Shown here: positions 1 through 64,000 of the stretch, piece after piece | Layout of the letters: every line of letters starts with the position of its first letter | How positions within the stretch are numbered: the first letter of the stretch is position 1 | Source: a phage | Reading direction: 5' to 3' (one strand) | DNA: 64,000 bases | Sequence record: PZ445439.1 | Program-made: the position numbers and the translations under genes | The notes under the pieces: model-generated | Databases searched by the model: none | What the model was told of the DNA's origin: nothing | Seen by the model: only the letters and a program-made list of their open reading frames with translations

Positions 1-66
1 ATTGATACATTCATATTTAACTTGTAACAGTAATAAACTCCAACCTAAAATAATAGTTGGAATCAT
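1..66 (-). CDS. 5' end of an ORF running off the window (hydrophobic N-terminus MIPTIILGWSLLLL...)
   Basis: ATG at 66..64 on minus strand, open to window edge; weak ribosome-binding site. Confidence 0.2.
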   Translation of the reverse strand, partial: MIPTIILGWSLLLLQVKYECIN

Positions 67-143
67 AAGAGGAACCGTTACACTATAGTATATACTTATT
101 ATAACCATCAAGATTAAAAGCAATGCTGCTATAATTTTGCTTT

Positions 144-395
144 TCATTCCTTCTCTCTGATGATAATTACCTGATTTGGCTGTGCAGACTTTTTAGTTTC
201 ACCAGCAATTGACCAAATAAATGTAATAAACCAACCAATAATTGACCAGTTAAACAGTAAAGATGTGAAAAAGATTCCTACTGTCGATTTTGACCCACGC
301 ATCAAGGCGATAAACCATGGAAGCATGTATATAATAATAGCCAACACACCTGAAACTAAAACCATAAAAATTGAACCTGCTACTAAAGTTTCCAT
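144..395 (-). CDS. imm: Immunity to superinfection membrane protein
   Basis: 83 aa, two hydrophobic segments; position next to gene 43 as in T4. Confidence 0.85.
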   Translation of the reverse strand: METLVAGSIFMVLVSGVLAIIIYMLPWFIALMRGSKSTVGIFFTSLLFNWSIIGWFITFIWSIAGETKKSAQPNQVIIIREKE

Positions 396-402
396 GTTTT
401 CC

Positions 403-783
403 TCACTTAGTCAAATTTTTTACACATGAATTATAAGAATTCACTACATACTCCATCGGAGCATTTTTACCAGTACGCCATTGGTAATTATTAGCCCAAT
501 TAGCCCAAATTTCGGCGCAGTAGTTTTCAATTTTTTCTTCGCGTGTAATTACATCAGAATTACGATATGCTTGAGCAGATTCATCTGGACGAATAGCTTC
601 GTCAAAATTCGCCTGCATTTGTTCGACTGTTTGCTTTGGAGCTTCTTTATAACACTTGACATTAGGATTATAAAATTTGCTTGAACAGTTTACAATTTTT
701 CCTACATCAGACTGATTTACTACCGGTCCTTGAGCTACACAACCAGTAAGACCTAATGCAATAACCAAAATAGCGATTTTCAT
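403..783 (-). CDS. Putative lipoprotein (signal peptide with LTGC lipobox)
   Basis: N-terminus MKIAILVIALGLTGC; 126 aa. Confidence 0.6.
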   Translation of the reverse strand: MKIAILVIALGLTGCVAQGPVVNQSDVGKIVNCSSKFYNPNVKCYKEAPKQTVEQMQANFDEAIRPDESAQAYRNSDVITREEKIENYCAEIWANWANNYQWRTGKNAPMEYVVNSYNSCVKNLTK

Positions 784-793
784 AATAATTTCC

Positions 794-1030
794 TCAAATG
801 CAAGTAGTAATTACTCCAGTAGTGCTTATGCAGGTATTACCCATTTGCACACCTAAAGATCCATTTGTATTCACATGAAGATTATCATCAATTTTAACTG
901 ATATTTTACCATTAGTGTGAATAACGGTGCTAGATTCAATCACAGGTTGAGTATCATTTTCAACACTAACAAATGGAACTGCTGCTAATGCAACTAAACA
1001 AACTGCTAAGCATCCCATAACAATTTTCAT
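794..1030 (-). CDS. Small secreted or membrane-anchored protein
   Basis: Signal-peptide-like N-terminus MKIVMGCLAVCLVALAA; track ORF begins with TTG, ATG at 1030 follows a GGAG ribosome-binding site. Confidence 0.5.
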   Translation of the reverse strand: MKIVMGCLAVCLVALAAVPFVSVENDTQPVIESSTVIHTNGKISVKIDDNLHVNTNGSLGVQMGNTCISTTGVITTCI

Positions 1031-1066
1031 TTTATTCTCCAAATCTGTATCAGTAGTTGATAGTTG

Positions 1067-1098
1067 TATAGTACCACAGAGGAACAGTCTTGTAAAAC
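1067..1098 (-). promoter_or_regulatory. Sigma70-type T4 early promoter (-35 GTTTTAC, -10 TACTAT on minus strand)
   Basis: Member of a repeated 45 bp promoter family; upstream of ORF 794..1030. Confidence 0.6.
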
Positions 1099-1186
1099 AG
1101 TTTTGTGAAAAATTTTTTAGGGAATTCTAAAGGTCCAGAATCATCTGTTTTTCATAAGTATAGATTTATATTACTTGTATGAAAAA

Positions 1187-1202
1187 GGGACCCGGAGGTC
1201 CC
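1187..1202 (-). terminator. Hairpin GGGACC-UCCG-GGUCCC followed by U-run
   Basis: Immediately downstream of gene 43 stop. Confidence 0.55.
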
Positions 1203-1215
1203 TAGATTTATTCTA

Positions 1216-3912
1216 TCAGCCAAACAGGAAGTCTAACGAAGCTTTTTCTTCATAGTCCATACCAGCCGATTCACACATGCCTGCAAGCGGTTTAACAAAC
1301 GATTTTTGGAACAAAGTTGAGTAGTCAATCCAAGACAGTACGTCAGAACGAATTTCTTTTGGAAGTTCTGTACCCGACGGCCAAGCAATGCATTTGTCAC
1401 CAAATGGATTTCCTTCACGCAATGGAAGAACCATTACTTTATTTCCATCCAAAATTGGAGCTACACCTAAACCGCTAACAGCTCGACGATAAGTTAGCAC
1501 ACCACGAATATGGAACGGACATTTAAATCCTGGCCAACCTTTATCATCATATTTCGCTATATCGTTCGCAGTTTTTACTTCAGCAATAACTTTATAGTCA
1601 AGTTGACGATATTCTTTCTCGAAGTTCTTGTAATATTCTTGGACAGACTCTTCACCTTCCTGAAGAATACGACGAATACTTTCTTCGAGAGCTTCTTGGA
1701 CCGCTTTAGGCGTTGAACTCTGCTGAGTTTCCATACCCATGATTTTTAGATGCGGTTCAGCAAATCGCTTATCTTCCATATCATATACGTTCAGAGCATA
1801 ACGCTTTTTCGCTTTCCAAAATCCACCAACGCCCTTTGAACCAAGTGGAGGGCAAGAAATAGCTTCACGGTCCATATGCATCAGATGCTCGCGGTTATTC
1901 ATATAATCACATAACTCACGATATGCAACATCAATCATAGGTTCCATCTTTTTCTTACCGAACTGATTCATGAATTCAACTAAATCGTTCTGCTCTTTGA
2001 ATCGGTCAAGACCAACTTTTTCAATAACTTTATCTACACAAACATATACCGAATCAGTATCACCTGCTGCAATGAAATCTTCGCCATTAGTTCCGCATAC
2101 TTTATTCAGATATTCATTAATTTTACGAGCAATCCACTGAATACCAACTTGGCCGAAAATTGTGATAGCAGTAGCATTTCGCAAATCATAGTAACGGAAA
2201 TGAATATTACCAAGAGCACCGTAAAGGCTGTTAATAAGAATTTTACGGTTCAGCTGATTTGTATTAGCAAGTGTAGCCGCTTTTTCACATTCTTCAATCA
2301 AACTATTGAGAACAGATTCAGTATAATTCGATAGTTCATTTAAGAAATCATCACTGAACTTAACATATCGTTCAACTTCAGGTTTAGTTGAACAAGACCC
2401 TACGCCTTTCATAATAATCTTTTTAATAGCTTCGGCATTCATTTCTTCAGCGAACATTTTCTTTTTCCAATCTTTACGCTGGAAAAATACTTTAGCGATT
2501 TCCTTTGGAATGATACCTTCTTGATGCTTATCATACATCCATCCATTCGGAGAACAAGAATATTCATCACTCGGTTTAGGAGCTGTTCCTGCGATATATT
2601 CATGAATTGGATGAACTTTAAACTGACCACGAATAGTCTCAGGACTAATGTTAACCTGACGAATAATGCTCGGATACAGAGACGTCAAGTCAAAACTCAT
2701 AATATATCGACGAGCAATTGGTTTAGGTTCAAATACAAATGCACCCGGAAAACTTTGTTTAACGTGCGAACCTTGTTGAGGAATAACCTTGTGTTCACCT
2801 TTCAATGAGTTAAAAATAATAGCATCCCAAGTTTTAATAGGACTCATTACACCAGAAAAAGGCATTTTAGCGTAATAAGACATACTTAAAACTAGATCAA
2901 TAAACCCGCGAATTTTATCAATTGCTTGAACTGATTCTACGTCAATGATGTTATAACTAATGTATCGTTGATGATTAGTCTCACGAAGTTTATTAATAGG
3001 ACCGTCGTATGGTAATTTACCTTTTTTGGTTTCATGTTGAGCAACTGATTCCAAAGAGAATGACGGCAAATTAGTAAAAGCAAATTTCTTGTACAAATCT
3101 AAATAATCAAGAATAGATACACCATCAATAGAATAAATTTCTTTGCTGCCGTACATATTTTGAATTAGTTTAGATTTTACTCGACCGATTGGAGAGAAGC
3201 GTTTCATACTACGTTCACCGAGAACCATTTTAACGCGATTCATGATATACGGAACGTCAAATCCCTCAATATTCCAACCAGTAAAAATAGCAGGTCGTTT
3301 CTGTTCCCAGAGATTGATATATTCCATGAGCATATCACGCTCATTATCGAATGGCATATAAATTACTCGGTCAAGAATTTCTTGAGGAACTTCATCACCA
3401 CCTTCACAGTCAAGCTTAGCAGCTAACTTTGCATCCCATTTTGATACTGAACCATACATTGAATTCAAAAGGTCGAAAACATAAAAACGATCATCAATTG
3501 AATCGTAATGAGTGATAGCATCAATTTCATATTCAGCTTTCATTGGGTCAGGAAATTTATCACCAGTAACCTCAATGTCACAGTTAGCTACACGAACAAA
3601 TTTTCGGTCATAAACAATTTCTGAACCGTATGTATCACTGATATAAGCGAGTTTAAAATCGTTCATACCGAGAGCTTCGAGACCGATGTCTTCCATTCGT
3701 TTCATCCAATCTCGAGCATCTTTCATTGATGGAAATTTTTGAGGAGCGCAGTTTTTACCATAGATGTCTTTGTACTTTGACTCTTCCTTACAATGCCTAA
3801 ACATAGTTGGAAGATATTCTACTTCACGAGTACGTTCCTTTCCATTTTCATCAATATAACGTTCAACAATATTATTTCCGACTGTTTCAATAGAGATATA
3901 AAATTCTTTCAT
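1216..3912 (-). CDS. 43: DNA polymerase (family B) with 3'-5' exonuclease
   Basis: 898 aa; exo motif NCDIEV, pol motifs DLTSLYPSII and GDTDSVYV. Confidence 0.97.
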   Translation of the reverse strand: MKEFYISIETVGNNIVERYIDENGKERTREVEYLPTMFRHCKEESKYKDIYGKNCAPQKFPSMKDARDWMKRMEDIGLEALGMNDFKLAYISDTYGSEIVYDRKFVRVANCDIEVTGDKFPDPMKAEYEIDAITHYDSIDDRFYVFDLLNSMYGSVSKWDAKLAAKLDCEGGDEVPQEILDRVIYMPFDNERDMLMEYINLWEQKRPAIFTGWNIEGFDVPYIMNRVKMVLGERSMKRFSPIGRVKSKLIQNMYGSKEIYSIDGVSILDYLDLYKKFAFTNLPSFSLESVAQHETKKGKLPYDGPINKLRETNHQRYISYNIIDVESVQAIDKIRGFIDLVLSMSYYAKMPFSGVMSPIKTWDAIIFNSLKGEHKVIPQQGSHVKQSFPGAFVFEPKPIARRYIMSFDLTSLYPSIIRQVNISPETIRGQFKVHPIHEYIAGTAPKPSDEYSCSPNGWMYDKHQEGIIPKEIAKVFFQRKDWKKKMFAEEMNAEAIKKIIMKGVGSCSTKPEVERYVKFSDDFLNELSNYTESVLNSLIEECEKAATLANTNQLNRKILINSLYGALGNIHFRYYDLRNATAITIFGQVGIQWIARKINEYLNKVCGTNGEDFIAAGDTDSVYVCVDKVIEKVGLDRFKEQNDLVEFMNQFGKKKMEPMIDVAYRELCDYMNNREHLMHMDREAISCPPLGSKGVGGFWKAKKRYALNVYDMEDKRFAEPHLKIMGMETQQSSTPKAVQEALEESIRRILQEGEESVQEYYKNFEKEYRQLDYKVIAEVKTANDIAKYDDKGWPGFKCPFHIRGVLTYRRAVSGLGVAPILDGNKVMVLPLREGNPFGDKCIAWPSGTELPKEIRSDVLSWIDYSTLFQKSFVKPLAGMCESAGMDYEEKASLDFLFG

Positions 3913-3972
3913 AGATATTCCTTAGTTTATAGCCCGAGTTATTAGGCTCTTGATATATTATACTCCAAATAA

Positions 3973-3986
3973 GGGGCCGAAGCCCC
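3973..3986 (-). promoter_or_regulatory. UUCG-tetraloop hairpin upstream of gene 43 start (candidate gp43 translational operator or terminator)
   Basis: GGGGC-UUCG-GCCCC on minus strand, about 60 nt upstream of gene 43 ATG. Confidence 0.4.
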
Positions 3987-3992
3987 TTTGCT

Positions 3993-4229
3993 TTAAATTT
4001 CTATTGTACGACGCGATATAACGGACTTGCCATCTGTATTTGTGGTTTTGATAATCGCATGAAATGCGCGTTGGCGTGGGTAAACTAATCGTTGGAATTC
4101 TTTTTGGAATTCTATTTGTTTATCTTCCGGGAGGTCAAAAACCAGTTGGGTAGAAGACAGACCATATGTTTGTTTTAGATTTTCGAATATTAGAAAAGCT
4201 TCGGTAAACTGAATCTCTGATTGTGTCAT
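3993..4229 (-). CDS. Hypothetical small protein between regA and gene 43
   Basis: ORF in regA-43 interval; internal ATG start just after regA stop. Confidence 0.3.
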   Translation of the reverse strand: MTQSEIQFTEAFLIFENLKQTYGLSSTQLVFDLPEDKQIEFQKEFQRLVYPRQRAFHAIIKTTNTDGKSVISRRTIEI

Positions 4230-4239
4230 ATAATTTACC

Positions 4240-4608
4240 TTAATTACCAATCGTATATTTAGGAACGAGTTTCCATTCATGTTTTTGTTTAAAAGAAATA
4301 ACTCGGAAGTTATTAGTTAAATCTTTCATAAAAGTTCTTTGACCAGGAACGATTTCAATCAGTCCCCAATCTTCTAATAGCCATGCAATCGAATCACGAC
4401 GAACTTCATCTTCTTCTGTCATTTCAACTTGACGGCCATCCATACGAAGCATTTCTTTAAAATGAACGATATAGTATAGTCCTTTTTTCTGAAGAATATG
4501 ACAGGACTGATACAGAACTTTATCTTTATTATTAGCAATTCCCATACGAGTCAAAGTTTCTTTTACTTTCAGAAAATCTTCAGGTTTTTTAAGAGTAATT
4601 TCAATCAT
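4240..4608 (-). CDS. regA: Translational repressor RegA
   Basis: 122 aa, matches recalled T4 RegA sequence and position. Confidence 0.92.
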   Translation of the reverse strand: MIEITLKKPEDFLKVKETLTRMGIANNKDKVLYQSCHILQKKGLYYIVHFKEMLRMDGRQVEMTEEDEVRRDSIAWLLEDWGLIEIVPGQRTFMKDLTNNFRVISFKQKHEWKLVPKYTIGN

Positions 4609-4609
4609 T

Positions 4610-5173
4610 TTACCATTCCAATGCTAGTTTTTTGAGTTGTTTCTGTTCTTTTACGTTCTTAGTCACTTCTTTCAAAAAATCATCCGTGACTAAACCTTTT
4701 AGTTCTTTTAATACTAAAGGAAGTTTTCCATTTTTAGTAAGAATTGATTTATAGTTAATTGCATCATTTGTATTAACTTGATACCGTTTAGCAAGTAACT
4801 TAATAATCAATACTTCGGTGGAATCTTCAACCAGTTTTGCCCATTTACCATATCTTTTACCACGAGGAACTGCAGCCATTAGATAATTAAAATGAGCTTC
4901 ATCACTTAAGCCTGATCCAATTAAATTCATAGCATATACAGCTGGCATGCACTCTGGAAATTGTGATAATGCATTTTCGACCATGAATTTTGAATAATCT
5001 TTTTGAGCAATAGAGCATTTAGTTTTATTATTGATAGCTCCAATTATTTCAAAAAATTCATTTTCAGCTTTTTCTTTAAAAGAATCAGCAGCGGATTGGA
5101 CAGCTGTCCAATCTTTTGAATACCAAGCAACTTGATGCTCGTTTAATTGAATATCATCTTCAAATAAGCTCAT
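4610..5173 (-). CDS. 62: Clamp loader small subunit
   Basis: 187 aa from MSLFEDD; stop/start coupled to gene 44. Confidence 0.9.
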
Positions 5174-5174
5174 A

Positions 5175-6134
5175 TCACTTCCACTGCATTTCACATGCTA
5201 ATTGAATGAAAAGATAAGCTAAATGTAATTCAGTGTTAGCTGCAATACCATGATACTGATTATTTTCGCCGACAATTTCGTACATACGAATAATACTCTG
5301 TGGAGTTACACGTGAATAGATTTCTTCGGCAAGTTTACCCACGAACCACGAATAATCAGCTGCATATTTTGGTGCTAAAGCTCTGAGTTGTTTAACATCT
5401 TTATTTTTGAGAGACTCAAGAACATCATCAATAGCGCCACGATCGTTAGTAACCAGTGATAAAATACCAGCATCCAAAACACCTTTAGATGAATAACTAT
5501 CGAGCTCGCCAATAGTTTTACGAAAATCAGGAAAATTCTTTTTAACCAAAGCTGCTACAACTTTCATATCAGCTATAGCAATTCCTTCATGCTTACAGAT
5601 TTCAGTCAATCGACGAATCATCTGCTTCATCATTTCAATTTTATCTTCATCGGTCGGTTGACCGAACGTAATAACTCGGCAGCGTGACTGAAGTGGTTTA
5701 ATAATACCATCAATATTGTTAGCAGTAATAATAATACTACAGTTTGAACTATAAGCTTCCATAAAGGAACGAAGATGTCGCTGAGATTCTGCTAAACCTG
5801 AGCGGTCAAATTCATCAATAACGATTACTTTTTGACGACCATCAAATGAAGCTGCACTCGCAAAATTAGTTAAAGGACCACGAACGAAATCAATTTTACA
5901 GTCTGATCCATTTACAAACATCATATCAGCATTTACATCATGACACAATGCTTTTGCTACAGTTGTTTTACCTGTTCCTGGAGAAGGAGAATGAAGAATA
6001 ATATGTGGAATCTTACCTTTACTTGTAATAGATTTAAAGGTTTCTTTATCAAAGGCGGGAAGAATACATTCATCGATAGTAGATGGACGATATTTCTGTT
6101 CAAGAATGTGTTCTTTTTCATTTACGGTAATCAT
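5175..6134 (-). CDS. 44: Clamp loader ATPase subunit
   Basis: 319 aa from MITVNEK; Walker [11 protein letters not shown], Walker B VIDEFD. Confidence 0.95.
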
Positions 6135-6168
6135 AATTTCCTCATTCAAGTTTTAGTGTAAATTATAA

Positions 6169-6182
6169 AGGGCCGAAGCCCT
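6169..6182 (-). terminator. UUCG-tetraloop hairpin between genes 45 and 44
   Basis: AGGGC-UUCG-GCCCU on minus strand. Confidence 0.4.
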
Positions 6183-6185
6183 CTA

Positions 6186-6872
6186 TTAAAAATCGTGGGT
6201 AGAATCAGCTTCAAGAGCTACTACATAATTCGCATGTTCACCTTCAAATTTAGCAGCACCTTGTTTACCTTTTGCCCAGAGCAGAAGTTTATAATTTCCT
6301 GGTTGCATTTTCATATTTGCCATATTGATAATGAAATTAAATGTATTTTCACCATCATAATCACCAAGAGTCAAAGAATATTTAACACGGGTCAGAGCAG
6401 AATCTTCTACTTTATTAAAACCGTTAATTACGATTTTACCTTCTTTTACCGTGATAGCAATTGTATCAATTTGCAGACCACGAGATACACGCAACAGTTG
6501 TTGAAGGTCTTCAGCTTTAATTTCAGTAACAACAGATGCTACCGGGAATGGAATTGGTTTATTAGGAGCAACTACTGTACTCGGATCGGCTGCTGGCCAA
6601 AAAATTGTTGAACGGGCATCAGCAATTTTAATATTTCCATCTTCTGACTGGGAAATTTCTGCATCATCATTAACTAGAGACAGAATACCGAGAAAACCGT
6701 TCAAATCGTAAATTGCTACATCAAAATCAATAACGTCAGAAATATTTGCTTCCGCATAAGTTGTACCATTAACTGCGCGAGTCATAATAAATTGACCGGA
6801 TTTAAGCATAATGCCAGAGTTAATAGTAGCGAAATTTTTCAAAATATTCAGTGTGTCTTTAGATAATTTCAT
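6186..6872 (-). CDS. 45: Sliding clamp
   Basis: 228 aa; position and length as T4 gp45. Confidence 0.93.
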   Translation of the reverse strand: MKLSKDTLNILKNFATINSGIMLKSGQFIMTRAVNGTTYAEANISDVIDFDVAIYDLNGFLGILSLVNDDAEISQSEDGNIKIADARSTIFWPAADPSTVVAPNKPIPFPVASVVTEIKAEDLQQLLRVSRGLQIDTIAITVKEGKIVINGFNKVEDSALTRVKYSLTLGDYDGENTFNFIINMANMKMQPGNYKLLLWAKGKQGAAKFEGEHANYVVALEADSTHDF

Positions 6873-7756
6873 TTCAATTTCCTATTTACATAATAGTTAG
6901 ACCAGGACCGTACAGCACCCTGATAAGATTCGTCGTTAAACCCATTAGCTACTGCAATTTTACGAAATTTATTATAACTTGGTTTTCCGTAAGCATGCCA
7001 TAAAGATTTTAATTCATCTTCATGTTCAATCCAAGTTCCTCTAGCTTTAGATTTTCTAAATTTTGATTTGAATTCCGGTAAATTATTTCTAACAGTTGCT
7101 TGAATTGAAGCTCTCTGTCTTCTTTCAGCATTATTCCATAATTCTTTTTGAGATTTAGAAATTTTTGATCTTACACTTTCTGAATTCATTATATCACTAA
7201 ACTTTTTAGCATAACTACAATTAAGATATTTCAATTTCATCTTATTTGAGAGTTTAAGCTTTTTCTCATCGGTCCAGTGATTCTTCATTGAATTAGATAT
7301 TTTGTATTTTACTTCAGAACTATGTTTGTAACCTTTACGAATACCGACATACTCAGGCGTAATTTCAGATTGCGAAAGCTTTACAATTTTTCCAGTTAAA
7401 ACATTTTTATATGTTCCATATCCTTTAGCACCAATTAAAGTATTTTCATCTGCGTATGCTTTATTAAAATATTTTATATTACTTTTTGCTTTAACTTTTA
7501 ATTGAAAAAATCTCTCCAATTTTCTTGGATCTAATATAGTTTCAGCTAAAATTTTGACGGTATATTTAGTGGTTTTAATAAGTTCAAAATATTCATCGCT
7601 ATAACTCGATGACACGCTTCCAGTATAAATCTTTCCAGCTGAATCAATTATATTTGTTCCATCGAAAATTGCGTTAATTTTTGAACCTATATAATAACAC
7701 GGAAAAATATTTTTAGCTTCCCGCTCTGGAAAGCTAATAAGATATACTAAATTCAT
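6869..7756 (-). mobile_element. GIY-YIG seg-like homing-endonuclease-related ORF (295 aa) with NUMOD3-like repeats
   Basis: N-terminal VYLIS...CYYIGS; C-terminal HSSEVKYKIS, HWTDEKKLKLS, SESVRSKISKS repeats; ATGA overlaps with rpbA and gene 45. Confidence 0.6.
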
Positions 7757-8142
7757 TTATTAAACTCGGCCACAATTGTTTCCGCAACAATTTGAGCAGC
7801 AACAATTAGACGTTCATCTGCATTACCACAATAATCATCTTCAAGGCGTTCACCACATGAAGTCATAATAAATTTAGCACCGGCGTTTAGGGATTCTGTA
7901 GTATGTTTGCGCATTAGTTCAATCCATTTATTACTTACTTCACGATCGATAGCTTCATAATACGCATGACGAGCAGGTGCAGATTTAATTTTGTTCTGAA
8001 TAACTTCCATTGCGTTATCAGAAAGAGACAAAACCCATGCTCGACGAATTTTATTTTGGTTTTGTGGATTTGATTCAGAACGCACGTGTTTTGGCTGAAT
8101 ATCTTTTACGTCAACAGTATAATTCACAGTAATTTTAGTCAT
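7753..8142 (-). CDS. rpbA: RNA polymerase-binding protein RpbA (assigned by position and length)
   Basis: 129 aa ORF upstream of gene 45. Confidence 0.5.
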
Positions 8143-8151
8143 AATACACCT

Positions 8152-8340
8152 TTAGTCATAATAATCAGTAACAGTCCAAGCTTCATTTCTATTGGACATT
8201 ATTTTTGTATATTCTGCTTTAAATGCATTCCTAAGCATAGATTCAGTAACTATATGCTCTTCATTAGAAAAATTATTTCTCAGAATATATCGTTTTATTT
8301 CAGGAAAAGTTAATAAATGCTGTCCAGTTGAATATTCCAT
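8152..8340 (-). CDS. Hypothetical small protein
   Basis: 62 aa ORF between rpbA and gene 46. Confidence 0.5.
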   Translation of the reverse strand: MEYSTGQHLLTFPEIKRYILRNNFSNEEHIVTESMLRNAFKAEYTKIMSNRNEAWTVTDYYD

Positions 8341-8395
8341 GTTTTTCCTCCATAGAGATTATACTCTAATAAATTAAAGCATAATCTCTTATAAA

Positions 8396-10078
8396 TTAAA
8401 CCATTACAGTAAATCGACCAACTTTCTTCATTTGAAGATGCTGACCATATTCTTGTGGGTCATGGTCTTTATGCGAAATTATAAAAACATTAGTATTTTT
8501 CATTGAATTTATAATATTCGCTACACCTTTAATACCTTCGGCATCAAATGACCCATCAAACACTTCATCGAGTATTAATGTACTAATACTAACACCAGAT
8601 ACAATAGAAGCAATATCACGCCAAGTAAATAAAAGAGCAATATCAATTCTTGCCTTTTCACCTTCACTAAATGAAGCATAACTAAAATCTTCACGACCAC
8701 GGGATTTAATTGTCTCATTAAATTCTTCATCTAATGTAAACACATAATCCGCTTCCATTATTTTAAGATAATGGTTAATCTGCTTATTAAATAATGGAAT
8801 GTACTTTTTAATAATAGCACCTTTAATACCAGAATCTTTGAGCATATCAGTCAAAATTCCTCGGTGGTATTTTTCCATTACTAAATTAGTTTTTGTCTTA
8901 ACAATTTTATCAAGTTCTTCTTGAAGCAGTGCTATTTCATCAGCATGGTCAATAAACTCAGAAGATGCTTTTTCTATAGCCGCTTTAACCTTTTTAGCTT
9001 TATCTACTGTCGTGATTAGAGATTGCTTTTTATTGCGAATATCATTTGCCAACGACTGTTGGGTTTTAATATTATCTCGGTATTCATCAACAAGAACTTT
9101 TAAATTATCACGATGTGTTGAAAGCTGTTCAAACGAATGCGTACATTCAGAAACTTTATCTTTAATTTTAGAAACAACTTTATCACCGGAACTCAATTGC
9201 GACAAACAGGTTGGACATAATCCACCTTCGTGATACATATTAATGACTTTATTATATGAGTCAATTTTTGATTTAATTAAAACTGCTTCTTGACCGATTT
9301 TATTAAATGCATCAGTCGGGTCTTCATCCAAAACAATATTAACTAATCTTTCATTAGCTTCTTCTATTTCCGATTTTAGCGTTCTAGCTTCTTTTGCCAA
9401 ATCATCGTACATATTTTGCAGACGAGTAAGGTTGTCACCCGTTAATTTTTTCTGGCGTTCAACGTTATCATTATATATTTTAATTTGTTGGATAATACTA
9501 TCTTTTTTAACATCAAGCACTTGGTTTTGTGAATTTAATTCACGTATTAGTGCTTTATTAAGCTTATCCATTTCAGCTAATGTTCCTACCTCAAGCAGGT
9601 CTTCCACAAGCTTTCTTCGTGCAGGGGTCGACAAACCCATGAAAGGGGTATACCCTGCTGTACCAAGGACAACAATCTGCTTGAAACTGGCATATGACAT
9701 TCCGATAAGCTGTTCAAATTCTGCTTGGAAATCTTTACTGCTGGCAGATTCATTAAGACGTGTACCGTTAACGGTGATTTCGAAAACGTTTGGTTTTTGT
9801 CCTCTTTTGATATAGTACTTTTTCTCATCATATTCCATCCACAGTTCAACTAAAAGTTCTTTCTTATTTGTGCTGTTTATTAATTGACCTTTCTTTACAT
9901 CACGGAATGGCTTGCCAAAAAGCCCAAATGTGATGGCTTCTAACATAGTAGACTTACCACCGCCATTTCGTCCAGTAATAAGAGTTTTTTGAACCTTATC
10001 TAATTGAATGTCAATAGGATTTCCACCTACTGACATTATATTTTGATACCTAACTCGGTTTAGTTTAAAATTCTTCAC
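8396..10078 (-). CDS. 46: Recombination endonuclease subunit (Rad50/SbcC-like ATPase)
   Basis: 560 aa; Walker A GRNGGGKST; central coiled coil with CPTC hook-like motif. Confidence 0.95.
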   Translation of the reverse strand: MKNFKLNRVRYQNIMSVGGNPIDIQLDKVQKTLITGRNGGGKSTMLEAITFGLFGKPFRDVKKGQLINSTNKKELLVELWMEYDEKKYYIKRGQKPNVFEITVNGTRLNESASSKDFQAEFEQLIGMSYASFKQIVVLGTAGYTPFMGLSTPARRKLVEDLLEVGTLAEMDKLNKALIRELNSQNQVLDVKKDSIIQQIKIYNDNVERQKKLTGDNLTRLQNMYDDLAKEARTLKSEIEEANERLVNIVLDEDPTDAFNKIGQEAVLIKSKIDSYNKVINMYHEGGLCPTCLSQLSSGDKVVSKIKDKVSECTHSFEQLSTHRDNLKVLVDEYRDNIKTQQSLANDIRNKKQSLITTVDKAKKVKAAIEKASSEFIDHADEIALLQEELDKIVKTKTNLVMEKYHRGILTDMLKDSGIKGAIIKKYIPLFNKQINHYLKIMEADYVFTLDEEFNETIKSRGREDFSYASFSEGEKARIDIALLFTWRDIASIVSGVSISTLILDEVFDGSFDAEGIKGVANIINSMKNTNVFIISHKDHDPQEYGQHLQMKKVGRFTVMV

Positions 10079-10338
10079 AAAAGATTCCTTTTAATGTATC
10101 TTTTAGACCATTCTATCATATCATCATAATCTAAAAAGTATTCATCAAATTCAGCCATGCAAACAACACCTTGTGCTGCTTTTGATGTGATATAAATTAT
10201 TCCAACATATCTAGAATCTTCTTCGGTATAATCAATATTTGCTATGAATTCATCATTAATGTCAAATGTCGAAAACTTCACAGTATGCATCCTTAATACA
10301 AGATACGGCCATATCTCGCAATGATTTAGGTGTGTCAT
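10075..10338 (-). CDS. Hypothetical protein
   Basis: 87 aa ORF. Confidence 0.45.
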   Translation of the reverse strand: MTHLNHCEIWPYLVLRMHTVKFSTFDINDEFIANIDYTEEDSRYVGIIYITSKAAQGVVCMAEFDEYFLDYDDMIEWSKRYIKRNLL

Positions 10339-10525
10339 TATCTAAAATGTTGAAGTTAAAAGATACAGCCCAATCTGTACAGACCGTGACCTTTTTAATA
10401 CAATTATCTTCAACCTCTAGCGGTTCAAACCAATATTCAATAATTTCTTTATGACCAATATCATCTTTTACTTCGCATTCAAAATGCTGACTCATCATAA
10501 CATTTTTAAATTCATCAAAAGTCAT
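10262..10525 (-). CDS. Hypothetical protein
   Basis: 87 aa ORF coupled to gene 47. Confidence 0.5.
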   Translation of the reverse strand: MTFDEFKNVMMSQHFECEVKDDIGHKEIIEYWFEPLEVEDNCIKKVTVCTDWAVSFNFNILDNDTPKSLRDMAVSCIKDAYCEVFDI

Positions 10526-11541
10526 TGTGTTGCCTCTACATATAGCTGATTTGCATATTGAATAAGTGCTTCACGGTCAGAATCAGTGATGTCTGGAATT
10601 GCATTAATGTATTCTTCCATCAACGTCTGAAGCGATTGAACTTCAACTTCTTCACTGTCATCTGACTCGACAGAGTTATCAATTTTTGACACAACTCGTA
10701 ATGAATGCACAACTTTTTCTAGTTCAGATTCGAACTTCGTCAGATTTTTGTCTACCTCAGTTACTATAACACGTACTGATAGATTTGTAAAATCTTTATA
10801 GTCAATTTTTCCTTTAAATGGATAATGAATTCTACGATGCCAGGTAGTATTGTTTGGAATAAATTCCATTCGTTCTGTTTCTGTATCAAACATCCAGAAC
10901 CCACGAGGGTCATTCTCGTCACCTGCAGTTAGTGTCCATGGTGTCCCAATATATCTGACGTTAGCAGCCTCAGAGATAGTATGGAAGTGACCAGACCACA
11001 CTTCTTTATAAGTCTTAAGGAAATCAGGTTCAAGACCGTGAGATTTCATTCCTTTATAAAAATAAAATCCATTCAGTTCCCAGTGACCAACACAAAAAGA
11101 AGCAGATGAAGTTTTGATGTGCTCAAGAATTTCACCAGTATTTTCTTCACACATCCAAGGAATCAAATCAATCAAACACCCGTCAAAATCTACCGTAGTA
11201 GGCTTATCATATACTTTAACATTAGGATATTTAGCCAAAAGCTCAGTAGAAGCATTTGGATGCATTACATTTTTGTAGTGGAGATCGTGATTTCCTACAA
11301 TAGTATGTAATGTGATTCCAGCATCATCAAGCATTTGAACTATTTCACGGGCAAACTCCATAGTTTTATGTGTGATTGCTTTTCGCACATCAAAAATATC
11401 ACCATATTGAATCCATACAGTAATTCCATTTTTCTTAGAATATTCTATCGCTTGCTTAATTCCATCAATTTGAATACCGCGAATCCACTCATCATCAGCT
11501 TTAACGCCTAAATGCCAATCACCCAAGTTTAGTATTTTCAT
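10522..11541 (-). CDS. 47: Recombination endonuclease subunit (Mre11/SbcD-like phosphoesterase)
   Basis: 339 aa; motifs GDWHLG, GDIFD, GNHD. Confidence 0.95.
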   Translation of the reverse strand: MKILNLGDWHLGVKADDEWIRGIQIDGIKQAIEYSKKNGITVWIQYGDIFDVRKAITHKTMEFAREIVQMLDDAGITLHTIVGNHDLHYKNVMHPNASTELLAKYPNVKVYDKPTTVDFDGCLIDLIPWMCEENTGEILEHIKTSSASFCVGHWELNGFYFYKGMKSHGLEPDFLKTYKEVWSGHFHTISEAANVRYIGTPWTLTAGDENDPRGFWMFDTETERMEFIPNNTTWHRRIHYPFKGKIDYKDFTNLSVRVIVTEVDKNLTKFESELEKVVHSLRVVSKIDNSVESDDSEEVEVQSLQTLMEEYINAIPDITDSDREALIQYANQLYVEATQ

Positions 11542-12142
11542 GGTGTCTTTTCCATCCTAATTTAGCTGCTTTTGAAACCAGTTCTTTAATTTTTCCTTTT
11601 GTCCATTCAGGACCAGGAGGTTCATGACATAACATTTGCTTAACTCCGTTATTATACCATTTTTTACCTTTATTATGTGATGAAGCTTTAAATTTATTTG
11701 ACCTTCCTTTTACATAACCTTCTGGAATATAAGGCAAAAAGGCAGATTTTCCTGTTAATGGATCATGTGAATGTATATTTCCTTTACAATTATGAGAACC
11801 ATATAATGGATGATTTTGTCCTTTATTATCTCTTCCAAATGAACCTTTTGGAGCAGCATATGACATATTAAAGAATAATGGATTTTTAACTGCATCATGC
11901 AATCGTTGATAATATAACTCGCATTTAATAGCTTCTTCACGCGTATCAAATTCAGCTAAAATGCATGAATCAAATAAGTGAGGATTATCTGAAAGCTCTT
12001 TATTATAAATTTTCTTATACTTTTTAGATAAAACTGAACCATGATATCCAGCTAAATGCCTATCTAAAGACGTAGATCCAATATAAAAAGGAGGAAGTTT
12101 ATCTCCACTATATATTGTTAAATAAGTTATATATTTTTTCAT
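11519..12142 (-). mobile_element. GIY-YIG seg-like endonuclease ORF (207 aa)
   Basis: TYLT...PFYIGS, then R-x3-H, conserved Glu and Asn; C-terminal IPEGYVKGR as in segB. Confidence 0.6.
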
Positions 12143-12279
12143 ATATCAAGAACCGTCATTGAAATGCAAAATAAAATTATTGAAATAAACCCATCTGGTG
12201 TGCTAAAGAACCCAATCCAACATGCTTTAGTGAATAGATAAAATGCAAGAAAAAGTATCACATATTCAAGAAATATCAT
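12139..12279 (-). CDS. Small hydrophobic peptide (46 aa), not in ORF track
   Basis: ATG 12279, stop overlaps ATG of next ORF (ATGA); read by hand. Confidence 0.3.
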   Translation of the reverse strand: MIFLEYVILFLAFYLFTKACWIGFFSTPDGFISIILFCISMTVLDI

Positions 12280-12303
12280 TATATCAAACTCCGTATAAAG
12301 CTA

Positions 12304-12319
12304 AAGGGCCGAAGCCCTT
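12304..12319 (-). terminator. UUCG-tetraloop hairpin at 3' end of a-gt
   Basis: AAGGGC-UUCG-GCCCUU on minus strand. Confidence 0.45.
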
Positions 12320-13521
12320 TATTTTGTAATAATGTCAAACTGTTCTTTAAAGCAGAAGCTTGAATCTTGATGCTGATACAAAAATTCATAAGCTTTTTCG
12401 CGTTCGCGGTCATAAAGAGTTCGGTCAGATGACAGTTCTTTAATACGTTCAAATGTTGATTCCATGTCATTTTCATCAAACCAAATGATACCGCTATCAT
12501 GCGAGGTCAAAGGAGTATTATCAACACGGAATTTTAAATTTTCGCCAGTAGATTTCCAAAATACCGGAATTGTTCCACATGCACCAAGCTCGAGATGAGT
12601 ATATTCTAAAGAACGTTGTAGATATTTTTTATCCAACTTACTCAACTGATAACCAAAACCGGATTTACTCATACGTTCAAGCATTTCGCTATTTACATAA
12701 CGGTCAAGAATTTGCGTTGGCAAATTAGGAGCAATTTTAATTTGGTCTACTTGATGAAGACGATAATACTCGTATGGAATTCCTTTTTCTTTAATAGGAA
12801 TGAACGCTGGAGAACGTTCCAGACCTTCCATAATAGTACTTAGTCCTGCAGGTTTAAGATGTTTTTCATGAAAATCAAACATCTGATAAAAACCTTTCCA
12901 TGTAGTCGTACGACCAATCCAACGGTTGATATTCATGTTAATTTCAGAAACATCTTTCCAGTAGGTTGACCGAACCTTCGCAATATCCATAGGAGGCTGA
13001 AAGTTATATACTGTCGGTGCTTCTTCAATATCATCAAACAGAGAAACTGTTTCAGGATACCATTCTTTCATCAGAACTTTATTAAAATCACCATTATCAG
13101 AATGGCTAAAAATAACATCAGCTCGACGAACAGTTTCTTCTAATCCCAAATTTCGGCGCAAAGAAAGAGAAGAATGGTCATGTTGATAAACTACAACACG
13201 AACAGAAGGTTTAATGTTATCAATAATTTTTTTATAGTTATTAATAGTGTCTTCTTCAACCGAAGTAGCAGGAACTGAATTGATAATTAGAATATCACAA
13301 TCATTTACCAGCTTAAGTGTTTTATCATATTCTTTTGCCAATAAAACCGGAATTGAAAATGATTTATAATCATGCGCGCAATTACGAGTAAATGATTTAT
13401 CTTTAGCATAAACCAAAGTTACTTCATGACCATTTTTAATAAACCAATCACGTTGCTCGAGTGAGAATTTTGTTACACCACAACCTTCAAGACCTCGAGC
13501 CATAAAAATACATACTTTCAT
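12319..13521 (-). CDS. a-gt: DNA alpha-glucosyltransferase
   Basis: 400 aa; near-identity to recalled T4 AGT. Confidence 0.9.
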   Translation of the reverse strand: MKVCIFMARGLEGCGVTKFSLEQRDWFIKNGHEVTLVYAKDKSFTRNCAHDYKSFSIPVLLAKEYDKTLKLVNDCDILIINSVPATSVEEDTINNYKKIIDNIKPSVRVVVYQHDHSSLSLRRNLGLEETVRRADVIFSHSDNGDFNKVLMKEWYPETVSLFDDIEEAPTVYNFQPPMDIAKVRSTYWKDVSEINMNINRWIGRTTTWKGFYQMFDFHEKHLKPAGLSTIMEGLERSPAFIPIKEKGIPYEYYRLHQVDQIKIAPNLPTQILDRYVNSEMLERMSKSGFGYQLSKLDKKYLQRSLEYTHLELGACGTIPVFWKSTGENLKFRVDNTPLTSHDSGIIWFDENDMESTFERIKELSSDRTLYDREREKAYEFLYQHQDSSFCFKEQFDIITK

Positions 13522-13764
13522 TTAATATCCTCTTTGTTTTGGTTTATTTTACCAAAAATTTATAAAGCAATATAGGAGCCGAAGCTCCTATCCACATAAT
13601 ACGCCATACAGAGGCTCATTAGAACTTTTAAATTTTATGCGCTTATATTTTATAGTTCCTTCTGCTTTAGCTTTATCATGAGACTCTTTAAAGCGTCTCA
13701 TCATTTCCTCTTTAGAGGAACGAATTTTATTATAATCTATTTCAGAAGTCTGGGTGTTCATCTT

Positions 13765-13971
13765 TCATAACTGCCACCATTTTTTGACTTGATAAGAATC
13801 AACCCACACTTTCATATTAGGGTCTGCTCTTACAATAGGAGGATTAACTTCTTTAATTGAACTATCATGGTATTCTTTTTCAGAAATTTTCACACAAAGA
13901 TGACCATTCAAAGATTCAGTAAATCCTGCATTAATTTTAAGACGCTTGAATTTTACGTGTGTAAGCATCAA
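13765..13971 (-). CDS. Hypothetical protein
   Basis: 68 aa ORF. Confidence 0.4.
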   Translation of the reverse strand: MMLTHVKFKRLKINAGFTESLNGHLCVKISEKEYHDSSIKEVNPPIVRADPNMKVWVDSYQVKKWWQL

Positions 13972-14254
13972 TCATATCCTCAATTTGCGATCTAGTAGTC
14001 TTCCAAAGAATACTGATGAGTTCATCGTTATATGGCTGTTTTAGAATATCCCGACTTTTCTTGATAGCATATTCGTATTGAGCAAAATTATTATTTTCAG
14101 CTGCAATCTGAGCGTGCTTATAAAGACGATTCAGTTCGCGTTTGTTTTTAGACAATAACTTATTTGCTTTTCTTTCTGCTTCAAGACGGTTCTTTTCTTC
14201 AATAGAAGAAATAAGCTTTTCCACTTCATCATTAATTTCGGGTTTATCAGTCAT
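13937..14254 (-). CDS. Hypothetical coiled-coil protein
   Basis: 105 aa ORF. Confidence 0.5.
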   Translation of the reverse strand: MTDKPEINDEVEKLISSIEEKNRLEAERKANKLLSKNKRELNRLYKHAQIAAENNNFAQYEYAIKKSRDILKQPYNDELISILWKTTRSQIEDMIDAYTRKIQAS

Positions 14255-14255
14255 A

Positions 14256-14474
14256 TTATTTCTCTAATATAAAATAAAAATCATCATCTGTTAAATGATA
14301 CCGATAGTTTAATTCTACACCATTAGATTTAAAAGCGGTATCATACGGATTTTCTGGATCAATATCAATGTCAAGAGCTAAAACTTCCCTGAGATACATT
14401 TTAAGTAAATAGGGAATAGCTTCAACTTCAGGTATTTCTTCCAAGAATCCGGAGAGGTTAATCGTTAGCCTCAT
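14256..14474 (-). CDS. Hypothetical protein
   Basis: 72 aa ORF, acidic. Confidence 0.5.
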
Positions 14475-15015
14475 ATAAAAAATCCAAACTAGGAGAATCG
14501 TCTACAACACTTTTCTTTTCAGCCCCCGGTGTTCTATAGGTTGATTCTTCGTAATGCGTCATTTTATCGTAGATGTCTTGAATAAAAGTTTCATCTACTA
14601 ACGCAACCATATCGTCGTCACGACTGTCATAGACATTGTGAACGAAGTAACTATATTTCTTTGCAACTTCCTTACGTTCTTTTTTAATACGTTGGACGAA
14701 TGCATTAAAACAAGCTTGAGTTATATACGCATGTGGGTTTTTATATTTCGTTTCATCAAAATTGTGAAGCCCCTTAATAGAAGCTTCTATACCATCTGCA
14801 ATCATTTCTTGTTTCCAAGACTGGGTGTATCCTGAAAAGTTGAAACGTTTAGATAAGCCTTCTGCAATAAGCATAATGGCTAATCCGATAGTATCATTCT
14901 GACGAACTACTTTATTTGGGTCTTTATTATTTGCTAATTCTGTTTTCCAATCAATAATAGCTTGTAAAAGCTCTTTATTGTTTACGTAATTATATTTAGG
15001 CTTAGTTTCTGACAT
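14458..15015 (-). CDS. 55: Late-transcription sigma factor
   Basis: 185 aa from MSETKPKY. Confidence 0.92.
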
Positions 15016-15093
15016 TTTCACCTCTTAGCTCAATTCATAGATCTATTATATCATAATATTTGAAGATCTATCTTAAAGCATAGAGAATATCAG

Positions 15094-15363
15094 TTATCTA
15101 AGTAAACAGTATGCTTGGAATACTTTCTCCATCATCTTTTTAAATTCATGAATATCTATATAATGACTAGTTAGATCAGCATGATATAAAAAGTCTAAAA
15201 ACTTTTCATGTGTACTAACATATTCACTTTCATTTAATTCAGAAACATGGCTTTCCCAATATCCAACACCAGTCTTATTTGGGAAAAATGAAATTTTCAT
15301 GTATTGGTCAACATAGAAAATGCCATAATTTTCAATAGTAATAGAAATATTAATAAATTTCAT
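15094..15363 (-). CDS. Hypothetical protein
   Basis: 89 aa ORF. Confidence 0.45.
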   Translation of the reverse strand: MKFINISITIENYGIFYVDQYMKISFFPNKTGVGYWESHVSELNESEYVSTHEKFLDFLYHADLTSHYIDIHEFKKMMEKVFQAYCLLR

Positions 15364-15575
15364 ACATTCATCAACTTAGCCGCTTCAAGAGCTGCATCTA
15401 GTGAATCAAATTGGTCAACGTATTCAATCAATTCGCCATAATTGGCATATAACCACCATTGGCTAAATTCATACTCAAGGATGAATCCGTTTCCTTCAAT
15501 TTGAGTTAAACCAATGCCATTTGTATTTACTTCATATCCAGCAAGACGCAAATCGTTAATAAGAGCTTCGTTCAT
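15360..15575 (-). CDS. Hypothetical protein
   Basis: 71 aa ORF. Confidence 0.45.
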   Translation of the reverse strand: MNEALINDLRLAGYEVNTNGIGLTQIEGNGFILEYEFSQWWLYANYGELIEYVDQFDSLDAALEAAKLMNV

Positions 15576-15577
15576 AA

Positions 15578-15904
15578 TTATACCTTAGTAATTTTCAGGT
15601 CTGCAAATTTTTTCTTGCGTTGATTTTTCATGCGACGAATAGTTTTATCGGAAATTTCATGCTTTTGATAAGCTTTAGATTCTACACCAAAAGCTTTAAC
15701 ATCAAATTCTGACAAGATATATTGAACCAACAATTCACGGACAGTATTGCGTCCAATCTTCTGATCATTCTGTTTCATCGTCTGATGAAGCTCTTTTTCC
15801 CATTTATCCAAAATTTGAGGAGTTACAATATCGCCTTTTTCTAGCAAAGAAACTACTTTATCATATGCGTAAGAATTGATGGCGTTTTTAATTTGAATAG
15901 TCAT
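15578..15904 (-). CDS. Hypothetical protein
   Basis: 108 aa ORF. Confidence 0.5.
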   Translation of the reverse strand: MTIQIKNAINSYAYDKVVSLLEKGDIVTPQILDKWEKELHQTMKQNDQKIGRNTVRELLVQYILSEFDVKAFGVESKAYQKHEISDKTIRRMKNQRKKKFADLKITKV

Positions 15905-15956
15905 ACATTATCCTCAATTGCGTTAAAATTTTATTATCCAAAAAGGGCCGAAGCCC

Positions 15957-16157
15957 TTAGCTAAACTTTTTGGCACCCTTCCAGCCTTCATACATCATTG
16001 CGGCTGATATTAATATTGCTCCTGAGCAACTTGAATATTTGTGATTCCAAAACCAGTTTAGAAAAACTTCGTCATCAATACCTTGTGCTATCATATTTTC
16101 AAAGAACTGACGACGAGCTTCGGCAATTCGCTGCGATAATTTAGATTCAGGATTCAT
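15957..16157 (-). CDS. Hypothetical protein
   Basis: 66 aa ORF. Confidence 0.45.
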   Translation of the reverse strand: MNPESKLSQRIAEARRQFFENMIAQGIDDEVFLNWFWNHKYSSCSGAILISAAMMYEGWKGAKKFS

Positions 16158-16373
16158 TTAAATTTTCCAATTACCGTTTTCATCAATGAATTTAATCCAG
16201 TCATTTACTGACCACTTAGTTGTATCGCCTTTTGGAGTAACATTTAAAGTATATAGCCCTTGCTTAAAAAGCATTCGTTTGATATTCATATTTTCCTCAG
16301 ATGTAACGATAACACTCGTTTGATTTACGTTTAGCAACTCGTTGAGAAGTATTATAATCAAAATCATCGTCAA
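16158..16373 (-). CDS. Hypothetical protein
   Basis: 71 aa ORF. Confidence 0.4.
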   Translation of the reverse strand: MTMILIIILLNELLNVNQTSVIVTSEENMNIKRMLFKQGLYTLNVTPKGDTTKWSVNDWIKFIDENGNWKI

Positions 16374-16629
16374 TGTAAACTGATTTTTTCAACTTTCTTA
16401 CTTCACCACGTAATTGGCGATTTAGCTCATCTTTAACTTCTGAATCAATACCTTTCATTCTACGCCATTTATCTGAGCGAAAAATGTTTTCAACCATATC
16501 TTTATGACTTACCCCATCAGGAGCTTTACGCTTTCCGAAATAGTCATAATCACGAACTTTCAAGTCTTTACGACGATACGTTTTACCCATGGAGTTTAAT
16601 TTCCTTAGCAACTGAACTAAATGCAGCAC
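16297..16629 (-). CDS. Hypothetical basic protein
   Basis: 110 aa ORF; overlaps the next ORF so start is uncertain. Confidence 0.4.
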   Translation of the reverse strand: MLHLVQLLRKLNSMGKTYRRKDLKVRDYDYFGKRKAPDGVSHKDMVENIFRSDKWRRMKGIDSEVKDELNRQLRGEVRKLKKSVYIDDDFDYNTSQRVAKRKSNECYRYI

Positions 16630-16765
16630 GATCGCAAATCATGCGTTTATGTAACTTGAGTATAATATAGCAAACTTCAAAACTATTTACATGAGTAACA
16701 CGAACAGCATTACCATTAATGAGATAATACTGTCCCTTTTTAATTTCTTTATCAACCATAACCAT
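16583..16765 (-). CDS. Hypothetical protein
   Basis: 60 aa ORF. Confidence 0.35.
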   Translation of the reverse strand: MVMVDKEIKKGQYYLINGNAVRVTHVNSFEVCYIILKLHKRMICDRAAFSSVAKEIKLHG

Positions 16766-16795
16766 ATCAATTCCTCAAAGGTAATTCATATGTTA

Positions 16796-16826
16796 ATAAT
16801 ACCACGGTTTGAACTTGTTGTAAACA
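16796..16826 (-). promoter_or_regulatory. Early promoter (-35 GTTTACA, -10 TATTAT)
   Basis: Promoter-family sequence upstream of ORF 16583..16765. Confidence 0.45.
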
Positions 16827-16906
16827 ACTTTGTGAAAAATATTTCAGGGAATGATAAGAAAGGAACGATAGCTTAGAATGGTAATATACAGAATGTAAGA
16901 AAGAAA

Positions 16907-16919
16907 GGCCCAGAGGGCC
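16907..16919 (-). terminator. Hairpin GGCCC-loop-GGGCC downstream of nrdH
   Basis: Inverted repeat just 3' of nrdH stop. Confidence 0.4.
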
Positions 16920-16923
16920 CATC

Positions 16924-17217
16924 TTAGTCTTCTATGATATCTCTATCATATCCAAGTGAAATGAGAGTTTCTTTGAAGTGTTTAATGTTCTTTTGCCTAG
17001 AATCATTAATGAAAATGACCGGATACCGAATATTAAGAGATGTGAATCCGGCGCGTTTGGCAAGAGATACAATCAGTGGACGATCATACTCAATCTTACC
17101 ATTATTAGTAAGAACTTTATAGAAAGTAAAAGGAGCATTGAGCTCCTTTAGAAGTTTTGTAACTGATTGACATCCAGGACAACGACCTACTTCATCTGGA
17201 ATTCCATAGACTTCAAT
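16924..17217 (-). CDS. nrdH: Glutaredoxin-like NrdH (CPGC active site); start codon uncertain
   Basis: KIEVYGIPDEVGRCPGCQ core; no in-frame ATG after the upstream stop. Confidence 0.7.
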   Translation of the reverse strand: MEVYGIPDEVGRCPGCQSVTKLLKELNAPFTFYKVLTNNGKIEYDRPLIVSLAKRAGFTSLNIRYPVIFINDSRQKNIKHFKETLISLGYDRDIIED

Positions 17218-17218
17218 C

Positions 17219-17530
17219 TTATTCTTTAAGTTCGAGTTTTGTTCCACGAGAAATAATTCCTTGGTAAGCCCAATAAGGAGGATTAACAGAATCCTCACCA
17301 GAGTTTTCTTCAGGAAAATAAACCTGGATAACGAAGCCGGATTCATCAAAGGTAAAATAAACCGTAGGCAGTTCACCTAACAAATCGGCACGAGCGTTGA
17401 TTTCTTCGAGGTCTTGTTCACGTCCAGCCCAGAAGCTTGGGTTCAGACTACATTCATAGAAATAATAGTCATTACCGAACATATCAAAACCATTCCAACT
17501 CTCTACTACATACCGCTCAAAACTAATCAT
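17219..17530 (-). CDS. Hypothetical protein
   Basis: 103 aa ORF. Confidence 0.5.
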   Translation of the reverse strand: MISFERYVVESWNGFDMFGNDYYFYECSLNPSFWAGREQDLEEINARADLLGELPTVYFTFDESGFVIQVYFPEENSGEDSVNPPYWAYQGIISRGTKLELKE

Positions 17531-17532
17531 AA

Positions 17533-17748
17533 TTAATCCTTTTTATCAAGAACCGCATTCAGCTTGTTAGTAATTTTATCCAGACGCTCATTGAACTCAC
17601 TAGAAGATAAGCCCTTTTCCGGAGAAATTAAACTAATCACGAAAAATACAACAATAAAAGGAATAAGAAAAATAGCTCCAACTGCCATAAACAGAAAGAA
17701 CGTTACAGTTGTAAGAAAATCAGCTAAACCTTTACGAAATTTATACAT
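17533..17748 (-). CDS. Small membrane protein
   Basis: 71 aa, one long hydrophobic segment. Confidence 0.5.
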   Translation of the reverse strand: MYKFRKGLADFLTTVTFFLFMAVGAIFLIPFIVVFFVISLISPEKGLSSSEFNERLDKITNKLNAVLDKKD

Positions 17749-17863
17749 ATTTTACCCTTAATTGATTAACCAAGCATTGATAAGCACTAAACTATATTGC
17801 GAATAAAATTCTGGACCAAAATGAAAAATCATATCATTTATAGTATCCATAATGCAATTCAAT

Positions 17864-18334
17864 TTAATCATGTTTCCACACCCCATCGGTATTTGACCAA
17901 AGTCGCTGATTATCTGATCCTCGCCACAGCTTTTTAGTCGGAAGATTTTTCTCATACTTCCCATCAATAATAACATCAACATATTTAAGCATTTCTAGTT
18001 GTTTAATATCTTCAAACTTATATCCTGTCCACAACCAAATGCTTTTATTGGGATAAAGATTTTTTACTGTTTGAACAATGCAATGAATAACATCTCGGTT
18101 ATCAGGATAGAGAGGGTCTCCTCCAGTTATAGTCAATCCTTCTATATAATCATTATTCAAACATTCAATTAATTGTTCTAGCGTTTCACCGGTGAATGGA
18201 ATACCATTTCTAGCATTCCATGTTGATTTATTATAACACCCTTCACATTTATGCAAACATCCAGTAACAAAAAGAACGGTCCTGCACCCAGGACCATTAA
18301 CAAAATCACAAGGATAAATTCTATCGTAATTCAT
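17864..18334 (-). CDS. nrdG: Anaerobic ribonucleotide reductase activating enzyme (radical SAM)
   Basis: 156 aa; Cys cluster CLHKCEGC. Confidence 0.92.
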   Translation of the reverse strand: MNYDRIYPCDFVNGPGCRTVLFVTGCLHKCEGCYNKSTWNARNGIPFTGETLEQLIECLNNDYIEGLTITGGDPLYPDNRDVIHCIVQTVKNLYPNKSIWLWTGYKFEDIKQLEMLKYVDVIIDGKYEKNLPTKKLWRGSDNQRLWSNTDGVWKHD

Positions 18335-20148
18335 TGATGCTTAACCCTATGCATGATTTCTTTATTTTTGCCGAGATTAAATCCGCGTTCATTCGGATTT
18401 CCCAAATAGCCGCATGTTCTTCTTATGGTATTCATCTTTTTAGGATCAGTTTCTCCACAAATAGAACAAACAAATCCGTTTTCAGTAGGAGTCATTTCAT
18501 GGGTACTTCCACACGTAAAACATTTATCTACTGGCATGTTAACGCCAAAATAATCTAAATGCTGTGCAGCATAATCCCATACGGCCTCAAGACCTTTTAG
18601 GTTGTTTTTCATATCAGGAAGTTCAACATAAGAAATGTGACCACCTGTCGCAATGAAATGATATGGTGCTTCACGAGAAATTTTTTCAAACGGAGTAATA
18701 TTTTCTTCTACTGAAACGTGGAAACTGTTAGTGTACCATCCTTTATCAGTAACATCCTTTACACTTCCATATTTTTCAGTATCAAGTTTACAGAAGCGAT
18801 AACAAAGGTTTTCAGCGGGGGTAGAATACAAGCTAAAAGCAAAACCGGTTCTTTCAGTCCACTGCTTAAGACGAGCATTCATTTTAGATAAAATTTCTTG
18901 TCCAATATCACGACCGACAAGAATATTCAATTCGTGAATACCAATGTATCCTAGGGACACTGAACTTCTACCGTTTTTAAATAACTCAATTATATCATCA
19001 TCCGGTTTAAGACGAACCCCGAATGCACCTTCTTGGTAAAGAATAGGAGCAACAGTCGCTTTAACTCCTTTTAAAGAACTAATTCTACACATCAAAGCTT
19101 CAAAACACAAATCCATTCGCTCATTGAATAATTCGGCAAATTTCTGTTCATTGAACTGTGTTCCAATATAAGAATCTAACGCAATGCGTGGAAGATTCAG
19201 CGTTACAACACCAAGATTATTACGTCCATCAAGAATTTCATTACCAGTCGAATCTTTCCATACGCTCAAGAAACTACGGCAACCCATCGGAGAAACAGGA
19301 ATAGATGAACCGGTGATAGCTTTATTGTTTTTAGCTGAAATAATATCAGGATACATCCTTTTGCTTGCGCACTCTAGAGCAAGCTGCTTAATATCATAGT
19401 TCGGATCGTCTTTATAAAGATTAACGCCTTCTTCAACAAACATAACAAGCTTAGGGAAAATAGGAGTTATCCCATCACGACCGAGACCTTTAATACGATT
19501 TTTCAGAATTGCTTTCTGAATCATTCGTTCAGTCCAGTCAGTTCCCGTACCAAATGTAATTGTTACAAAAGGCGTTTGTCCATTTGAACTAAAGAGAGTA
19601 TTTACTTCATATTCATAAGCTTGGAATGCATCGTATACGTCTTTTTCTGTTTTAGATTGGGCATAATTCAACGCATCAGCAATTTGCCATTTTTCTGCAT
19701 CCTCGATATGTTTTGCATAGGTGCGTTTAACATAAGGAGAAAGTACTTTATCTACATTCGCAAAAGTCGTTCCGCCATATTGATGAGAAGCAACTTGTGC
19801 AGTAATTTGCGCCATAATTGCAGTAGCAACACCGATTGATTTAGGTGTTTCAATCTGCGCATTACCGAGCTTAAATCCGTTCTCAAGCATTCCTTTTAAA
19901 TCTACTAAACAGCAATTAGTAAATGGAAGAGCAGGGGAATAATCAATATCATGGAAATGAATAATTCCGCTTTCATGCGCTTTCATAATAAAAGACGGGA
20001 CCATATTTTTGGCAATGTGTTTAGACACAATACCAGCCATAAGGTCCCGTTGAGTTGGAAAAACACGAGAATCTTTATTAGCATTCTCGTTTAAAAGGTC
20101 TTTATTAGTTTTATGAATCAATCCTTCAATTTCTTTTTCAATTGTCAT
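18331..20148 (-). CDS. nrdD: Anaerobic ribonucleoside-triphosphate reductase, uninterrupted
   Basis: 605 aa continuous ORF; C-terminal glycyl radical motif RRTCGYLG. Confidence 0.95.
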   Translation of the reverse strand: MTIEKEIEGLIHKTNKDLLNENANKDSRVFPTQRDLMAGIVSKHIAKNMVPSFIMKAHESGIIHFHDIDYSPALPFTNCCLVDLKGMLENGFKLGNAQIETPKSIGVATAIMAQITAQVASHQYGGTTFANVDKVLSPYVKRTYAKHIEDAEKWQIADALNYAQSKTEKDVYDAFQAYEYEVNTLFSSNGQTPFVTITFGTGTDWTERMIQKAILKNRIKGLGRDGITPIFPKLVMFVEEGVNLYKDDPNYDIKQLALECASKRMYPDIISAKNNKAITGSSIPVSPMGCRSFLSVWKDSTGNEILDGRNNLGVVTLNLPRIALDSYIGTQFNEQKFAELFNERMDLCFEALMCRISSLKGVKATVAPILYQEGAFGVRLKPDDDIIELFKNGRSSVSLGYIGIHELNILVGRDIGQEILSKMNARLKQWTERTGFAFSLYSTPAENLCYRFCKLDTEKYGSVKDVTDKGWYTNSFHVSVEENITPFEKISREAPYHFIATGGHISYVELPDMKNNLKGLEAVWDYAAQHLDYFGVNMPVDKCFTCGSTHEMTPTENGFVCSICGETDPKKMNTIRRTCGYLGNPNERGFNLGKNKEIMHRVKHQ

Positions 20149-20618
20149 TTTAAACTCTTTCTAAGCTGCTTCTTAAATGAAGCTATTAACTGTGTTTTAG
20201 TGTCAGATTCATTATATTCAAATCCTCTTTGAAGCATCTCAGCCATCATTTCCTCTTTTCCTAAACGAGAAAATTCCTTTGATTTATCTCCAACAAAGTT
20301 AGGGTGAATATTGTTTTGGGTGTAATCGGATTTTAAATAAGTAAGTAAATTTTCTAACCATTCAAGATAATCAACGCCTTGTCCCTTTAAACCAGAACGA
20401 TTAAATTTGTGCTTCATTTGACCTTCTGCAGCATTACACAGATTACATAACAATCCACGTACCTTTCCTGCTTTCGGTCCATTTAATTCATGGTCATGAT
20501 CGAGGTGATTAGCTTGAACATCAGGATTTAATTCTCGTTGGCAAATTAAGCATTTACCATTTTGTGCATTATAAAATTTTTGTTTTTCTTCTTTATATAA
20601 TTTGCCAGTCAATAACAT
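20145..20618 (-). CDS. 49: Endonuclease VII (Holliday junction resolvase)
   Basis: 157 aa; matches recalled T4 endo VII including CLICQ and HLDHDH motifs. Confidence 0.93.
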   Translation of the reverse strand: MLLTGKLYKEEKQKFYNAQNGKCLICQRELNPDVQANHLDHDHELNGPKAGKVRGLLCNLCNAAEGQMKHKFNRSGLKGQGVDYLEWLENLLTYLKSDYTQNNIHPNFVGDKSKEFSRLGKEEMMAEMLQRGFEYNESDTKTQLIASFKKQLRKSLK

Positions 20619-20667
20619 AATAAAACCCTTACCTTAAATAGATAAGGGTATTTATTATTTTCAAGTA

Positions 20668-21132
20668 TTAAAACGCTCGGTCAGAAAAAGAAATTTGGGT
20701 TTCAAGCCATTCAATGTATTCTGCGGCAGCTTGCATCAAATTTCCTTCGTAGCCATCGTTATTTTCTTGTGAAGCTAATTTAGCTAATGCATATGAAATA
20801 CGTTCACCTTGAAAAGCGGCTTTAGGCTTCTGGGCAGCTTGATTAGTTCGTTCTACGACTTCTTCAATTTCACCATTTTCTACTGATTCAGTATTCCACA
20901 AACACCAATACGTAATTGGCTTATCATAGATGTTAATAATCTTTCCATCAGAAAGTTCAATTTCAATAATTCCAGTATCAGGTTCTATATCATCTTCACA
21001 TTCTTTTGCAAGTTCACGAACTTTAAAGACAGTACCTGCACTAAGTTCCGGCCAGTAATTACACAGCCCTTTATCAGCACGATTAATTCTAAACCACTTA
21101 TCTACTGTAATCATGTCCCATCTCCATATCAA
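20668..21132 (-). CDS. pin: Putative protease inhibitor Pin (assigned by position)
   Basis: 154 aa ORF directly after gene 49 as in T4 order. Confidence 0.4.
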   Translation of the reverse strand: MIWRWDMITVDKWFRINRADKGLCNYWPELSAGTVFKVRELAKECEDDIEPDTGIIEIELSDGKIINIYDKPITYWCLWNTESVENGEIEEVVERTNQAAQKPKAAFQGERISYALAKLASQENNDGYEGNLMQAAAEYIEWLETQISFSDRAF

Positions 21133-21237
21133 TTAAGTCATTTATCGTTGGTTCATTATATACTGTTTCTTCATCAGTGTAAACCGGTTCTTCCGGCTCT
21201 GGCTCTACAGTTTCCCATCTAGCCGCCCACCAAGGTT

Positions 21238-21558
21238 TTATAGCGTAATCCATTCTCGTACTGTCTGAGTTACTACACGTTCACGGGGCTCGACTAGTTC
21301 AACAGTCGGAACTGCATAATACCAGTCAGAATGATAAGAACCTGATCGAGATTCATTTACCGCTACATGTACATTATGTTTTGGACTAAAGTAAACGCAC
21401 TGACGATATTGGCATTTACCATCTTGCACCCAATCTTCTATTTCGACAGGTTTAAGATAATCCGAAAAATCGAAATCATAATTTTCTGAAAATGCATCGT
21501 GGTCTTCAATAATTTCACTCAGAACTGCATCAACATCTAATTTATTTTCAATAGTCAT
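21238..21558 (-). CDS. Hypothetical protein
   Basis: 106 aa ORF. Confidence 0.5.
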   Translation of the reverse strand: MTIENKLDVDAVLSEIIEDHDAFSENYDFDFSDYLKPVEIEDWVQDGKCQYRQCVYFSPKHNVHVAVNESRSGSYHSDWYYAVPTVELVEPRERVVTQTVREWITL

Positions 21559-21568
21559 TTGTCACCAC

Positions 21569-21778
21569 TTAATTTCGCAATTTATTAAGTTCTTCATAAT
21601 CAATCCAGGATTCTAATCCTGATGGCAAATCAGATTCAATTTCCCAAAGAAGTTCTTCAATTTTCTGAAGACGATCCAATTCTTCAGCTGGAATAGTAAC
21701 CATTGCCGGAGCTCTTGCTGCACTAATATCGTAAATCATATTTACCCCAGTTTGACCATGCAATCGCCATATTTCCAC
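21569..21778 (-). CDS. Hypothetical protein
   Basis: 69 aa ORF. Confidence 0.45.
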   Translation of the reverse strand: MEIWRLHGQTGVNMIYDISAARAPAMVTIPAEELDRLQKIEELLWEIESDLPSGLESWIDYEELNKLRN

Positions 21779-21957
21779 TTAGAAATAGACTTTTCGCCAT
21801 TAGAATAATAAACTTCGAGTTTAGCACGGTTATTTTTAATTTGAATAACCTTAGCTGTCATCAAAGTTCCATACCCATAGTAAACTGCAACTTCATCACC
21901 TACATATACCGCGCTTCCGCGGTAGTCATGGATATAATCAGTTCCTTCGAGCATCAT
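21742..21957 (-). CDS. Hypothetical protein
   Basis: 71 aa ORF. Confidence 0.45.
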   Translation of the reverse strand: MMLEGTDYIHDYRGSAVYVGDEVAVYYGYGTLMTAKVIQIKNNRAKLEVYYSNGEKSISKWKYGDCMVKLG

Positions 21958-22217
21958 TTAAAGTATTCCCGCAATTGGTCAAATCCACCAATATGACTTC
22001 CATCAGGAGCAAATACCTGAGGCATCGTCAAGCCGATTTGAGTATCACGACCTAGTTTCGTCAGAAGCTCAGCAATTTTCTCATCATCAAAAACACCTTT
22101 TTCCGGCATAATGTTGATAAATTCAAACGGCTGCTTCTTCACGGTCAAAAGACGTTTTGCATTATCGCAATACACACATTTATGGATGTTGCTATCATAA
22201 CCATATACTTTAAACAT
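21954..22217 (-). CDS. nrdC: Thioredoxin/glutaredoxin NrdC
   Basis: 87 aa; CVYC active site. Confidence 0.9.
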
Positions 22218-22476
22218 AATATTCCTTAATTCCTAGTACTTGTTTAAAAGTCTCGTCGTAATCAAGACTTTGGCCCGTTTGTTCTTTATGTTTGTATATA
22301 ATATCACTTACTTCTGATAGCATATTTTTATATGAACGAGTTAAAGCAGATTTAAGCACGCTGTATCTATCAGGAAATTTACCATGTTCATTATAATAAG
22401 CTATTGCTAATTCACGGACTGCCTTTTCAGCAGCCTCCATATATTCTTTACGCTTGGTCATTTTCTTCTCGGTCAA
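22210..22476 (-). CDS. Hypothetical protein
   Basis: 88 aa ORF. Confidence 0.5.
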
Positions 22477-22765
22477 ATCGGTGTTTACAATGGCGACATT
22501 TATAACGAAGATTACTATTCTGCCAATGAACTAATTGTACCTGTTCAGTGCCGCACTTTGGGCAATTAGGAATATTCTTAGAAGCTCTTTCACGTCGTTC
22601 AACCATGGCCATAATAGCATCCCATGCTGGAGGTTTAAAATCTAAATCGTCGCAACCATGAATCTTTCCACGCATTTCCATATCATCTTCCTCACCAGCC
22701 ATAATAATTTTAATTAAACTGGAATTACTTGAAGCTGCGATGTCTTCTAATAAACGCTTTTTCAT
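22448..22765 (-). CDS. Zinc-ribbon protein
   Basis: CPKC...CRHC pair of Cys-x2-Cys. Confidence 0.5.
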
Positions 22766-23691
22766 TTCAATACCTCGATGGCATTACGTAAACCATTTGC
22801 TTTGGCGGTTAAAGCCTTAAGAACTTTAGTATGCTCTTCAATTTGTTTTTCAACTTCAGCCAAACGTACATTGAGATATTCACGTTCTTCGCTCAGATTA
22901 TCAACCTTTTCTACTTTAGGTTCTTTTATAACTGACTTATATGTATTAGGGTTCTTCAGTTTAATTAGAATGCGTGAACTATATAACATTGAACCATTAT
23001 CTTCGGTTTCGTCATACATTTCTACTACGTCCATGATTTTTAACATCATGCGAAGTTTATAAGACAACGAACGAATAGTTTTGTTGTGCTTATTAATTTC
23101 TTTAGCTGTCATGATGCCGAGATTACGTGAGTAATAATAAGGAACCTGGATATTAATTAATACTGATGAACCACCTGGCTTGTGTGTTACTTCATCAGCA
23201 ATAACCCAGTCCTTAACATGAACTGTATTTGTACGATCATCGCCCGCGGTAAATAGTTTACGAGCATGCTTAAAAAGCATATTCACTTGGTCATTGAATT
23301 GACAAGCAAATTTATCAGCAAATTTAGTTTCAGGAATGGTAGATAACCAATCAGCCAAATGGGTCTTTTTAACATCATTAACAATAGTAAATTCAACCAA
23401 ATCGGTTATAGATGTCTCAGATTTAATGAAGCTCGGCTTCATAAAGTTTTTAATGTTCTCATGAGCTACAGTAGAAGATAACATACGAGAACGTTTAAAC
23501 CATTCAAGCAAATTTCCTAACGAATGAGAATAAGCATTCTGAGTATCTTTACAGATATGATTTTCCTGTCCAACATATTGAAGGAAATCACGAAGAATAT
23601 TATTAACTACTGCTCTGTGTCCTATCTGATAATTGCGATGTTTAGTAATAAGACTGTTAAAATAATCAATATAATGTTTACGAGTTTTCAT
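22762..23691 (-). CDS. Paralog-family protein with C-terminal coiled coil (member 1 of 4)
   Basis: 309 aa; C-terminal heptad-rich tail. Confidence 0.6.
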   Translation of the reverse strand: MKTRKHYIDYFNSLITKHRNYQIGHRAVVNNILRDFLQYVGQENHICKDTQNAYSHSLGNLLEWFKRSRMLSSTVAHENIKNFMKPSFIKSETSITDLVEFTIVNDVKKTHLADWLSTIPETKFADKFACQFNDQVNMLFKHARKLFTAGDDRTNTVHVKDWVIADEVTHKPGGSSVLINIQVPYYYSRNLGIMTAKEINKHNKTIRSLSYKLRMMLKIMDVVEMYDETEDNGSMLYSSRILIKLKNPNTYKSVIKEPKVEKVDNLSEEREYLNVRLAEVEKQIEEHTKVLKALTAKANGLRNAIEVLK

Positions 23692-23745
23692 ATTCTTCTC
23701 ACTTAGTTAATGATTTATGCTCCAAGCCATCCTTGGCTTTAAATT

Positions 23746-24747
23746 TTACTTAATTAACTGTAAAGCTTGTTCAAGACGATCAAGACGATTAACAGATTCT
23801 TCCCAAATCCTTTTAGCCTGTTCATATTCTTTCTGCGCTTTATTAGAAATTTCTAGAACTTCTTTATAAGCTTTTTCTAGTGCAATAACTTCTGGACGAA
23901 TTTCTACCGGTTCGGGTGAATCATCAAGACATTCCATTAGTTCCTCAAGAGTAGTTTCTTCTTTAGGAGTATTCACAATTTCCTCGCATTTTTGTTGATA
24001 AATTTCTTTATCAGTCGGTGAGTACGCGCATTTCACTTCACGAAGGCTAATTATAATTTTATATCCTTCCCAACCACATATATTTTTGAAAGGATACGTA
24101 TGAATACTTTTTACAGTTTCCATACAGCCCAAAGCCGCCTCTAACTGATGGGTTATAGTACTAGCAATTGAGAAAAATTTATTAATATTCTTTTGGTTAA
24201 CTTCCGGTGTAAAAAATCCATAATTCACAAAAATAGCTACTTTATTTTTATCAAGCTCATATTCTTTTACGATAATCATATCAGAAGCTAAAGGATGAAT
24301 TTGACGATAATCACCATAACATAATTTAGAAGCTGATTTTAAAATTTGTCCTTTAAAAAGTCTGAAATTACTAATCCAACGACGAGTAAAAATATTCTCA
24401 GGGTCTTCTTTATTATTAAGATGATAAGAATTAACATCACCGAACCAATTATATCCTACTACATCTTTGGTTCGTTTAATTTCTTTCCCAAATTTACCAA
24501 AAATATCCCGATTAACCAAATATGAAAGAAGACGAGACCCTTTAAAGGTTTCCTTAATATCATCTTTATCTACACGGCTAGAAATTTTACAAACTTCATG
24601 AATAAATTTACTTGAAGAAACTATACTTGCATCAATACTATTGAGCCATTGATTGATAATAGAAAGAACACCGTGATGACTAGACATGGGTTTAACTTTA
24701 TCATCAATAACGCTATTGAATGATTTGATATATTCGTTACGAGTCAT
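23746..24747 (-). CDS. Paralog-family protein with C-terminal coiled coil (member 2)
   Basis: Start set at MTRNEY downstream of the early promoter; shares RRWISNFRLFKGQILKSASKL-like block with member 3. Confidence 0.6.
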   Translation of the reverse strand: MTRNEYIKSFNSVIDDKVKPMSSHHGVLSIINQWLNSIDASIVSSSKFIHEVCKISSRVDKDDIKETFKGSRLLSYLVNRDIFGKFGKEIKRTKDVVGYNWFGDVNSYHLNNKEDPENIFTRRWISNFRLFKGQILKSASKLCYGDYRQIHPLASDMIIVKEYELDKNKVAIFVNYGFFTPEVNQKNINKFFSIASTITHQLEAALGCMETVKSIHTYPFKNICGWEGYKIIISLREVKCAYSPTDKEIYQQKCEEIVNTPKEETTLEELMECLDDSPEPVEIRPEVIALEKAYKEVLEISNKAQKEYEQAKRIWEESVNRLDRLEQALQLIK

Positions 24748-24774
24748 AATAATCTCCTCAGTAGAAAGTAAGAA

Positions 24775-24804
24775 CATTATACCACATCCTTGTGGCAAAG
24801 TAAA
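24775..24804 (-). promoter_or_regulatory. Early promoter (-35 GTTTAC, extended -10 TGGTATAAT)
   Basis: Between paralog members 3 and 2. Confidence 0.55.
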
Positions 24805-25833
24805 CTAGTTCAGTGCATTTAGTGCATTGTTCAGTTTAGAACGTTGTTTTGTCAGATTTTGAACCCTTGACTGTGCTTGTTCTAACACCTTTTCAGCTTC
24901 TAGCATTTCATTAGTTGCTTTAACAAGTTCATCATCTACTGCTTTAAGAGACTTCTCAATCGCATCGGCGTGCCATTTTTCAACAGGTTTAAGACTCGGA
25001 TTTTCAACAGGAAGAAAATTCACTTTATTGAATTTCCATGCATCATTATTACCTGAACTATACATCCAAAATTTAGGATCGTTTGATAAGTAATTAGATA
25101 AATTTAAGTTATAGTTATCTTGCACTTCCTGTTTTTTCTCTTGCGGGACTTCGTCCTTTCTCAAATAATCATATTTAAATGAAACGACCATATCAAGTTC
25201 ATATGTTGTCGTATCTAATTTAAATCGTTCGAAATGCTGCGAAATCTTAGACTGAACAGCGGAAACAACATCCATATACTTAAATGCTTCTGTCAATTGT
25301 GATTTAAGGCATTCGCAAATTGAAAGAGAATTTTTTGTATTAGGTTTAAAGCTAATTCGTGCAGTTCTGTTATTTTCTTTTAATGGTCTTACTTCCATCT
25401 GAAGAGTATAACCATCAAATTTCAGATTCTTTAAGTTAATGTCAGAGCCTTTTAATCGACTAGCAGTAGACAAAATTTGCTTTAATTGTCTACGGAACAG
25501 AGCAATAAATCTCCATTCAATACGATAATGATTTGGATTGAAAAATCCAGATGATAAATCGACCTTACTTTGACCAACGCCTTGAACAAATAGAGGATTT
25601 TTATAATCAATAGTTTTACAGAAATCAACGAGTTGCTCGCGAGCAGTCATTTGTGTAATATACCCTGCTTTACTAAAATGACGTAACCATTCACTGCTAT
25701 TCAAATGTTTAAAGGCATGAATGGAACAATTAACTTTACCAAGGTCTAAATTATTTTCGCACAAAAATGTCATAGCATCACGAGTATAACTGGCATTACG
25801 AACAATATCTTCAATTTGAGAACGAGTTTTCAT
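24805..25833 (-). CDS. Paralog-family protein with C-terminal coiled coil (member 3)
   Basis: 342 aa. Confidence 0.6.
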   Translation of the reverse strand: MKTRSQIEDIVRNASYTRDAMTFLCENNLDLGKVNCSIHAFKHLNSSEWLRHFSKAGYITQMTAREQLVDFCKTIDYKNPLFVQGVGQSKVDLSSGFFNPNHYRIEWRFIALFRRQLKQILSTASRLKGSDINLKNLKFDGYTLQMEVRPLKENNRTARISFKPNTKNSLSICECLKSQLTEAFKYMDVVSAVQSKISQHFERFKLDTTTYELDMVVSFKYDYLRKDEVPQEKKQEVQDNYNLNLSNYLSNDPKFWMYSSGNNDAWKFNKVNFLPVENPSLKPVEKWHADAIEKSLKAVDDELVKATNEMLEAEKVLEQAQSRVQNLTKQRSKLNNALNALN

Positions 25834-25841
25834 AGTATTCC

Positions 25842-26753
25842 TTAAGATTTAAGTAAATCAACAATTTTAATTAACTTTTCACGCTCAGATTTAGCTTTAC
25901 TACTCAGTCCAGATAGTCTAAAAATTTCATCATCATATTGTTGAATAGAAATATTCAGCTCTTCAATCTGCTTATTAAAATAATCAATTTGTTCAGAATG
26001 TTTTTCGTTACTACGAACTGGTACAGGTTTTGTAGGCAATTCAATTGAACTGGATTCATCCGGGCGATAAATTAAAATACAACTTGAACCAATTGGACAT
26101 TTTGCACCAGATGAATATTCTAATGTTCCAGATTCTTTTAAAACTTCAAAAGCTAAACAGAGATGATGGCCCATATTAACATAATCCGTAGAGCGAGCTC
26201 TGACGTAATAATCATCTCCACGAATACTAAATTTAAAACATTTAAGGTCTTCTGTATTATTAGTTTTAAAAATCATTTGTTTATCTAGACCTTTAGCCAA
26301 TCGAGCGCCTAACGCTAATAATCGTCGTTGATTTTCCCATAAATCCGCAATCATTTGGTCGAATGATAATTTCGGCATTAGTCGGCCATAAAGGTCGTAT
26401 CCTTTATTATAATTGCGAAGGATTTCACTCGCGTTAATACGAGACAATGCTCCAATTTTATTAAGGGCTTTCATAATGCGATTAGATAAACTCATTCCAG
26501 ATCCGTTTGTTCGCTGTAAATGTTTTTCTAATCCAAACCCAATATCAACTTTAAACTTATCTAAAATTTCAGCATGAACATCTCTGTCAATAACATTCAA
26601 ATCCAAAGTTGAGTTAAATCTATGAAAAAATTTATCTGGCTCTCCACGACGAAATACAGTCCATTCATTCATCATTTTTTTATTAACTAAAGATTTAATT
26701 ACTGCATTGACATTATTAATTACTACTGACATATTTTCCTCACTCAATTTCAA
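25842..26753 (-). CDS. Paralog-family protein with C-terminal coiled coil (member 4)
   Basis: 303 aa. Confidence 0.6.
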   Translation of the reverse strand: MKLSEENMSVVINNVNAVIKSLVNKKMMNEWTVFRRGEPDKFFHRFNSTLDLNVIDRDVHAEILDKFKVDIGFGLEKHLQRTNGSGMSLSNRIMKALNKIGALSRINASEILRNYNKGYDLYGRLMPKLSFDQMIADLWENQRRLLALGARLAKGLDKQMIFKTNNTEDLKCFKFSIRGDDYYVRARSTDYVNMGHHLCLAFEVLKESGTLEYSSGAKCPIGSSCILIYRPDESSSIELPTKPVPVRSNEKHSEQIDYFNKQIEELNISIQQYDDEIFRLSGLSSKAKSEREKLIKIVDLLKS

Positions 26754-27147
26754 TTTTACTAAATATACAGAATAAGATGGAACAGACTATATAAGCACCA
26801 CACACAGATTGAACTAATACCATTCCAAAGAACCAAACAATATTATCAAACAATGTCTGTTTTACGTCGAAAGGACGTAAACTTACAGTAATATTATCAC
26901 CTTTTTCTATTGAAGAATACATCTCTGGGGAAATATATTCACTAAATCTATAACCGTCTTTTAGTTCATATACGGCAATAAACGATAAACTAGACCCTTT
27001 TCCTTGTGTTCCTGTAATGGTATTAACTATAGTAACATCATAATCTTTATAATGCATATAATCATTAATAGCATAATAACCGTATGCAACTACTACACAT
27101 AAACAACATATCAATAAATTCAATCTTTTAATTATCAACTGTTTCAT
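26740..27147 (-). CDS. Membrane protein (two hydrophobic segments)
   Basis: 135 aa. Confidence 0.55.
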   Translation of the reverse strand: MKQLIIKRLNLLICCLCVVVAYGYYAINDYMHYKDYDVTIVNTITGTQGKGSSLSFIAVYELKDGYRFSEYISPEMYSSIEKGDNITVSLRPFDVKQTLFDNIVWFFGMVLVQSVCGAYIVCSILFCIFSKIEIE

Positions 27148-27176
27148 AATAATCTCAATTAAAAGGGCTTAGAACC

Positions 27177-27203
27177 ATTATACCATCCTTGGTATAAAGC
27201 GGT
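27177..27203 (-). promoter_or_regulatory. Candidate middle (MotA-type) promoter: CCGCTTTA box plus TGGTATAAT
   Basis: MotA-box-like CGCTT about 14 nt upstream of extended -10. Confidence 0.35.
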
Positions 27204-27730
27204 TATGCGAGTACCGTCTTTAACCGTTCTTCAAACTTCCGAAGAGTATTTTGGCGTTCAGCTCTTTGCTTTTTGTAAGTTTCAATACGCTCTGAAATGA
27301 GAGTGTATCGTTCATTCACTGATTCTTTCATAAAATCAGGAATTTCACGAGAAGCTTTAATCTCGTCAAATTTATCAATAACAGCTTGCTCTTCAGCAAT
27401 TAAGTTATCATACATTAAAATATCTTTCTTGATGAACTCAATATCTTCTTGAGTTACACGAGATAATTTAGATGCTTTATCCTTTTTGTACTGTTCGTTA
27501 GTATCACGAGACCAATGTAATATACGATTTTTATTCGTATTCTTGTAAATTTCTACAATACCAATCTCATCAATAATAACGATCCAATTCCAACGGGATT
27601 TGTAAATTTGTCCTCCATCAACAGTGATTTCACCTCCGATTGAGATGTCATTAAAGAACTTGCTTTGTGCTTCAGATTTAAATTTACCATCGTTGTAATT
27701 TACCAAGTTGAAAATATCTTTAGCATTCAT
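27203..27730 (-). CDS. Hypothetical protein
   Basis: Start set at MNAKDIF; the longer track ORF reads through the promoter repeat. Confidence 0.55.
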   Translation of the reverse strand: MNAKDIFNLVNYNDGKFKSEAQSKFFNDISIGGEITVDGGQIYKSRWNWIVIIDEIGIVEIYKNTNKNRILHWSRDTNEQYKKDKASKLSRVTQEDIEFIKKDILMYDNLIAEEQAVIDKFDEIKASREIPDFMKESVNERYTLISERIETYKKQRAERQNTLRKFEERLKTVLA

Positions 27731-27757
27731 TTTCTGTTCCTCCGTAGTTGATAGTTG

Positions 27758-27789
27758 TATAGTACCACAGAGGAACAGTCTTGTAAACA
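27758..27789 (-). promoter_or_regulatory. Early promoter (-35 GTTTACA, -10 TACTAT)
   Basis: Repeat-family member. Confidence 0.6.
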
Positions 27790-27790
27790 A

Positions 27791-28105
27791 CTAAAAGAAA
27801 CTTCTTTCACAATTTTTTCCACTGAACCAGGCGCTCACTGCTTTCTTAGTCTCGGGAGCAGTGTTATCCATAAACCATTCAAAGGCAGCCTTTTTATGAT
27901 TCTGGAGGGCTTCTCGGGCTTTAATCTGCTCACGGTCTATTAACACTAACATATGAGCCTTTCTTGTCACCAGGGGCTTCTTATGATTTTTTGAATACTC
28001 CCAATCATTTGTCCATCGCATTGTCGTTGCGAATTGAAGTACAGCTTCTTTAATTTTAGTTTCGTAAATTTCACGAGCCTTTGAGTATAACATTATTACC
28101 TCCAT
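27791..28105 (-). CDS. Hypothetical protein
   Basis: 104 aa ORF. Confidence 0.55.
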   Translation of the reverse strand: MEVIMLYSKAREIYETKIKEAVLQFATTMRWTNDWEYSKNHKKPLVTRKAHMLVLIDREQIKAREALQNHKKAAFEWFMDNTAPETKKAVSAWFSGKNCERSFF

Positions 28106-28194
28106 TTACCAGTTTAATTCTAGTCATCTTTTTGATGGCAGTCCATATAATCTATTTCTGAACTGCCTTTTTGTCTTAGAAGGTCTCTTATGAA

Positions 28195-29163
28195 TTATTT
28201 CAGAAGAGTAACCTCAGCAATTTCTTCCCAACCGTTTTTGTCGGTCATAATAAAGTCAGCAAGATAAAGAGCAGTACGCAGTGAAACATTGCGTAAACGA
28301 TTAACATTGACTTTCATCCATGATAATGCTTTATAAGTTTCTTCATCAGAAAGACCGCGCTTTTGCATCATGTCAGTTGAAAGAATAACATCTTCAACCC
28401 TGACCATAATTTCTTCATTAGTGTGAACACCTAAATCTAAATAAACTGAGCGGGACACTAATGCTTGTAAATGTGGAGCAAGTTTAGTACCACGGTCTAA
28501 TTCGCGGTCAATGTCAACGTTTGTGATAAAAACAATCGTTCCTTTAAATTCAAACTCACGCTCAATGCCTTTTTCTTCTAAGTAAGAAGATGCAGTGCTC
28601 CAGCAGACTTTACGGGTCTCTCCGGTGTCTAGAGCAGCTTTTAGAAGATTAAGAATGTCCATATCAGAGAAAACATCCACATCATCAATCAAAAGGACAG
28701 AATTCTCTTCACGATTATTCCAGAGCTGCTCATAAAGACCGATACCAGAGATTTTACCATTAATGCTTTTATACTCAATGTATCCAACATCATTTGCTTT
28801 ATTTAAAGCTTTATCTAAAGAATACGTTTTACCAATACCTGCCGCACCAGAGATAATTAATGAACGAATGTTTCCGTTAATAATACCATTCGTCATCATT
28901 CCCATAACATTAAATCTTTTATTAATGCGGGTTTTCATATCTTCATATGATTCTTTAACTTCTTCAACTTTTACACCATCATATGAAATATCTGATTTGT
29001 AAACCCAAACACCGCGACGCTTACCGTCAATTTCAACAAAAACTTTACCATCTCCTTGTGCATCCACCGGAGCATTATCTGGGAACCATTCGCCTAAGAG
29101 CTCAAAAGTTCCAGAGATTTCTTTACCGAAGTAGATACCCTTATTGATAGTTACAGTTTTCAT
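28195..29163 (-). CDS. AAA+/P-loop ATPase
   Basis: Walker A GAAGIGKT, Walker B LLIDDVD; ATG at 29163 preceded by TTGGAG. Confidence 0.7.
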   Translation of the reverse strand: MKTVTINKGIYFGKEISGTFELLGEWFPDNAPVDAQGDGKVFVEIDGKRRGVWVYKSDISYDGVKVEEVKESYEDMKTRINKRFNVMGMMTNGIINGNIRSLIISGAAGIGKTYSLDKALNKANDVGYIEYKSINGKISGIGLYEQLWNNREENSVLLIDDVDVFSDMDILNLLKAALDTGETRKVCWSTASSYLEEKGIEREFEFKGTIVFITNVDIDRELDRGTKLAPHLQALVSRSVYLDLGVHTNEEIMVRVEDVILSTDMMQKRGLSDEETYKALSWMKVNVNRLRNVSLRTALYLADFIMTDKNGWEEIAEVTLLK

Positions 29164-29196
29164 TTTATTCTCCAAATCCGTATTAGTTGATAGTTG

Positions 29197-29228
29197 TATA
29201 GTACCATAAAGCTTTATGCGTGTAAACA
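29197..29228 (-). promoter_or_regulatory. Early promoter
   Basis: Repeat-family member upstream of the ATPase ORF. Confidence 0.6.
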
Positions 29229-29257
29229 GTTTTGTGAAAAATTTTTAAAATAAAAAG

Positions 29258-29275
29258 GGAGCCCGAAGGCTCCCT
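29258..29275 (-). terminator. Hairpin GGGAGCC-UUCG-GGCUCCC
   Basis: Immediately 3' of the nucleotidyltransferase ORF. Confidence 0.5.
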
Positions 29276-29276
29276 A

Positions 29277-30290
29277 TCATTTATAATAACTTCGATGGTT
29301 TTCGAGATACACCCTTTCAAGGAAGTCATCCCAGAAACTCATGTCTACTTTTTGCTGCATACCGTTCTTAGAAGCTTCAATGGATGCTGCTTCTACTCGA
29401 TCGACCACATCTTCCAAAAACTCTTGAACCGTTTTAAACGGATGCTTACCCAACTTCACGTCGAGAATAAATGGAGCATCTTTGAGTGGATAGACCAAGT
29501 CGCCAGTTTTGTAAATTTCCAACAGTTGAAGTCCACCACGACAAGCATGACTCAGGGCTTTCCAGTCAATGCCCTCATTCGCTTCAGCCTTACGAGCGCG
29601 TTCACCATATTCAGCATCTAATTTGTTCAGTGACTGCTTAAGCTCAATAAGAGAAAGCGTTGTCTGATATTTACGACCCAGCACAGTGTAGAACGTCTGT
29701 GGGCCTGTTTTCTCATGATTATGGAATACCCATTCACAGAATTCGTTTTCTGGAAGACGATGCTTAATATCTTCAACCTTGGTACGACGCTGCTTAATAG
29801 AACCATCTTCTTGATAGTCAACCCACTGATCAGGGATTTGATTAACTACTTTCAATACATCACGTAATGCAGCCAAACGAGAACCCTTAACGCCATATTT
29901 AGAAGCTTGCTTGCGGACATATCCTAAATAGGATTTCATGTTAGTCGTATAAAAACGAGAACGGTTGTCTTGAATAAACTTCCATACGTCAGGCAAATCA
30001 GATTTAACCACTAGTTCAGGTGGAGTGTGAAGCATATCTAATGCTACAGTTTCACCATCTGCTGCTAATTTAAAGAAATACTTAAGACTATACAATTCGT
30101 GGTCAATATCATCTTTAGTGTTTTTAGATGATGTGTTGTTAGTGTTTTTACTCATGTGCTCTTTAACGTTTCCAATAAGAATATCACGAGCAGGAGGAAC
30201 AAAAATTTCTTTAAAATCTACATCAGATTCTGGGGTAGAAGTTCCATAAAGATGACTACCAAAATAGCTTTTCATTACTGTTTTCATCAT
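29277..30290 (-). CDS. Pol-beta-superfamily nucleotidyltransferase-like protein
   Basis: N-terminal GSHLYGTSTPESDVDF (G-S...D-x-D) motif; 337 aa. Confidence 0.6.
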   Translation of the reverse strand: MMKTVMKSYFGSHLYGTSTPESDVDFKEIFVPPARDILIGNVKEHMSKNTNNTSSKNTKDDIDHELYSLKYFFKLAADGETVALDMLHTPPELVVKSDLPDVWKFIQDNRSRFYTTNMKSYLGYVRKQASKYGVKGSRLAALRDVLKVVNQIPDQWVDYQEDGSIKQRRTKVEDIKHRLPENEFCEWVFHNHEKTGPQTFYTVLGRKYQTTLSLIELKQSLNKLDAEYGERARKAEANEGIDWKALSHACRGGLQLLEIYKTGDLVYPLKDAPFILDVKLGKHPFKTVQEFLEDVVDRVEAASIEASKNGMQQKVDMSFWDDFLERVYLENHRSYYK

Positions 30291-30748
30291 TCAGCCTTAT
30301 ATTCAATAACAGGACACACTTTAGCTTTACGGGCTTTTAAAAATTCGATAATAAGAGATTTCTTAGGTTGAATAGGAGGTAAATCTTTATACGCTCTATT
30401 AATATTTTCTACGTGTAAAGCATAATCCTTTTTCCATTTATAATTTTTATATTTTTCACGCAAACGCGCAGGAATAACAAATGAACCGATAATAAGTAAA
30501 ACAACCAAAAGAGCAAGTATAAATGCCGATGGAAGAAGAGTCCATAAACTACCGAAAATAAGCCAACGTTGTAGACTTTCTGCACAAATAATTGTTAGCC
30601 CTACGAGTATAGCACACCCAAAAATAAAAACAAAAAATGTAGGGATAGCAATAGACCAAAAGTATGCACATAGTGTCTTAGGCCGTTGCCATTCGTCGTT
30701 AAACAATTTGAACAATTTATAGTGCCAAGAGTTTTCATTAATAATCAT
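30287..30748 (-). CDS. Integral membrane protein (about 3 TM)
   Basis: 153 aa; ATGA overlap with nucleotidyltransferase start. Confidence 0.55.
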   Translation of the reverse strand: MIINENSWHYKLFKLFNDEWQRPKTLCAYFWSIAIPTFFVFIFGCAILVGLTIICAESLQRWLIFGSLWTLLPSAFILALLVVLLIIGSFVIPARLREKYKNYKWKKDYALHVENINRAYKDLPPIQPKKSLIIEFLKARKAKVCPVIEYKAE

Positions 30749-30750
30749 AA

Positions 30751-31272
30751 TTATCCTTTCATTGAAGGTGTAATAGTTGTTAAATACTTAATCATAGCTT
30801 CAGCTTCTGATTTTGATAATGAAATTTCTCCATTGTTTTGACGAATAGAAATAAAATCCGGATGACGGTCACCACCAGCTTTTAAAACACACATATAAGT
30901 ATCAGCTTCGTCTTCAATATTTGAAATGATTGAAGCAGTTCCACATGAATGTGGTTTTTGATAAATCAATACGGCTTTTCTTCCACCATTTGACTGTTCA
31001 TAGGCTTTTAATACATCAAACAAATCAGTTCTTTTATCAATAGCTAAAATGTTATTTTCATCTTCAATGTTAAATCCTTCGGATACTTCATAAAGCGTTA
31101 CCCATAAATCACCAATGTCAATAACAGCATTTACGTTTCCACGGCTTTCAAGAGTATTACAAATTTTCTTGATTTCGTCATAACTCATTTTAATAATATC
31201 ATCTCCTTGACTAAGGAAGATGTCATTTTTAAATTCAACACGAATTAAACCACTTTCACTTGAAATATACAT
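30751..31272 (-). CDS. Unknown protein, tandem paralog B
   Basis: Shares GFNIE-E block and C-terminal EA-A-xxYL-xx-P-M tail with 31279..31824. Confidence 0.55.
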   Translation of the reverse strand: MYISSESGLIRVEFKNDIFLSQGDDIIKMSYDEIKKICNTLESRGNVNAVIDIGDLWVTLYEVSEGFNIEDENNILAIDKRTDLFDVLKAYEQSNGGRKAVLIYQKPHSCGTASIISNIEDEADTYMCVLKAGGDRHPDFISIRQNNGEISLSKSEAEAMIKYLTTITPSMKG

Positions 31273-31278
31273 ATTTCC

Positions 31279-31824
31279 TCACTTTGAAATCATAGTTGGA
31301 ATGACAGAATCAAGATAAGTCTTTAGCGCAATAGCTTCATCTTTGGTAAATGTGACAATATGCGATCGAAAATCATCAGTTTGACGAATAGTTAAGACAT
31401 CTCCATCTTCATAGCATTTTGATACATTTAAAACAGTTTCATCATTCTGATCGCAAGCATTAGTAATAATAGCATTGCGATTTTTAAACCATTTTAAAAT
31501 GTGTTTTCTTTCATTAGAATAATAAAAATATTTAATCTTAGTTATAAAATTATCCCAATTGTTAATTGATAAGCATATAGACTCGCTTTCAATATTAAAT
31601 CCTGGGCATAAAGAATAAAAATGAATTTTATGCTCATCATTAATGCTTACAATTTTATCAGTATAAGGATTTTCAATTTGGGTTAAATGAATGATTTCAC
31701 TAGGCGTAAAATATAGCATATCGTCTTCTTGTGTCAAACGATACATATTATTTACTTTTTCTATAGCCAATTCACCAAAAAGTGAACTAACTTCTAATAC
31801 TAATCGTTTTGCCTCTCCCATCAT
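31279..31824 (-). CDS. Unknown protein, tandem paralog C
   Basis: 181 aa; paralog of 30751..31272. Confidence 0.55.
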   Translation of the reverse strand: MMGEAKRLVLEVSSLFGELAIEKVNNMYRLTQEDDMLYFTPSEIIHLTQIENPYTDKIVSINDEHKIHFYSLCPGFNIESESICLSINNWDNFITKIKYFYYSNERKHILKWFKNRNAIITNACDQNDETVLNVSKCYEDGDVLTIRQTDDFRSHIVTFTKDEAIALKTYLDSVIPTMISK

Positions 31825-31928
31825 TACATGCTCCTTTGAATAATATCAATAATGTTGTTCACCAGATTATAAGTAAACATTGGGTAATTATATTGAATCA
31901 TCACATACACAACAAACAAAACTTTCAT
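31824..31928 (-). CDS. 34 aa hydrophobic leader ORF, not in ORF track
   Basis: AAGGAG ribosome-binding site 8 nt upstream; stop overlaps start of paralog C. Confidence 0.35.
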   Translation of the reverse strand: MKVLFVVYVMIQYNYPMFTYNLVNNIIDIIQRSM

Positions 31929-31951
31929 TCTCTTCTCCTTGGCAGTTGACA

Positions 31952-31986
31952 AGATTACTATACCATAACCTTGCCAACTTGTAAAC
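31952..31986 (-). promoter_or_regulatory. Early promoter (-35 GTTTACA, -10 TGGTATAGT)
   Basis: Upstream of leader ORF and cassette. Confidence 0.5.
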
Positions 31987-31991
31987 CGTTA

Positions 31992-32162
31992 AATGTTGTT
32001 TTCAATAAAATTTTGAAGCTTTGTATGAGCATCAACCATGATTTTCATTTCTTCTTTGGCGAAAGCTGTACCTCTTTCCCGAGAAGAATATTCATAGTCA
32101 GAAACTGCATTAGCATATTCTTCAATTAGCTTCATTAAAAACATCTGCTTTTCAGTTTTCAT
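31992..32162 (-). CDS. Hypothetical 56 aa protein, not in ORF track
   Basis: ATG 32162 to stop at 31992; read by hand. Confidence 0.3.
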
Positions 32163-32346
32163 TATTCCACCTAATCATTTCAAGATATTGAACTAACTTA
32201 GCTTTGGATTTATCCAAATCCTTTTTAGCTGCTTCTATACCGTCGTATGAATATCCTTCACAATGCTCAACTGCTAATTGATATGAATCTATTTCAATAT
32301 CACGTGCTAATTTAATGATTTTTTCAAACTGTTCATGTGTTAGCAT
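32152..32346 (-). CDS. Hypothetical protein
   Basis: 64 aa ORF. Confidence 0.45.
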   Translation of the reverse strand: MLTHEQFEKIIKLARDIEIDSYQLAVEHCEGYSYDGIEAAKKDLDKSKAKLVQYLEMIRWNNEN

Positions 32347-32348
32347 AC

Positions 32349-32552
32349 TTAAACTCTCGTATTATGATCGATAATTTCATCGAGAAACATATCTAAAGCT
32401 TCTACAGCATTATCAACTTTCGCTTCAAGTTCATCAATACCTTTATTTGCAATGCCTGACGAAAACCAAGCAAAGTCGCTAAGTTCCTCATCTGCTTTAC
32501 GAATTAAAGCCACCAATTCTTTAATCTTATCCGCTTGTTCGATACTAATCAT
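32349..32552 (-). CDS. Hypothetical protein
   Basis: Start at internal ATG after upstream stop. Confidence 0.45.
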   Translation of the reverse strand: MISIEQADKIKELVALIRKADEELSDFAWFSSGIANKGIDELEAKVDNAVEALDMFLDEIIDHNTRV

Positions 32553-32740
32553 TATTCCACCACATATGAAAGAGAGAATATTGCACACGCCATGTGAGTT
32601 GCAACTTCATCACACATATTATAGCGTTTCTTAAGAAGTTCTACAAGTTCTTCACTAGTAACTTCATCCATGTCGACGAAAAAATCACCATTAATGATGA
32701 CGTAAATATTTCCTTCTTTATTGAGTGCTTCAATTTTCAT
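32552..32740 (-). CDS. Hypothetical protein
   Basis: Start set at [10 protein letters not shown] downstream of the promoter. Confidence 0.45.
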
Positions 32741-32759
32741 GATGTTCTCCTCTTTATCT

Positions 32760-32789
32760 GATAGTTGTATAGTACCACAGCTCAAACGG
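32760..32789 (-). promoter_or_regulatory. Early promoter
   Basis: Repeat-family member. Confidence 0.6.
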
Positions 32790-32804
32790 AAAGTAAACCG
32801 GTAA

Positions 32805-32820
32805 AATGAAAAAAGTCTCC
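32805..32820 (-). terminator. Hairpin GUCUCC-UUCG-GGAGAC
   Basis: 3' of ORF 32836..33222. Confidence 0.5.
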
Positions 32821-32835
32821 CGAAGGAGACTAATG

Positions 32836-33222
32836 TTATTCGAGGGAAAGAAGATATTTACTTTGATAAAACATTCCAGTAATATCATCTATCGTGCTTT
32901 GAATGGCTGGAGGCATTTCTTTATAAATGCTGTTAGATTGGTCTAGTATGCGATCAATCATTTTAATTGTATCGGTAGGAAGTTTACTAGCATCTGGAAT
33001 TGAAGGAGTGTATTTTCTACCAGAATACCCTAAATACTGCTCACCAAATTTGTCAATCAAATCTGGTAACTCAGAAAAAATAAAATCGTATGCTTTGTGT
33101 CTAGCATAACTTTTAGTTTCAAAATGTGCAGAATGAAAATAAGCTTGTGCAGCCATTAATAAACCTAAGTATTCATCTGCCTTTGAAGGTTTTCCACTTT
33201 GTGAAAAGTCGCTGAATTTCAT
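32836..33222 (-). CDS. Hypothetical protein upstream-adjacent to rI
   Basis: 128 aa ORF. Confidence 0.55.
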
Positions 33223-33512
33223 TCAGTCTCCAATTTAATGTTCATAATTCTAGCGTATGATTGTGCCATCTCCGCGCCTCGTTCTATACATTCAAAATCA
33301 GAAGAGCACGGGTCATTTTTATAGGTCGTTCTCATAAAACTATAGAATTGTTCAGACGATTCTACGCTTTTGTTTTCAAAAAGTGTATAAACATGCCTAA
33401 TACCAGATTCCATAAATTTATCAAAATGAGGATCGACATTCGCTTCAATAGATGGAGATAAAACAAATGACAATCCTAGCATGGCAAATAGTGCCGTTGC
33501 TTTTAAGGCCAT
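33219..33512 (-). CDS. rI: Lysis inhibition regulator RI (signal-anchor protein)
   Basis: 97 aa; N-terminal hydrophobic anchor; position next to tk. Confidence 0.85.
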   Translation of the reverse strand: MALKATALFAMLGLSFVLSPSIEANVDPHFDKFMESGIRHVYTLFENKSVESSEQFYSFMRTTYKNDPCSSDFECIERGAEMAQSYARIMNIKLETE

Positions 33513-33524
33513 AAAGGCCTCCTA

Positions 33525-33737
33525 TCATTTTTGTCCTGTATTTACTTTATGCCGATGCACGGCCTTAACTTTATCAAGGTATTTTTCAAAATTTCGCAAT
33601 CTGGTATAGTCTGCCGGAGATTGGTTGATTGATACTTCTCGACGCAAAGCTGAAATAACATTTCCAACTTCTCTACGAATTTCATCTAATTGAAGCACAG
33701 TAAGATTGCGAAGTTGCTTTTCAGTTAATTGTAGCAT
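33525..33737 (-). CDS. Hypothetical protein
   Basis: 70 aa ORF. Confidence 0.5.
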
Positions 33738-33779
33738 ATATACCCCTTTAGTTAGATAAACCTATTTATAACTTTTGTG

Positions 33780-34361
33780 CTAATCTAGCTTTTTAGTTAA
33801 TTCGTTCCAATGTTTTCTACATAAAGATACGTAAATTTCATCACCAATACAAATTTGATCGCCTTCTTTAACTGGGGTTCCATCTTCCATTAATCGAGCG
33901 GTCATAATAGCTTTTTTACCACAGTGACAAACCGCTTTAAGCTCAATAAGTTTATCAGCAATCGCCAAAAGTTCTTTAGAACCTTCAAATAATTTTCCAG
34001 CGAAATCAGTTCTTAATCCATAAGCCATAACAGGAACATTATATGTATCAACAATTCGGCTTAATTGGTGTACTTGTTCAGTTTTTAAAAACTGAGCTTC
34101 ATCTACAAATACGCAATGAATATCTTTTTGTGCTTCAGCCCATTTATAGAACTCGAAAATATCCATATCATCTGTAATAATATTCGCTTCCTGTTTAATT
34201 CCAATGCGAGAAACAACTTCACAGACAGAATCGCGAGTATCAATAGCAGGTTTAAGAACTAATACACCCATTCCACGTTCTTTATAATTATGCGCAGCAG
34301 TCAAAAGAGAAGCAGATTTTCCAGCATTCATTGCTGCATAAGTAAAAATTAAACTCGCCAT
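33780..34361 (-). CDS. tk: Thymidine kinase
   Basis: 193 aa; P-loop AAMNAGKS; C-terminal Cys pairs. Confidence 0.93.
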   Translation of the reverse strand: MASLIFTYAAMNAGKSASLLTAAHNYKERGMGVLVLKPAIDTRDSVCEVVSRIGIKQEANIITDDMDIFEFYKWAEAQKDIHCVFVDEAQFLKTEQVHQLSRIVDTYNVPVMAYGLRTDFAGKLFEGSKELLAIADKLIELKAVCHCGKKAIMTARLMEDGTPVKEGDQICIGDEIYVSLCRKHWNELTKKLD

Positions 34362-34362
34362 C

Positions 34363-34551
34363 TTAGTCCTTAGTTAAATTTTCTAAATATGTTTCTAAAT
34401 CATTTTCAGCTTTATCGATAGATTTTACTAATTCGTAATATGTTTCAGCATCTCCATAATCAGAAGATAATTCAAAAGACAAATCCTTTTCTAAACTAAT
34501 AATTTCACCAACTAAAAATAATATTTCGTTCTTTTGTTCGCGAGTAATCAT
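34363..34551 (-). CDS. Hypothetical acidic protein
   Basis: 62 aa ORF. Confidence 0.45.
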   Translation of the reverse strand: MITREQKNEILFLVGEIISLEKDLSFELSSDYGDAETYYELVKSIDKAENDLETYLENLTKD

Positions 34552-34733
34552 ACGGAATTTACATAATCAATAAGTTCTTGCTCTTTATTATCGAATTCTT
34601 TAGAAAGTTCTTCGTATTCATTTGCGCTAAAAGGACCGCATTCATCACAAACTTTTTCTAATTCACTATTTTTATCCATAACTTCGTGAATAAGAGAAAA
34701 CAGCCTGTCTTTCTGTTCTTTACTTAGGCTCAT
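34548..34733 (-). CDS. Hypothetical acidic protein
   Basis: 61 aa; resembles the neighbouring 62 aa ORF. Confidence 0.45.
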   Translation of the reverse strand: MSLSKEQKDRLFSLIHEVMDKNSELEKVCDECGPFSANEYEELSKEFDNKEQELIDYVNSV

Positions 34734-34902
34734 AATATATCGATTCCCAAAAGTTTTAAAATGACTCGCTTTTGATTCATAACTGCAACAATTGAATGAC
34801 CATTTGGGTCTTTTTGACCTGATCCAATTATAAATCCTTTTTGAGCAGAAAGTTCAATTAAAATGTCGAGTTCACGTAATAATTGATATTTCAAATCATC
34901 AT

Positions 34903-35130
34903 TCATTTCGGTTTTCCTTCTTTAACGAAATCTGGATAAGGATAAAATCCTGAATAAAATCCTTCACCTTTATGATTCGTGCACCCTTTATTAGAACAAT
35001 AGCACCAATAATCAAAATCACAAGCCATTTCATCATTACATAAAGCAAAGACAACTGGCCATTTACACTTTTCACAATGGGCATTTTTGAGAATGCTAGT
35101 TTGGCTCATAACCATGTAACCTTTAAGCAA
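34903..35130 (-). CDS. Cys-rich small protein (putative zinc binding)
   Basis: HCEKCK...CNDEMACDFDYWCYCSNKGC. Confidence 0.5.
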   Translation of the reverse strand: MLKGYMVMSQTSILKNAHCEKCKWPVVFALCNDEMACDFDYWCYCSNKGCTNHKGEGFYSGFYPYPDFVKEGKPK

Positions 35131-35318
35131 TATTCTTCTACGTGTTGTTTACGACCTTTCTTATCAATAAAAGTATATTCAACATATTCACCAATATACC
35201 ACTTGTCTACATTATGTGGGCTTTTTATAGGACACTTGGTTACCCGAGTTTCTATCCAACTCCGGATAATTGAAGCTTTGTTTTTAGGGTCAAACGGATG
35301 CGGGTAATGTGCTTTCAT
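35106..35318 (-). CDS. Hypothetical protein
   Basis: 70 aa ORF. Confidence 0.45.
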   Translation of the reverse strand: MKAHYPHPFDPKNKASIIRSWIETRVTKCPIKSPHNVDKWYIGEYVEYTFIDKKGRKQHVEEYCLKVTWL

Positions 35319-35769
35319 AATCCACCACTATTAAATCAATATCAGGAGTAAACATGTCGATTAATTTAGAAACCTTATCCCAATCACCGCCAGCAATACC
35401 ACAACCTATACGTGGAATATAAATTACTGGTTTAAACAAAAGGGTTTCTGCCTGTAGATTTAATTCTATCATACAGTTTACTAAAGCACCATAATCAAGA
35501 TTAGGACCTGGTTCGTATTGCGTATACAGGTTGTAACATATGCCAAAACCATTAGGTTTATGTTTAAAAACTATAGACATATCACCGAGTTTTTCACGCG
35601 AACCATATTCAGTTGTGGTCTTATCTATTTCTAAAATTTTGGGATAGGCTCTTGCTAATTGACCCGCTACACCTGAACCCATTGTGTGGAAGCAATTGCA
35701 CCCGTGCGCAATAATATTACCTTCAAGAAAGAGGGCGACAATATCGCCCTTGATATATTTTACAATCAT
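35290..35769 (-). CDS. Macro-domain (ADP-ribose binding or processing) protein
   Basis: IKGDIV, AHGCNC, MGSGVAGQLA and IGCGIAGGDW blocks fit the macro fold. Confidence 0.65.
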   Translation of the reverse strand: MIVKYIKGDIVALFLEGNIIAHGCNCFHTMGSGVAGQLARAYPKILEIDKTTTEYGSREKLGDMSIVFKHKPNGFGICYNLYTQYEPGPNLDYGALVNCMIELNLQAETLLFKPVIYIPRIGCGIAGGDWDKVSKLIDMFTPDIDLIVVDYESTLPASV

Positions 35770-36113
35770 CTAGTACTCAATCCTCGATTATAAGAATCTA
35801 CTAAACGGTCAACCATTGAACGACAAGCGGCTTTGTCTTTTTCCTCCGCAACTGAGCATTCTAAGGTATTCCACTTTTTAGCATATCGTTTTAATAATGT
35901 ATCGTTTTTGTATCTACTTGTTTTATCTCTTTCTCCGTCTTTATATGCATATATTAATTTCTGCGCAAACTCAGATTGACATGCTTTATTTTTCCCGCAA
36001 TAATCTGCCGCAGTGCGGTTCACATACTCCCTAATTTCAGTATATGATGTATCTGCTGACGCGTAAGCAGAAAATGAAATTAATCCTATACATAAAACCA
36101 AAATTTTAGTCAT
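35766..36113 (-). CDS. Secreted Cys-containing protein (possibly vs by position)
   Basis: 115 aa with signal peptide MTKILVLCIGLISFSAYA. Confidence 0.5.
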   Translation of the reverse strand: MTKILVLCIGLISFSAYASADTSYTEIREYVNRTAADYCGKNKACQSEFAQKLIYAYKDGERDKTSRYKNDTLLKRYAKKWNTLECSVAEEKDKAACRSMVDRLVDSYNRGLSTR

Positions 36114-36651
36114 TTACTATTTCCAAAAGTTTATTATTTTTAAGGTAATTAGCCTTTTCTAGGACTTCAGAAGCATATTTAGAACCTGCTTTAACATTCC
36201 ATCCCGAATTATAAGAGGATATTGCTTTTCTTATATCGCCCTTATGTATATTTAACCAATAAGAAAGTTCAATGTACGCCCATGAAGCTGAATTGGATCG
36301 TTTATTCAACATTCTTTTTATTTCAGCATCGGTCATATTATAACCAAGTTCCTTAACTCTTGCTCGCATAGTAGGCAAATAATTTTGGAACATTCCATAA
36401 GCGTGATGCTTTGGTTTAGATTTTAAATTAACTCCGCCAGAGCTTTCTTGCCATAAAATGGCTGCCATTATATGACCTAATCCACTCTTATGAACATTTT
36501 GGTGTGTTTTATATTTTCCATCCTTAGAAAACTGTTCCCCGAATTGATACGCGTAACGCATGTTATCGAGTTGGACATTACTGAAAGTATGCTCGGAGCT
36601 ATGTGCCATCATTGAAATGGCCAATAGACCAGCGAGTAGTGCTTTTCTCAT
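36106..36651 (-). CDS. Secreted lytic-transglycosylase-like protein
   Basis: Signal peptide; ILWQESSGG motif. Confidence 0.55.
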   Translation of the reverse strand: MRKALLAGLLAISMMAHSSEHTFSNVQLDNMRYAYQFGEQFSKDGKYKTHQNVHKSGLGHIMAAILWQESSGGVNLKSKPKHHAYGMFQNYLPTMRARVKELGYNMTDAEIKRMLNKRSNSASWAYIELSYWLNIHKGDIRKAISSYNSGWNVKAGSKYASEVLEKANYLKNNKLLEIVND

Positions 36652-36658
36652 GTTTACC

Positions 36659-37120
36659 TCATTGAGTTTTAATTACTGCTTTAGAAGCCTTTCCTGGTAA
36701 ACGACGACTGTTGATAATTGCCATCCTGCATTGAAGTGACGGGTCTTTGAACTTCTCATTAGGTTTACAAACCGTAAATCCAAGCCAAAGATTTCCATCA
36801 GTGATTTCTAAACGTCCAGGGCGATATTCAATTCCATCGATAAAATCTTCATCAATATCAGGACGCGGAGGCATACTCAGGAATTCATTAACTTCTAAAA
36901 CATGGTCTTTTATTTTATGGAATAATTCAAAAACATATGTCTCATCAATCTCCCGTTGAATTGCACGATCAAGAAGATGCTGAGAATATTTTAGATGAAA
37001 CGATGAGACCCCTGCTGCTTTTGATGCCTCACGAATCTCATTGTTAATTTGACGAAACTCCGACTCAAAGTGACGACGAAGCTTATTTCGACGGATAAAA
37101 ACTTCTGTGTTGATAGTCAT
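36659..37120 (-). CDS. regB: Endoribonuclease RegB
   Basis: 153 aa; position and length as T4 RegB. Confidence 0.85.
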   Translation of the reverse strand: MTINTEVFIRRNKLRRHFESEFRQINNEIREASKAAGVSSFHLKYSQHLLDRAIQREIDETYVFELFHKIKDHVLEVNEFLSMPPRPDIDEDFIDGIEYRPGRLEITDGNLWLGFTVCKPNEKFKDPSLQCRMAIINSRRLPGKASKAVIKTQ

Positions 37121-37146
37121 GTTATTCTCCTCTTAACTTATAGAAA

Positions 37147-37177
37147 AATTATACCACAGTTAAGAGGAAAAGTAAAC
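37147..37177 (-). promoter_or_regulatory. Early promoter (-35 GTTTAC, -10 TGGTATAAT)
   Basis: Upstream of regB. Confidence 0.55.
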
Positions 37178-37179
37178 AG

Positions 37180-37500
37180 TTATTCTTTAAATCTGATCAA
37201 TTTATTCATAGACTTTGAAACTTCTGCTCGAACCTCATGTAGATTTTTGAGCTGCTCAAGACGCTGCTCATAGTAAGCAATTTCGTCTTCTTCAAGACAG
37301 TCGTCAGAATCTTCTTTAAGATAACGTGCATAGTCCTGGAAAGCTTTACGGACTACTTCCTGGAAATCATCAAGACTTTGAATTTTCTTAGGAGCGGCAG
37401 ATACACGACGAGGTGCAGTATAATACTCATAACCAAACCCTGCGCTTAATTGAGCCATTAATATTTTTCCTCTGGTTGGAATACAGCACGGCAAGCCCAC
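37180..37500 (-). CDS. Hypothetical protein
   Basis: 106 aa ORF. Confidence 0.5.
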
Positions 37501-37760
37501 ATACTTGCTTCTTTGAGTTTCGTTTTAGCAATAGTTAACTGATCGAGGCTTTCGGCGTAATTATTCGCGAGTTCATCATCTTCACAGCTATCAAATGCTT
37601 CCCAGAATTCATCATATAAAGCATCAAAGATAAGTCCTAAACGAACTTCAGCATCTTTAATAGCATTCACTTTACCGATTTTTTCGTCGGTATGTGGCTT
37701 ATAACCTTTAATATCTTCAATCATATTTGACTTCCTCACCAGTGCACAAATCGTATTCAA
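37458..37760 (-). CDS. Hypothetical protein
   Basis: 100 aa ORF. Confidence 0.5.
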
Positions 37761-37938
37761 CTAAACGAATAGGTTCATGAATGCCATATCCTTGAACAGA
37801 AATTTCTGTCGTAGGATAAATTCCATCAATATCACCCATATTCCACGCTTCATTAAATTGCTGTTCGCCTGAATTACTAAACCATTCGGCGAAAGCATTT
37901 AGTACATCTTTAGAACCTTCAATAATTATCTTTGCCAT
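37717..37938 (-). CDS. Hypothetical protein
   Basis: 73 aa ORF. Confidence 0.45.
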   Translation of the reverse strand: MAKIIIEGSKDVLNAFAEWFSNSGEQQFNEAWNMGDIDGIYPTTEISVQGYGIHEPIRLVEYDLCTGEEVKYD

Positions 37939-38300
37939 TACAAACTCTCGGTAAAGGTACGAGCGATAACGTCGCGTTGCTGTTCCGGAGTCAGAGAGTT
38001 AAAGCGAACTGCATAACCGGATACACGGATGGTCAGCTGCGGATATTTTTCCGGATGCTTAACTGCATCTTCCAGAGTTTCACGACGCAGAACGTTAACG
38101 TTCAGGTGTTGACCACCTTCAATTTTAACTGTAGGCTGTGGCTCAATTTCAATTTCACGGGCATGCAAACCATAGAAAATTTCTGGGTCTACAAAAGAGT
38201 CCTCTTTAAAGGTTTTAGAAACGATAATTCGTGCTTGAATACCATCTTCAAAATAAATAGTACCTTTGTGCGTGCCTTCAAGAATTTGATATGCTTTCAT
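37938..38300 (-). CDS. Autonomous glycyl-radical cofactor-like protein (GrcA/YfiD-like)
   Basis: C-terminal RVSGYAVRF glycyl radical motif. Confidence 0.7.
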
Positions 38301-38307
38301 ATAAACC

Positions 38308-38634
38308 TCAATTAGAAAATAAATTTATCCAAGATTGTTCTTTAATTAAAAATGGCTCAGAATCATATGCCATTAAACTCTGGGTAATTAATCCTTTAAA
38401 AGGTCCATCAATAAACTCCATTGTAAAATATGGAATTTTATTCATTAACCGTGCATTAGGAGCAGTACACAAAACTCTACATCCTTTGAATACACCTTTT
38501 TGTAGTTTATACTGCTTAGGATAAAATTCGCTCAAAATGTTGTTATTTGCCAAAATTTCAAAATGATTCACCAATTTATTTTTAATAGTTTTTGGCGAAA
38601 AATAAAGATATTCGAAAAGCTGCGCATCTGTCAT
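38308..38634 (-). CDS. Hypothetical protein
   Basis: Start at internal ATG adjoining upstream stop. Confidence 0.45.
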
Positions 38635-39221
38635 CATTGCATTCCGATTACGAAAAACTGTGGACGAGTAATACCACCAATGCAGCATTTACTTTTACAG
38701 CAATGTTGCACAGTTTCAATATGAATGTCGTAAATCTTATCCATATCAGGAGATTTAACGGGCTCATCAATTATATACAAAATTCGCGAAAGCGATAAAC
38801 CTCTGAACTTGCTACCTCTATTACCAATAAAACTGCGTATAGAATCAGTAAATAAACGAAAACGTATATCATCATTAGAATAACGCGAAAATTCCTTTTT
38901 AATGTTATCTGCAGAAATTTTAGCGTAAGCTGAAGTATTAGAAAGAACAATAACTGTTCCGCCATCATACAACCAATTAGCAGCAAAATTAGTCACAGCA
39001 ATTGATTTACCGGATTGACGACCACCATCTAGTCGAAGTGTGCAATACTGCTTGAGTAAGTCTTCAAATGGTGGGATATAATCGTTTTTACAAATTTCTT
39101 CTACTCTAGCATCAGAATGGTGTGTAAAAGCATTCATCAGGGATAGATAAGGACCAGTTAAAAATGTTCTCATTTTATTCTCTCTAAATTTGGGCCATTC
39201 CATGGCGCATGAATTGTCCAT
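38634..39221 (-). CDS. P-loop NTPase-like protein
   Basis: Walker A GGRQSGKS, Walker B-like ILYIIDE. Confidence 0.5.
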   Translation of the reverse strand: MDNSCAMEWPKFRENKMRTFLTGPYLSLMNAFTHHSDARVEEICKNDYIPPFEDLLKQYCTLRLDGGRQSGKSIAVTNFAANWLYDGGTVIVLSNTSAYAKISADNIKKEFSRYSNDDIRFRLFTDSIRSFIGNRGSKFRGLSLSRILYIIDEPVKSPDMDKIYDIHIETVQHCCKSKCCIGGITRPQFFVIGMQ

Positions 39222-39350
39222 TTCTGTATTTACCCATTACCGCACTTGGGCTCGACCTTATTACAGGTTGGCGGGAATCCCTCATAGAATCATGAGGTCC
39301 AGGTTGTTCCCATTTTATTTGAATGTAAATAGGCCTAAGTATCGGCCTTA

Positions 39351-39929
39351 TTAATTACCACGGGCTGCATTAGCAACGGCGTAAGCGTACTGAACATTAG
39401 CGTCCTTAAACGTACCTTTAGAGGTATCTATTTCTGCCTTAAAGCCGCCTTTAGCCATAACATCGGCAAATTCTTTACGGAAAGCCATTGCATCAAGACC
39501 TTTCCATGATGATTTGTGCTTGGCGAATTCAAGACCAGCGTAGTTGACAGCCTTAGCTAATTTATTATCAATGACCCATTTACCGGCTTTAGGCACAAAC
39601 TTCGGGCCTTTTTGTTTAGAGAACAGTTTTAAATTCCAGCGACGAAGATCACTGTCGGCTTTAACAAAAGCTGCGTCTAAGTTACTAGCAACAACATCTT
39701 CAATATGAGCAAATTTAAGTCCGTCAACTTCAATATTTAAATCGGTACGCCAGCGAAGTCCTTCCCAAGCGAAAGCTTTAAAATCGGAAGCTTTTGTAGC
39801 TAAGTATCGTTCAAGTGGAGCAGTTTTAGGGTCAAAGCCGTTTCCACCACGATAGTTCCACTCGTCCTTATTAATGCCTTTGGCCTTTACTACAGAAGCT
39901 TCAGCAATAAATTCTTGATACGTTTTCAT
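39351..39929 (-). CDS. ipIII: Internal protein III (capsid-targeted)
   Basis: 192 aa; N-terminal MKTYQEFIAE capsid-targeting sequence. Confidence 0.8.
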   Translation of the reverse strand: MKTYQEFIAEASVVKAKGINKDEWNYRGGNGFDPKTAPLERYLATKASDFKAFAWEGLRWRTDLNIEVDGLKFAHIEDVVASNLDAAFVKADSDLRRWNLKLFSKQKGPKFVPKAGKWVIDNKLAKAVNYAGLEFAKHKSSWKGLDAMAFRKEFADVMAKGGFKAEIDTSKGTFKDANVQYAYAVANAARGN

Positions 39930-39954
39930 TTTGTTCCTATTGATTTAATTTATG

Positions 39955-40269
39955 TTATTCTTTAGGGAAGTTTTTAGAGTATGCATCATAAAGTTTATTA
40001 CCGATGCGACGGAAGACTTTAGCTGCAAAACGGTTTTCAGGGTTTTTAATCATGATTTGCATCATGTAAGTTCCTGCATCCGAAAGAGCTTCTTCATAGT
40101 ACCCATTAATTTCTTTAAGAGTCCTACGTTTACCGCCAGGACCGTCAACAGTAATTTTCCATTTACCTGTAGAAGTGCGGCTCGGTGGCTCAACTTGTTC
40201 AATCCAAATATAACCACCTTCAACGCGTTGGTTGGCGGATTCTGCAATAAATTCTTGATACGTTTTCAT
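39955..40269 (-). CDS. ipII: Internal protein II-like (capsid-targeted)
   Basis: 104 aa; MKTYQEFIAE N-terminus. Confidence 0.7.
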   Translation of the reverse strand: MKTYQEFIAESANQRVEGGYIWIEQVEPPSRTSTGKWKITVDGPGGKRRTLKEINGYYEEALSDAGTYMMQIMIKNPENRFAAKVFRRIGNKLYDAYSKNFPKE

Positions 40270-40299
40270 TTTTGTTTCCTTGTTTGTTTTGATAGAGTA

Positions 40300-40329
40300 A
40301 TTATATCATATTAATACTTAAGCGTAAAC
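40300..40329 (-). promoter_or_regulatory. Early promoter (-35 GTTTAC, -10 GATATAAT)
   Basis: Upstream of ipII. Confidence 0.5.
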
Positions 40330-40332
40330 TGT

Positions 40333-40593
40333 TTAAGCTTTACCACCAGAAATAATTCCGAAGTTGTTAAAATCATATCCAATATCGTCAACATCTACTT
40401 TAGGGCTTGCTACAACATAAGCAATTTCACTACGTTTTGCATAGGTGTTTATTTCTCTACCATCGCCGCCTAGGAAAGAATACCCATTACGTTTTAATGA
40501 GCCAAAATCTTCGGCATCACCAACGAAAGCTTTAACTTTAAATTTGGGGCCTTTGGCATCTGCTTCAGCGATAAATTCTTGATACATTTTCAT
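40333..40593 (-). CDS. Additional internal-protein-like ORF with capsid-targeting N-terminus
   Basis: 86 aa; MKMYQEFIAE. Confidence 0.6.
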   Translation of the reverse strand: MKMYQEFIAEADAKGPKFKVKAFVGDAEDFGSLKRNGYSFLGGDGREINTYAKRSEIAYVVASPKVDVDDIGYDFNNFGIISGGKA

Positions 40594-40599
40594 TTTTCC

Positions 40600-41013
40600 T
40601 TAGTAAATTGATTTACCATAGTATTTGTACCAAGTAGGGCGTTGAGCAATTTTTTCATCTAAGCGAGCTTGACTTATCGCAATGGACGCTTCGGACGGGA
40701 CATAATTATTACGAAATTCGACAGGGATGTCGGAAATATCCTGGACAGTCGTGTCCTTGATTTTGAAACCACGTTTCAAGCATTCAGCGATTAGCTCGAT
40801 TTGACGTAAACGTAAAAATTCGAGTTTGTCGTAAAAGAATGTTACGTGACCTGTGCCTAAGATAAATGTTGGAGAGATTTTAAAATCCTTTACACGTTTA
40901 CCGTTTTGAACATGTTTACGGACTGCACCAAATACGCGTGGTAATTCACGATACTCAGCCATAAGATGTTGGTCGGTCAGTTCAGAAACAAGTGTTAAAT
41001 TGATACGAGTCAT
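40600..41013 (-). CDS. denV: Endonuclease V (pyrimidine dimer DNA glycosylase)
   Basis: 138 aa from [12 protein letters not shown]; matches recalled T4 DenV. Confidence 0.93.
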
Positions 41014-41038
41014 AATTTCCTCCAAGTAATTGATGAAT

Positions 41039-41070
41039 GTATAGTATCAAAGTCCTTGGAGGAAGTAAAC
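41039..41070 (-). promoter_or_regulatory. Early promoter
   Basis: -35 GTTTAC and -10 GATACTAT upstream of denV. Confidence 0.5.
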
Positions 41071-41071
41071 A

Positions 41072-41874
<803 letters not shown>

Positions 41875-42330
41875 TTAAAAGAGGCTGTTCATTATTCGGT
41901 AAAGTGAAGGACCCATCACATATTGCCACTGAGTACGAGGAATAAGAGCAAAAGCATCCATCTCTGGAATCATAACGCCATCTTTATTTTCAAAATAAGA
42001 CTCGCAATGGCAATTTCTGAACATCTCATGCTCTACTGGAATCGTATAATAAAATAGCTGTAAGTCTTTATTACTAGAATATTTAAATACACCTAGGTCT
42101 TCTAGAAGGTCTGGATTATAATTGCTAAAACCAGTCTCTTCTAAGCATTCTCTTCGTGCTGCATCTAATGCGCTTAAATCGGAATTTTCTACACGACCCT
42201 TTGGAATATCCCAACGATGTGCCATCATTCCAGGCTTACGAGAACCAGTAACCCGACCCATAAATAAATCTTTATCTTCTGTCATAAAGATAATACCAGC
42301 TGATAATGTTTTCATTTTAATTTCCTGCAT
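41875..42330 (-). CDS. nudE: Nudix hydrolase
   Basis: Nudix box GRVENSDLSALDAARRECLEETG. Confidence 0.85.
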   Translation of the reverse strand: MQEIKMKTLSAGIIFMTEDKDLFMGRVTGSRKPGMMAHRWDIPKGRVENSDLSALDAARRECLEETGFSNYNPDLLEDLGVFKYSSNKDLQLFYYTIPVEHEMFRNCHCESYFENKDGVMIPEMDAFALIPRTQWQYVMGPSLYRIMNSLF

Positions 42331-42815
42331 TCAGTAATAAAGTTATTTAAATTTTGAGTATATTTCTTTTCATCAAAAATCTTTTGTTGTCTGCGTAAAC
42401 GCCATGGCATTTCAATGAACACGCACCATATTCCTGATAATATTGCTGCAGTAAAAATATTAACAAATATAGTACAAAGAGCCCAATCTCCTATTCTGTC
42501 CATTGGATTTTTTCCAAAGAAGTAAAATACGAATGATGACACAGGAAGACTGATAGTATACCACAGAAGCATATTCTTGTCTGTAAACCAATCAGCGTTC
42601 GTTAACTTAGCGCGACCATTTTGAATACACACGAATTTATCATCTGTTACAGTAGATGGCTTAACTGGTTGATATCCCATTCTAAACTCCCTAATTAGCA
42701 AATTTTTCATATCTTCGGAACAGCCACTCCAGTCAACTCTATCAACTGAAATGCCATCATCCCCATCATCTAAATCATACCAGCGAGTTTTTAAAATCAT
42801 CTGATTTTCCTGCAA
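42312..42815 (-). CDS. Membrane protein
   Basis: 167 aa, hydrophobic segments. Confidence 0.55.
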   Translation of the reverse strand: MQENQMILKTRWYDLDDGDDGISVDRVDWSGCSEDMKNLLIREFRMGYQPVKPSTVTDDKFVCIQNGRAKLTNADWFTDKNMLLWYTISLPVSSFVFYFFGKNPMDRIGDWALCTIFVNIFTAAILSGIWCVFIEMPWRLRRQQKIFDEKKYTQNLNNFITECRKLK

Positions 42816-43159
42816 TCACTCACAAACTCTTTCATTGATTCATTTTCAATATAAGACATGTAGCTGTTATATTCTTTTAATTGTATTTTGTAATCCTTTT
42901 TTCTTTGCCAATTTATTTTAAAATTATCATAATGAAAATATAACATGATACCAAAGAATGAAAATGATGAAATCGCTATAGTATAATGAAGTTCACTCCA
43001 AACTTCTATTATATTTACTGTGCCGTCGATATTTAAAATAAGACAGTCAATTAACAATCCAATAAGACTACCCGCAAGAGCTGCAGCCAACGCCACAGCA
43101 AAAATTAAAAATGACTCAGGAAACGAATATTTGACTTTATTTAGTTTTGGCTTTTGCAC
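42797..43159 (-). CDS. Membrane protein
   Basis: 120 aa. Confidence 0.5.
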   Translation of the reverse strand: MQKPKLNKVKYSFPESFLIFAVALAAALAGSLIGLLIDCLILNIDGTVNIIEVWSELHYTIAISSFSFFGIMLYFHYDNFKINWQRKKDYKIQLKEYNSYMSYIENESMKEFVSDCRKIR

Positions 43160-43554
43160 CGTGATTCCTTAACAAATTTCATAATTTCATCAAATTCATA
43201 CGCAGCAAGTTTAAGCTGGTGTTCCTTTTTAATCTTTTTACACTGAGCTTTCCAATCGCGTATGCGTTTACGATAATGTCTTCCTTGATACCAGTATCCT
43301 ACCCAATTTACAGGTACTAATAAAAATGGAACTATCATTGGAAGAATTAGTGTTGACGCAAATATTATATTAGATTCAATATCAGTCATAACATCTATAA
43401 CTATTCCAACCCCCAGTAGAATTACAAATGATACAGCTATTACAGGACCTATTAATACATCAGTAGAAATTAGCTGGCGCTTTAATTCATACTTCAACGG
43501 TTTACTTGGAAGATACATTGATGGCTTTGACATATTCTCTACATTCCTTAACAA
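43141..43554 (-). CDS. Membrane protein
   Basis: 137 aa. Confidence 0.5.
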   Translation of the reverse strand: MLRNVENMSKPSMYLPSKPLKYELKRQLISTDVLIGPVIAVSFVILLGVGIVIDVMTDIESNIIFASTLILPMIVPFLLVPVNWVGYWYQGRHYRKRIRDWKAQCKKIKKEHQLKLAAYEFDEIMKFVKESRCKSQN

Positions 43555-44110
43555 ATTTTTCTAGTAATAAATCGCTTTCAAAATTAGGATTTTCCACGAA
43601 TTTATCAAAAAGATCATCAACAACGGTTAAAATATTCTTTTTGCTAAGAATACGTTTATTTTCATGCTTCGTTTCAGAATCAACTATAAGAGTAAAGAAA
43701 TATTTCTTGCCACGAAATTTTACGGTAGTATCAATATAAAATAAATTTGACTTTTGTAAATTACGTTTAAACCATGCGTCACTCAAACTATAAATGCCAA
43801 GATAATCATAATCGTCATTTAAATAACAAACTGTCCATTCAGGAGAAATGAAATCAGTAAATTCAACATCAAAATCACAGGTCAATGAATGAATTGATTC
43901 AATACTGTTAATAAGTATTCCAGGACGTATTAAAGACTTTTTACCTCTTGAAAATCTTCCAGAAAGGCTTTCATCAGTTTCATATGAAGAACCCCAATAG
44001 TAATTACGTCCTTCTGCCATGCGTTTAAGAGCATTTAGTAATTGGTCTGGAACATCAACCTGTCTTTGGAACTCTTCAAACATTGAATTGAAATCACTTT
44101 GCATTTTCAT
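43502..44110 (-). CDS. Hypothetical protein
   Basis: 202 aa ORF. Confidence 0.55.
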   Translation of the reverse strand: MKMQSDFNSMFEEFQRQVDVPDQLLNALKRMAEGRNYYWGSSYETDESLSGRFSRGKKSLIRPGILINSIESIHSLTCDFDVEFTDFISPEWTVCYLNDDYDYLGIYSLSDAWFKRNLQKSNLFYIDTTVKFRGKKYFFTLIVDSETKHENKRILSKKNILTVVDDLFDKFVENPNFESDLLLEKFVKECREYVKAINVSSK

Positions 44111-44151
44111 TCCTATTTACTCCAAGTAATAGGGGCCGAAGCCCCTTATTA

Positions 44152-44745
44152 TCATTTCAGAGAATTAATGTATTCCTGAACATCGGCAGAGGTAGTTTCA
44201 ACCCCGGAAATATTACCATTAAAGGTTTCAACTCGAGCAAGGGTATCTTCAATATCAACCTTAGTCAGCGCTGCAATTTCAACTACATCATCGGCAGTAC
44301 TAATTCCAAGGGCATTTGCTGCACGAGTTTCACGGATATATTCCAATTTAACTGCAAGTTCTTGGCGAGCATCATCTAACTCAACTACTTTCTTGGCGAT
44401 TTCAATTCGCATTTCAGCATAACCGTCAGCCTTAGTAGTCAACTGCTCAGCTGTTCGACGATATAGTAAACCGAGTTTAGCATGCATTGTTACATCTTGA
44501 CCTTCAGAAAGAAGCTTGCGAATTTCACGCTCTTTTGATTCGGCCTGCTTATTCTTTTCGACAATAAGTTCACGAATACGTTTTTCTTCATTAATAGATT
44601 TAACAGAAGCAGTTTTTAGGTCTTTAATTTTATCAAGTAGTTTTGCTGCTGCAGCAGTATACTGTTCTTCAACAGATAAATTTTTAGCCATAGCAGAACC
44701 AAGTTTAGTGCGAATAAACTCAACAATTTTCTTCAGTGTGTTCAT
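44152..44745 (-). CDS. Coiled-coil PspA/IM30-like protein
   Basis: 197 aa, long helical heptad pattern. Confidence 0.5.
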
Positions 44746-44788
44746 AGTATTTCCTTAGGTTAATTAAGATTTAAAATCCATGAGAGTA

Positions 44789-44965
44789 TTATACTCCGGA
44801 TAGTTTGTAAACTATTTTAACATCGCCTTTTGCTGCTTTATAACCTTCAGCCCAAGATATAACAGAGTTTTTATCTGAAGATTCAAATTCTGGCATTGGG
44901 CTTTCGCCAATGTTCACACAATATGTTTCTTCATTTTCGTCGAACCAAATAATTAAAGTAGTCAT
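44789..44965 (-). CDS. Hypothetical 58 aa protein, not in ORF track
   Basis: ATG 44965 to TAA 44789; read by hand. Confidence 0.3.
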   Translation of the reverse strand: MTTLIIWFDENEETYCVNIGESPMPEFESSDKNSVISWAEGYKAAKGDVKIVYKLSGV

Positions 44966-45033
44966 TTATTTCTCCGTTTCTATATTTGTTTTGATAAGTC
45001 TATAATAACACCGTCCTTGGTGTTTGTACACAA

Positions 45034-45309
45034 TTATTTCATATTATTGAAATATTCTTCTGCGATTTCGTCGTTATCATGGTAAACTTTAGAAGACAGT
45101 TTAACATAACCTTCAGCAGCGAACATGTTAATCACAACCTTTACAGTATACCACTGACCGTCTTCATTACCCATTACTGCATAGGTTTCAAACATCGGAT
45201 GGTCAGGACCGATAACTTTAATATCATTCACCGTACGACCAAAATCTTCTGAAACACATTTCATAAAGAAGTTGAACAGTTCACCGTAATTATCCATTTC
45301 GTTCTCCAA
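45034..45309 (-). CDS. Hypothetical protein
   Basis: 91 aa ORF. Confidence 0.55.
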   Translation of the reverse strand: MENEMDNYGELFNFFMKCVSEDFGRTVNDIKVIGPDHPMFETYAVMGNEDGQWYTVKVVINMFAAEGYVKLSSKVYHDNDEIAEEYFNNMK

Positions 45310-45338
45310 GTTGTTTTCTGTATCAGTAGTTGATAGTT

Positions 45339-45370
45339 GTATAGTACCATGGAAGAACAGGGATGTAAAC
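45339..45370 (-). promoter_or_regulatory. Early promoter
   Basis: Repeat-family member. Confidence 0.6.
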
Positions 45371-45503
45371 AGTTTTGTGAAAAAATTTTTAAAAAGTTTT
45401 GGGGAATTCTAGGGCAGGGAGAGGCAATTAAAGGATAGGATAATATATTATAAAGGGTAGAAACTAAATGATGCCTAGAGAGGCCCGGAAAGGCTTAGAT
45501 ACC

Positions 45504-45534
45504 AAAAAGCCCCAACCTTTCGGCTGAGGCTAAG
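45504..45534 (-). terminator. Terminator-like hairpin, copy 1 of a 31 bp direct repeat
   Basis: AAAAAGCCCCAACCTTTCGGCTGAGGCTAAG; one mismatch to copy at 46059. Confidence 0.55.
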
Positions 45535-45538
45535 AATG

Positions 45539-46012
45539 TTATTTGATTTGTTTAGCAGACCAAATGCGGTCTTTAATAATTTTTTGGATGTCTTCAACAT
45601 ACTCAAGAGAGTGAACATGCGGGTTATCTTTGAAACTATAAGCACGAGCTAACTTTTGGCCTTCAGTTTTGATTACTAAAAGCTCTTTAAGGATAGCTTC
45701 ATATTTGGAGATAATTCCTTTAACAATATTTTTCTCTTGTGCTACTTTAGGATCTGCTTTAGGAGCAGGTTTACCTGAAGCCTTTGCAAAAGCAGCTCCA
45801 GTAGCAACTAAACTTTTCCAAGCCATACTAACTGCATTTCCCGTAAATCCTTCTGCTTTCATATCGCGAGCAAATTGGAATCGCGATTCATCAGAAGCAT
45901 CTTTATAGGAATATTTACCCGCGGCAATGGCAGCTTTTGCGACAGCTTGAATTTCAGTGCTAGATGCTTCATTTAACACCGCTTCATTTAAAAATTGAGC
46001 ATATGATTTCAT
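45539..46012 (-). CDS. Capsid-targeting-sequence protein (candidate novel internal protein)
   Basis: MKSYAQFLNEAVLNEA N-terminus; late promoter upstream; 157 aa. Confidence 0.6.
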   Translation of the reverse strand: MKSYAQFLNEAVLNEASSTEIQAVAKAAIAAGKYSYKDASDESRFQFARDMKAEGFTGNAVSMAWKSLVATGAAFAKASGKPAPKADPKVAQEKNIVKGIISKYEAILKELLVIKTEGQKLARAYSFKDNPHVHSLEYVEDIQKIIKDRIWSAKQIK

Positions 46013-46048
46013 CTTATTTCCTGTTTTAATTCGTGGTTTTAATATACT

Positions 46049-46056
46049 TATTTATA
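46049..46056 (-). promoter_or_regulatory. Late promoter TATAAATA
   Basis: Upstream of ORF 45539..46012. Confidence 0.55.
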
Positions 46057-46058
46057 CT

Positions 46059-46089
46059 AAAAAGCCCCAACCTTTCGGCTGGGGCTAAG
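46059..46089 (-). terminator. Intrinsic terminator after the tRNA cluster (GNRA-loop hairpin plus U-run), copy 2 of the 31 bp repeat
   Basis: GCCCCAGCC-GAAA-GGUUGGGGC followed by UUUUU. Confidence 0.65.
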
Positions 46090-46129
46090 CCTTGCGGCAA
46101 CCTTGTCGGGGTTCCACCTGCTAAGGCAA

Positions 46130-46402
46130 GTGTTTGTACGAAACGCCGGGATTCGAACCCGGTTACCAAGCAGTTGACGCTACTCAATATTTTTAAAAGG
46201 CCATATCTCGACCATATCCGAACGTTCCGTCAAAAACGCTACTCGGCTTATGGCAAAGATATTTCCTCGAATCGATAATTCGGTGCGCCGTTTCTGCTGT
46301 GATATAAGGGGACATTAACAGATCGTAAAGATTTGTTAATGTCAGTCCTTAAACAGGGAACATCAGTCCGACGACTTACCGGTAGCGACCCGGCTTCTTG
46401 TC
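46130..46402 (-). ncRNA. tRNA-like stable RNA region (T4 species 1/2, rnaC/rnaD-like)
   Basis: tRNA-like T-arm CCGGGTTCGAATCCCGG at 46146..46162 plus acceptor-like 3' end; lies between tRNA-Arg and terminator. Confidence 0.45.
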
Positions 46403-46479
<77 letters not shown>

Positions 46480-46482
46480 TAG

Positions 46483-47148
46483 TTAAAATTTCATTTTTCG
46501 ACCTTTAAACCATCCTTCTGGAATTGGGTCAGTTTTCTTAATACGTTTAGAAACTTTTTCATCTAATGAATGAATCCACATCATACCAAATTGGGAATTC
46601 TTTTCACCTTTTTGGTGATTATTTTTAGCATGAATTTCTTTCATTTTATTAATAGTTTCAGGAGTATGGGTCTTACCCAAGAAAGATTTAGTATTTAAAA
46701 ATTTCTCTCTATACTTAGGATTATCCCAAAGCTGTTTAAACCTTTCTGAACCCATTTTACGATATTTTTCTTTAAGGTCTGGGTCGTTCTCAAATCTGGT
46801 TTTAAAAGCAGCAGCCCCTTTTAAGGAAGCTTCTTTCTTTTTATCCAAATATTCTTTAGTGTTTAAATGGTCCCAACCACCTTCACCACCTAATTTCAAA
46901 TTATAAACATCAGGGCGCTTTAAAAACTCTTCAGTCAAAATATTCTTTTCTGACTCAAACATAGAGGTTTTATCGTCAAAGAACTCTAATATTTCTTTAG
47001 AGAAATTTTCTATACCATACTTGTCTTGGGCTCTTTTTAATAATTTACCAGAACCCATATATCCATCATCTAAATTTTCGGTAGAATGAGCGCCTATATA
47101 GATTTTATTATTAATTTTATTTGTTATTTTATAAGTGTAATGGAACAT
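46483..47148 (-). mobile_element. segB: GIY-YIG homing endonuclease SegB
   Basis: 221 aa; YTYKITNKINNKIYIGA motif; sits inside the tRNA cluster as T4 segB. Confidence 0.85.
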
Positions 47149-47189
47149 AAATATCTCCTATTTCTAAGAGTATTTATGTTCCCAAAATA

Positions 47190-47261
47190 TGGCCCTGGGT
47201 GGAATTGAACCACCATCTGGCGATTATGAGTCGCTTGCTTGAACCTTCCAGCTACAGGGCC
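47190..47261 (-). tRNA. tRNA-Ile (anticodon CAU)
   Basis: Hand-folded; anticodon loop CUCAUAA. Confidence 0.75.
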
Positions 47262-47262
47262 T

Positions 47263-47338
47263 TGGTGCTGATTGACGGAATCGAACCGCCGACCTTCTCA
47301 TTACAAGTGAGTTGCTCTACCTACTGAGCTAAATCAGC
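47263..47338 (-). tRNA. tRNA-Thr (anticodon UGU)
   Basis: Hand-folded; anticodon loop CUUGUAA; CCA encoded. Confidence 0.8.
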
Positions 47339-47345
47339 GAAATTA

Positions 47346-47432
47346 CGGAGGCGATAGGATTTGAACCTATGAGTCGCCGGAGCGACTGCCGGTTTTCAAG
47401 ACCGGTGCATTAAACCACTCTGCCACGCCTCC
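47346..47432 (-). tRNA. tRNA-Ser (anticodon UGA), long variable arm
   Basis: Hand-folded; anticodon loop CUUGAAA. Confidence 0.8.
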
Positions 47433-47434
47433 AG

Positions 47435-47508
47435 TCTCCGTGGCAGGATTTGAACCTACGACATTCTGCTCCCAAAGCAGACGCTCTACCAAACTGAGCT
47501 ACACGGAG
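47435..47508 (-). tRNA. tRNA-Pro (anticodon UGG)
   Basis: Hand-folded; anticodon loop UUUGGGA. Confidence 0.8.
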
Positions 47509-47520
47509 TAAATTAAATTT

Positions 47521-47592
<72 letters not shown>

Positions 47593-47598
47593 AAACTT

Positions 47599-47685
47599 TG
47601 GTACGAGAAGTGGGACTCGAACCCACAAGGAAATCATTCCGCAGCATTTTAAGTGCTGTGCCTTTACCAATTTGACCATTCTCGC
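47599..47685 (-). tRNA. tRNA-Leu (anticodon UAA), long variable arm
   Basis: Hand-folded; anticodon loop CUUAAAA; CCA encoded. Confidence 0.8.
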
Positions 47686-47686
47686 G

Positions 47687-47759
47687 CTGGGAATAAAGGA
47701 CTCGAACCTTTGCATCTAGCAGTCAAAGTGCTATGCCTTACCAACTTGGCTAATTCCCA
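47687..47759 (-). tRNA. tRNA-Gln (anticodon UUG)
   Basis: Hand-folded; anticodon loop CUUUGAC. Confidence 0.8.
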
Positions 47760-47845
47760 ATTATTAACAAAGGCTCTCAAACAAGAACCCTTGATGATAG
47801 AGGGTATTAATCAGTGCGGTATGAGTTAATAATAACAAATAATTC

Positions 47846-48361
47846 TTAAAGCAAATTAAACATTTTAACGGTCGGCAAAACAATTTCTTTTTCTATATAA
47901 GAGTATTTAACACTCTCAACTACACGCAAAAAATCATAATCATAATACTCAGAAGCACTGCCTAAAATATTAATAAGTCCTTCAAGCACTTTATTACCAT
48001 TCACAAAGAATAAGTCAAATACACGTTCTTCGTCTTCTTCGGATTTATTACCAAGGTCAACTTCTATGTCAAAGACCTTTTTAATGAATTCTGGATAAAG
48101 TTGTTCTGAGAACAGTCCTTCAACCAAGTATTCATAAATAAAAAGCGATTGCTCGCTGAACAAGCCATTACCACAATAACGTTCAGCTTTAGTACTAGAA
48201 TGTCTACTTTTAAACTTCTTTAAAAGATATTGAAATTGTAAGATTTCATGCTCTTCTACGCCAAACAGTGTTTTAGTTTTATAGTTGTCACCATCATTTT
48301 CCCAGGTAGTGACATCAATTACGTAACCCTGTGGAATTGTAGTACCTAAACAAATATTCAT
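47846..48361 (-). CDS. Hypothetical protein
   Basis: 171 aa ORF. Confidence 0.55.
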   Translation of the reverse strand: MNICLGTTIPQGYVIDVTTWENDGDNYKTKTLFGVEEHEILQFQYLLKKFKSRHSSTKAERYCGNGLFSEQSLFIYEYLVEGLFSEQLYPEFIKKVFDIEVDLGNKSEEDEERVFDLFFVNGNKVLEGLINILGSASEYYDYDFLRVVESVKYSYIEKEIVLPTVKMFNLL

Positions 48362-48651
48362 TTGCTCACCATATTAATGTAAGTATATTCAATACATTCA
48401 AGACCCAAAGGATTCTTGAAAATATCATATTCAAGAGGACCTTTTTCCGTTTCAATAAAGAAATCAAAATTTACTGTATTAAATTTACGGTCTTCCTTCA
48501 CTAATTTAACCTGAGAAGATGAACGGTCAATGTAAACCTTTTCAACTTCAAAACATGTTAAAATGCCATAATCATCAATCAAGGCTTTAGCTGCTTCTTG
48601 ATCATATTTATATCCATTTTCAATGGATGATACTTTAGCATAAAGAATCAT
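48358..48651 (-). CDS. Hypothetical protein
   Basis: Track ORF begins with GTG; ATG at 48651; its 5' end is one copy of a 26 bp direct repeat. Confidence 0.5.
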   Translation of the reverse strand: MILYAKVSSIENGYKYDQEAAKALIDDYGILTCFEVEKVYIDRSSSQVKLVKEDRKFNTVNFDFFIETEKGPLEYDIFKNPLGLECIEYTYINMVSK

Positions 48652-48653
48652 TA

Positions 48654-49034
48654 TCACACTCCGTAGTCTATCTTGACCAATCTACCTTTGTAGTAGCCAA
48701 AGTTCTTTGGAAAGGCATCATACTCAAAGAAATCACGGTCAAGCGTTCTGCATTCATCACCATCAACATCATTATAGAGCTTTTGCAAATCAGATTTAAA
48801 AAGCTCCTTATCCTCAACTGGCTCTGCTTTGTGCATCACAACCATGAGACCAAATCTGTTTGAGTATGCTATTGGGCATAGGTGCTTGTTATCATACCCC
48901 TTCCACTGACCTTCTGTAAGATTGCTGAGCATACCCTGCACGAAGTGTTTCCATGTCTTGGGGATAGGGAATTTAATAGCATACTTACGTGTTAGTAGTA
49001 CCCATCTGGTTCCACCCGATTTAATTAATTTCAT
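48654..49034 (-). CDS. Hypothetical protein bracketed by 26 bp direct repeats
   Basis: 126 aa; N-terminus KSGGTRWV...YAIKF weakly resembles a nucleotide-binding Gly loop. Confidence 0.5.
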   Translation of the reverse strand: MKLIKSGGTRWVLLTRKYAIKFPIPKTWKHFVQGMLSNLTEGQWKGYDNKHLCPIAYSNRFGLMVVMHKAEPVEDKELFKSDLQKLYNDVDGDECRTLDRDFFEYDAFPKNFGYYKGRLVKIDYGV

Positions 49035-49108
49035 AGTCTCAGCTACCTCAATATTAATTTAAGCAATATCATTCCTATAAGGTAGTACTTTAGCATAAAG
49101 AATCATTA

Positions 49109-49519
49109 TCAGCCTCTATCAACGATAGCATGAGTATGGGCATTTACGATTTGCCACCAGTCGAAACGATTGGAACCATAATCTGGTTTATTTTCATTTT
49201 CTTTAATGATATCACGCAATTTATCTTCTGTTTCAGCATACGCAATTAAATCATCATATCCACCACAAGGATAATAATTATCACCTGCGAATAAAAGAAA
49301 ATTTACCTTAGATGGATTTACGTAATAATGGTCTTTAGGATATTTAGTTCCTCTCCAATCAGTTACTTCAACATAACGGTAAGAAAATCCATTTTTACTT
49401 TCAATCCAACTCCACGCTTCAAAAGGAGTATTAAAAACTTTATCAGGTATTAAATTACCTTCAAAATGAGAAGGATTTGCATAATCCCCGGCATAAACAT
49501 AATATTCGTTAATACTCAT
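49109..49519 (-). CDS. Hypothetical protein
   Basis: 136 aa ORF. Confidence 0.55.
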   Translation of the reverse strand: MSINEYYVYAGDYANPSHFEGNLIPDKVFNTPFEAWSWIESKNGFSYRYVEVTDWRGTKYPKDHYYVNPSKVNFLLFAGDNYYPCGGYDDLIAYAETEDKLRDIIKENENKPDYGSNRFDWWQIVNAHTHAIVDRG

Positions 49520-49705
49520 TTATTCACCTTTAGAAATTTTATCCATAACGATAGCAATTAAACCAATTAAAAATGCTACTACAAGTGAAAACACATTTTC
49601 TGCTGTAGTTAATAATCCGCATATAAATCCAACAAACATTGAAAAACTAAAAGCGGAAGCAGAAATTGCAATAGCAACATTTCGAATTAATTCACAACGT
49701 TTCAT
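49520..49705 (-). CDS. Small membrane protein
   Basis: 61 aa, two hydrophobic segments. Confidence 0.45.
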   Translation of the reverse strand: MKRCELIRNVAIAISASAFSFSMFVGFICGLLTTAENVFSLVVAFLIGLIAIVMDKISKGE

Positions 49706-49734
49706 TTTATTCTCCTCAGTAGTTGATAGGGTAA

Positions 49735-49763
49735 TAGTATCACTACCCTATCTAAAAGTAAAC
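49735..49763 (-). promoter_or_regulatory. Early promoter embedded in a 9 bp inverted repeat (GATAGGGTA...TACCCTATC)
   Basis: -35 GTTTAC, -10 GATACTAT; perfect palindrome arms at 49725..49752. Confidence 0.5.
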
Positions 49764-49997
49764 TCATTTTTTACGAAAAATTGATTTATTTTCTGCTGCC
49801 CATTTTTCAATAACTGCAGCCGGACCAGTAACAACAATTTTATCACCGTAATCTTCTGCGGCGAGTTGACCGAAATCATCTAATGCATCACGAAGAACTC
49901 CATGAGGCATTTCACCCATTTTATCTTTCTTGCCAGTGTAAATAAACTCAACTTTTACATCAGCAGTTTCAGCAATAAATTCTTGATACGTTTTCAT
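49764..49997 (-). CDS. Internal protein at the ipI locus (capsid-targeted; short variant)
   Basis: MKTYQEFIAE N-terminus; 77 aa from that ATG. Confidence 0.6.
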   Translation of the reverse strand: MKTYQEFIAETADVKVEFIYTGKKDKMGEMPHGVLRDALDDFGQLAAEDYGDKIVVTGPAAVIEKWAAENKSIFRKK

Positions 49998-50024
49998 TTT
50001 GTTCTCCAATTTCACATTTGTTTT

Positions 50025-50054
50025 GATAGGGTAATAGTATCACTACTAAAACCC
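50025..50054 (-). promoter_or_regulatory. Early promoter
   Basis: Near-duplicate of the 49735 promoter, upstream of the ipI-locus ORF. Confidence 0.5.
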
Positions 50055-50075
50055 CATGTAAACAACTTTGTGAAA

Positions 50076-50772
<697 letters not shown>

Positions 50773-50773
<1 letters not shown>

Positions 50774-51486
50774 TATAGTACCTTTAGTGTATTTTTAATT
50801 TTAGAAAAAAGTTCTTCAAGAGAACCATCGTTTGTAATTACTAAATCGCCATCACGAATTGGCAATCCAGCTTCTGTAATATGAGTATCATTGGATTTTT
50901 GACCAGGACGAACTACATGAATTACTGTAGCACCCATCGCCCTAGCCGCATCCATTTCATGATCTTGACGAGTATCAGGAACGATATAATAATCATAACC
51001 TGAGTTAAATTTATCAAGATAATCTAAAGCAAATAATTTTACCCAGTACATGCGGTCGAAGTTATTAACAATCAAATCCGTACCTAGGGCTTGCATCAGA
51101 CGACGGACTGACCATTGATCTTCAATATTATTTATAACGTCAGTAATTTTGTTAAATGCTACGAAATTAACTGCGTCATCAAAAACAAACACACCTTTAA
51201 TTGGGCTTTTACTATTAAGATAGCAAAATGCTTGTTCCATAATCGTAATTACTTCTAATTTAGTCAGATTTAAATTAGTTTCACGATCATAGTCAATTCC
51301 TTCAAACTCTTTACGAGTTAAGCAAGGATAGTCAGTGTTTGCTGCAAATACACCCCATGCATAAGCCAATGCATCCTTAATAGGACCAGCAAGTTGGTAT
51401 TTAACTGCAGAATAATTGCTCATGATAAAATCAGCAGTAGTATCTTTTCCACTGCGCTTTACACCGCTTAAAAAGATTAGTTTCAT
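50773..51486 (-). CDS. 1: Deoxynucleoside monophosphate kinase
   Basis: MKLIFLSGVKRSGKDT P-loop; start set at that ATG. Confidence 0.88.
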
Positions 51487-51535
51487 GTGTTTCTCCTCAA
51501 ATTTAATTAAGATTATAACACACAAAACTGAAGCA

Positions 51536-52066
51536 TTAAACTTCCGCTATAATTTTTCCATCTTTTTCTACTTGAAAATAGGTGTAAGGAATCGTTGCAG
51601 TACATACTAAAGCCGGGTCTGAATCTTCTGTGTAGCTAAATTCTACTTCAGACAAGTCAGAAACCCAAGGCTTATAAAAATTTATTGACATCACTATTTC
51701 AGTTTTGCTATTATCTAAGATGTAAAGCGTAATGTACTCAGGACCTGTTTTTTGGGCAGTATTTTCACCTGTAAGATAGTTGCTAGTTCCTAGCATCCAT
51801 TCATACATTCCTATCCACGACTTAAGTTCTTCATCAACTATAAATCTCACAATGAGTGGATCATACTCAAATGTAACACCTGGACGTTGTGCTCGGCCCA
51901 GTCCAAACGGCCCAGTCACGGTATCAGTAACAGGTATTCTAATTCCTGGAATAGGAACTGACTGAGCATTTAAAGTAAAAGCAGATGTAGTATTACTATG
52001 TGGTATTGATACTACAAAGTTAGTTGTATTTGCTTGGTTAAAAATTTGTTGCAGAGCTTGCGACAT
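51536..52066 (-). CDS. 3: Tail completion/sheath stabiliser gp3
   Basis: 176 aa from MSQALQQ; position between genes 1 and 2. Confidence 0.75.
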   Translation of the reverse strand: MSQALQQIFNQANTTNFVVSIPHSNTTSAFTLNAQSVPIPGIRIPVTDTVTGPFGLGRAQRPGVTFEYDPLIVRFIVDEELKSWIGMYEWMLGTSNYLTGENTAQKTGPEYITLYILDNSKTEIVMSINFYKPWVSDLSEVEFSYTEDSDPALVCTATIPYTYFQVEKDGKIIAEV

Positions 52067-52172
52067 ATATTCCTCATAATGCTTTATAACTGTTGGTGGT
52101 ATAATGGGTCTAAGTCCCTTCCATTCAATTCCATTTAGAACAAACAACAGAAAAGAATGGAAGATAATAGAA

Positions 52173-52997
52173 TTAGATATTTGACCAGACTTTGTTTGCA
52201 GAGAAACGTTTTCCTTTTGAAACGAACTGCTGAAGTGGCATCAACACAACGTTCGCCCAGTCTTTCGGGGCGATTTCAACAAGGCTACCCATAATATTAC
52301 CGGGTATATATGCCTTAATCATTTGGTCTGCACCCCTAAATCCTTTCACTTGACTCCAATCAATTTTTAATTTCGTTTTATTAGTAATAGTAGGTGTATT
52401 TGAATATTGCTTTAAAAGCTCTTCTAGAAATTGCTGACGAGCTTTAGGTGGAATATAGTGCAAGTTCAATCCGTACATTAAATTATGCTTACCTAAACCA
52501 AGGTAAATTATCAAAGGAAATTTATCCCAGTAAGGAAGAGTTTCCTTGTGTTTAGCATCATAAGCAAAAGCATATATTCGTCCCGGCTGCGGGCGAACAA
52601 CTTTATGTCCTTTTACTTGCTTAATAGTTTCAGCAAACCACTTTCTGGTTTTATTATTAATTGCTGCACCTTCATTACGAATTTTATCGCGCAATGTTTG
52701 TCTGAATGAATTTATCATAAGCAGTTGTCTTTCTTGCTTATTGAGCTTATTCATTGGTTTTGATTCAAGCTTTTGAATCTTTTCAGCTGTTTTAATTCCT
52801 GAAGCATATTTTGACATTGCCGAAGTAAACGTAGAGTATTTGATTCCTCTTTCTTCAGCAAATTGCTTTCCTGTCATTCCTTTTGCTTTGGCCTTTTTGT
52901 ATTCAAGACCTATTTGAATCCATTTCTTTTCGTTTAATGATTGCTTAACCTTTGGAACTTGGGGAGTGCTTTCATTAATTATTTGAAAAATAGCCAT
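52173..52997 (-). CDS. 2: DNA end protector gp2
   Basis: 274 aa; position and length. Confidence 0.8.
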
Positions 52998-53449
52998 TAT
53001 GCCCCCTTAAAGCCAAGAGCTCGTAATCCATCTTCTGTTAGAATTCTAAATTTTATTCCACGCTTTTCAGCTAAAGCTTGCGCTGCTTTCCATTTGTCGG
53101 TATTAACAGAATATGTATAAATTTCATTCATAAATCTTTTCTTCGCTGCGGTTGTTAGATGTGCTGGTTTAACCGGTGGTTGTGTTTCTTTTTTAGGTTT
53201 TATTTCAATAAAAAATTCTTGCCCAGAAGAATCTTTCATCCAAATATCCATGAAGTATCTACGTTTTTTCCCTTCTGCATTACAAAAATAAGGAATTACT
53301 GCTGTTTCACTACCCCATGCAATAATTTCTGGATTTTTATCTAACCATTCAAAAAAGAATTTTTCCCAATTTGATCTATACGTAATTTTTTTAGGGTCAC
53401 CTCTATACTTTGATATATTTTTAGGAACCCATTTTCCAGAATATGCCAT
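52997..53449 (-). CDS. 4: Head completion protein gp4
   Basis: 150 aa; stop/start overlap with gene 2. Confidence 0.8.
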
Positions 53450-53460
53450 TGGATTCTCCT

Positions 53461-53468
53461 TATAAATA
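53461..53468 (+). promoter_or_regulatory. Late promoter TATAAATA for gene 53
   Basis: Exact TATAAATA 29 nt upstream of gene 53 ATG. Confidence 0.7.
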
Positions 53469-53475
53469 GATAATA

Positions 53476-53483
53476 TATTTATA
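53476..53483 (-). promoter_or_regulatory. Late promoter TATAAATA for gene 4
   Basis: Exact TATAAATA on minus strand about 27 nt upstream of gene 4 ATG. Confidence 0.65.
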
Positions 53484-53496
53484 AACAGGAGGGCCC

Positions 53497-54087
53497 ATGC
53501 TCTTTACATTTTTTGATCCGATTGAATATGCGGCCAAAACGGTGAATAAAAACGCGCCGACTATTCCTATGACAGATATTTTTAGAAACTATAAAGACTA
53601 TTTTAAACGCGCTCTTGCGGGATACCGCTTACGTACTTATTATATTAAAGGTTCACCACGCCCGGAAGAATTAGCAAATACTATATATGGAAATCCACAG
53701 CTGTATTGGGTTTTATTGATGTGTAATGATAATTATGATCCGTATTATGGATGGATTACTTCACAAGAAGCAGCTTATCAAGCATCTATACAAAAATACA
53801 AAAATGTGGGTGGAGACCAAATAGTATATCATGTGAATGAGAACGGTGAAAAATTTTATAATTTAATATCATACGATGATAATCCATATGTTTGGTATGA
53901 CAAAGGCGATAAAGCTAGAAAATATCCTCAATATGAAGGAGCACTTGCTGCGGTCGATACGTATGAAGCTGCTGTTCTTGAAAATGAAAAACTTCGTCAA
54001 ATAAAAATAATAGCAAAATCAGACATTAATTCATTTATGAACGACCTTATACGTATAATGGAGAAATCTTATGGAAATGATAAGTAA
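53497..54087 (+). CDS. 53: Baseplate wedge protein gp53
   Basis: 196 aa; first gene of the plus-strand late operon. Confidence 0.88.
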   Translation: MLFTFFDPIEYAAKTVNKNAPTIPMTDIFRNYKDYFKRALAGYRLRTYYIKGSPRPEELANTIYGNPQLYWVLLMCNDNYDPYYGWITSQEAAYQASIQKYKNVGGDQIVYHVNENGEKFYNLISYDDNPYVWYDKGDKARKYPQYEGALAAVDTYEAAVLENEKLRQIKIIAKSDINSFMNDLIRIMEKSYGNDK

Positions 54088-55798
54088 TAACCTTAATTGG
54101 TTTGTTGGTGTTGTTGAAGATAGAATGGACCCATTAAAATTAGGTCGTGTTCGTGTTCGTGTGGTTGGTCTGCATCCACCTCAAAGAGCACAAGGTGATG
54201 TAATGGGTATTCCAACTGAAAAATTACCATGGATGTCAGTTATTCAACCTATAACTTCTGCAGCGATGTCAGGAATTGGAGGTTCTGTTACAGGGCCAGT
54301 AGAAGGAACTAGAGTTTATGGTCATTTTTTAGACAAATGGAAAACTAACGGAATTGTCCTTGGCACATATGGTGGAATAGTTCGCGAAAAACCGAATAGA
54401 CTTGAAGGATTTTCTGACCCAACTGGGCAGTATCCTAGACGTTTAGGAAATGATACGAACGTATTAAACCAAGGCGGAGAAGTAGGATATGATTCGTCTT
54501 CTAACATTATCCAAGATAGTAACTTAGACACCGCAATAAATCCCGATGATAGACCACTATCAGAGATTCCAACCGATGATAATCCAAATATGTCAATGGC
54601 TGAAATGCTTCGCCGTGATGAAGGATTAAGATTAAAAGTTTATTGGGATACCGAAGGATATCCGACAATTGGTATTGGTCATCTTATCATGAAGCAGCCA
54701 GTTCGTGATATGGCTCAAATTAATAAAGTTTTATCAAAACAAGTTGGTCGTGAAATTACTGGAAACCCAGGTTCTATTACAATGGAAGAGGCGACAGCTT
54801 TATTTGAGCGTGATTTGGCTGATATGCAACGGGACATTAAATCACATTCTAAAGTTGGCCCAGTTTGGCAGGCAGTTAATCGTTCTCGTCAAATGGCGTT
54901 AGAAAATATGGCATTTCAGATGGGTGTTGGCGGTGTAGCTAAATTTAACACAATGTTAACTGCTATGTTAGCCGGAGATTGGGAAAAAGCATATAAAGCT
55001 GGTCGTGATTCATTGTGGTATCAACAAACAAAAGGCCGTGCATCCCGTGTTACCATGATTATTCTTACGGGAAATTTGGAATCATATGGTGTTGAAGTGA
55101 AAACCCCAGCTAGGTCTCTATCAGCAATGGCTGCTACTGTAGCTAAATCTTCTGACCCTGCTGATCCTCCTATTCCAAATGACTCGAGAATTTTATTCAA
55201 AGAACCAGTTTCTTCATATAAAGGTGAATATCCTTATGTGCATACAATGGAAACTGAAAGTGGACATATCCAAGAATTTGATGATACCCCTGGGCAAGAA
55301 CGATACAGATTAGTTCATCCAACTGGAACTTATGAAGAAGTATCACCGTCAGGAAGAAGAACAAGAAAAACTGTTGATAATTTGTATGATATAACCAACG
55401 CTGATGGTAATTTTTTGGTAGCCGGTGATAAAAAGACTAACGTCGGTGGATCAGAAATTTATTACAACATGGATAATCGTCTTCACCAAATAGATGGAAG
55501 CAATACGATATTTGTTCGAGGCGATGAAACTAAGACGGTTGAAGGTAATGGAACTATCCTAGTTAAAGGTAATGTTACTATTGTAGTTGAAGGTAATGCT
55601 GACATTACAGTTAAAGGAGATGCTACCACTTTAGTTGAAGGAAATCAGACTAATACAGTAAATGGAAATCTTTCTTGGAAAGTTGCTGGGACAGTTGATT
55701 GGGACGTTGGTGGTGATTGGACAGAAAAAATGGCATCTATGAGTTCTATTTCATCTGGTCAATACACAATTGATGGATCGAGGATTGACATTGGCTAA
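54071..55798 (+). CDS. 5: Baseplate hub and tail lysozyme gp5
   Basis: 575 aa; lysozyme domain MAEMLRRDEGLRLKVYWDTEGYPTIGIGHLI; C-terminal VEGN repeats. Confidence 0.95.
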   Translation: MEMISNNLNWFVGVVEDRMDPLKLGRVRVRVVGLHPPQRAQGDVMGIPTEKLPWMSVIQPITSAAMSGIGGSVTGPVEGTRVYGHFLDKWKTNGIVLGTYGGIVREKPNRLEGFSDPTGQYPRRLGNDTNVLNQGGEVGYDSSSNIIQDSNLDTAINPDDRPLSEIPTDDNPNMSMAEMLRRDEGLRLKVYWDTEGYPTIGIGHLIMKQPVRDMAQINKVLSKQVGREITGNPGSITMEEATALFERDLADMQRDIKSHSKVGPVWQAVNRSRQMALENMAFQMGVGGVAKFNTMLTAMLAGDWEKAYKAGRDSLWYQQTKGRASRVTMIILTGNLESYGVEVKTPARSLSAMAATVAKSSDPADPPIPNDSRILFKEPVSSYKGEYPYVHTMETESGHIQEFDDTPGQERYRLVHPTGTYEEVSPSGRRTRKTVDNLYDITNADGNFLVAGDKKTNVGGSEIYYNMDNRLHQIDGSNTIFVRGDETKTVEGNGTILVKGNVTIVVEGNADITVKGDATTLVEGNQTNTVNGNLSWKVAGTVDWDVGGDWTEKMASMSSISSGQYTIDGSRIDIG

Positions 55799-56327
55799 TA
55801 TACTTCCAATGAGCGCTGATTTAGGAGAATCCATGGAAGGTTCTTCTATCGACGTCACCTTTACCGCTCAATTAGAAACAGGTGAAACGTTAGTATCTAT
55901 AAATATAACTAGTTACGAAGAAACTCCTGGGGTTTTAGTAGAAGAAAATCGCTTATATGGAACATATGAATCTGTGTTTGGATTTGGAAATGACGCGTTG
56001 AAATATCGTTTAGGCGATGAATTTAAAACTGCTGCTTCATGGGAAGAACTTCCTACTGATTCTGACACTCAGTTGTATTTGTGGAAAGCTCCTCAGAATC
56101 TCCAGAAGACATTCACTTACGAAGTAACATTAATATATGACTACCAAGAACAAAGTGAATCTGGAGGTTCTGGTAGTAATTCTAGGTCATCTTCTGATAC
56201 TACTGAACCAACAGATCCTCCTGCTCCAGTAAGAAAAACTCTCGTTAAAAATTATACTAAAACTATAGTTGGAAATTGGAGTCGTTGGGCTAATAAATTG
56301 AGAAGCTATGTATATGAGAGGCCATAA
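55770..56327 (+). CDS. Hypothetical protein 5.1
   Basis: 185 aa ORF between genes 5 and 5.4. Confidence 0.6.
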
Positions 56328-56621
56328 ATGTCAGGATTAAGTTATGATAAGTGTGTTACTGCTGGCCATGAAGCGTGGCCTCCAACAGTTGTGAATGCTA
56401 CACAAAGTAAAGTATTCACTGGAGGAATTGCTGTTCTAGTAGCAGGCGATCCAATTACAGAACATACAGAAATTAAAAAGCCATATGAAACACATGGCGG
56501 AGTGACACAACCTCGAACTTCTAAGGTATATGTCACTGGAAAGAAAGCTGTTCAAATGGCTGATCCAATATCATGCGGTGATACTGTGGCTCAGGCATCA
56601 TCTAAAGTATTCATTAAATAG
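56328..56621 (+). CDS. 5.4: PAAR-repeat spike tip protein
   Basis: 97 aa. Confidence 0.8.
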
Positions 56622-56629
56622 GATTTAAA

Positions 56630-58612
56630 ATGGCAAATACCCCTGTAAATTATCAATTAACAAGAACAGCAAATGCTATTCCCGAGATATTCGTCGGGGG
56701 TACGTTTGCTGAAATAAAACAAAACCTCATTGAATGGCTTAATGGCCAAAATGAATTTTTGGATTATGATTTTGAAGGCTCAAGATTAAACGTTCTGTGT
56801 GACCTTTTAGCTTATAATACATTATACATTCAGCAGTTTGGTAATGCTGCTGTGTATGAAAGCTTTATGCGTACTGCTAACTTACGAAGTTCAGTTGTTC
56901 AAGCTGCGCAAGATAACGGATATTTACCTACTTCAAAATCCGCTGCGCAGACCGAAATTATGTTAACATGCACAGATGCATTGAATAGAAATTACATTAC
57001 TATTCCTCGCGGTACTCGCTTTTTAGCATATGCAAAGGATACTTCTGTTAATCCTTATAACTTTGTATCTACCGAAGATGTTATTGCTATTCGTGATAAA
57101 AATAACCAATATTTTCCACGTTTAAAATTGGCCCAGGGACGTATAGTAAGAACTGAAATCATTTATGATAAATTAACACCTATTATCATTTATGATAAAA
57201 ATATTGATAGAAACCAGGTTAAATTATATGTTGATGGAGCGGAATGGATTAACTGGACAAGAAAGTCAATGGTTCATGCTGGTTCAACATCAACGATTTA
57301 TTATATGCGTGAAACTATTGATGGAAACACTGAATTCTATTTTGGTGAAGGTGAAATTTCTGTTAATGCTTCTGAAGGAGCTTTGACCGCTAATTATATC
57401 GGAGGTCTTAAACCTACTCAGAACTCTACGATTGTTATTGAGTACATTAGTACTAATGGTGCTGACGCGAACGGAGCAGTCGGATTTTCATACGCAGATA
57501 CATTAACAAATATAACTGTCATCAATATTAATGAAAATCCAAACGATGACCCAGATTTTGTTGGGGCAGATGGCGGCGGTGATCCAGAAGATATTGAGCG
57601 TATTCGCGAATTGGGTACTATTAAACGCGAAACCCAACAACGATGCGTAACTGCGACTGACTATGATACATTCGTTTCAGAGAGATTTGGTTCTATTATT
57701 CAAGCAGTTCAAACTTTCACTGATTCTACTAAACCTGGTTATGCATTTATTGCTGCTAAACCTAAATCAGGTCTGTATTTAACTACCGTACAGCGTGAAG
57801 ATATTAAAAATTATCTCAAAGATTATAATTTAGCACCTATTACGCCATCAATTATTTCTCCTAATTATCTTTTCATTAAGACTAATTTAAAAGTCACATA
57901 TGCTTTAAATAAACTGCAAGAATCCGAGCAGTGGCTCGAAGGTCAAATAATTGATAAAATTGATCGTTATTATACCGAAGATGTAGAAATTTTTAACTCG
58001 TCTTTTGCCAAGTCTAAGATGTTGACATATGTAGATGATGCAGATCATTCTATCATTGGTTCATCAGCGACAATTCAAATTGTTCGTGAAGTACAAAACT
58101 TCTATAAAACGCCTGAAGCAGGTATTAAATACAATAATCAAATAAAAGATCGTTCTATGGAATCTAATACGTTTTCATTTAATTCTGGACGAAAGGTTGT
58201 AAATCCTGATACTGGTTTAGAAGAAGATGTATTATATGACGTTCGTATAGTATCAACAGACCGAGATTCTAAAGGAATTGGTAAAGTTATTATTGGTCCA
58301 TTTGCTTCTGGCGATGTTACAGAAAATGAAAACATTCAGCCGTATACAGGAAACGATTTTAACAAATTAGCAAATTCTGATGGACGCGACAAATACTATG
58401 TTATCGGTGAAATAAATTATCCAGCTGACATGATTTATTGGAATATCGCTAAAATTAATTTAACATCTGAAAAATTTGAAGTTCAGACTATTGAATTATA
58501 TTCTGACCCAACCGATGATGTTATCTTTACTCGTGATGGTTCACTGATTGTATTTGAAAATGACTTACGTCCACAATACTTAACTATCGATTTGGAGCCT
58601 ATATCACAATGA
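56630..58612 (+). CDS. 6: Baseplate wedge protein gp6
   Basis: 660 aa. Confidence 0.92.
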   Translation: MANTPVNYQLTRTANAIPEIFVGGTFAEIKQNLIEWLNGQNEFLDYDFEGSRLNVLCDLLAYNTLYIQQFGNAAVYESFMRTANLRSSVVQAAQDNGYLPTSKSAAQTEIMLTCTDALNRNYITIPRGTRFLAYAKDTSVNPYNFVSTEDVIAIRDKNNQYFPRLKLAQGRIVRTEIIYDKLTPIIIYDKNIDRNQVKLYVDGAEWINWTRKSMVHAGSTSTIYYMRETIDGNTEFYFGEGEISVNASEGALTANYIGGLKPTQNSTIVIEYISTNGADANGAVGFSYADTLTNITVININENPNDDPDFVGADGGGDPEDIERIRELGTIKRETQQRCVTATDYDTFVSERFGSIIQAVQTFTDSTKPGYAFIAAKPKSGLYLTTVQREDIKNYLKDYNLAPITPSIISPNYLFIKTNLKVTYALNKLQESEQWLEGQIIDKIDRYYTEDVEIFNSSFAKSKMLTYVDDADHSIIGSSATIQIVREVQNFYKTPEAGIKYNNQIKDRSMESNTFSFNSGRKVVNPDTGLEEDVLYDVRIVSTDRDSKGIGKVIIGPFASGDVTENENIQPYTGNDFNKLANSDGRDKYYVIGEINYPADMIYWNIAKINLTSEKFEVQTIELYSDPTDDVIFTRDGSLIVFENDLRPQYLTIDLEPISQ

Positions 58613-61600
58613 CAGTAAAAGCACCTTCAGTCACTAGTCTCAGAATTTCCAAGTTATCCGCAAATCAGGTGCAAGTACGCTGGGATGACGTTGGTGCTAA
58701 TTTCTACTATTTTGTAGAAATCGCTGAGACAAAAACAAACTCGGGGGAAAATCTCCCGAGTAATCAATACAGATGGATTAACTTAGGATATACTGCAAAT
58801 AACAGCTTCTTTTTTGATGATGCTGATCCATTGACATCATACATTATCAGAGTAGCTACAGCTGCGCAAGATTTTGAGCAGTCTGATTGGATTTATACCG
58901 AAGAGTTTGAAACTTTTGCTACAAATGCTTATACATTTCAAAACATGATTGAAATGCAATTAGCCAATAAATTCATTCAGGAAAAATTTACTCTTAATAA
59001 TTCTGATTATGTTAATTTTAATAATGACACTATAATGGCTGCATTGATGAATGAATCATTTCAATTCAGCCCATCGTATGTTGATGTTTCATCAATAAGT
59101 AATTTTATTATTGGTGAAAATGAGTATCATGAAATACAAGGTTCTATTCAGCAAGTATGTAAGGATATTAACCGAGTTTATTTGATGGAATCAGAAGGAA
59201 TTCTATATCTTTTTGAGCGCTATCAACCTGTAGTTAAAGTATCCAATGATAAAGGACAAACTTGGAAAGCTGTAAAGCTCTTCAATGACCGTGTAGGATA
59301 TCCTTTATCTAAGACAGTATATTACCAATCTGCGAACACAACATACGTTCTAGGATACGACAAGATTTTCTATGGCCGCAAATCTACTGATGTTAGATGG
59401 TCAGCCGATGATGTCAGATTTAGTTCTCAGGATATAACATTTGCTAAACTTGGCGACCAGTTACATTTAGGATTTGATGTAGAAATTTTTGCCACTTACG
59501 CGACTTTGCCAGCGAATGTATACCGCATTGCAGAAGCTATTACTTGCACCGATGATTACATTTACGTTGTCGCCAGAGACAAAGTTAGATACATAAAAAC
59601 GAGTAATGCACCTATAGATTCTGATCCATTATCTCCAACATATTCGGAAAGACTTTTTGAACCTGATACCATGACTATAACCGGAAATCCTAAAGCAGTA
59701 TGTTATAAAATGGATTCTATCGGTGATAAAGTTTTTGCTCTTATTATTGGTGAAGTTGAAACATTAAATGCTAATCCTAGAACATCAAAAATAATTGATT
59801 CCGCTGATAAAGGAATATATGTTTTAAATCATGACGAAAAAACATGGAAAAGAGTTTTTGGTAATACCGAAGAAGAAAGAAGACGTATTCAACCCGGATA
59901 TGCGAATATGTCAACTGACGGTAAATTAGTTTCTCTGTCTTCGAGTAATTTTAAATTTTTAAGTGATAACGTTGTTAATGACCCTGAAACTGCGGCAAAA
60001 TACCAGTTAATTGGCGCTGTTAAATATGAATTTCCTCGCGAATGGTTAGCTGATAAACATTATCATATGATGGCGTTTATAGCGGATGAAAAATCTGACT
60101 GGGAGACTTTTACTCCTCAACCAATGAAATACTACGCAGAACCATTCTTTAACTGGTCTAAAAAATCTAACACGCGTTGTTGGATAAACAACTCCGATAG
60201 AGCTGTAGTAGTTTATGCGGATTTAAAATACACTAAAGTTATAGAAAATATTCCTGAAACATCACCAGATAGATTAGTGCATGAATACTGGGATGATGGC
60301 GATTGCACTATAGTAATGCCAAATGTTAAATTCACTGGATTTAAAAAATATGCATCTGGGATGCTTTTCTATAAAGCCTCTGGTGAAATAATTTCTTATT
60401 ATGATTTTAACTATCGTGTGAGAGATACAGTAGAAATTATTTGGAAGCCAACCGGGGTATTTTTAAAAGCGTTTTTACAAAACCAAGAGCATGAAACTCC
60501 TTGGTCACCGGAAGAAGAGCATGGATTAGCTGACCCTGATTTAAGACCATTAATTGGCACAATGATGCCTGATTCTTATTTGTTACAGGATTCGAATTTT
60601 GAGGCATTTTGCGAAGCATATATTCAATATCTTTCTGATGGATACGGAACTCAGTATAATAATTTGCGAAATTTAATTCGTAATCAGTATCCACGAGAAG
60701 AGCATGCATGGGAATATTTGTGGTCAGAGATATATAAAAGAAACATTTATTTAAATGCTGACAAACGCGATGCTGTCGCAAGATTCTTTGAATCACGTAG
60801 CTATGATTTTTATTCTACTAAAGGAATTGAAGCATCATACAAATTTCTTTTTAAAGTTCTTTATAATGAAGAAGTTGAAATTGAAATTGAATCTGGGGCT
60901 GGTACTGAATATGACATAATCGTTCAATCTGATTCTTTGACTGAAGATTTAGTAGGACAAACGATTTATACGGCAACAGGAAGATGTAATGTTACTTATA
61001 TAGAAAGAAGCTATTCTAATGGTAAATTGCAATGGACCGTGACTATACATAATCTTTTGGGGCGTTTAATAGCAGGGCAAGAAGTTAAAGCAGAAAGACT
61101 CCCTAGTTTTGAAGGCGAAATTATTCGTGGGGTTAAAGGAAAGGATTTGCTTCAAAATAATATAGACTATATTAATAGAAGTCGATCATATTATGTAATG
61201 AAAATTAAATCCAATTTACCTTCTTCTCGTTGGAAATCTGACGTTATTCGTTTTGTTCATCCAGTAGGATTTGGATTTATAGCAATTACTCTTTTAACTA
61301 TGTTTATTAATGTTGGTTTAACTCTTAAACATACAGAGACTATAATTAATAAATACAAAAACTATAAATGGGATTCTGGATTGCCTACTGAATATGCTGA
61401 TAGAATAGCTAAATTAACTCCAACTGGTGAAATTGAGCATGATTCAGTAACAGGCGAAGCAATTTATGAGCCTGGCCCAATGGCTGGTGTAGAATATCCT
61501 CTTCCTGATGACTATAATGCTGAAAATAACAATTCAATATTTCAAGGTCAATTGCCGTCTGAACGACGTAAATTAATGAGTCCTCTATTTGACGCATCTG

Positions 61601-61707
61601 GAACAACATTTGCACAATTTAGAGATTTAGTTAATAAACGTCTAAAAGACAATATAGGAAATCCAAGAGACCCTGAAAATCCAACACAGGTTAAAATAGA
61701 TGAATGA
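58609..61707 (+). CDS. 7: Baseplate wedge protein gp7
   Basis: 1032 aa. Confidence 0.92.
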   Translation: MTVKAPSVTSLRISKLSANQVQVRWDDVGANFYYFVEIAETKTNSGENLPSNQYRWINLGYTANNSFFFDDADPLTSYIIRVATAAQDFEQSDWIYTEEFETFATNAYTFQNMIEMQLANKFIQEKFTLNNSDYVNFNNDTIMAALMNESFQFSPSYVDVSSISNFIIGENEYHEIQGSIQQVCKDINRVYLMESEGILYLFERYQPVVKVSNDKGQTWKAVKLFNDRVGYPLSKTVYYQSANTTYVLGYDKIFYGRKSTDVRWSADDVRFSSQDITFAKLGDQLHLGFDVEIFATYATLPANVYRIAEAITCTDDYIYVVARDKVRYIKTSNAPIDSDPLSPTYSERLFEPDTMTITGNPKAVCYKMDSIGDKVFALIIGEVETLNANPRTSKIIDSADKGIYVLNHDEKTWKRVFGNTEEERRRIQPGYANMSTDGKLVSLSSSNFKFLSDNVVNDPETAAKYQLIGAVKYEFPREWLADKHYHMMAFIADEKSDWETFTPQPMKYYAEPFFNWSKKSNTRCWINNSDRAVVVYADLKYTKVIENIPETSPDRLVHEYWDDGDCTIVMPNVKFTGFKKYASGMLFYKASGEIISYYDFNYRVRDTVEIIWKPTGVFLKAFLQNQEHETPWSPEEEHGLADPDLRPLIGTMMPDSYLLQDSNFEAFCEAYIQYLSDGYGTQYNNLRNLIRNQYPREEHAWEYLWSEIYKRNIYLNADKRDAVARFFESRSYDFYSTKGIEASYKFLFKVLYNEEVEIEIESGAGTEYDIIVQSDSLTEDLVGQTIYTATGRCNVTYIERSYSNGKLQWTVTIHNLLGRLIAGQEVKAERLPSFEGEIIRGVKGKDLLQNNIDYINRSRSYYVMKIKSNLPSSRWKSDVIRFVHPVGFGFIAITLLTMFINVGLTLKHTETIINKYKNYKWDSGLPTEYADRIAKLTPTGEIEHDSVTGEAIYEPGPMAGVEYPLPDDYNAENNNSIFQGQLPSERRKLMSPLFDASGTTFAQFRDLVNKRLKDNIGNPRDPENPTQVKIDE

Positions 61708-62704
61708 TTCAAGTGTTATCTATCGTGCGATAGTTACTTCAAAATTTAGAACAGAAAAAATGTTGAATTTTTATAATTCAATTGGAAGTGGTCCGGATAA
61801 AAACACTATCTTTATCACATTTGGAAGATCAGAACCGTGGTCATCAAATGAAAATGAGGTGGGCTTTGCCCCACCTTATCCAACCGATTCTGTATTAGGC
61901 GTAACTGACATGTGGACGCATATGATGGGAACAGTAAAGGTTCTTCCATCAATGCTTGATGCTGTTATTCCTCGCAGAGATTGGGGAGATACTAGATATC
62001 CGGATCCATACACATTTAGAATTAACGATATTGTAGTGTGTAACTCAGCTCCTTACAATGCTACTGAATCAGGCGCAGGCTGGTTAGTATATCGTTGTTT
62101 AGATGTTCCTGATACCGGAATGTGTTCAATAACATCTTTAACTGATAAGGATGAATGCCTTAAATTAGGTGGAAAATGGACACCTTCTGTTAGGTCAATG
62201 ACTCCTCCTGAAGGTCGAGGAGATGCTGAAGGAACAATTGAACCAGGAGATGGATATGTGTGGGAATATCTTTTTGAGATTCCGCCTGATGTATCTATAA
62301 ATAGATGCACGAATGAATATATCGTGGTTCCTTGGCCTGAGGAATTAAAAGAAAATCCGACTAGATGGGGATATGAAGATAATCTCACTTGGCAACAAGA
62401 CGATTTTGGATTAATTTATCGTGTTAAAGCTAATACAATTCGCTTTAAAGCATATTTAGACTCAGTTTATTTTCCTGAAGCTGCACTGCCAGGAAATAAA
62501 GGGTTTAGACAAATATCGATAATTACAAATCCTCTTGAAGCTAAAGCTCATCCAAATGATCCAAACGTTAAAGCTGAAAAGGACTATTATGATCCGGAAG
62601 ATTTAATGAGGCATTCCGGCGAAATGATTTATATGGAAAATAGGCCACCTATTATTATGGCAATGGATCAAACAGAAGAAATCAATATTCTGTTTACATT
62701 TTAA
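61700..62704 (+). CDS. 8: Baseplate wedge protein gp8
   Basis: 334 aa. Confidence 0.9.
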   Translation: MNDSSVIYRAIVTSKFRTEKMLNFYNSIGSGPDKNTIFITFGRSEPWSSNENEVGFAPPYPTDSVLGVTDMWTHMMGTVKVLPSMLDAVIPRRDWGDTRYPDPYTFRINDIVVCNSAPYNATESGAGWLVYRCLDVPDTGMCSITSLTDKDECLKLGGKWTPSVRSMTPPEGRGDAEGTIEPGDGYVWEYLFEIPPDVSINRCTNEYIVVPWPEELKENPTRWGYEDNLTWQQDDFGLIYRVKANTIRFKAYLDSVYFPEAALPGNKGFRQISIITNPLEAKAHPNDPNVKAEKDYYDPEDLMRHSGEMIYMENRPPIIMAMDQTEEINILFTF

Positions 62705-62709
62705 ATTGA

Positions 62710-62732
62710 GGGAGCCCATGGGCTCCCTTTTT
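62710..62732 (+). terminator. Intrinsic terminator after gene 8 (GGGAGCCC-AU-GGGCUCCC plus U-run)
   Basis: Perfect 8 bp stem followed by TTTTT. Confidence 0.65.
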
Positions 62733-62735
62733 CTT

Positions 62736-62743
62736 TATAAATA
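62736..62743 (+). promoter_or_regulatory. Late promoter TATAAATA for gene 9
   Basis: Exact TATAAATA about 25 nt upstream of gene 9 ATG. Confidence 0.7.
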
Positions 62744-62767
62744 CTATAAACTCATAAGGAAACCGCT

Positions 62768-63634
62768 ATGTTCATTCAAGAACCAAAGAAATTGATTGAT
62801 ACCGGCGAAATTGGTAACGCTTCTACTGGTGATATCTTATTCGACGGTGGTAATAAAATTAATAGTGATTTTAACGCAATTTATAATGCGTTTGGCGATC
62901 AACGTAAAATGGCAGTAGCAAATGGAACTGGAGCAGATGGCCAAATTATTCATGCTACTGGATATTATCAAAAACACTCTATTGCAGAGTACGCAACTCC
63001 AGTAAAAGTTGGCACTAGGCATGATATTGATACCTCTACTGTAGGTGTTAAAGTTATCATTGAAAGAGGCGAACTTGGCGACTGTGTTGAATTTATTAAC
63101 TCAAATGGATCTATATCAGTTACTAATCCTTTAACGATTCAAGCGATTGATTCAATTAAAGGTGTTTCGGGTAATTTAGTAGTAACTAGCCCATATAGTA
63201 AAGTTACTTTACGCTGTATTTCATCTGATAATTCTACTTCGGTTTGGAATTATTCTATTGAAAGTATGTTTGGACAAAAGGAATCACCAGCTGAAGGTAC
63301 ATGGAATATTTCTACATCCGGATCAGTTGATATTCCACTATTTCATCGCACTGAATACAATATGGCTAAATTGTTAGTTACATGCCAATCAGTAGATGGA
63401 AGAAAAATTAAAACAGCAGAAATAAATATTCTTGTGGATACTGTTAATTCAGAGGTAATTTCTTCTGAATATGCTGTCATGCGAGTTGGGAATGAAACCG
63501 AAGAAGACGAAATCGCTAATATTGCATTTAGTATTAAAGAAAATTATGTAACGGCGACTATAAGTTCTTCAACTGTCGGTATGAGAGCAGCAGTTAAAGT
63601 TATCGCTACGCAGAAAATCGGGGTGGCTCAATAA
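62768..63634 (+). CDS. 9: Baseplate wedge tail fiber connector gp9
   Basis: 288 aa. Confidence 0.9.
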   Translation: MFIQEPKKLIDTGEIGNASTGDILFDGGNKINSDFNAIYNAFGDQRKMAVANGTGADGQIIHATGYYQKHSIAEYATPVKVGTRHDIDTSTVGVKVIIERGELGDCVEFINSNGSISVTNPLTIQAIDSIKGVSGNLVVTSPYSKVTLRCISSDNSTSVWNYSIESMFGQKESPAEGTWNISTSGSVDIPLFHRTEYNMAKLLVTCQSVDGRKIKTAEINILVDTVNSEVISSEYAVMRVGNETEEDEIANIAFSIKENYVTATISSSTVGMRAAVKVIATQKIGVAQ

Positions 63635-64000
63635 TGAAACAAAATATTAATATCGGTAATGTTGTAGATGATGGTACCGGTGACTACCTGCGTAAAGGTG
63701 GTATAAAAATAAATGAAAACTTTGATGAGCTTTATTATGAACTCGGTGATGGTGATGTTCCATATTCAGCTGGTGCCTGGAAAACTTATAATGCTTCATC
63801 AGGACAAACATTAACAGCAGAATGGGGAAAATCATACGCTATTAATACATCTTCTGGAAGAGTGACTATAAATCTTCCAAAGGGTACAGTTAATGATTAC
63901 AACAAGGTAATTAGAGCTAGAGACGTATTTGCTACATGGAACGTCAACCCAGTTACACTAGTAGCTGCTTCCGGAGATACGATTAAAGGGTCTGCAGTAC
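63634..64000 (+). CDS. 10: Baseplate wedge protein gp10 (5' part, runs off window)
   Basis: Begins MKQNINIGNVVDDGTGDYLRKGG; open to window end. Confidence 0.88.
   Translation, partial: MKQNINIGNVVDDGTGDYLRKGGIKINENFDELYYELGDGDVPYSAGAWKTYNASSGQTLTAEWGKSYAINTSSGRVTINLPKGTVNDYNKVIRARDVFATWNVNPVTLVAASGDTIKGSAV

Follow-up and report, generated by a model that had tools for sequence, protein, structure and literature searches.

A putative late-gene cassette with an internal-protein-like gene between rnaC and e.8 of T4-like phages, bracketed by a 36-bp predicted terminator repeat

Introduction

The internal protein (IP) genes of T-even phages lie in hyperplastic regions and are flanked by conserved regulatory blocks (Repoila 1994, as cited in PMC2839356 and PMC12373910). 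The role of the capsid-targeting sequence (CTS) and the diversity of internal proteins have been described (PMC3012670), and Ip1-3 are injected and inhibit restriction enzymes of the GmrSD type (PMC12373910). Two Ip loci were given in the 2025 study (PMC12373910), and IP genes were reported to be absent elsewhere in T-even genomes (PMC2839356).

Two other systems are close to the locus described here. PeSL promoter/stem-loop cassettes mediate insertions, deletions and replacements, and sister phages carry empty sites with a single motif (PMC2839356, PMC4122927). Deletions in T4 often involve GGGC/GCCC motifs (PMC2839356). Lambdoid morons are extra genes with their own promoter and terminator, located between genes that are adjacent in a relative (Hendrix 2000, as cited in PMC2839356).

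Organization of the rnaC/e.8 slot

The window, which is the whole stretch of 64,000 nucleotides analysed (PZ445439.1), is a segment of a Tequatrovirus (T4-like) genome. All genes around the slot are on the (-) strand. The features of the slot and its surroundings, from upstream to downstream, are as follows.

47759..47190 (-): seven tRNAs
47148..46483 (-): segB, homing-endonuclease gene, 83% DNA identity to T4 segB
46479..46403 (-): tRNA-Arg
46282..46398 (-): rnaD homolog (T4 species 2 RNA), 84.7% identity to T4 rnaD
46137..46275 (-): rnaC homolog (T4 species 1 stable RNA), 96.4% identity over all 139 nt of T4 rnaC
46136..46090 (-): 47-nt trailer from rnaC to hairpin copy 1
46054..46089 (-): predicted terminator copy 1 (upstream), hairpin 46086..46063 with GAAA loop, T-run 46063..46059
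46049..46056 (-): putative late promoter of the T4 type, TATAAATA, next to the T-run and sharing its first three bases with the repeat end
46017..46022 (-): putative ribosome-binding site AGGAAA, 4 nt before the ATG, read from sequence
45539..46012 (-): gene A, 157-aa ORF, phrog_2280
45968..46012 (-): capsid-targeting-like leader, codons 1-15 of gene A, MKSYAQFLNEAVLNE, with likeness to T4 IPII and IPIII
45499..45534 (-): predicted terminator copy 2 (downstream), hairpin 45531..45508, T-run 45508..45504
45341..45369 (-): early-promoter-like site of e.8, TTTACA, 17 nt, TACTAT, with TG upstream
45034..45297 (-): e.8 homolog, the constant downstream neighbour of the slot, 97.7% identity to T4 e.8, phrog_2678

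According to the T4 annotation, rnaC is the last gene of the tRNA and stable-RNA transcription unit. The flank between e.8 and the terminator showed 95% identity to its T4 intergenic counterpart, and the early-promoter-like site of e.8 belonged to this constant flank and was found in T4 too. The 555-bp unit is probably an autonomous late-gene cassette comprising a late promoter, a leader with ribosome-binding site, a 157-aa CTS gene and an intrinsic terminator of its own, and the slot that holds it would extend from the rnaC terminator to the e.8 early promoter in T-even-type phages.

Elsewhere in the window, positions 1031..1119 showed 83% identity to the beginning of the intergenic region that directly precedes e.8 in T4, and this stretch and the e.8 upstream region may be a shared regulatory block.

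Comparison with described systems

Like the T-even internal proteins, the slot proteins carry a capsid-targeting leader at the N-terminus, with a candidate L/I-x-E cleavage site. The genes are small, dispensable and variable among phages, tandem arrays bring together unrelated or distantly related ORFs with a common leader, and conserved regulatory sequence thought to mediate shuffling lies on both sides of the ORF. The position, however, is different: gene A is located between rnaC and e.8 and not at ipI or ipII/ipIII, the latter lying downstream of e in T4. Identity with the ipI locus was rejected, since in T4 the tRNA cluster separates ipI, which precedes tRNA.4, from this position. In the known IP loci the flanking block is 70 bp long and contains an early promoter and a weak, AT-rich stem-loop, whereas the slot has a strong GC-rich terminator abutting a late promoter. 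The slot proteins also differ in belonging to phrog_2280, being named "hypothetical" among the matches listed, and in that their packaging into the head is predicted here from the leader.

The resemblance to PeSL cassettes (Arbiol 2010, PMC2839356; Comeau 2014, PMC4122927; RB49/phi1) is in the architecture. A single variable ORF stands between two copies of a regulatory motif, the motif contains a stem-loop terminator of the GGGG...CCCC type, and relatives (T4 and T6, compared with the window) have one motif and no ORF. In both systems the cassette appears transcriptionally insulated and is proposed to be gained and lost by homologous recombination within the motif. Unlike PeSL, the repeat consists of a stem-loop, a T-run and 5 further nt and contains no sigma-70-like early promoter. 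The only promoter is the late TATAAATA, which is present in one copy and is not duplicated. Furthermore, the motif occurs at one locus with 1-2 copies per genome (40 sampled rows), instead of being dispersed in hyperplastic regions.

As in lambdoid morons, an autonomous promoter-gene-terminator unit separates genes that are adjacent in relatives. In contrast to morons, the flanking regulatory sequences themselves supply the homology for gain and loss, and the boundaries of the unit coincide with the 36-bp repeat. Gene A is co-directional with its neighbours, its base composition is typical, and GC content, synteny and repeat boundaries all spoke against acquisition from outside. Its promoter would depend on the phage late sigma factor, so no prophage expression is expected in this virulent phage. 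The general phenomenon is established, and what differs here is the locus, the strong-terminator repeat with an unduplicated late promoter, and the restriction of the motif to a single site.

Predicted terminator repeat and putative late promoter

An earlier note on this DNA had described the ORF at 45539..46012 as bracketed by a duplicated terminator, and the near-identical repeats were found as described: AAAAAGCCCCAACCTTTCGGCTGAGGCTAAG at 45504..45534 and AAAAAGCCCCAACCTTTCGGCTGGGGCTAAG at 46059..46089, with one mismatch. The repeat finder extended them to 36 nt (45499-45534 and 46054-46089; 34/36 identical) with a spacing of 555 nt. There were only two copies in the 64-kb window when up to 3 mismatches were allowed, and none in 100 shuffles.

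On the (-) strand each copy comprises a 10-bp stem and a GAAA loop followed by U5, and the single mismatch swaps a C-G pair for U-G, so the stem is kept. The predicted folding energies were -20.6 kcal/mol for copy 1 and -17.6 kcal/mol for copy 2 (z-scores -3.5 and -4.5, respectively), and none of the shuffled sequences folded as well as either hairpin. With a GC-rich hairpin directly before a U-run, both are predicted intrinsic (rho-independent) terminators. The Rfam scan returned tRNAs only, with no match for the hairpins, rnaC or rnaD. The upstream hairpin, which the earlier note had taken for the terminator of the tRNA and stable RNA cluster, is indeed the predicted rnaC/tRNA-cluster terminator, being located 47 nt downstream of the rnaC homolog and after rnaD, tRNA-Arg, segB and the seven tRNAs. 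It is homologous to the single copy of T4 (L002, 4831-4861). The cassette terminator copies this resident rnaC terminator, and hence a 36-bp direct repeat brackets the cassette.

Among 50,697 phage records, the hairpin was found in 694 records at 1151 places. No more than two copies per record were seen among 40 sampled rows, in which the motif was confined to the rnaC/e.8 locus, so roughly 457 records would have two copies and 237 one copy (approximate figures). In phage a48 (L041, OQ067375), the downstream hairpin of gene A, just after locus position 1962, reads AGCCCC-AACCTTTCGGCT-GGGGCT. The tip of this hairpin is inverted, its core of 12 nt being the usual AGCCGAAAGGTT in reverse complement, and the upstream copy is normal.

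The late promoter proposed in the same note, TATAAATA between the upstream copy and the ORF, was located at 46056..46049 (-), 36 nt before the ATG. As TATAAATA was no commoner in the window than chance (11 found vs 10.75 expected), the promoter call rests on its position and its conservation in relatives. The position was kept in Tequatrovirus, Mosigvirus HX01, the L009 and L011 contigs, and the JS98-like and Jiaodavirus loci, and the surrounding leader varied. Some gene A alleles had AATAAATA in place of TATAAATA. In phage a48 the late promoter was mutated to TATAAATT.

The following order of events is proposed. The copy 1 hairpin would end the transcripts of the tRNA/rnaD/rnaC cluster, and the abutting TATAAATA would start gp55-dependent late transcription of gene A. 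The copy 2 hairpin would then end the late transcript and shield the e.8 unit from read-through, leaving the early e.8-e.1 unit undisturbed.

Occupancy states of the slot

The earlier reading of an insertion by recombination between terminator copies would have been contradicted if all related genomes carried the gene with both repeat copies and none had an empty site. An empty-site variant does exist: in T4, T6, PST, RB6, ACG-C40, and W143, one terminator copy joins both outer flanks exactly. The T4 site consists of the rnaC trailer, GTTAGCCCCGACCGAAAGGTTGGGGCTTTTT, and then GGTATCTAAGCC... of the e.8 flank, and its single hairpin has the left flank of window copy 1 on one side and the right flank of copy 2 on the other. 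The rnaC-e.8 interval of T4 measures 284 nt and holds no gene, and slot lengths of 255-266 nt were found in PST, RB6, ACG-C40, and W143, compared with 821 nt in the window. In a five-way alignment that compared both window junctions with Killian and with the empty sites of T4 and T6, the homology switched within CTTAGCC...CTTTTTNGTAT.

The Tequatrovirus slot was found in the states 0, A, B, and A+B, with 0, 1 or 2 cassettes and A preceding B; these four states mark gene A as dispensable and variable among close relatives. Gene B encodes a CTS-bearing protein of 187 aa that starts MKTYAEFLTEAAKLPSE, and it comes directly after the gene A terminator. It is preceded by AATAAATA and followed by the hairpin CCCTATC-TAAAT-GATAGGG-CTTTTT, which rejoins the common flank GGTATCTAGG. 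Gene B stood alone in Killian and, judged by slot length, in Shfl2 too. The cassette terminators end GGGCTTTTT, and every cassette boundary in the window, T4, Killian, OE5505, L004, and ECML-134 fell just after ...GGGCTTTTT.

As IMG/VR scans yielded no more than 10 and 14 loci, the survey was based on the phage collection of GenBank. Junction-specific queries of its 50,697 phage records gave counts that are approximate, the database being redundant. The junction of gene A with the e.8 flank (state A) was present in 275 records, and the A/B junction (state A+B) in 125. Gene B was found in 165 records, which leaves about 40 with B alone. In total, about 400 database phages had gene A at junctions of the Tequatrovirus type. 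The window state was the commonest and the T4 state a minority, within the limits of these approximate counts from a redundant database.

Among the loci read, no association was observed between cassette state and the presence of segB. At the segB position, GiZh, RB6, ACG-C40, and OE5505 have tRNA-Asn, tRNA-Tyr or tRNA-His genes instead. In some records, such as OE5505 (L030, MK373785; locus 1414..2536; proteins P0006 and P0009), genes A and B were split by homopolymer frameshifts, and truncated gene A products occurred in other phages. The split or shortened genes are either sequencing errors or decaying cassettes. In a T4-like contig (L016, IMG/VR UViG 2706795408; excerpt positions 1100-1800 of 2400 nt), rnaC was replaced by TATAAATA and an ORF of 127 aa (MLTYAEFLNRNTITESVLTEAGK...) whose start is CTS-like. 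The terminator and the 3' trailer of rnaC remained in place, as did rnaD upstream.

Gene A protein and its leader

In the gene A product, a capsid-targeting-like leader precedes a helical N-domain, which a Pro/Lys/Ala linker joins to a conserved C-domain that is helical too. It had been called internal-protein-like in the earlier note, and the name is justified because the N-terminus fits the capsid-targeting sequence of T4 internal proteins. The leader reads MKSYAQFLNE/AVLNE/A, compared with MKTYQEFIAE/A in T4 IPII and IPIII (slashes, cleavage sites), and the match spans about 10-15 residues. There are two candidate prohead-protease sites in the leader, LNE/A after residue 10 and again after residue 15. 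A gp21-type L/I-x-E followed by a small residue thus closes the leader, and an equivalent site was present in all alleles and paralogs. The motif MK[ST][YF]x[EQ]F had five matches in six frames of the 64-kb window, and four of them were in known IP loci (ipII/III, ipI). Three of the four other CTS ORFs of the window matched PHROGs named internal virion or head protein.

These further CTS-leader ORFs on the (-) strand were at the classical IP loci (39351..39929, 39955..40269, 41072..41353, and 49764..49997). Downstream of gene e they encode CTS proteins of 192 aa (IPIII-like), 104 aa and 93 aa, and at ipI a protein of 77 aa that resembles IpVI. The extended leader FLxExxLNEA is common to gene A and the 93-aa protein.

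In Pfam, no family was found for genes A, B and D (the last a family member of 205-208 aa in other genera), except for a sub-threshold Cytochrome b562 match for B. In PHROGs the only match was phrog_2280, with "unknown" as its function label; A, B, and the 205-aa protein all matched it, which indicated that the slot carries distant paralogs. The AlphaFold2 model of gene A was all-helical with two domains and of mediocre confidence (pLDDT 73). Foldseek with this model gave nothing below E = 0.4 against PDB, and against BFVD it gave family members and an uncharacterised Serratia phage PS2 protein only. Homolog searches showed a very small family, restricted to T4-like phages, with 14 clusters at 90% identity and 13 representatives out of 1.84 billion, and all named homologs among the matches listed are "hypothetical". 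The supplements of PMC12373910 contained no sequence like gene A or gene B.

The leader would take the gene A protein into the prohead core, where the gp21 protease would remove it, and the mature protein would be packed with the DNA and then injected. We infer all four of these processes, namely late transcription, termination at either hairpin, packaging, and cleavage, from the DNA letters. Packaging and injection are somewhat favoured, and this remains at the level of suggestion because the rest of the gene A protein gives no functional clue.

It is also conceivable, but rather unlikely, that the ORF encodes a late protein that is neither packaged nor injected, for instance an assembly or regulatory factor, with a functionless CTS likeness inherited via cassette shuffling. 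The matching residues are only 10-15, Pfam gave no family and the fold search no informative match, and different genes have a conserved 5' module in common, made up of terminator, promoter, leader and first codons, which therefore could travel as a recombination linker. However, no allele or paralog had lost the MK[ST]Y-x-[EQ]-F core or the L-x-E/A site, in spite of synonymous saturation between genera, and elsewhere in the window the motif occurred only in the two IP loci. Late timing, as suggested by the promoter, also fits prohead assembly. If the gene A protein is not packaged, the slot would be an ordinary presence/absence polymorphism in a known plastic region.

Evolution of the slot

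Gene A was present in most Tequatrovirus records, and related genes occupied the same place in other genera. The rnaC terminator was followed by an allele of 154 aa (about 75% identity) in Mosigvirus SA35RD and Dhakavirus IME341; in SA35RD it also stood between two hairpin copies, which were more diverged there. Mosigvirus HX01 and JS98-like phages had the 205-208-aa family member (D) behind the same hairpin and TATAAATA, and Jiaodavirus KEN39 had a 177-aa distant homolog behind AGCCCCGTCTTCGGACGGGGCTTTTTAGTATAAATA. Between gene A alleles dS exceeded 1, and dN/dS was about 0.15 in the N-domain and 0.03 in the C-domain. Gene A is therefore a real gene under purifying selection with deeply diverged alleles. 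No GC anomaly was detected in gene A (37.1% vs genome 34.9 +/- 3.2%), and its divergence between genera was similar to that of the neighbouring e.8.

Exchange between lineages was evident too. Alleles typical of other genera were found within Tequatrovirus flanks at the loci L005 and L006 and in a48, with the changeover at the terminator/late-promoter boundary. Gene A of L009, compared with that of L007, showed 96.6% DNA identity in the C-terminal 69 codons and 66.7% in the N-domain, and this mosaic points to a recombination breakpoint in the Pro/Lys/Ala linker. In neighbour-joining trees of the two flanks the slot states were interleaved, which fits recurrent events or free recombination.

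The earlier note had explained the arrangement as a moron-style insertion by recombination between terminator copies. The sites found across the population are exactly those that homologous recombination within the repeat would yield, namely two-copy occupied sites and precise one-copy empty sites. The insertion of a moron was not supported. A gene A or close allele stands at the same place in Mosigvirus and Dhakavirus, a distant homolog follows terminator and TATAAATA in Jiaodavirus, and in Tequatrovirus the gene is in most records, has ordinary GC and has alleles with saturated synonymous sites. The occupied state is probably old, given that several Tevenvirinae genera have the module of terminator, late promoter and gene. 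The junctions alone do not fix the direction, loss or gain. The empty site of T4 and T6 is more likely a loss by deletion between direct repeats, as gene A is syntenic in other genera, has typical GC and is under purifying selection with diverged alleles. Alleles and whole cassettes were apparently exchanged through homologous recombination, and such shuffling fits better than moron accretion.

A recent moron-type acquisition, in which a T4-like empty site gained a foreign promoter-gene-terminator unit and the resident terminator was duplicated, has a low probability. It would agree with the precise one-copy empty site in T4, T6, PST, RB6, ACG-C40, and W143, and a circular intermediate with one terminator copy would yield the exact structure, as modelled for PeSL mini-circles (PMC2839356). 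Nevertheless, gene A is the Tequatrovirus majority (roughly 400 records vs a few tens empty), and the synteny, the GC content, the e.8-like divergence between genera and the synonymous saturation described above all run against a recent arrival. The unit cannot come from outside the phage group, because its late promoter needs a T4-type gp55. As for a convergent origin of the two hairpins through selection for one strong terminator, with no duplication and no role in gain or loss, both copies do look like functional terminators and GNRA loops on GC-rich stems are a common design, but it is already contradicted by the junction alignment and highly improbable: the identity (34/36) goes beyond the stem-loop, into CTTAG 5' of it and NGTAT behind the T-run, shuffles yield no comparable match, the cassette B terminator (CCCTATC-TAAAT-GATAGGG) is quite different, the empty-site breakpoints are exactly inside the repeat, and the motif occurs only at the rnaC/e.8 locus, once or twice per genome.

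A possible third internal-protein locus

In the part of the literature that was searched, mostly more recent papers, no mention of an IP-like gene between rnaC and e.8 was found. Since PMC2839356 and PMC12373910 name only two, the slot looks like a third Ip locus. A further reading can be put forward as a speculation, possible but doubtful. The rnaC/e.8 slot would be a third, unlisted T-even IP locus, overlooked since T4 and T6 lost the gene; the phrog_2280 proteins (A 157, B 187, D 205-208 aa) would be packed via the leader, injected, and counter host defence as Ip1-3 do against GmrSD; and whole cassettes would be exchanged preferentially at the GGGC/GCCC terminator hairpins. GGGC/GCCC motifs are indeed contained in the cassette hairpins.

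If a third slot is real, it adds two or three further candidate injected proteins at a position that is occupied in most natural Tequatrovirus isolates and empty in T4 and T6. The slot is a very clean natural case of cassette gain and loss via a 36-bp terminator repeat, with four occupancy states, and it could serve for the direct measurement of modular shuffling.

The neighbouring e.6-e.8 slot was also polymorphic. An unrelated 58-aa ORF (phrog_5461; window 44789..44965 (-)) was found there in the window, PST, RB6, and W143, compared with e.7 (111 aa) in T4, and GiZh had no annotation at this position. The T4 e.7 gene was flanked by GTTTACA early-promoter starts.

Follow-up and report, generated by a model that had tools for sequence, protein, structure and literature searches.

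Our analysis points to a foreign gene that was inserted precisely at the stop/start junction between two resident genes of a T4-like phage, tRNA.3 and tRNA.2, that later spread, and that specifies a kinase-like product; taken as a whole this is our best explanation of the locus, and we consider it probable. The window – the 64,000 nucleotides of PZ445439.1 that were analysed, assigned to a T4-like phage (Tequatrovirus) – carries between these residents an ORF of 126 aa (ORF126) with a direct repeat on either side. The locus looks to be an unusually clean natural record of a T4-like phage gaining a gene from an unrelated phage, in which sites with and without the insert, a locus of donor type and the joints themselves can all be seen at base resolution. 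Its features, in the order in which the minus strand is read, are as follows.

49723..49763, minus strand: early-promoter-like cassette GTTTAC-N17-TACTAT, upstream of tRNA.4 (repeat family D3)
49109..49519, minus strand: tRNA.3, 136 aa, Pfam Phage_T4_Y07C, resident neighbour upstream of the insert (ORF, relatives)
49086..49111, minus strand: 26-bp repeat, upper copy (exact match; alignment with occupied and empty genomes)
49059..49106, minus strand: 15-codon remnant ORF, MILYAKVLPYRNDIA and a stop (translation; phi G17 alignment)
49086..49091, minus strand: putative left joint microhomology AAAGTA, inside the upper copy (the phi G17 local alignment starts at 49091)
49035..49085, minus strand: putative foreign leader, arrived with ORF126 (homology to phi G17 upstream sequence)
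48654..49034, minus strand: ORF126, 126 aa, phrog_4301, a predicted minimal protein-kinase-like domain
48646..48656, minus strand: putative right joint microhomology TGATAATGATT, inside the lower copy (the phi G17 local alignment ends at 48646)
48631..48656, minus strand: 26-bp repeat, lower copy (sequence, exact match, ORFs, alignment)
48358..48651, minus strand: tRNA.2, 97 aa, Pfam Phage_T4_Y07B, resident neighbour downstream of the insert, start intact (ORF, relatives)

The GIY-YIG homing endonuclease gene segB lies 1.5 kb from the insert.

The 64-kb window contains exactly two copies of the 26-mer TACTTTAGCATAAAGAATCATTATCA, one at 48631-48656 and the other at 49086-49111. A first-pass annotation had reported this perfect direct repeat, and exact search and shuffles agree with it: the copy number stays at two when up to three mismatches are permitted, and the matches expected by chance come to 0.00 (100 dinucleotide-preserving shuffles). 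The repeat is not, then, a genome-wide motif. Its copies (repeat family D5) are spaced 455 bp apart and on the minus strand each reads TGA-TA-ATGATTCTTTATGCTAAAGTA, which is the stop/start junction of tRNA.3 (136 aa) and tRNA.2 (97 aa). That each copy fuses the end of one gene to the start of the next, as had been claimed, is plain from their contents. The upper comprises the tRNA.3 stop TGA (49109-49111), 2 nt, and an ATG with six codons that duplicate the start of tRNA.2; the lower comprises the ORF126 stop TGA (48654-48656), 2 nt and the real tRNA.2 ATG (48651-48649). ORF positions and translation likewise confirm that the lower copy opens the 97 aa ORF and the upper copy only the 15-codon remnant, codons 1-7 of which are the duplicated tRNA.2 start and the remainder of which is donor-derived. 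(The ORF caller starts the 97-aa ORF two codons earlier, at a GTG, which gives 99 aa; annotated relatives start at the ATG.) No terminator-like element lies within the 26-mer. One weak sigma-70-like match (9/12, 48679-48650) has its second hexamer inside the lower copy, in a region across which promoter-like matches are no more frequent than in shuffles.

A central issue is the nature of the inserted product. ORF126 belongs to phrog_4301, a large and uncharacterised phage family whose profile is its sole significant PHROG match (E 2.8e-28, residues 1-125). All 69 divergent relatives match the same profile (best E 8e-44), and a single one of them also matches another, the unnamed phrog_11590, marginally (E 8e-4). 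The relatives fall into 1019 clusters at E<=1e-3, and the 149 best representatives have a median of 124 aa; we found no description in the literature of the phrog_4301 protein family or of the insertion. In Foldseek searches the AlphaFold2 model of ORF126 (pLDDT 91) matches protein-kinase-like folds almost exclusively: the top 50 matches in the PDB are all kinases, albeit at E-values of only about 1e-2, and structural neighbours in BFVD include proteins named protein kinase. The model has the architecture of an N-lobe – a five-stranded antiparallel sheet with helix C between strands 3 and 4 – and beyond it the helix D/E, catalytic loop, strands 7-8 and Mg-binding loop that define the protein-kinase-like (PKL) fold.

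The conserved residues tell a similar story. Across 149 divergent representatives G7, R10, K21 and E41 are 100% conserved, and the secondary structure of the model places K21 (in Y-A-I-K-F) in strand 3 and E41 in helix C. The catalytic loop D106-x4-N111 and the DFG-like D123-Y-G stand at canonical spacing; D123 is present in all aligned family members, and the C-terminal consensus of the family is [D/E]-x-K-P-x-[N/S]-F-G...V-x-[IVL]-D-Y-G. In the clade of ORF126 the catalytic-loop Lys is displaced from 108 to 110 (D-A-F-P-K-N vs D-x-K-P-x-N), and the glycine loop is atypical (S-G-G-T-R vs GxGxxG, with G7 invariant, T9 at 83% and R10 at 100%). The first reading had discerned a faint resemblance to a nucleotide-binding glycine loop followed by a catalytic Lys; apart from the atypical loop, this hint is borne out and extended by the kinase-like model and by the conserved K21, E41, D/N and D-Y-G. 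Searches with sequence profiles were less generous. Neither ORF126 nor its 69 relatives matched Pfam Pkinase, RIO1, APH, Kdo or other curated kinase families at E<=0.1; ORF126 had no kinase match in NCBIfam and no match in PADLOC; and profile searches of the PDB returned nothing significant even with 69 divergent members. The highest-ranking sequence matches there were to CK1 chains, whose catalytic loop and DFG align with ORF126 at E about 1, short of significance.

The kinase assignment is thus based on predicted fold and motifs, and these predict ORF126 to be a protein-kinase-like domain reduced to Hanks subdomains I-VII (N-lobe, catalytic loop, DFG-like motif). The core of the C-lobe – the activation segment and helix F onward – is absent: ORF126 ends one residue after D-Y-G, and 79% of the 127 DxG-bearing representatives end no more than three residues past DxG. 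Most likely ORF126 binds ATP and transfers phosphate, probably with the help of a partner that replaces the missing C-lobe. Since everything after DFG has gone, helix F included, ORF126 could also be a pseudokinase, could act as a regulator that binds ATP, or could phosphorylate small molecules. We accord substantial weight, though less than even, to the reading that it is no active protein kinase at all; it would then be a pseudokinase or a decoy that binds ATP, a kinase of small molecules or nucleic acids in the manner of APH or ArkI, or a fragment that serves solely as a binding module. Yet the residues of phosphotransfer (K21, E41, D/E106, N/S111, D123) are conserved in about 150 divergent clusters, which is unusual for pseudokinases; the consensus D-x-K-P-x-N-F-G has the form of a Ser/Thr protein-kinase catalytic loop; and the minimal effector kinases OspG and NleH are active despite missing subdomains VIII-XI (PMC12756638). 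A role for ORF126 in host takeover or counter-defence is likely. Its neighbourhood includes counter-defence genes (Acb1/57B, internal proteins), which makes a counter-defence role worth testing.

Comparison with related genomes reveals how the locus appears when the gene is missing. The first-pass annotation had predicted an empty junction, in which the 136 aa ORF is directly followed by the 97 aa ORF, and about 480 GenBank records have it: the contiguous single-copy junction is found in 482 phage records, including R5505, RB32, T6 and PST, and spans divergent lineages with diverse junction alleles (e.g. RB32, T6, PST). The insert is present in 9 of 632 matching GenBank records (7 phages), and in metagenomic contigs. 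Alignment shows that empty sites hold exactly one 26-mer, with 455 bp absent. One-copy sites are therefore common and occupied sites confined to nine records, in keeping with the earlier proposal that the 126 aa ORF was inserted by recombination that duplicated the junction. All Tequatrovirus carriers share one insertion site. A scan of IMG/VR for junction alleles gave a single locus and so was uninformative. Between genomes with differing neighbouring modules the insert is 98.5-100% identical and its junctions are identical; the flanks of occupied genomes diverge by up to about 8%.

ORF126 looks foreign to T4-like phages. Its GC3 is 0.44, against 0.11-0.26 for its neighbours and a mean of 0.26 (sd 0.08) for the ORFs of the window. 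Homologues with 61-79% aa identity are carried by unrelated phages of Escherichia, Shigella and Salmonella, among them Vequintavirinae and N4-like Schitoviridae, and metagenomic relatives reach 85%. These homologues stand in unrelated contexts: the seven compared share no flanks, with the exception of the leader in phi G17, an N4-like coliphage in which ORF126 and the 51 bp upstream of it have a homologous locus. The leader and phi G17 are identical at 42/59 positions, including 8 repeat bases (CTAAAGTA), as against 14/59 in an adjacent control segment. On the 3′ side of the homologue a TGAnnATG junction is found in G17, A5-4, L031 and L021, and donor-type loci read TGActATGATT or TGActATGAAT at the right joint.

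The actual donor was not found in IMG/VR or the metagenomes, nothing there being closer than phi G17 (about 74% identical). An exact-pattern scan for the leader matched nothing among IMG/VR and metagenome contigs, and a protein-guided search for the locus gave none in IMG/VR and only more distant relatives in the metagenomes. The contigs with 80-85% identical proteins (L009, L012, L031-L033) have unrelated sequence upstream and, with no direct donor to hand, the donor context is therefore read from phi G17 alone. The phi G17 local alignment covers 49091-48646 of the window, and takes in 6 nt of the upper copy and 11 nt of the lower; donor homology extends into both copies, so the joints would lie at microhomologies. 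These are short (5/6 and 9/11 bases, one of them partly forced by the stop and start codons) and the joint positions are those of a relative about 74% identical.

From what is observed – the repeat, the empty sites, the foreign composition, the borders of homology and the allele patterns described below – we infer how the joints were made: the evidence suggests that two staggered microhomology joints produced the duplication and kept translational coupling. The donor would have been another coliphage with a locus resembling that of N4-like phi G17, with the same leader of about 50 nt ahead of its gene and a stop-2 nt-ATG junction behind it. Perhaps through template switching of the copy-choice type, perhaps through a pair of illegitimate crossovers, the T4-type genome would have been left at ...AAAGTA (junction positions 21-26) and re-entered at TGAnnATGATT (junction positions 1-11); since the point of re-entry is upstream of the point of exit, the 26 bases bounded by the joints would be duplicated. 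The duplication keeps all coding junctions intact, with the end of tRNA.3 normal, the remnant beginning at the old tRNA.2 ATG and terminating 24 nt before ORF126, and ORF126 using its own Shine-Dalgarno sequence while its stop restores TGA-TA-ATG coupling to tRNA.2. Because the junction was duplicated, the insertion would have been harmless to its neighbours.

The foreign leader carries the last 8 codons of the remnant and its stop (LPYRNDIA and stop), and a Shine-Dalgarno GAGG at 49046-49049. Given the intact junctions, the Shine-Dalgarno sequence and the restored coupling, early expression of ORF126 within the tRNA.4-tRNA.3-tRNA.2 operon is probable. The 51 bp that separate the upper repeat copy from the start of ORF126 contain no promoter-like site, and the operon, ORF126 now included, is probably driven by the cassette at 49723..49763. 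A sister copy of this cassette (family D3, 50062-50034) scores as a sigma-70-like site. Promoter-type cassettes are also seen elsewhere in the window, around the ipI-like gene.

Since its arrival the 455-bp unit would have persisted as a rare presence/absence polymorphism in Tequatrovirus, shifted between backgrounds by homologous recombination with endpoints clustering in or at the repeats, which would also permit precise excision. The alleles of the repeat, scored at positions 4/20 of the 26-mer, bear upon this directly. Perfect identity of the copies (26/26) is found in the window only, where both are T/T; in the 14 other occupied genomes the copies differ at 1-2 of 26 positions, twelve genomes pairing an upper C/T with a lower T/A, and two pairing T/G with T/A. 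Empty sites are T/T (R5505), T/A (T6, PST) or C/A (LF82-9). In all 14 the diverging copies bear alleles found at empty sites, and recombination endpoints therefore cluster in the repeats. The flanks of the window are R5505-like right up to the repeats. Either the perfect T/T pair of the window or the common pair of C/T and T/A may be the primary state.

The same alleles invite a more specific explanation, which we regard as unlikely: that the repeats recombine to excise a 455-bp circle (ORF126 and one chimeric repeat) which reintegrates elsewhere by a single crossover, its target being the single-copy junction of another T4-like genome, and that the gene changes backgrounds in this way. Each allele pattern would then need one event. 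If a circle with T4/T20 integrates at a C4/A20 junction, as in LF82-9, and the crossover falls between positions 4 and 20, the product is exactly the common state (upper C/T, lower T/A). Excision from that state by exchange in the same interval would release a T/T circle, and a T/T circle entering an R5505-like T/T target gives exactly the state of the window, a perfect pair with R5505-type flanks. The predicted reciprocal product, an empty site with C4/A20, exists in LF82-9, the flanks of which resemble those of the occupied phage ESh17, and single-ORF mini-circles between direct repeats have been demonstrated experimentally in the T4-type phages RB49 and phi1 (PMC2839356). However, ordinary homologous recombination in the kb-long flanks could yield identical patterns. 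The very frequent recombination of T-even phages could erode linkage around the insert until only tens of bp remain, endpoints would also gather at the heterology if branch migration stalls there, and the flank haplotypes of occupied genomes already diverge within 10-40 bp of the repeats. Moreover, Singer and co-workers are said to have reported in 1982 that 26 bp is short for efficient homologous recombination in T4, which counts against the circle. Broader still, and in our judgement also improbable, is the combined proposition that phrog_4301 consists of active protein kinases of about 124 aa, limited to Hanks subdomains I-VII, completed in trans by a partner from host or phage and engaged in early takeover or counter-defence, with the T4-like cassette excisable as a hopping mini-circle.

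Insertion and subsequent homologous recombination remain our preferred account when the direction of change is reversed. Direct repeats 455 bp apart are a substrate for deletion, and LF82-9 could be a deletion product; it might be argued that the occupied state is ancestral and that the empty junctions reflect repeated deletion between the 26-bp repeats. We reject this as highly improbable given the foreign codon composition of ORF126, the homology of its leader to an N4-like phage locus, and the excess of empty over occupied sites (about 480 to 9, the empty ones in divergent lineages); moreover, a truncated duplicate of a gene start arises by duplication only and never by deletion, and copies of the insert retain 98.5-100% identity inside flanks that diverge by up to about 8%. 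Least credible of all is a transposon-like or homing element that inserted itself, with the 26-bp repeat as a target-site duplication made by its own enzyme – a notion to which a single ORF between direct repeats and the proximity of segB lend some colour – and this we reject since the insert lacks terminal inverted repeats, ORF126 has no nuclease, transposase or integrase match in Pfam, PHROGs, NCBIfam or PADLOC and has a kinase-like fold, and every Tequatrovirus copy occupies one site while those in other phages stand in unrelated contexts.

If confirmed, the preferred account, an insertion that duplicated its own junction, would matter for more than the history of the locus. The perfect 26-bp repeat pair is a built-in test system, from which a measurable rate of deletion is expected. 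The cargo belongs to a large, unannotated family resembling a kinase reduced to N-lobe, catalytic loop and Mg-binding loop. If active, ORF126 would be considerably smaller than the minimal kinases with which we compared it (OspG/NleH, ArkI), would challenge the need for helix F and the C-lobe in a functional kinase core, and would represent a new class among the phage kinases that disarm bacterial defences.

Among known systems a close parallel is with the PeSL-flanked ORF cassettes and mini-circles of T4-type phages (Arbiol et al. 2010, PMC2839356; Comeau et al. 2014, PMC4122927). In both cases one accessory ORF lies between short direct repeats in an early, hyperplastic part of a T4-type genome, is present or absent between close relatives, and has one repeat copy at its empty site; the cassettes around the ipI-like gene of the window are themselves of the PeSL kind. 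Yet the 26-mer is a duplicated coding junction (stop, 2 nt, first 7 codons) rather than a promoter/stem-loop cassette and, whereas PeSLs are dispersed, pre-existing motifs, it occurs nowhere else in the window and would have been created by the insertion itself. The locus also recalls morons acquired by illegitimate or microhomology recombination, in that a gene of foreign composition lies between undisrupted residents with joints at a few shared bases. It departs from these in that the joints appear staggered, so that a 26-bp piece of the target is duplicated, and in that ORF126, which has no promoter or terminator of its own, would depend on the host operon and translational coupling.

With regard to the product, OspG and NleH provide a precedent for active kinases that lack Hanks subdomains VIII-XI (PMC12756638). 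ORF126 goes further, having 126 aa as against the 169-residue OspG chain and ending one residue past its DFG-like motif; no sequence relationship was detected, PDB profile searches did not retrieve OspG, and, whereas OspG and NleH are secreted effectors, ORF126 is a phage protein with activity that is predicted only. ArkI and Ark1 are small archaeal RNA kinases (tRNA U47 2'-kinase; PMC9095486). No sequence relationship to them was found; ORF126 is smaller by about 50 residues and lies beside a phage tRNA cluster only in the T4-like insertion and not where its homologues occur in other phages. Finally, T7K (gp0.7) broadly disarms bacterial defences by phosphorylation, and T7K homologues replace DFG with DPV, have a larger domain and in many cases carry a shut-off domain as well (PMC13645617). 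In common with T7K and JSS1_004, ORF126 would be an early phage protein with a kinase fold; it differs from them in forming a separate family, in its D-Y-G, in matching phrog_4301 only and in having no extra domain. T7K nonetheless sets an example of what kinases made early in phage infection might achieve.

Read on the minus strand, the 26-mer TACTTTAGCATAAAGAATCATTATCA is TGA-TA-ATGATTCTTTATGCTAAAGTA, the end of one gene fused to the start of the next. It occurs twice in the 64-kb window, at 48631-48656 (lower copy) and 49086-49111 (upper copy), with a spacing of 455 bp; no third copy was found in the window at up to three mismatches, and 100 dinucleotide-preserving shuffles of the window gave no match. 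The first-pass annotation had described this pair accurately, in its positions as in its ORFs, and the repeat is not the genome-wide common motif that it had considered as a counter-case. The genome is that of a T4-like phage of Tequatrovirus type, in which the locus reads as follows.

Gene order at the locus
Gene 1 (dNMP kinase), minus strand, listed first in locus order
57A, minus strand, after gene 1
50076-50531, minus strand: 57B, Pfam Acb1 (anti-CBASS) from precomputed annotation of identical neighbours
49764-50015, minus strand: ipI-like internal-protein gene
tRNA.4, minus strand, 61 aa
49109-49519, minus strand: tRNA.3, 136 aa
48654-49034, minus strand: ORF126, 126 aa, between tRNA.3 and tRNA.2
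48358-48651, minus strand: tRNA.2, 97 aa
47846-48361, minus strand: 171-aa ORF downstream of tRNA.2, phrog_2290, unknown function
47190-47759, minus strand: seven tRNA genes
46483-47148, minus strand: segB-like GIY-YIG homing-endonuclease ORF within the tRNA array
46403-46479: tRNA-Arg, in the array on the other side of the segB-like ORF

The upper copy holds the stop codon of tRNA.3 and the beginning of a 15-codon ORF, MILYAKVLPYRNDIA*, while the lower copy holds the stop codon of ORF126 and the ATG of tRNA.2.

The predicted empty junction, with the 136-aa ORF directly followed by the 97-aa ORF, exists and is the common state. A 1.3-kb query spanning the locus matched 632 phage records, of which only nine, representing seven distinct phages (QOTSP, ESh17, PhiZZ30, EL, G10400, G4507 and ECP52), covered the insert; the remainder matched in two pieces over a span 455 bp shorter. 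Alignment of R5505 and RB32 places tRNA.2 directly after tRNA.3 with one 26-mer, and 482 records match a synthetic 55-nt empty junction with at least 80% coverage. In the index of public assemblies 79 blocks contain the exact ORF126 protein, and the insertion site is identical at every ORF126 locus read from them.

The insert is foreign to the window genome. GC3 is 0.44 in ORF126 and 0.11-0.26 in its neighbours, the window mean being 0.26 (sd 0.08; ORFs of at least 100 aa). Homologues with 61-79% amino acid identity are carried by unrelated phages of Escherichia, Shigella and Salmonella: A5-4 (Vequintavirinae), phi G17 and Moonfish (N4-like Schitoviridae), the 50-kb phage GaoY1-9D and 85-90-kb Salmonella phages. 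Remoter homologues are found in jumbo phages of Escherichia, Erwinia, Aeromonas and Pseudomonas, and metagenomic relatives reach 85% identity. In A5-4 (2384-2620) and in L031, a metagenomic phage contig of ~48 kb (1884-2102), the homologue co-occurs with a small downstream gene (ATGAATATC...; MNI...), which suggests a two-gene module moving between phage families.

How the junction came to be duplicated is indicated by local alignment to the phi G17 locus, which runs from 49091 to 48646. Homology starts at AAAGTA, the final 6 nt of the upper copy, continues through a 51-nt leader and the entire ORF126, and ends at TGATAATGATT, the initial 11 nt of the lower copy, where phi G17 has TGActATGATT. 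Identity to phi G17 is 42/59 in the 59 nt upstream of ORF126 and falls to 14/59, the chance level, in the preceding 59 nt, so that the last eight codons and stop of the 15-codon remnant are donor sequence (the C-terminal end reads LPYRNDIA* in the window and PSYRTGNV* in phi G17). The homologues in phi G17, A5-4, L031 and L021, another of the sequences compared, are followed by a stop-2 nt-ATG junction, the same architecture as that between T4 tRNA.3 and tRNA.2. The simplest reading of the 26-bp duplication would be two microhomology joints: the T4-type genome would have been left at junction positions 21-26 and re-entered at positions 1-11, and since re-entry lies upstream of exit, 26 bases would be copied twice. 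We infer these joint positions from a relative of about 74% identity; scans of IMG/VR and metagenomes did not find the true donor. No terminal inverted repeats bound the insert, and Pfam, PHROGs, NCBIfam and PADLOC searches of ORF126 revealed no nuclease or transposase. Empty sites and the borders of phi G17 homology thus support, and sharpen, the original suggestion of insertion by recombination that duplicated the junction.

Across genomes with differing neighbouring modules (the 171-aa ORF is missing in four carriers, and internal-protein genes differ) the insert is 98.5-100% identical and its junctions are identical, which points to a single primary insertion followed by spread. The repeat copies themselves vary.

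Repeat alleles at 26-mer positions 4/20, minus strand
12 occupied genomes: upper C/T, lower T/A
2 occupied genomes (L035, L037): upper T/G, lower T/A
The window (occupied): upper T/T, lower T/T
R5505 (empty): single copy T/T
T6 and PST (empty): single copy T/A
LF82-9 (empty): single copy C/A

The RB32 empty junction also has G at position 20. Perfect 26/26 identity between copies is specific to the window genome, making it the best substrate for precise deletion. Among the records found, the C4/A20 empty allele occurs in LF82-9 alone (PV660452.1), which is labelled Mosigvirus yet shares 97.6% identity with the Tequatrovirus-type window across the tRNA.4-tRNA.2 region.

On either side, right up to the repeats, the window's flanks match R5505 at 99-100% identity; this, together with the allele pattern, shows that exchange between occupied and empty sites has repeatedly ended in the last ~20 bp beside the insert. 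Two mechanisms fit. One is ordinary homologous recombination in the flanks, where linkage would have shrunk to tens of bp or junctions would stall at the heterology. The other, which we rate as unlikely, is a 455-bp circle that excises and re-integrates by crossing over in the 26-bp repeat, a route demonstrated for the promoter/stem-loop (PeSL) cassettes of T4-type phages (PMC2839356). One crossover of this kind would account for each allele pattern, and the C/A empty allele so predicted is carried by LF82-9.

The 171-aa ORF is also polymorphic, being absent in PhiZZ30, EL, G10400, ECP52, T6 and PST, and QOTSP has other ORFs in its place. In the near-identical but empty R5505, the stretch read contains at least 11 tRNA genes and lacks segB. 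Homing-driven co-conversion around the segB-like ORF might help the nearby ORF126 spread.

The 51-bp leader, which separates the upper repeat copy from the ORF126 start, is without a promoter-like or terminator-like site, and shuffled sequence gives such matches at least as often as the region does. The closest early-promoter-like cassette (49723-49763) lies upstream of tRNA.4, and ORF126 is therefore most likely read within the early operon starting there. GAGG at 49046-49049 precedes ORF126, whose stop codon recreates TGA-TA-ATG ahead of tRNA.2; the inserted arrangement preserves every coupling signal. The 41-nt cassette (reverse complement GTTTAC-N17-TACTAT) recurs, 80% identical, at 50023-50063, flanking the ipI-like gene, and the RB32 record has the same arrangement for Ip7/Ip9, annotated 'flanked by 43 bp direct repeat'; this pair, near the insertion, looks like a PeSL-type cassette. 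Elsewhere in the window, a 45-nt promoter-like repeat (TAGTTGATAGTTGTATAGTACCA...GTAAACA; 27745-27789, 29184-29228 and 32755-32799; 73-80% identical) probably represents repeated early promoters, and a terminator-like 36-nt G+C-rich hairpin sequence, ATACCAAAAAGCCCCAACCTTTCGGCTGAGGCTAAG, lies at 45499-45534 and 46054-46089 (555 bp apart, 94% identity). Three tandem internal-protein genes (39351-40593; 192, 104 and 86 aa) have the N-terminus MK(T/M)YQEFIAE in common, seen as a 69-nt repeat, and adjoin a denV-like ORF (40600-41025).

ORF126 matches only phrog_4301 (unknown function; E 2.8e-28), with no match in Pfam, NCBIfam, PADLOC or PDB sequence searches. An exhaustive profile search gave 1019 clusters at E<=1e-3, of which 420 also passed E<=1e-10; median length is 124 aa (149 best representatives). 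The AlphaFold2 model is confident (pLDDT 91, pTM 0.79), its elements running three strands, helix, two strands, long helix, short helix, two strands. Kinases make up 50/50 top Foldseek PDB matches, at modest E-values (6e-3 to 4e-2), and the kinase-fold comparison list gives APH(2'') 8.3, JAK 7.6, PknB 7.4, Rio2 7.0, Bud32 6.8, Ark1 6.7 and OspG 5.8. Some of the closest viral models bear the name protein kinase, and one homologue is annotated with a kinase catalytic domain. The best PDB sequence matches are non-significant (E 0.5-1.3); four of five are CK1 chains, with the catalytic loop and DFG in exact register.

G7, R10, K21 and E41 are invariant among 149 divergent representatives, in line with the faint resemblance first noted at the N-terminus to a nucleotide-binding glycine loop and catalytic Lys, albeit with an atypical loop. 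The C-terminal consensus of the same representatives, [D/E]-x-K-P-x-[N/S]-F-G...V-x-[IVL]-D-Y-G, corresponds to the Ser/Thr-kinase catalytic loop, after which a DFG-like motif comes at canonical spacing; in the ORF126 clade the catalytic-loop Lys is displaced (D-A-F-P-K-N). Helix F is absent, and in 79% of the 127 members with DxG the chain ends within three residues of that motif. Fold matches, conserved residues and this abrupt end together argue for a predicted kinase-like domain of Hanks subdomains I-VII and nothing further.

Small early genes surround the family member in all contexts compared, with no conserved partner gene alongside it across the phages compared. ORF126 lies in a variable T4-like region, also with internal proteins and with 57B, whose Acb1 assignment places the insertion where counter-defence genes are numerous. 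Our best guess is that it would act early in host takeover or counter-defence. The T7 kinase, which belongs to another family and has a DPV motif, uses phosphorylation to disarm defence systems (PMC13645617). Subdomains VIII-XI are missing from OspG and NleH too, yet both are active once stimulated by a partner (PMC12756638), which makes activity of ORF126 plausible, although the solved OspG chain is longer by about 40 residues. In its mechanism the insertion is one variant of the modular shuffling and moron acquisition known in T4-type phages, and its cargo belongs to a widespread, uncharacterised family of exceptionally small kinase-like proteins.

Follow-up and report, generated by a model that had tools for sequence, protein, structure and literature searches.

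The phage DNA analysed here (hereafter the window, meaning the whole stretch of 64,000 nucleotides) very probably holds, when all parts of the interpretation are taken together, a T6-like ipI locus in which the gene for the internal protein Ip6 is set between linkers that allow such genes to be shuffled, in which the linkers specify RNA hairpins conserved in their pairing, and in which Ip6 acts as a nuclease blocker. Sequence comparison demonstrates that the 77-aa ORF at the centre of the locus is the known internal head protein Ip6 (IpVI), unrelated to T4 IPI except for the leader, and that the hairpins of related phages keep their pairing rather than their sequence. In our judgement the locus, the Ip6 allele and the linkers combining a promoter with a stem-loop are already known from the literature and from GenBank annotation, the original description (Repoila et al. 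1994, EMBO J 13:4181) being taken here as it is relayed in Arbiol 2010 (PMC2839356).

The ipI locus and the protein Ip6

Genome matches of 95-99% identity place the source phage in Tequatrovirus, close to T6/RB18. When a 1.6-kb region was compared with phage records, 779 of them matched; Escherichia phage vB_Eco_EL came first (99.4%), followed by T6, RB18, PST and other Tequatrovirus genomes with 95-97% identity over the same region. The ipI locus occupies positions 49520-50531 on the minus strand and has the order 57B(Acb1) - linker - ip6 - linker - trna.4, a synteny common to T4, T6, PST and JK1 (table 1). The genes of this part of the window are all encoded on the minus strand, where the order from 5' to 3' is gene 1 (dNMP kinase), 57A, 57B, the 77-aa ORF, the 61-aa ORF and the 136-aa ORF. 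The conserved left border of the locus is 57B, whose stop codon TAA is at 50078-50076, and the conserved right border is trna.4. Since Acb1, the product of 57B, is encoded directly next to ip6, the stretch can be regarded as an anti-defence island or neighbourhood.

Table 1. Features of the ipI locus in the window.
Feature	Position	Strand	Basis or details
Gene 57B = Acb1 (anti-CBASS phosphodiesterase)	50076..50531	-	Pfam PF23474 Acb1, E 2.6e-60; syntenic with T4 57B
57B-ip6 spacer, 78 nt	between 57B and 49997	-	
Extended interrupted palindrome	50007..50078	-	28 bp in four stems (10+6+7+5); entire ip6 promoter inside
41-nt direct repeat	50023..50063 and 49723-49763	-	80% identity, 24-nt exact run; start-to-start distance 300 nt
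ip6 early promoter	50034..50062	-	-35 TTTACA 50062-50057, 17-nt spacer, -10 TACTAT 50039-50034
ip6 (IpVI), internal head protein precursor, 77 aa	49764..49997	-	phrog_8111; Ip6/IpVI annotation in relatives
ip6-trna.4 spacer, 58 nt	between 49764 and 49705	-	
trna.4 early promoter	49734..49762	-	-35 TTTACT 49762-49757, -10 TACTAT 49739-49734; consensus match
Hairpin at trna.4 promoter	49725..49752	-	perfect 9-bp inverted repeat GATAGGGTA/TACCCTATC, 10-nt gap
trna.4, 61-aa predicted membrane protein	49520..49705	-	phrog_1692, E 6e-35; annotated trna.4 in T4, PST, wV7
136-aa ORF	49519..49109	-	

A preliminary description of the window had correctly delimited the 77-aa ORF, including its start at MKTYQEFIAE, and had proposed from its small size that it represents a different allele of the polymorphic ipI locus. 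The T4 IPI precursor is indeed longer (95 aa), and the alignment with T4 IPI that had been suggested as a check bears the proposal out: BLASTP aligns the two proteins not over their full length but over residues 1-14 only, which correspond to the capsid-targeting leader. The allele, however, already has a name. A PHROG profile search matches the ORF to phrog_8111 ('internal virion protein') with an E-value of 4.2e-52, residues 1-77 covering profile positions 1-77 of 77, and the same protein is annotated as Ip6 or IpVI in the phages JK1, PST and VR26. Its identity to protein cluster P0001, which is present on 29 contigs, is 99%, and that to Ip6 of the VR20/VR26 type 77-79%; its homologues, 11 clusters in all, are confined to T4-like phages.

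The leader, encoded at 49997-49968 and carrying an IAE motif at residues 8-10, conforms to the pattern of T-even internal proteins, MKT[YF][KQ]EF... ending in a prohead-protease site (L/I)xE, and recurs on three further ORFs that make up part of the second IP locus of the window. IP genes are defined by position as lying at one of two loci, either between 57B and trna.4 or next to ipIII, and ip6 sits by synteny in the former slot. Because the specificity of the T4 prohead protease for (L/I)xE is known, Ip6 is predicted to be cleaved after Glu10, which would leave a mature protein of 67 aa. The gene is preceded by the Shine-Dalgarno sequence GGAG at 50007-50004.

Compared with Ip6/IpVI of T6, PST, JK1 and VR26, the protein has the same length of 77 aa, is 77-99% identical, and is likewise encoded directly upstream of trna.4. 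Here ip6 is the sole cassette, whereas T6 and PST carry ipV besides, and its 5'UTR is of the same 'AAAACAAATGTGAAATTGGAG' type as in JK1 and Ozark, unlike that of T6 and PST.

As to what Ip6 does, the most useful comparison is with T4 IPI, whose mature form IPI*, a GmrSD inhibitor, consists of 76 aa (PMC3012670). The two share the slot, the kind of leader and the small size, and by analogy packaging, leader cleavage and injection are presumably common to both; they have no sequence similarity past residues 1-14, and they differ in the length of the precursor (95 versus 77 aa) and in that of the mature protein (76 versus a predicted 67 aa). Ip1, Ip2 and Ip3 each inhibit one distinct enzyme of the GmrSD family and confer no cross-protection (PMC12373910). 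By analogy with these three, Ip6 would be injected together with the DNA and would probably act against one specific nuclease of the host, of the GmrSD/type IV kind. The AlphaFold model of Ip6 (pLDDT 80.5) has a small ferredoxin-like alpha/beta fold, for which a Foldseek search of the PDB found no significant neighbour (best E 0.08) and did not retrieve IPI*. The Pfam search assigned Ip6 to no family, and a literature search for Ip6 and Ip5 by name found nothing.

Early promoters and cassette linkers

Both copies of the 41-nt direct repeat fit the consensus of T4-type early promoters, TTTACW-N17-TAYWAT, which has 13 matches in the window where 0.39 would be expected, every one of them on the minus strand; the 19-nt core GTGATACTATTACCCTATC is found in the window at two sites only, i.e. 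in the two copies. The preliminary description had noticed a promoter inside the perfect inverted repeat and a near-copy of it at 50025..50054. Both observations hold, the near-copy being part of the 41-nt repeat, but the roles given to the two promoters were the reverse of what the strand dictates. Since the ORF lies on the minus strand, it is the copy at 50034-50062 that drives ip6, while the palindromic copy, which had been taken for the promoter of the ORF, lies downstream of ip6 and drives trna.4. From the spacing, transcription of ip6 is predicted to start near 50027. The promoter of trna.4 begins 1 nt past the ip6 stop codon, and the same element precedes trna.4 in T6, PST, JK1, Ozark, HMD-9 and N2. 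GenBank records of T4 have no promoter features annotated over the ipI-locus region.

The interval from 57B to trna.4 was extracted from 17 genomes belonging to five genera, and each cassette in them turned out to be preceded by the same kind of linker. It opens with a few conserved 3' codons of the upstream ORF and A/T-rich sequence (TAATTTCACAAAGTTG). A strong early promoter of the T4 type comes next (TTTACW, a 17-nt spacer with GTGA at its end, TACTAT), then a short 5'UTR, of which four types occur, with a Shine-Dalgarno sequence, and last the leader codons. What distinguishes one genome from another is whole cassettes, with the linkers as boundaries. Thus the slot contains ipI (95 aa) in T4, ipV (85 aa) followed by ipVI (77 aa) in T6 and PST, ip9, ip5 and ip6 in VR26, ipI and ip6 in Ozark, genes for Ips of 90 and 102 aa in HMD-9 and N2, and ip5 in wV7; in JK1 it contains a single gene annotated as Ip6, which is the ip6-only configuration of the source phage. 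In some linkers the left and right arms are of different types, which makes them chimeric: in HMD-9 and N2 the 5' half of a trna.4-type promoter is joined to a 3' half of the ipI/ipV type within the -10 core. Sites matching the 61-nt trna.4 linker number 1618 among 786 phage records, and in 498 of the records a site covers 80% or more of the query. In Klebsiella phages of Jiaodavirus, whose flanks no longer match, the linker is still 94.5% identical. A pattern made of the -10 core and the right arm hit only 27 loci in IMG/VR, and several of these have no relation to T4-like phages.

Such repeated linkers would provide the homology by which the T4 recombination machinery inserts, deletes and swaps Ip cassettes, and the source phage would represent a one-cassette (ip6 only) outcome of this exchange. 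The idea itself is not new. According to Arbiol 2010 (PMC2839356), who cite Repoila 1994, IP loci of T-evens carry an early promoter and an AT-rich stem-loop resembling a PeSL, which are thought to drive IP shuffling. As far as that account goes, the elements described here occupy the same locus and have the same organisation, namely variable IP genes with a common leader, each preceded by a T4 early promoter and an AT-rich stem-loop.

The PeSLs of RB49/phi1, PST and nt-1 (PMC2839356; Comeau 2014, PMC4122927) also repeat an early promoter, a stem-loop and a Shine-Dalgarno sequence; like the ipI linkers they flank variable ORFs, and they serve as a recombination linker, the role proposed here for the ipI linkers. 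The ipI-locus elements share with them the succession of sigma70-type early promoter, Shine-Dalgarno sequence and start codon (TTTACW-N17-TACTAT, GGAG/GAGGAG and ATG) as well as the presence of repeated copies around ORFs that vary between close relatives, as seen in the 17 genomes and at the 1618 places in 786 records. They differ in the stem-loop. In PeSLs it lies just upstream of the promoter and terminates transcription, whereas the stems of the ipI locus enclose the -10 hexamer or the whole promoter and have no U-tract, so that a terminator stem-loop immediately upstream of the promoter is lacking. The authors of the PeSL work themselves term the IP elements analogues of PeSLs, not homologues.

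Hairpins around the promoters

Folded as RNA, the hairpin at the trna.4 promoter has a 12-bp stem (including two G·U pairs) and a 4-nt loop and encloses the -10 hexamer, with a predicted energy of -16.4 kcal/mol (z -4.92), compared with only -6.9 kcal/mol when folded as DNA. It ends 9 nt short of the trna.4 Shine-Dalgarno sequence, so it cannot mask it. A larger interrupted palindrome, which the preliminary description had missed, surrounds the upstream promoter copy. Its 28 bp, with the outer arms AATTTCACA/TGTGAAATT, span the whole spacer, the outer ends being the 57B stop codon and the first G of the ip6 Shine-Dalgarno sequence; the RNA has a minimum free energy of -28.9 kcal/mol (z -5.68), none of 200 shuffled sequences is as stable, and JK1 and Ozark share this fold. 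Folded as DNA, both structures have little stability (-5 to -7 kcal/mol, z -1.3 to -3.6).

Perfect 9-bp inverted repeats with a short loop are as such not rare, there being 9 in the window as against 10.0 +/- 3.9 in block shuffles. That the one at the trna.4 promoter is not a random occurrence follows from its position over the -10 hexamer, from the 12-bp RNA stem of which it is part, and from its conservation with covariation in relatives. Strong folding distinguishes two of the 13 early-promoter matches of the window, those of ip6 and trna.4, the others reaching -1.4 to -8.2 kcal/mol. The promoter that lies within the second IP locus (40270-40332) shares the start region but forms no hairpin, which means that a hairpin is not obligatory for Ip expression. 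The chimeric linkers before the 102-aa Ip have broken stems, with energies of -7.4 (HMD-9) and -2.4 (N2) kcal/mol. The hairpin characterises neither early promoters in general nor IP promoters as a class, being absent from the 11 other early promoters and from the IP promoter of the second locus.

The palindrome at the trna.4 promoter is conserved in relatives, as the preliminary description had required of it, in the sense that pairing is kept while the sequence varies. At least six different arm pairs occur, each complementary: GATAGGGTA / TACCCTATC in the window and elsewhere, TGATGAGGTA / TACCTCATCA at the T4 ipI promoter, GATGGAGA / TCTCCATC in wV7, ATGGGATA / TATCCCAT in VR26, GGGCT / AGCCC in JS98 and GGGTT / AACCC in Jiaodavirus. 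The left arm is found in several registers relative to the -35 and -10 hexamers, and the loops range from about 4 to 18 nt. In an alignment of 14 distinct linkers sharing one register, 92% of the cells are paired, as opposed to 32-73% when partners are slid, and three pairs have undergone compensatory changes on both sides; in column shuffles 7-20 of 500 reach the observed values, a proportion that is not to be read as a probability. Among intermediates G·U predominates on the sense strand, the variable pairs 14/35, 15/34 and 17/32 including 11 G·U cells versus 3 A·C cells (the latter read from the alignment). The extended hairpin shows two double changes, from G-C to A-U in N2 and from U-A to C-G in JS98.

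Pairing is thus kept through compensatory and wobble changes, as expected of a conserved RNA hairpin, with modest counts taken from related sequences; we regard these comparisons as good but not overwhelming evidence of selection on pairing.

Possible roles of the hairpins

Arms that covary, registers that vary and intermediates with G·U pairs fit a nucleic-acid hairpin and not a protein operator, and the most likely place for the hairpin to form, judging from the sequences, is read-through RNA. We favour a role at the level of RNA, which could work as follows. Transcription from the embedded promoter would begin within the 3' arm, some 7 nt downstream of TACTAT, and the resulting RNA could therefore form no hairpin, so that only RNA reading through from upstream would carry the whole structure between two cistrons. 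Such RNA might come from early promoters or from late-promoter-like TATAAATA boxes, which are present on the minus strand at 51136 (inside gene 1) and 53483. In read-through RNA the hairpin may be an intercistronic insulator or an element of stability or processing, and at ip6, where the first G of the Shine-Dalgarno sequence is part of its base, it may reduce the access of ribosomes.

In T4, hairpins mask the translation starts of genes e, soc, 49 and I-TevI in read-through transcripts. The ipI-locus elements resemble these in that the promoter lies inside the hairpin and only transcripts from upstream can fold. The 3' arm of the T4 start-masking hairpins, however, is the Shine-Dalgarno sequence itself, whereas in the ipI-locus elements it is the start of the transcript, and just the first G of the ip6 Shine-Dalgarno sequence is paired. 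Exactly the start-masking arrangement is found at three other early promoters of the window, those of denV, regB and a 175-aa ORF, where the spacer is complementary to the downstream Shine-Dalgarno sequence (-18 to -23 kcal/mol).

The preliminary description had seen in the palindrome a possible operator. A dimeric repressor, of phage or host, that bound the dyad would shut off the early promoter, and it is true that the dyad is perfect and centred on the -10 hexamer and that the shut-off of T4 early promoters is not fully understood (PMC2988021). A protein site would nevertheless be expected to conserve the sequence of its half-sites and their spacing, whereas here the arms differ between cassettes and genera and yet stay complementary (at least six arm pairs), the left arm takes several registers and leaves loops of about 4 to 18 nt, intermediates of the G·U type are tolerated, and eleven other early promoters of the window have no dyad. 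With no conserved half-site at a fixed spacing, the operator was rejected, and we consider it extremely improbable. Hardly better placed, and very improbable in our view, is a terminator of the PeSL type, by which the stem-loop would isolate each cassette transcriptionally. The PeSLs of RB49/phi1 do join a terminator stem-loop to an early promoter (PMC2839356), and the ipI-locus hairpin follows immediately 3' of the upstream stop codon; but neither hairpin is followed by a U-tract, the downstream sequences being AACUACUGAGG and GGAGAACAAAA, the stem overlaps the -10 hexamer instead of preceding the -35 hexamer, and a terminator scan found none at either hairpin, for which reason an intrinsic terminator was rejected as well.

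The conservation of structure around an invariant 12-nt core, GTGATACTATTA, could also be accounted for at the level of DNA, if a cruciform or a fold of single-stranded DNA were cut or bound by a structure-specific enzyme (e.g. endonuclease VII) or by an unknown recombinase; cassette exchange would then be targeted, in loose analogy to the attC sites of integrons. The cassettes are small, have one orientation and one site each, the chimeric arms place crossovers inside the GTGATACTATTA core, and PeSL stem-loops have been the subject of speculation as targets of recombination proteins (Arbiol 2010, PMC2839356). Against this stand the weak energies of the DNA hairpins (-5 to -7 kcal/mol, z -1.3 to -3.6) and the fact that a G·T pair on the sense strand is an A·C mismatch on the other, which makes a symmetric cruciform poorer. 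Moreover, the roughly 100 nt of plain homology between linkers are ample for T4 homologous recombination, and neither the ORF list nor the Pfam and PHROG searches revealed a recombinase gene in the ipI locus. We therefore give a DNA recombination signal a slim chance. The hairpins may finally have no function, the palindromes being by-products of quasi-palindrome templated correction and gene conversion that hitch-hike with the linker. This would agree with the frequency of 9-bp inverted repeats expected by chance, with the broken stems of some natural linkers that have retained their gene, and with the stemless IP promoter of the second locus, and the close kinship of the sequences weakens the covariation statistics. 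It is nonetheless unlikely, as independent arm pairs all keep their pairing in Dhakavirus, Gaprivervirus, Jiaodavirus and the wV7 type, the groups whose arms were compared for this purpose, the extended 28-bp structure has a z of -5.7, and two double compensatory changes have occurred in otherwise identical contexts.

A bolder proposal is that the promoter-embedded hairpins are not passive but form a structure-defined functional signal common to Ip cassettes, either an intercistronic site of the RNase III kind, for processing or insulation, or a recombination site in folded DNA of the attC kind; we think this distinctly unlikely. Were the former version true, each cassette for an injected protein would be an autonomous expression unit, and were the latter true, cassette exchange would be targeted at an anti-restriction hotspot; on either version the IP loci would correspond, in phages, to gene-cassette arrays that have a structural signal of their own. 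Leaving this proposal aside, the fact that linker hairpins are kept by covariation across several genera of T4-like phages is the only residue of some, if mild, interest beyond what is already known. For the annotation of the source phage it matters that its ipI locus holds Ip6, not IPI. By analogy with the strict specificity reported for Ip1-3, the source phage, which lacks ipI, should have no defence against the IPI-sensitive GmrSD of E. coli CT596; in the same way, Ip6 may instead protect the phage against some other type IV enzyme.

Early promoters repeated within the window

Besides the ipI locus, the window holds a second internal-protein locus (see table), whose leader-bearing ORFs of 86, 104 and 192 aa match phrog_2667, phrog_3966 and phrog_5341, the last being ipIII-like. 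The promoter within this locus has the start region TAC(T/C)CTATCAAAAC in common with the ipI-locus linkers, the repeated units of early promoter, 5'UTR, Shine-Dalgarno sequence and leader codons; no hairpin occurs at this promoter (-1.8 kcal/mol). Elsewhere in the window, a 29-nt early promoter sequence, TTTACAAGACTGTTCCTCTGTGGTACTAT, is found in identical form at two sites 26.7 kb apart, with the start region ACAACTATCAACTAC common to both. The pair forms a further repeated regulatory linker, which could support recombination. ACAACTATCA lies 3' of the -10 in five of the 13 early promoters of the window.

Features in the window and in the ValerieMcCarty02 comparison stretch (L040)
Feature	Coordinates	Strand	Content or gene
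Second internal-protein locus	39351-40593	minus	three ORFs with capsid-targeting leader
Promoter in second internal-protein locus	40270-40332	minus	between first two ORFs
Identical promoter pair	1068-1096 and 27759-27787	minus	TTTACAAGACTGTTCCTCTGTGGTACTAT
Promoter complementary to Shine-Dalgarno	41013-41069	minus	denV/endonuclease V
Promoter complementary to Shine-Dalgarno	37120-37176	minus	regB endoribonuclease
Promoter complementary to Shine-Dalgarno	27730-27787	minus	175-aa ORF
Piece conserved in Jiaodavirus	window 49674-49746; L040 2501-2571		-10, 5'UTR, first trna.4 codons

Promoters complementary to Shine-Dalgarno regions and an inverted repeat

Three more early promoters of the window each have, in the -35/-10 spacer, a stretch of 9-11 nt that is complementary to the Shine-Dalgarno region of their own gene, with RNA hairpins predicted at -18.4 (denV), -19.6 (regB) and -23.2 kcal/mol (175-aa ORF). 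In read-through RNA the hairpin would hide the ribosome-binding site, which promoter-proximal transcripts of the same genes would leave unmasked. A perfect 9-bp inverted repeat with a 7-nt loop, TTATAAATA/TATTTATAA, lies at 53460-53484, upstream of the start of a minus-strand ORF (GGAGAATCCAATG), and yields a late-promoter-like TATAAATA box on each strand (plus 53461, minus 53483).

The ipI locus and its linker in related phages

Gene 57B (50076-50531, minus strand) matches Acb1 (PF23474, E 2.6e-60), clearly identifying its predicted product as an Acb1 anti-CBASS protein; most related GenBank/RefSeq records still label it 'RNA ligase' or 'hypothetical'. The cassette that comes first after 57B in JS98 (comparison stretch L038, about 3090-3290, minus strand) carries no annotation. 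It overlaps the 57B stop codon, begins with (M)KSYKEFLTEA and ends in GPQSDIDSWVSENSSWLK, a sequence similar to GPAAVIEKWAAENKSIFRKK at the C-terminus of Ip6; the cassette is possibly a distant Ip6 relative. One linker of IMG/VR 2706796299 (L023, near 2043-2061) bears a tandem duplication of the -10 and the right arm of the hairpin stem, TACTATTACCTCATCAAGA TACTATTACCTCATCAAAA, consistent with slippage or unequal exchange within the conserved core. The record of Klebsiella phage ValerieMcCarty02 contains a second linker copy, with an N-rich stretch between the copies, and this duplication is probably an assembly artefact. In about 117 Klebsiella T4-like phages (Jiaodavirus), a piece of about 72 nt is the sole megablast match (94.5% identity), the surrounding sequence having diverged beyond megablast detection. 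Such a match between diverged flanks suggests that the linker is either under strong constraint or exchanged.
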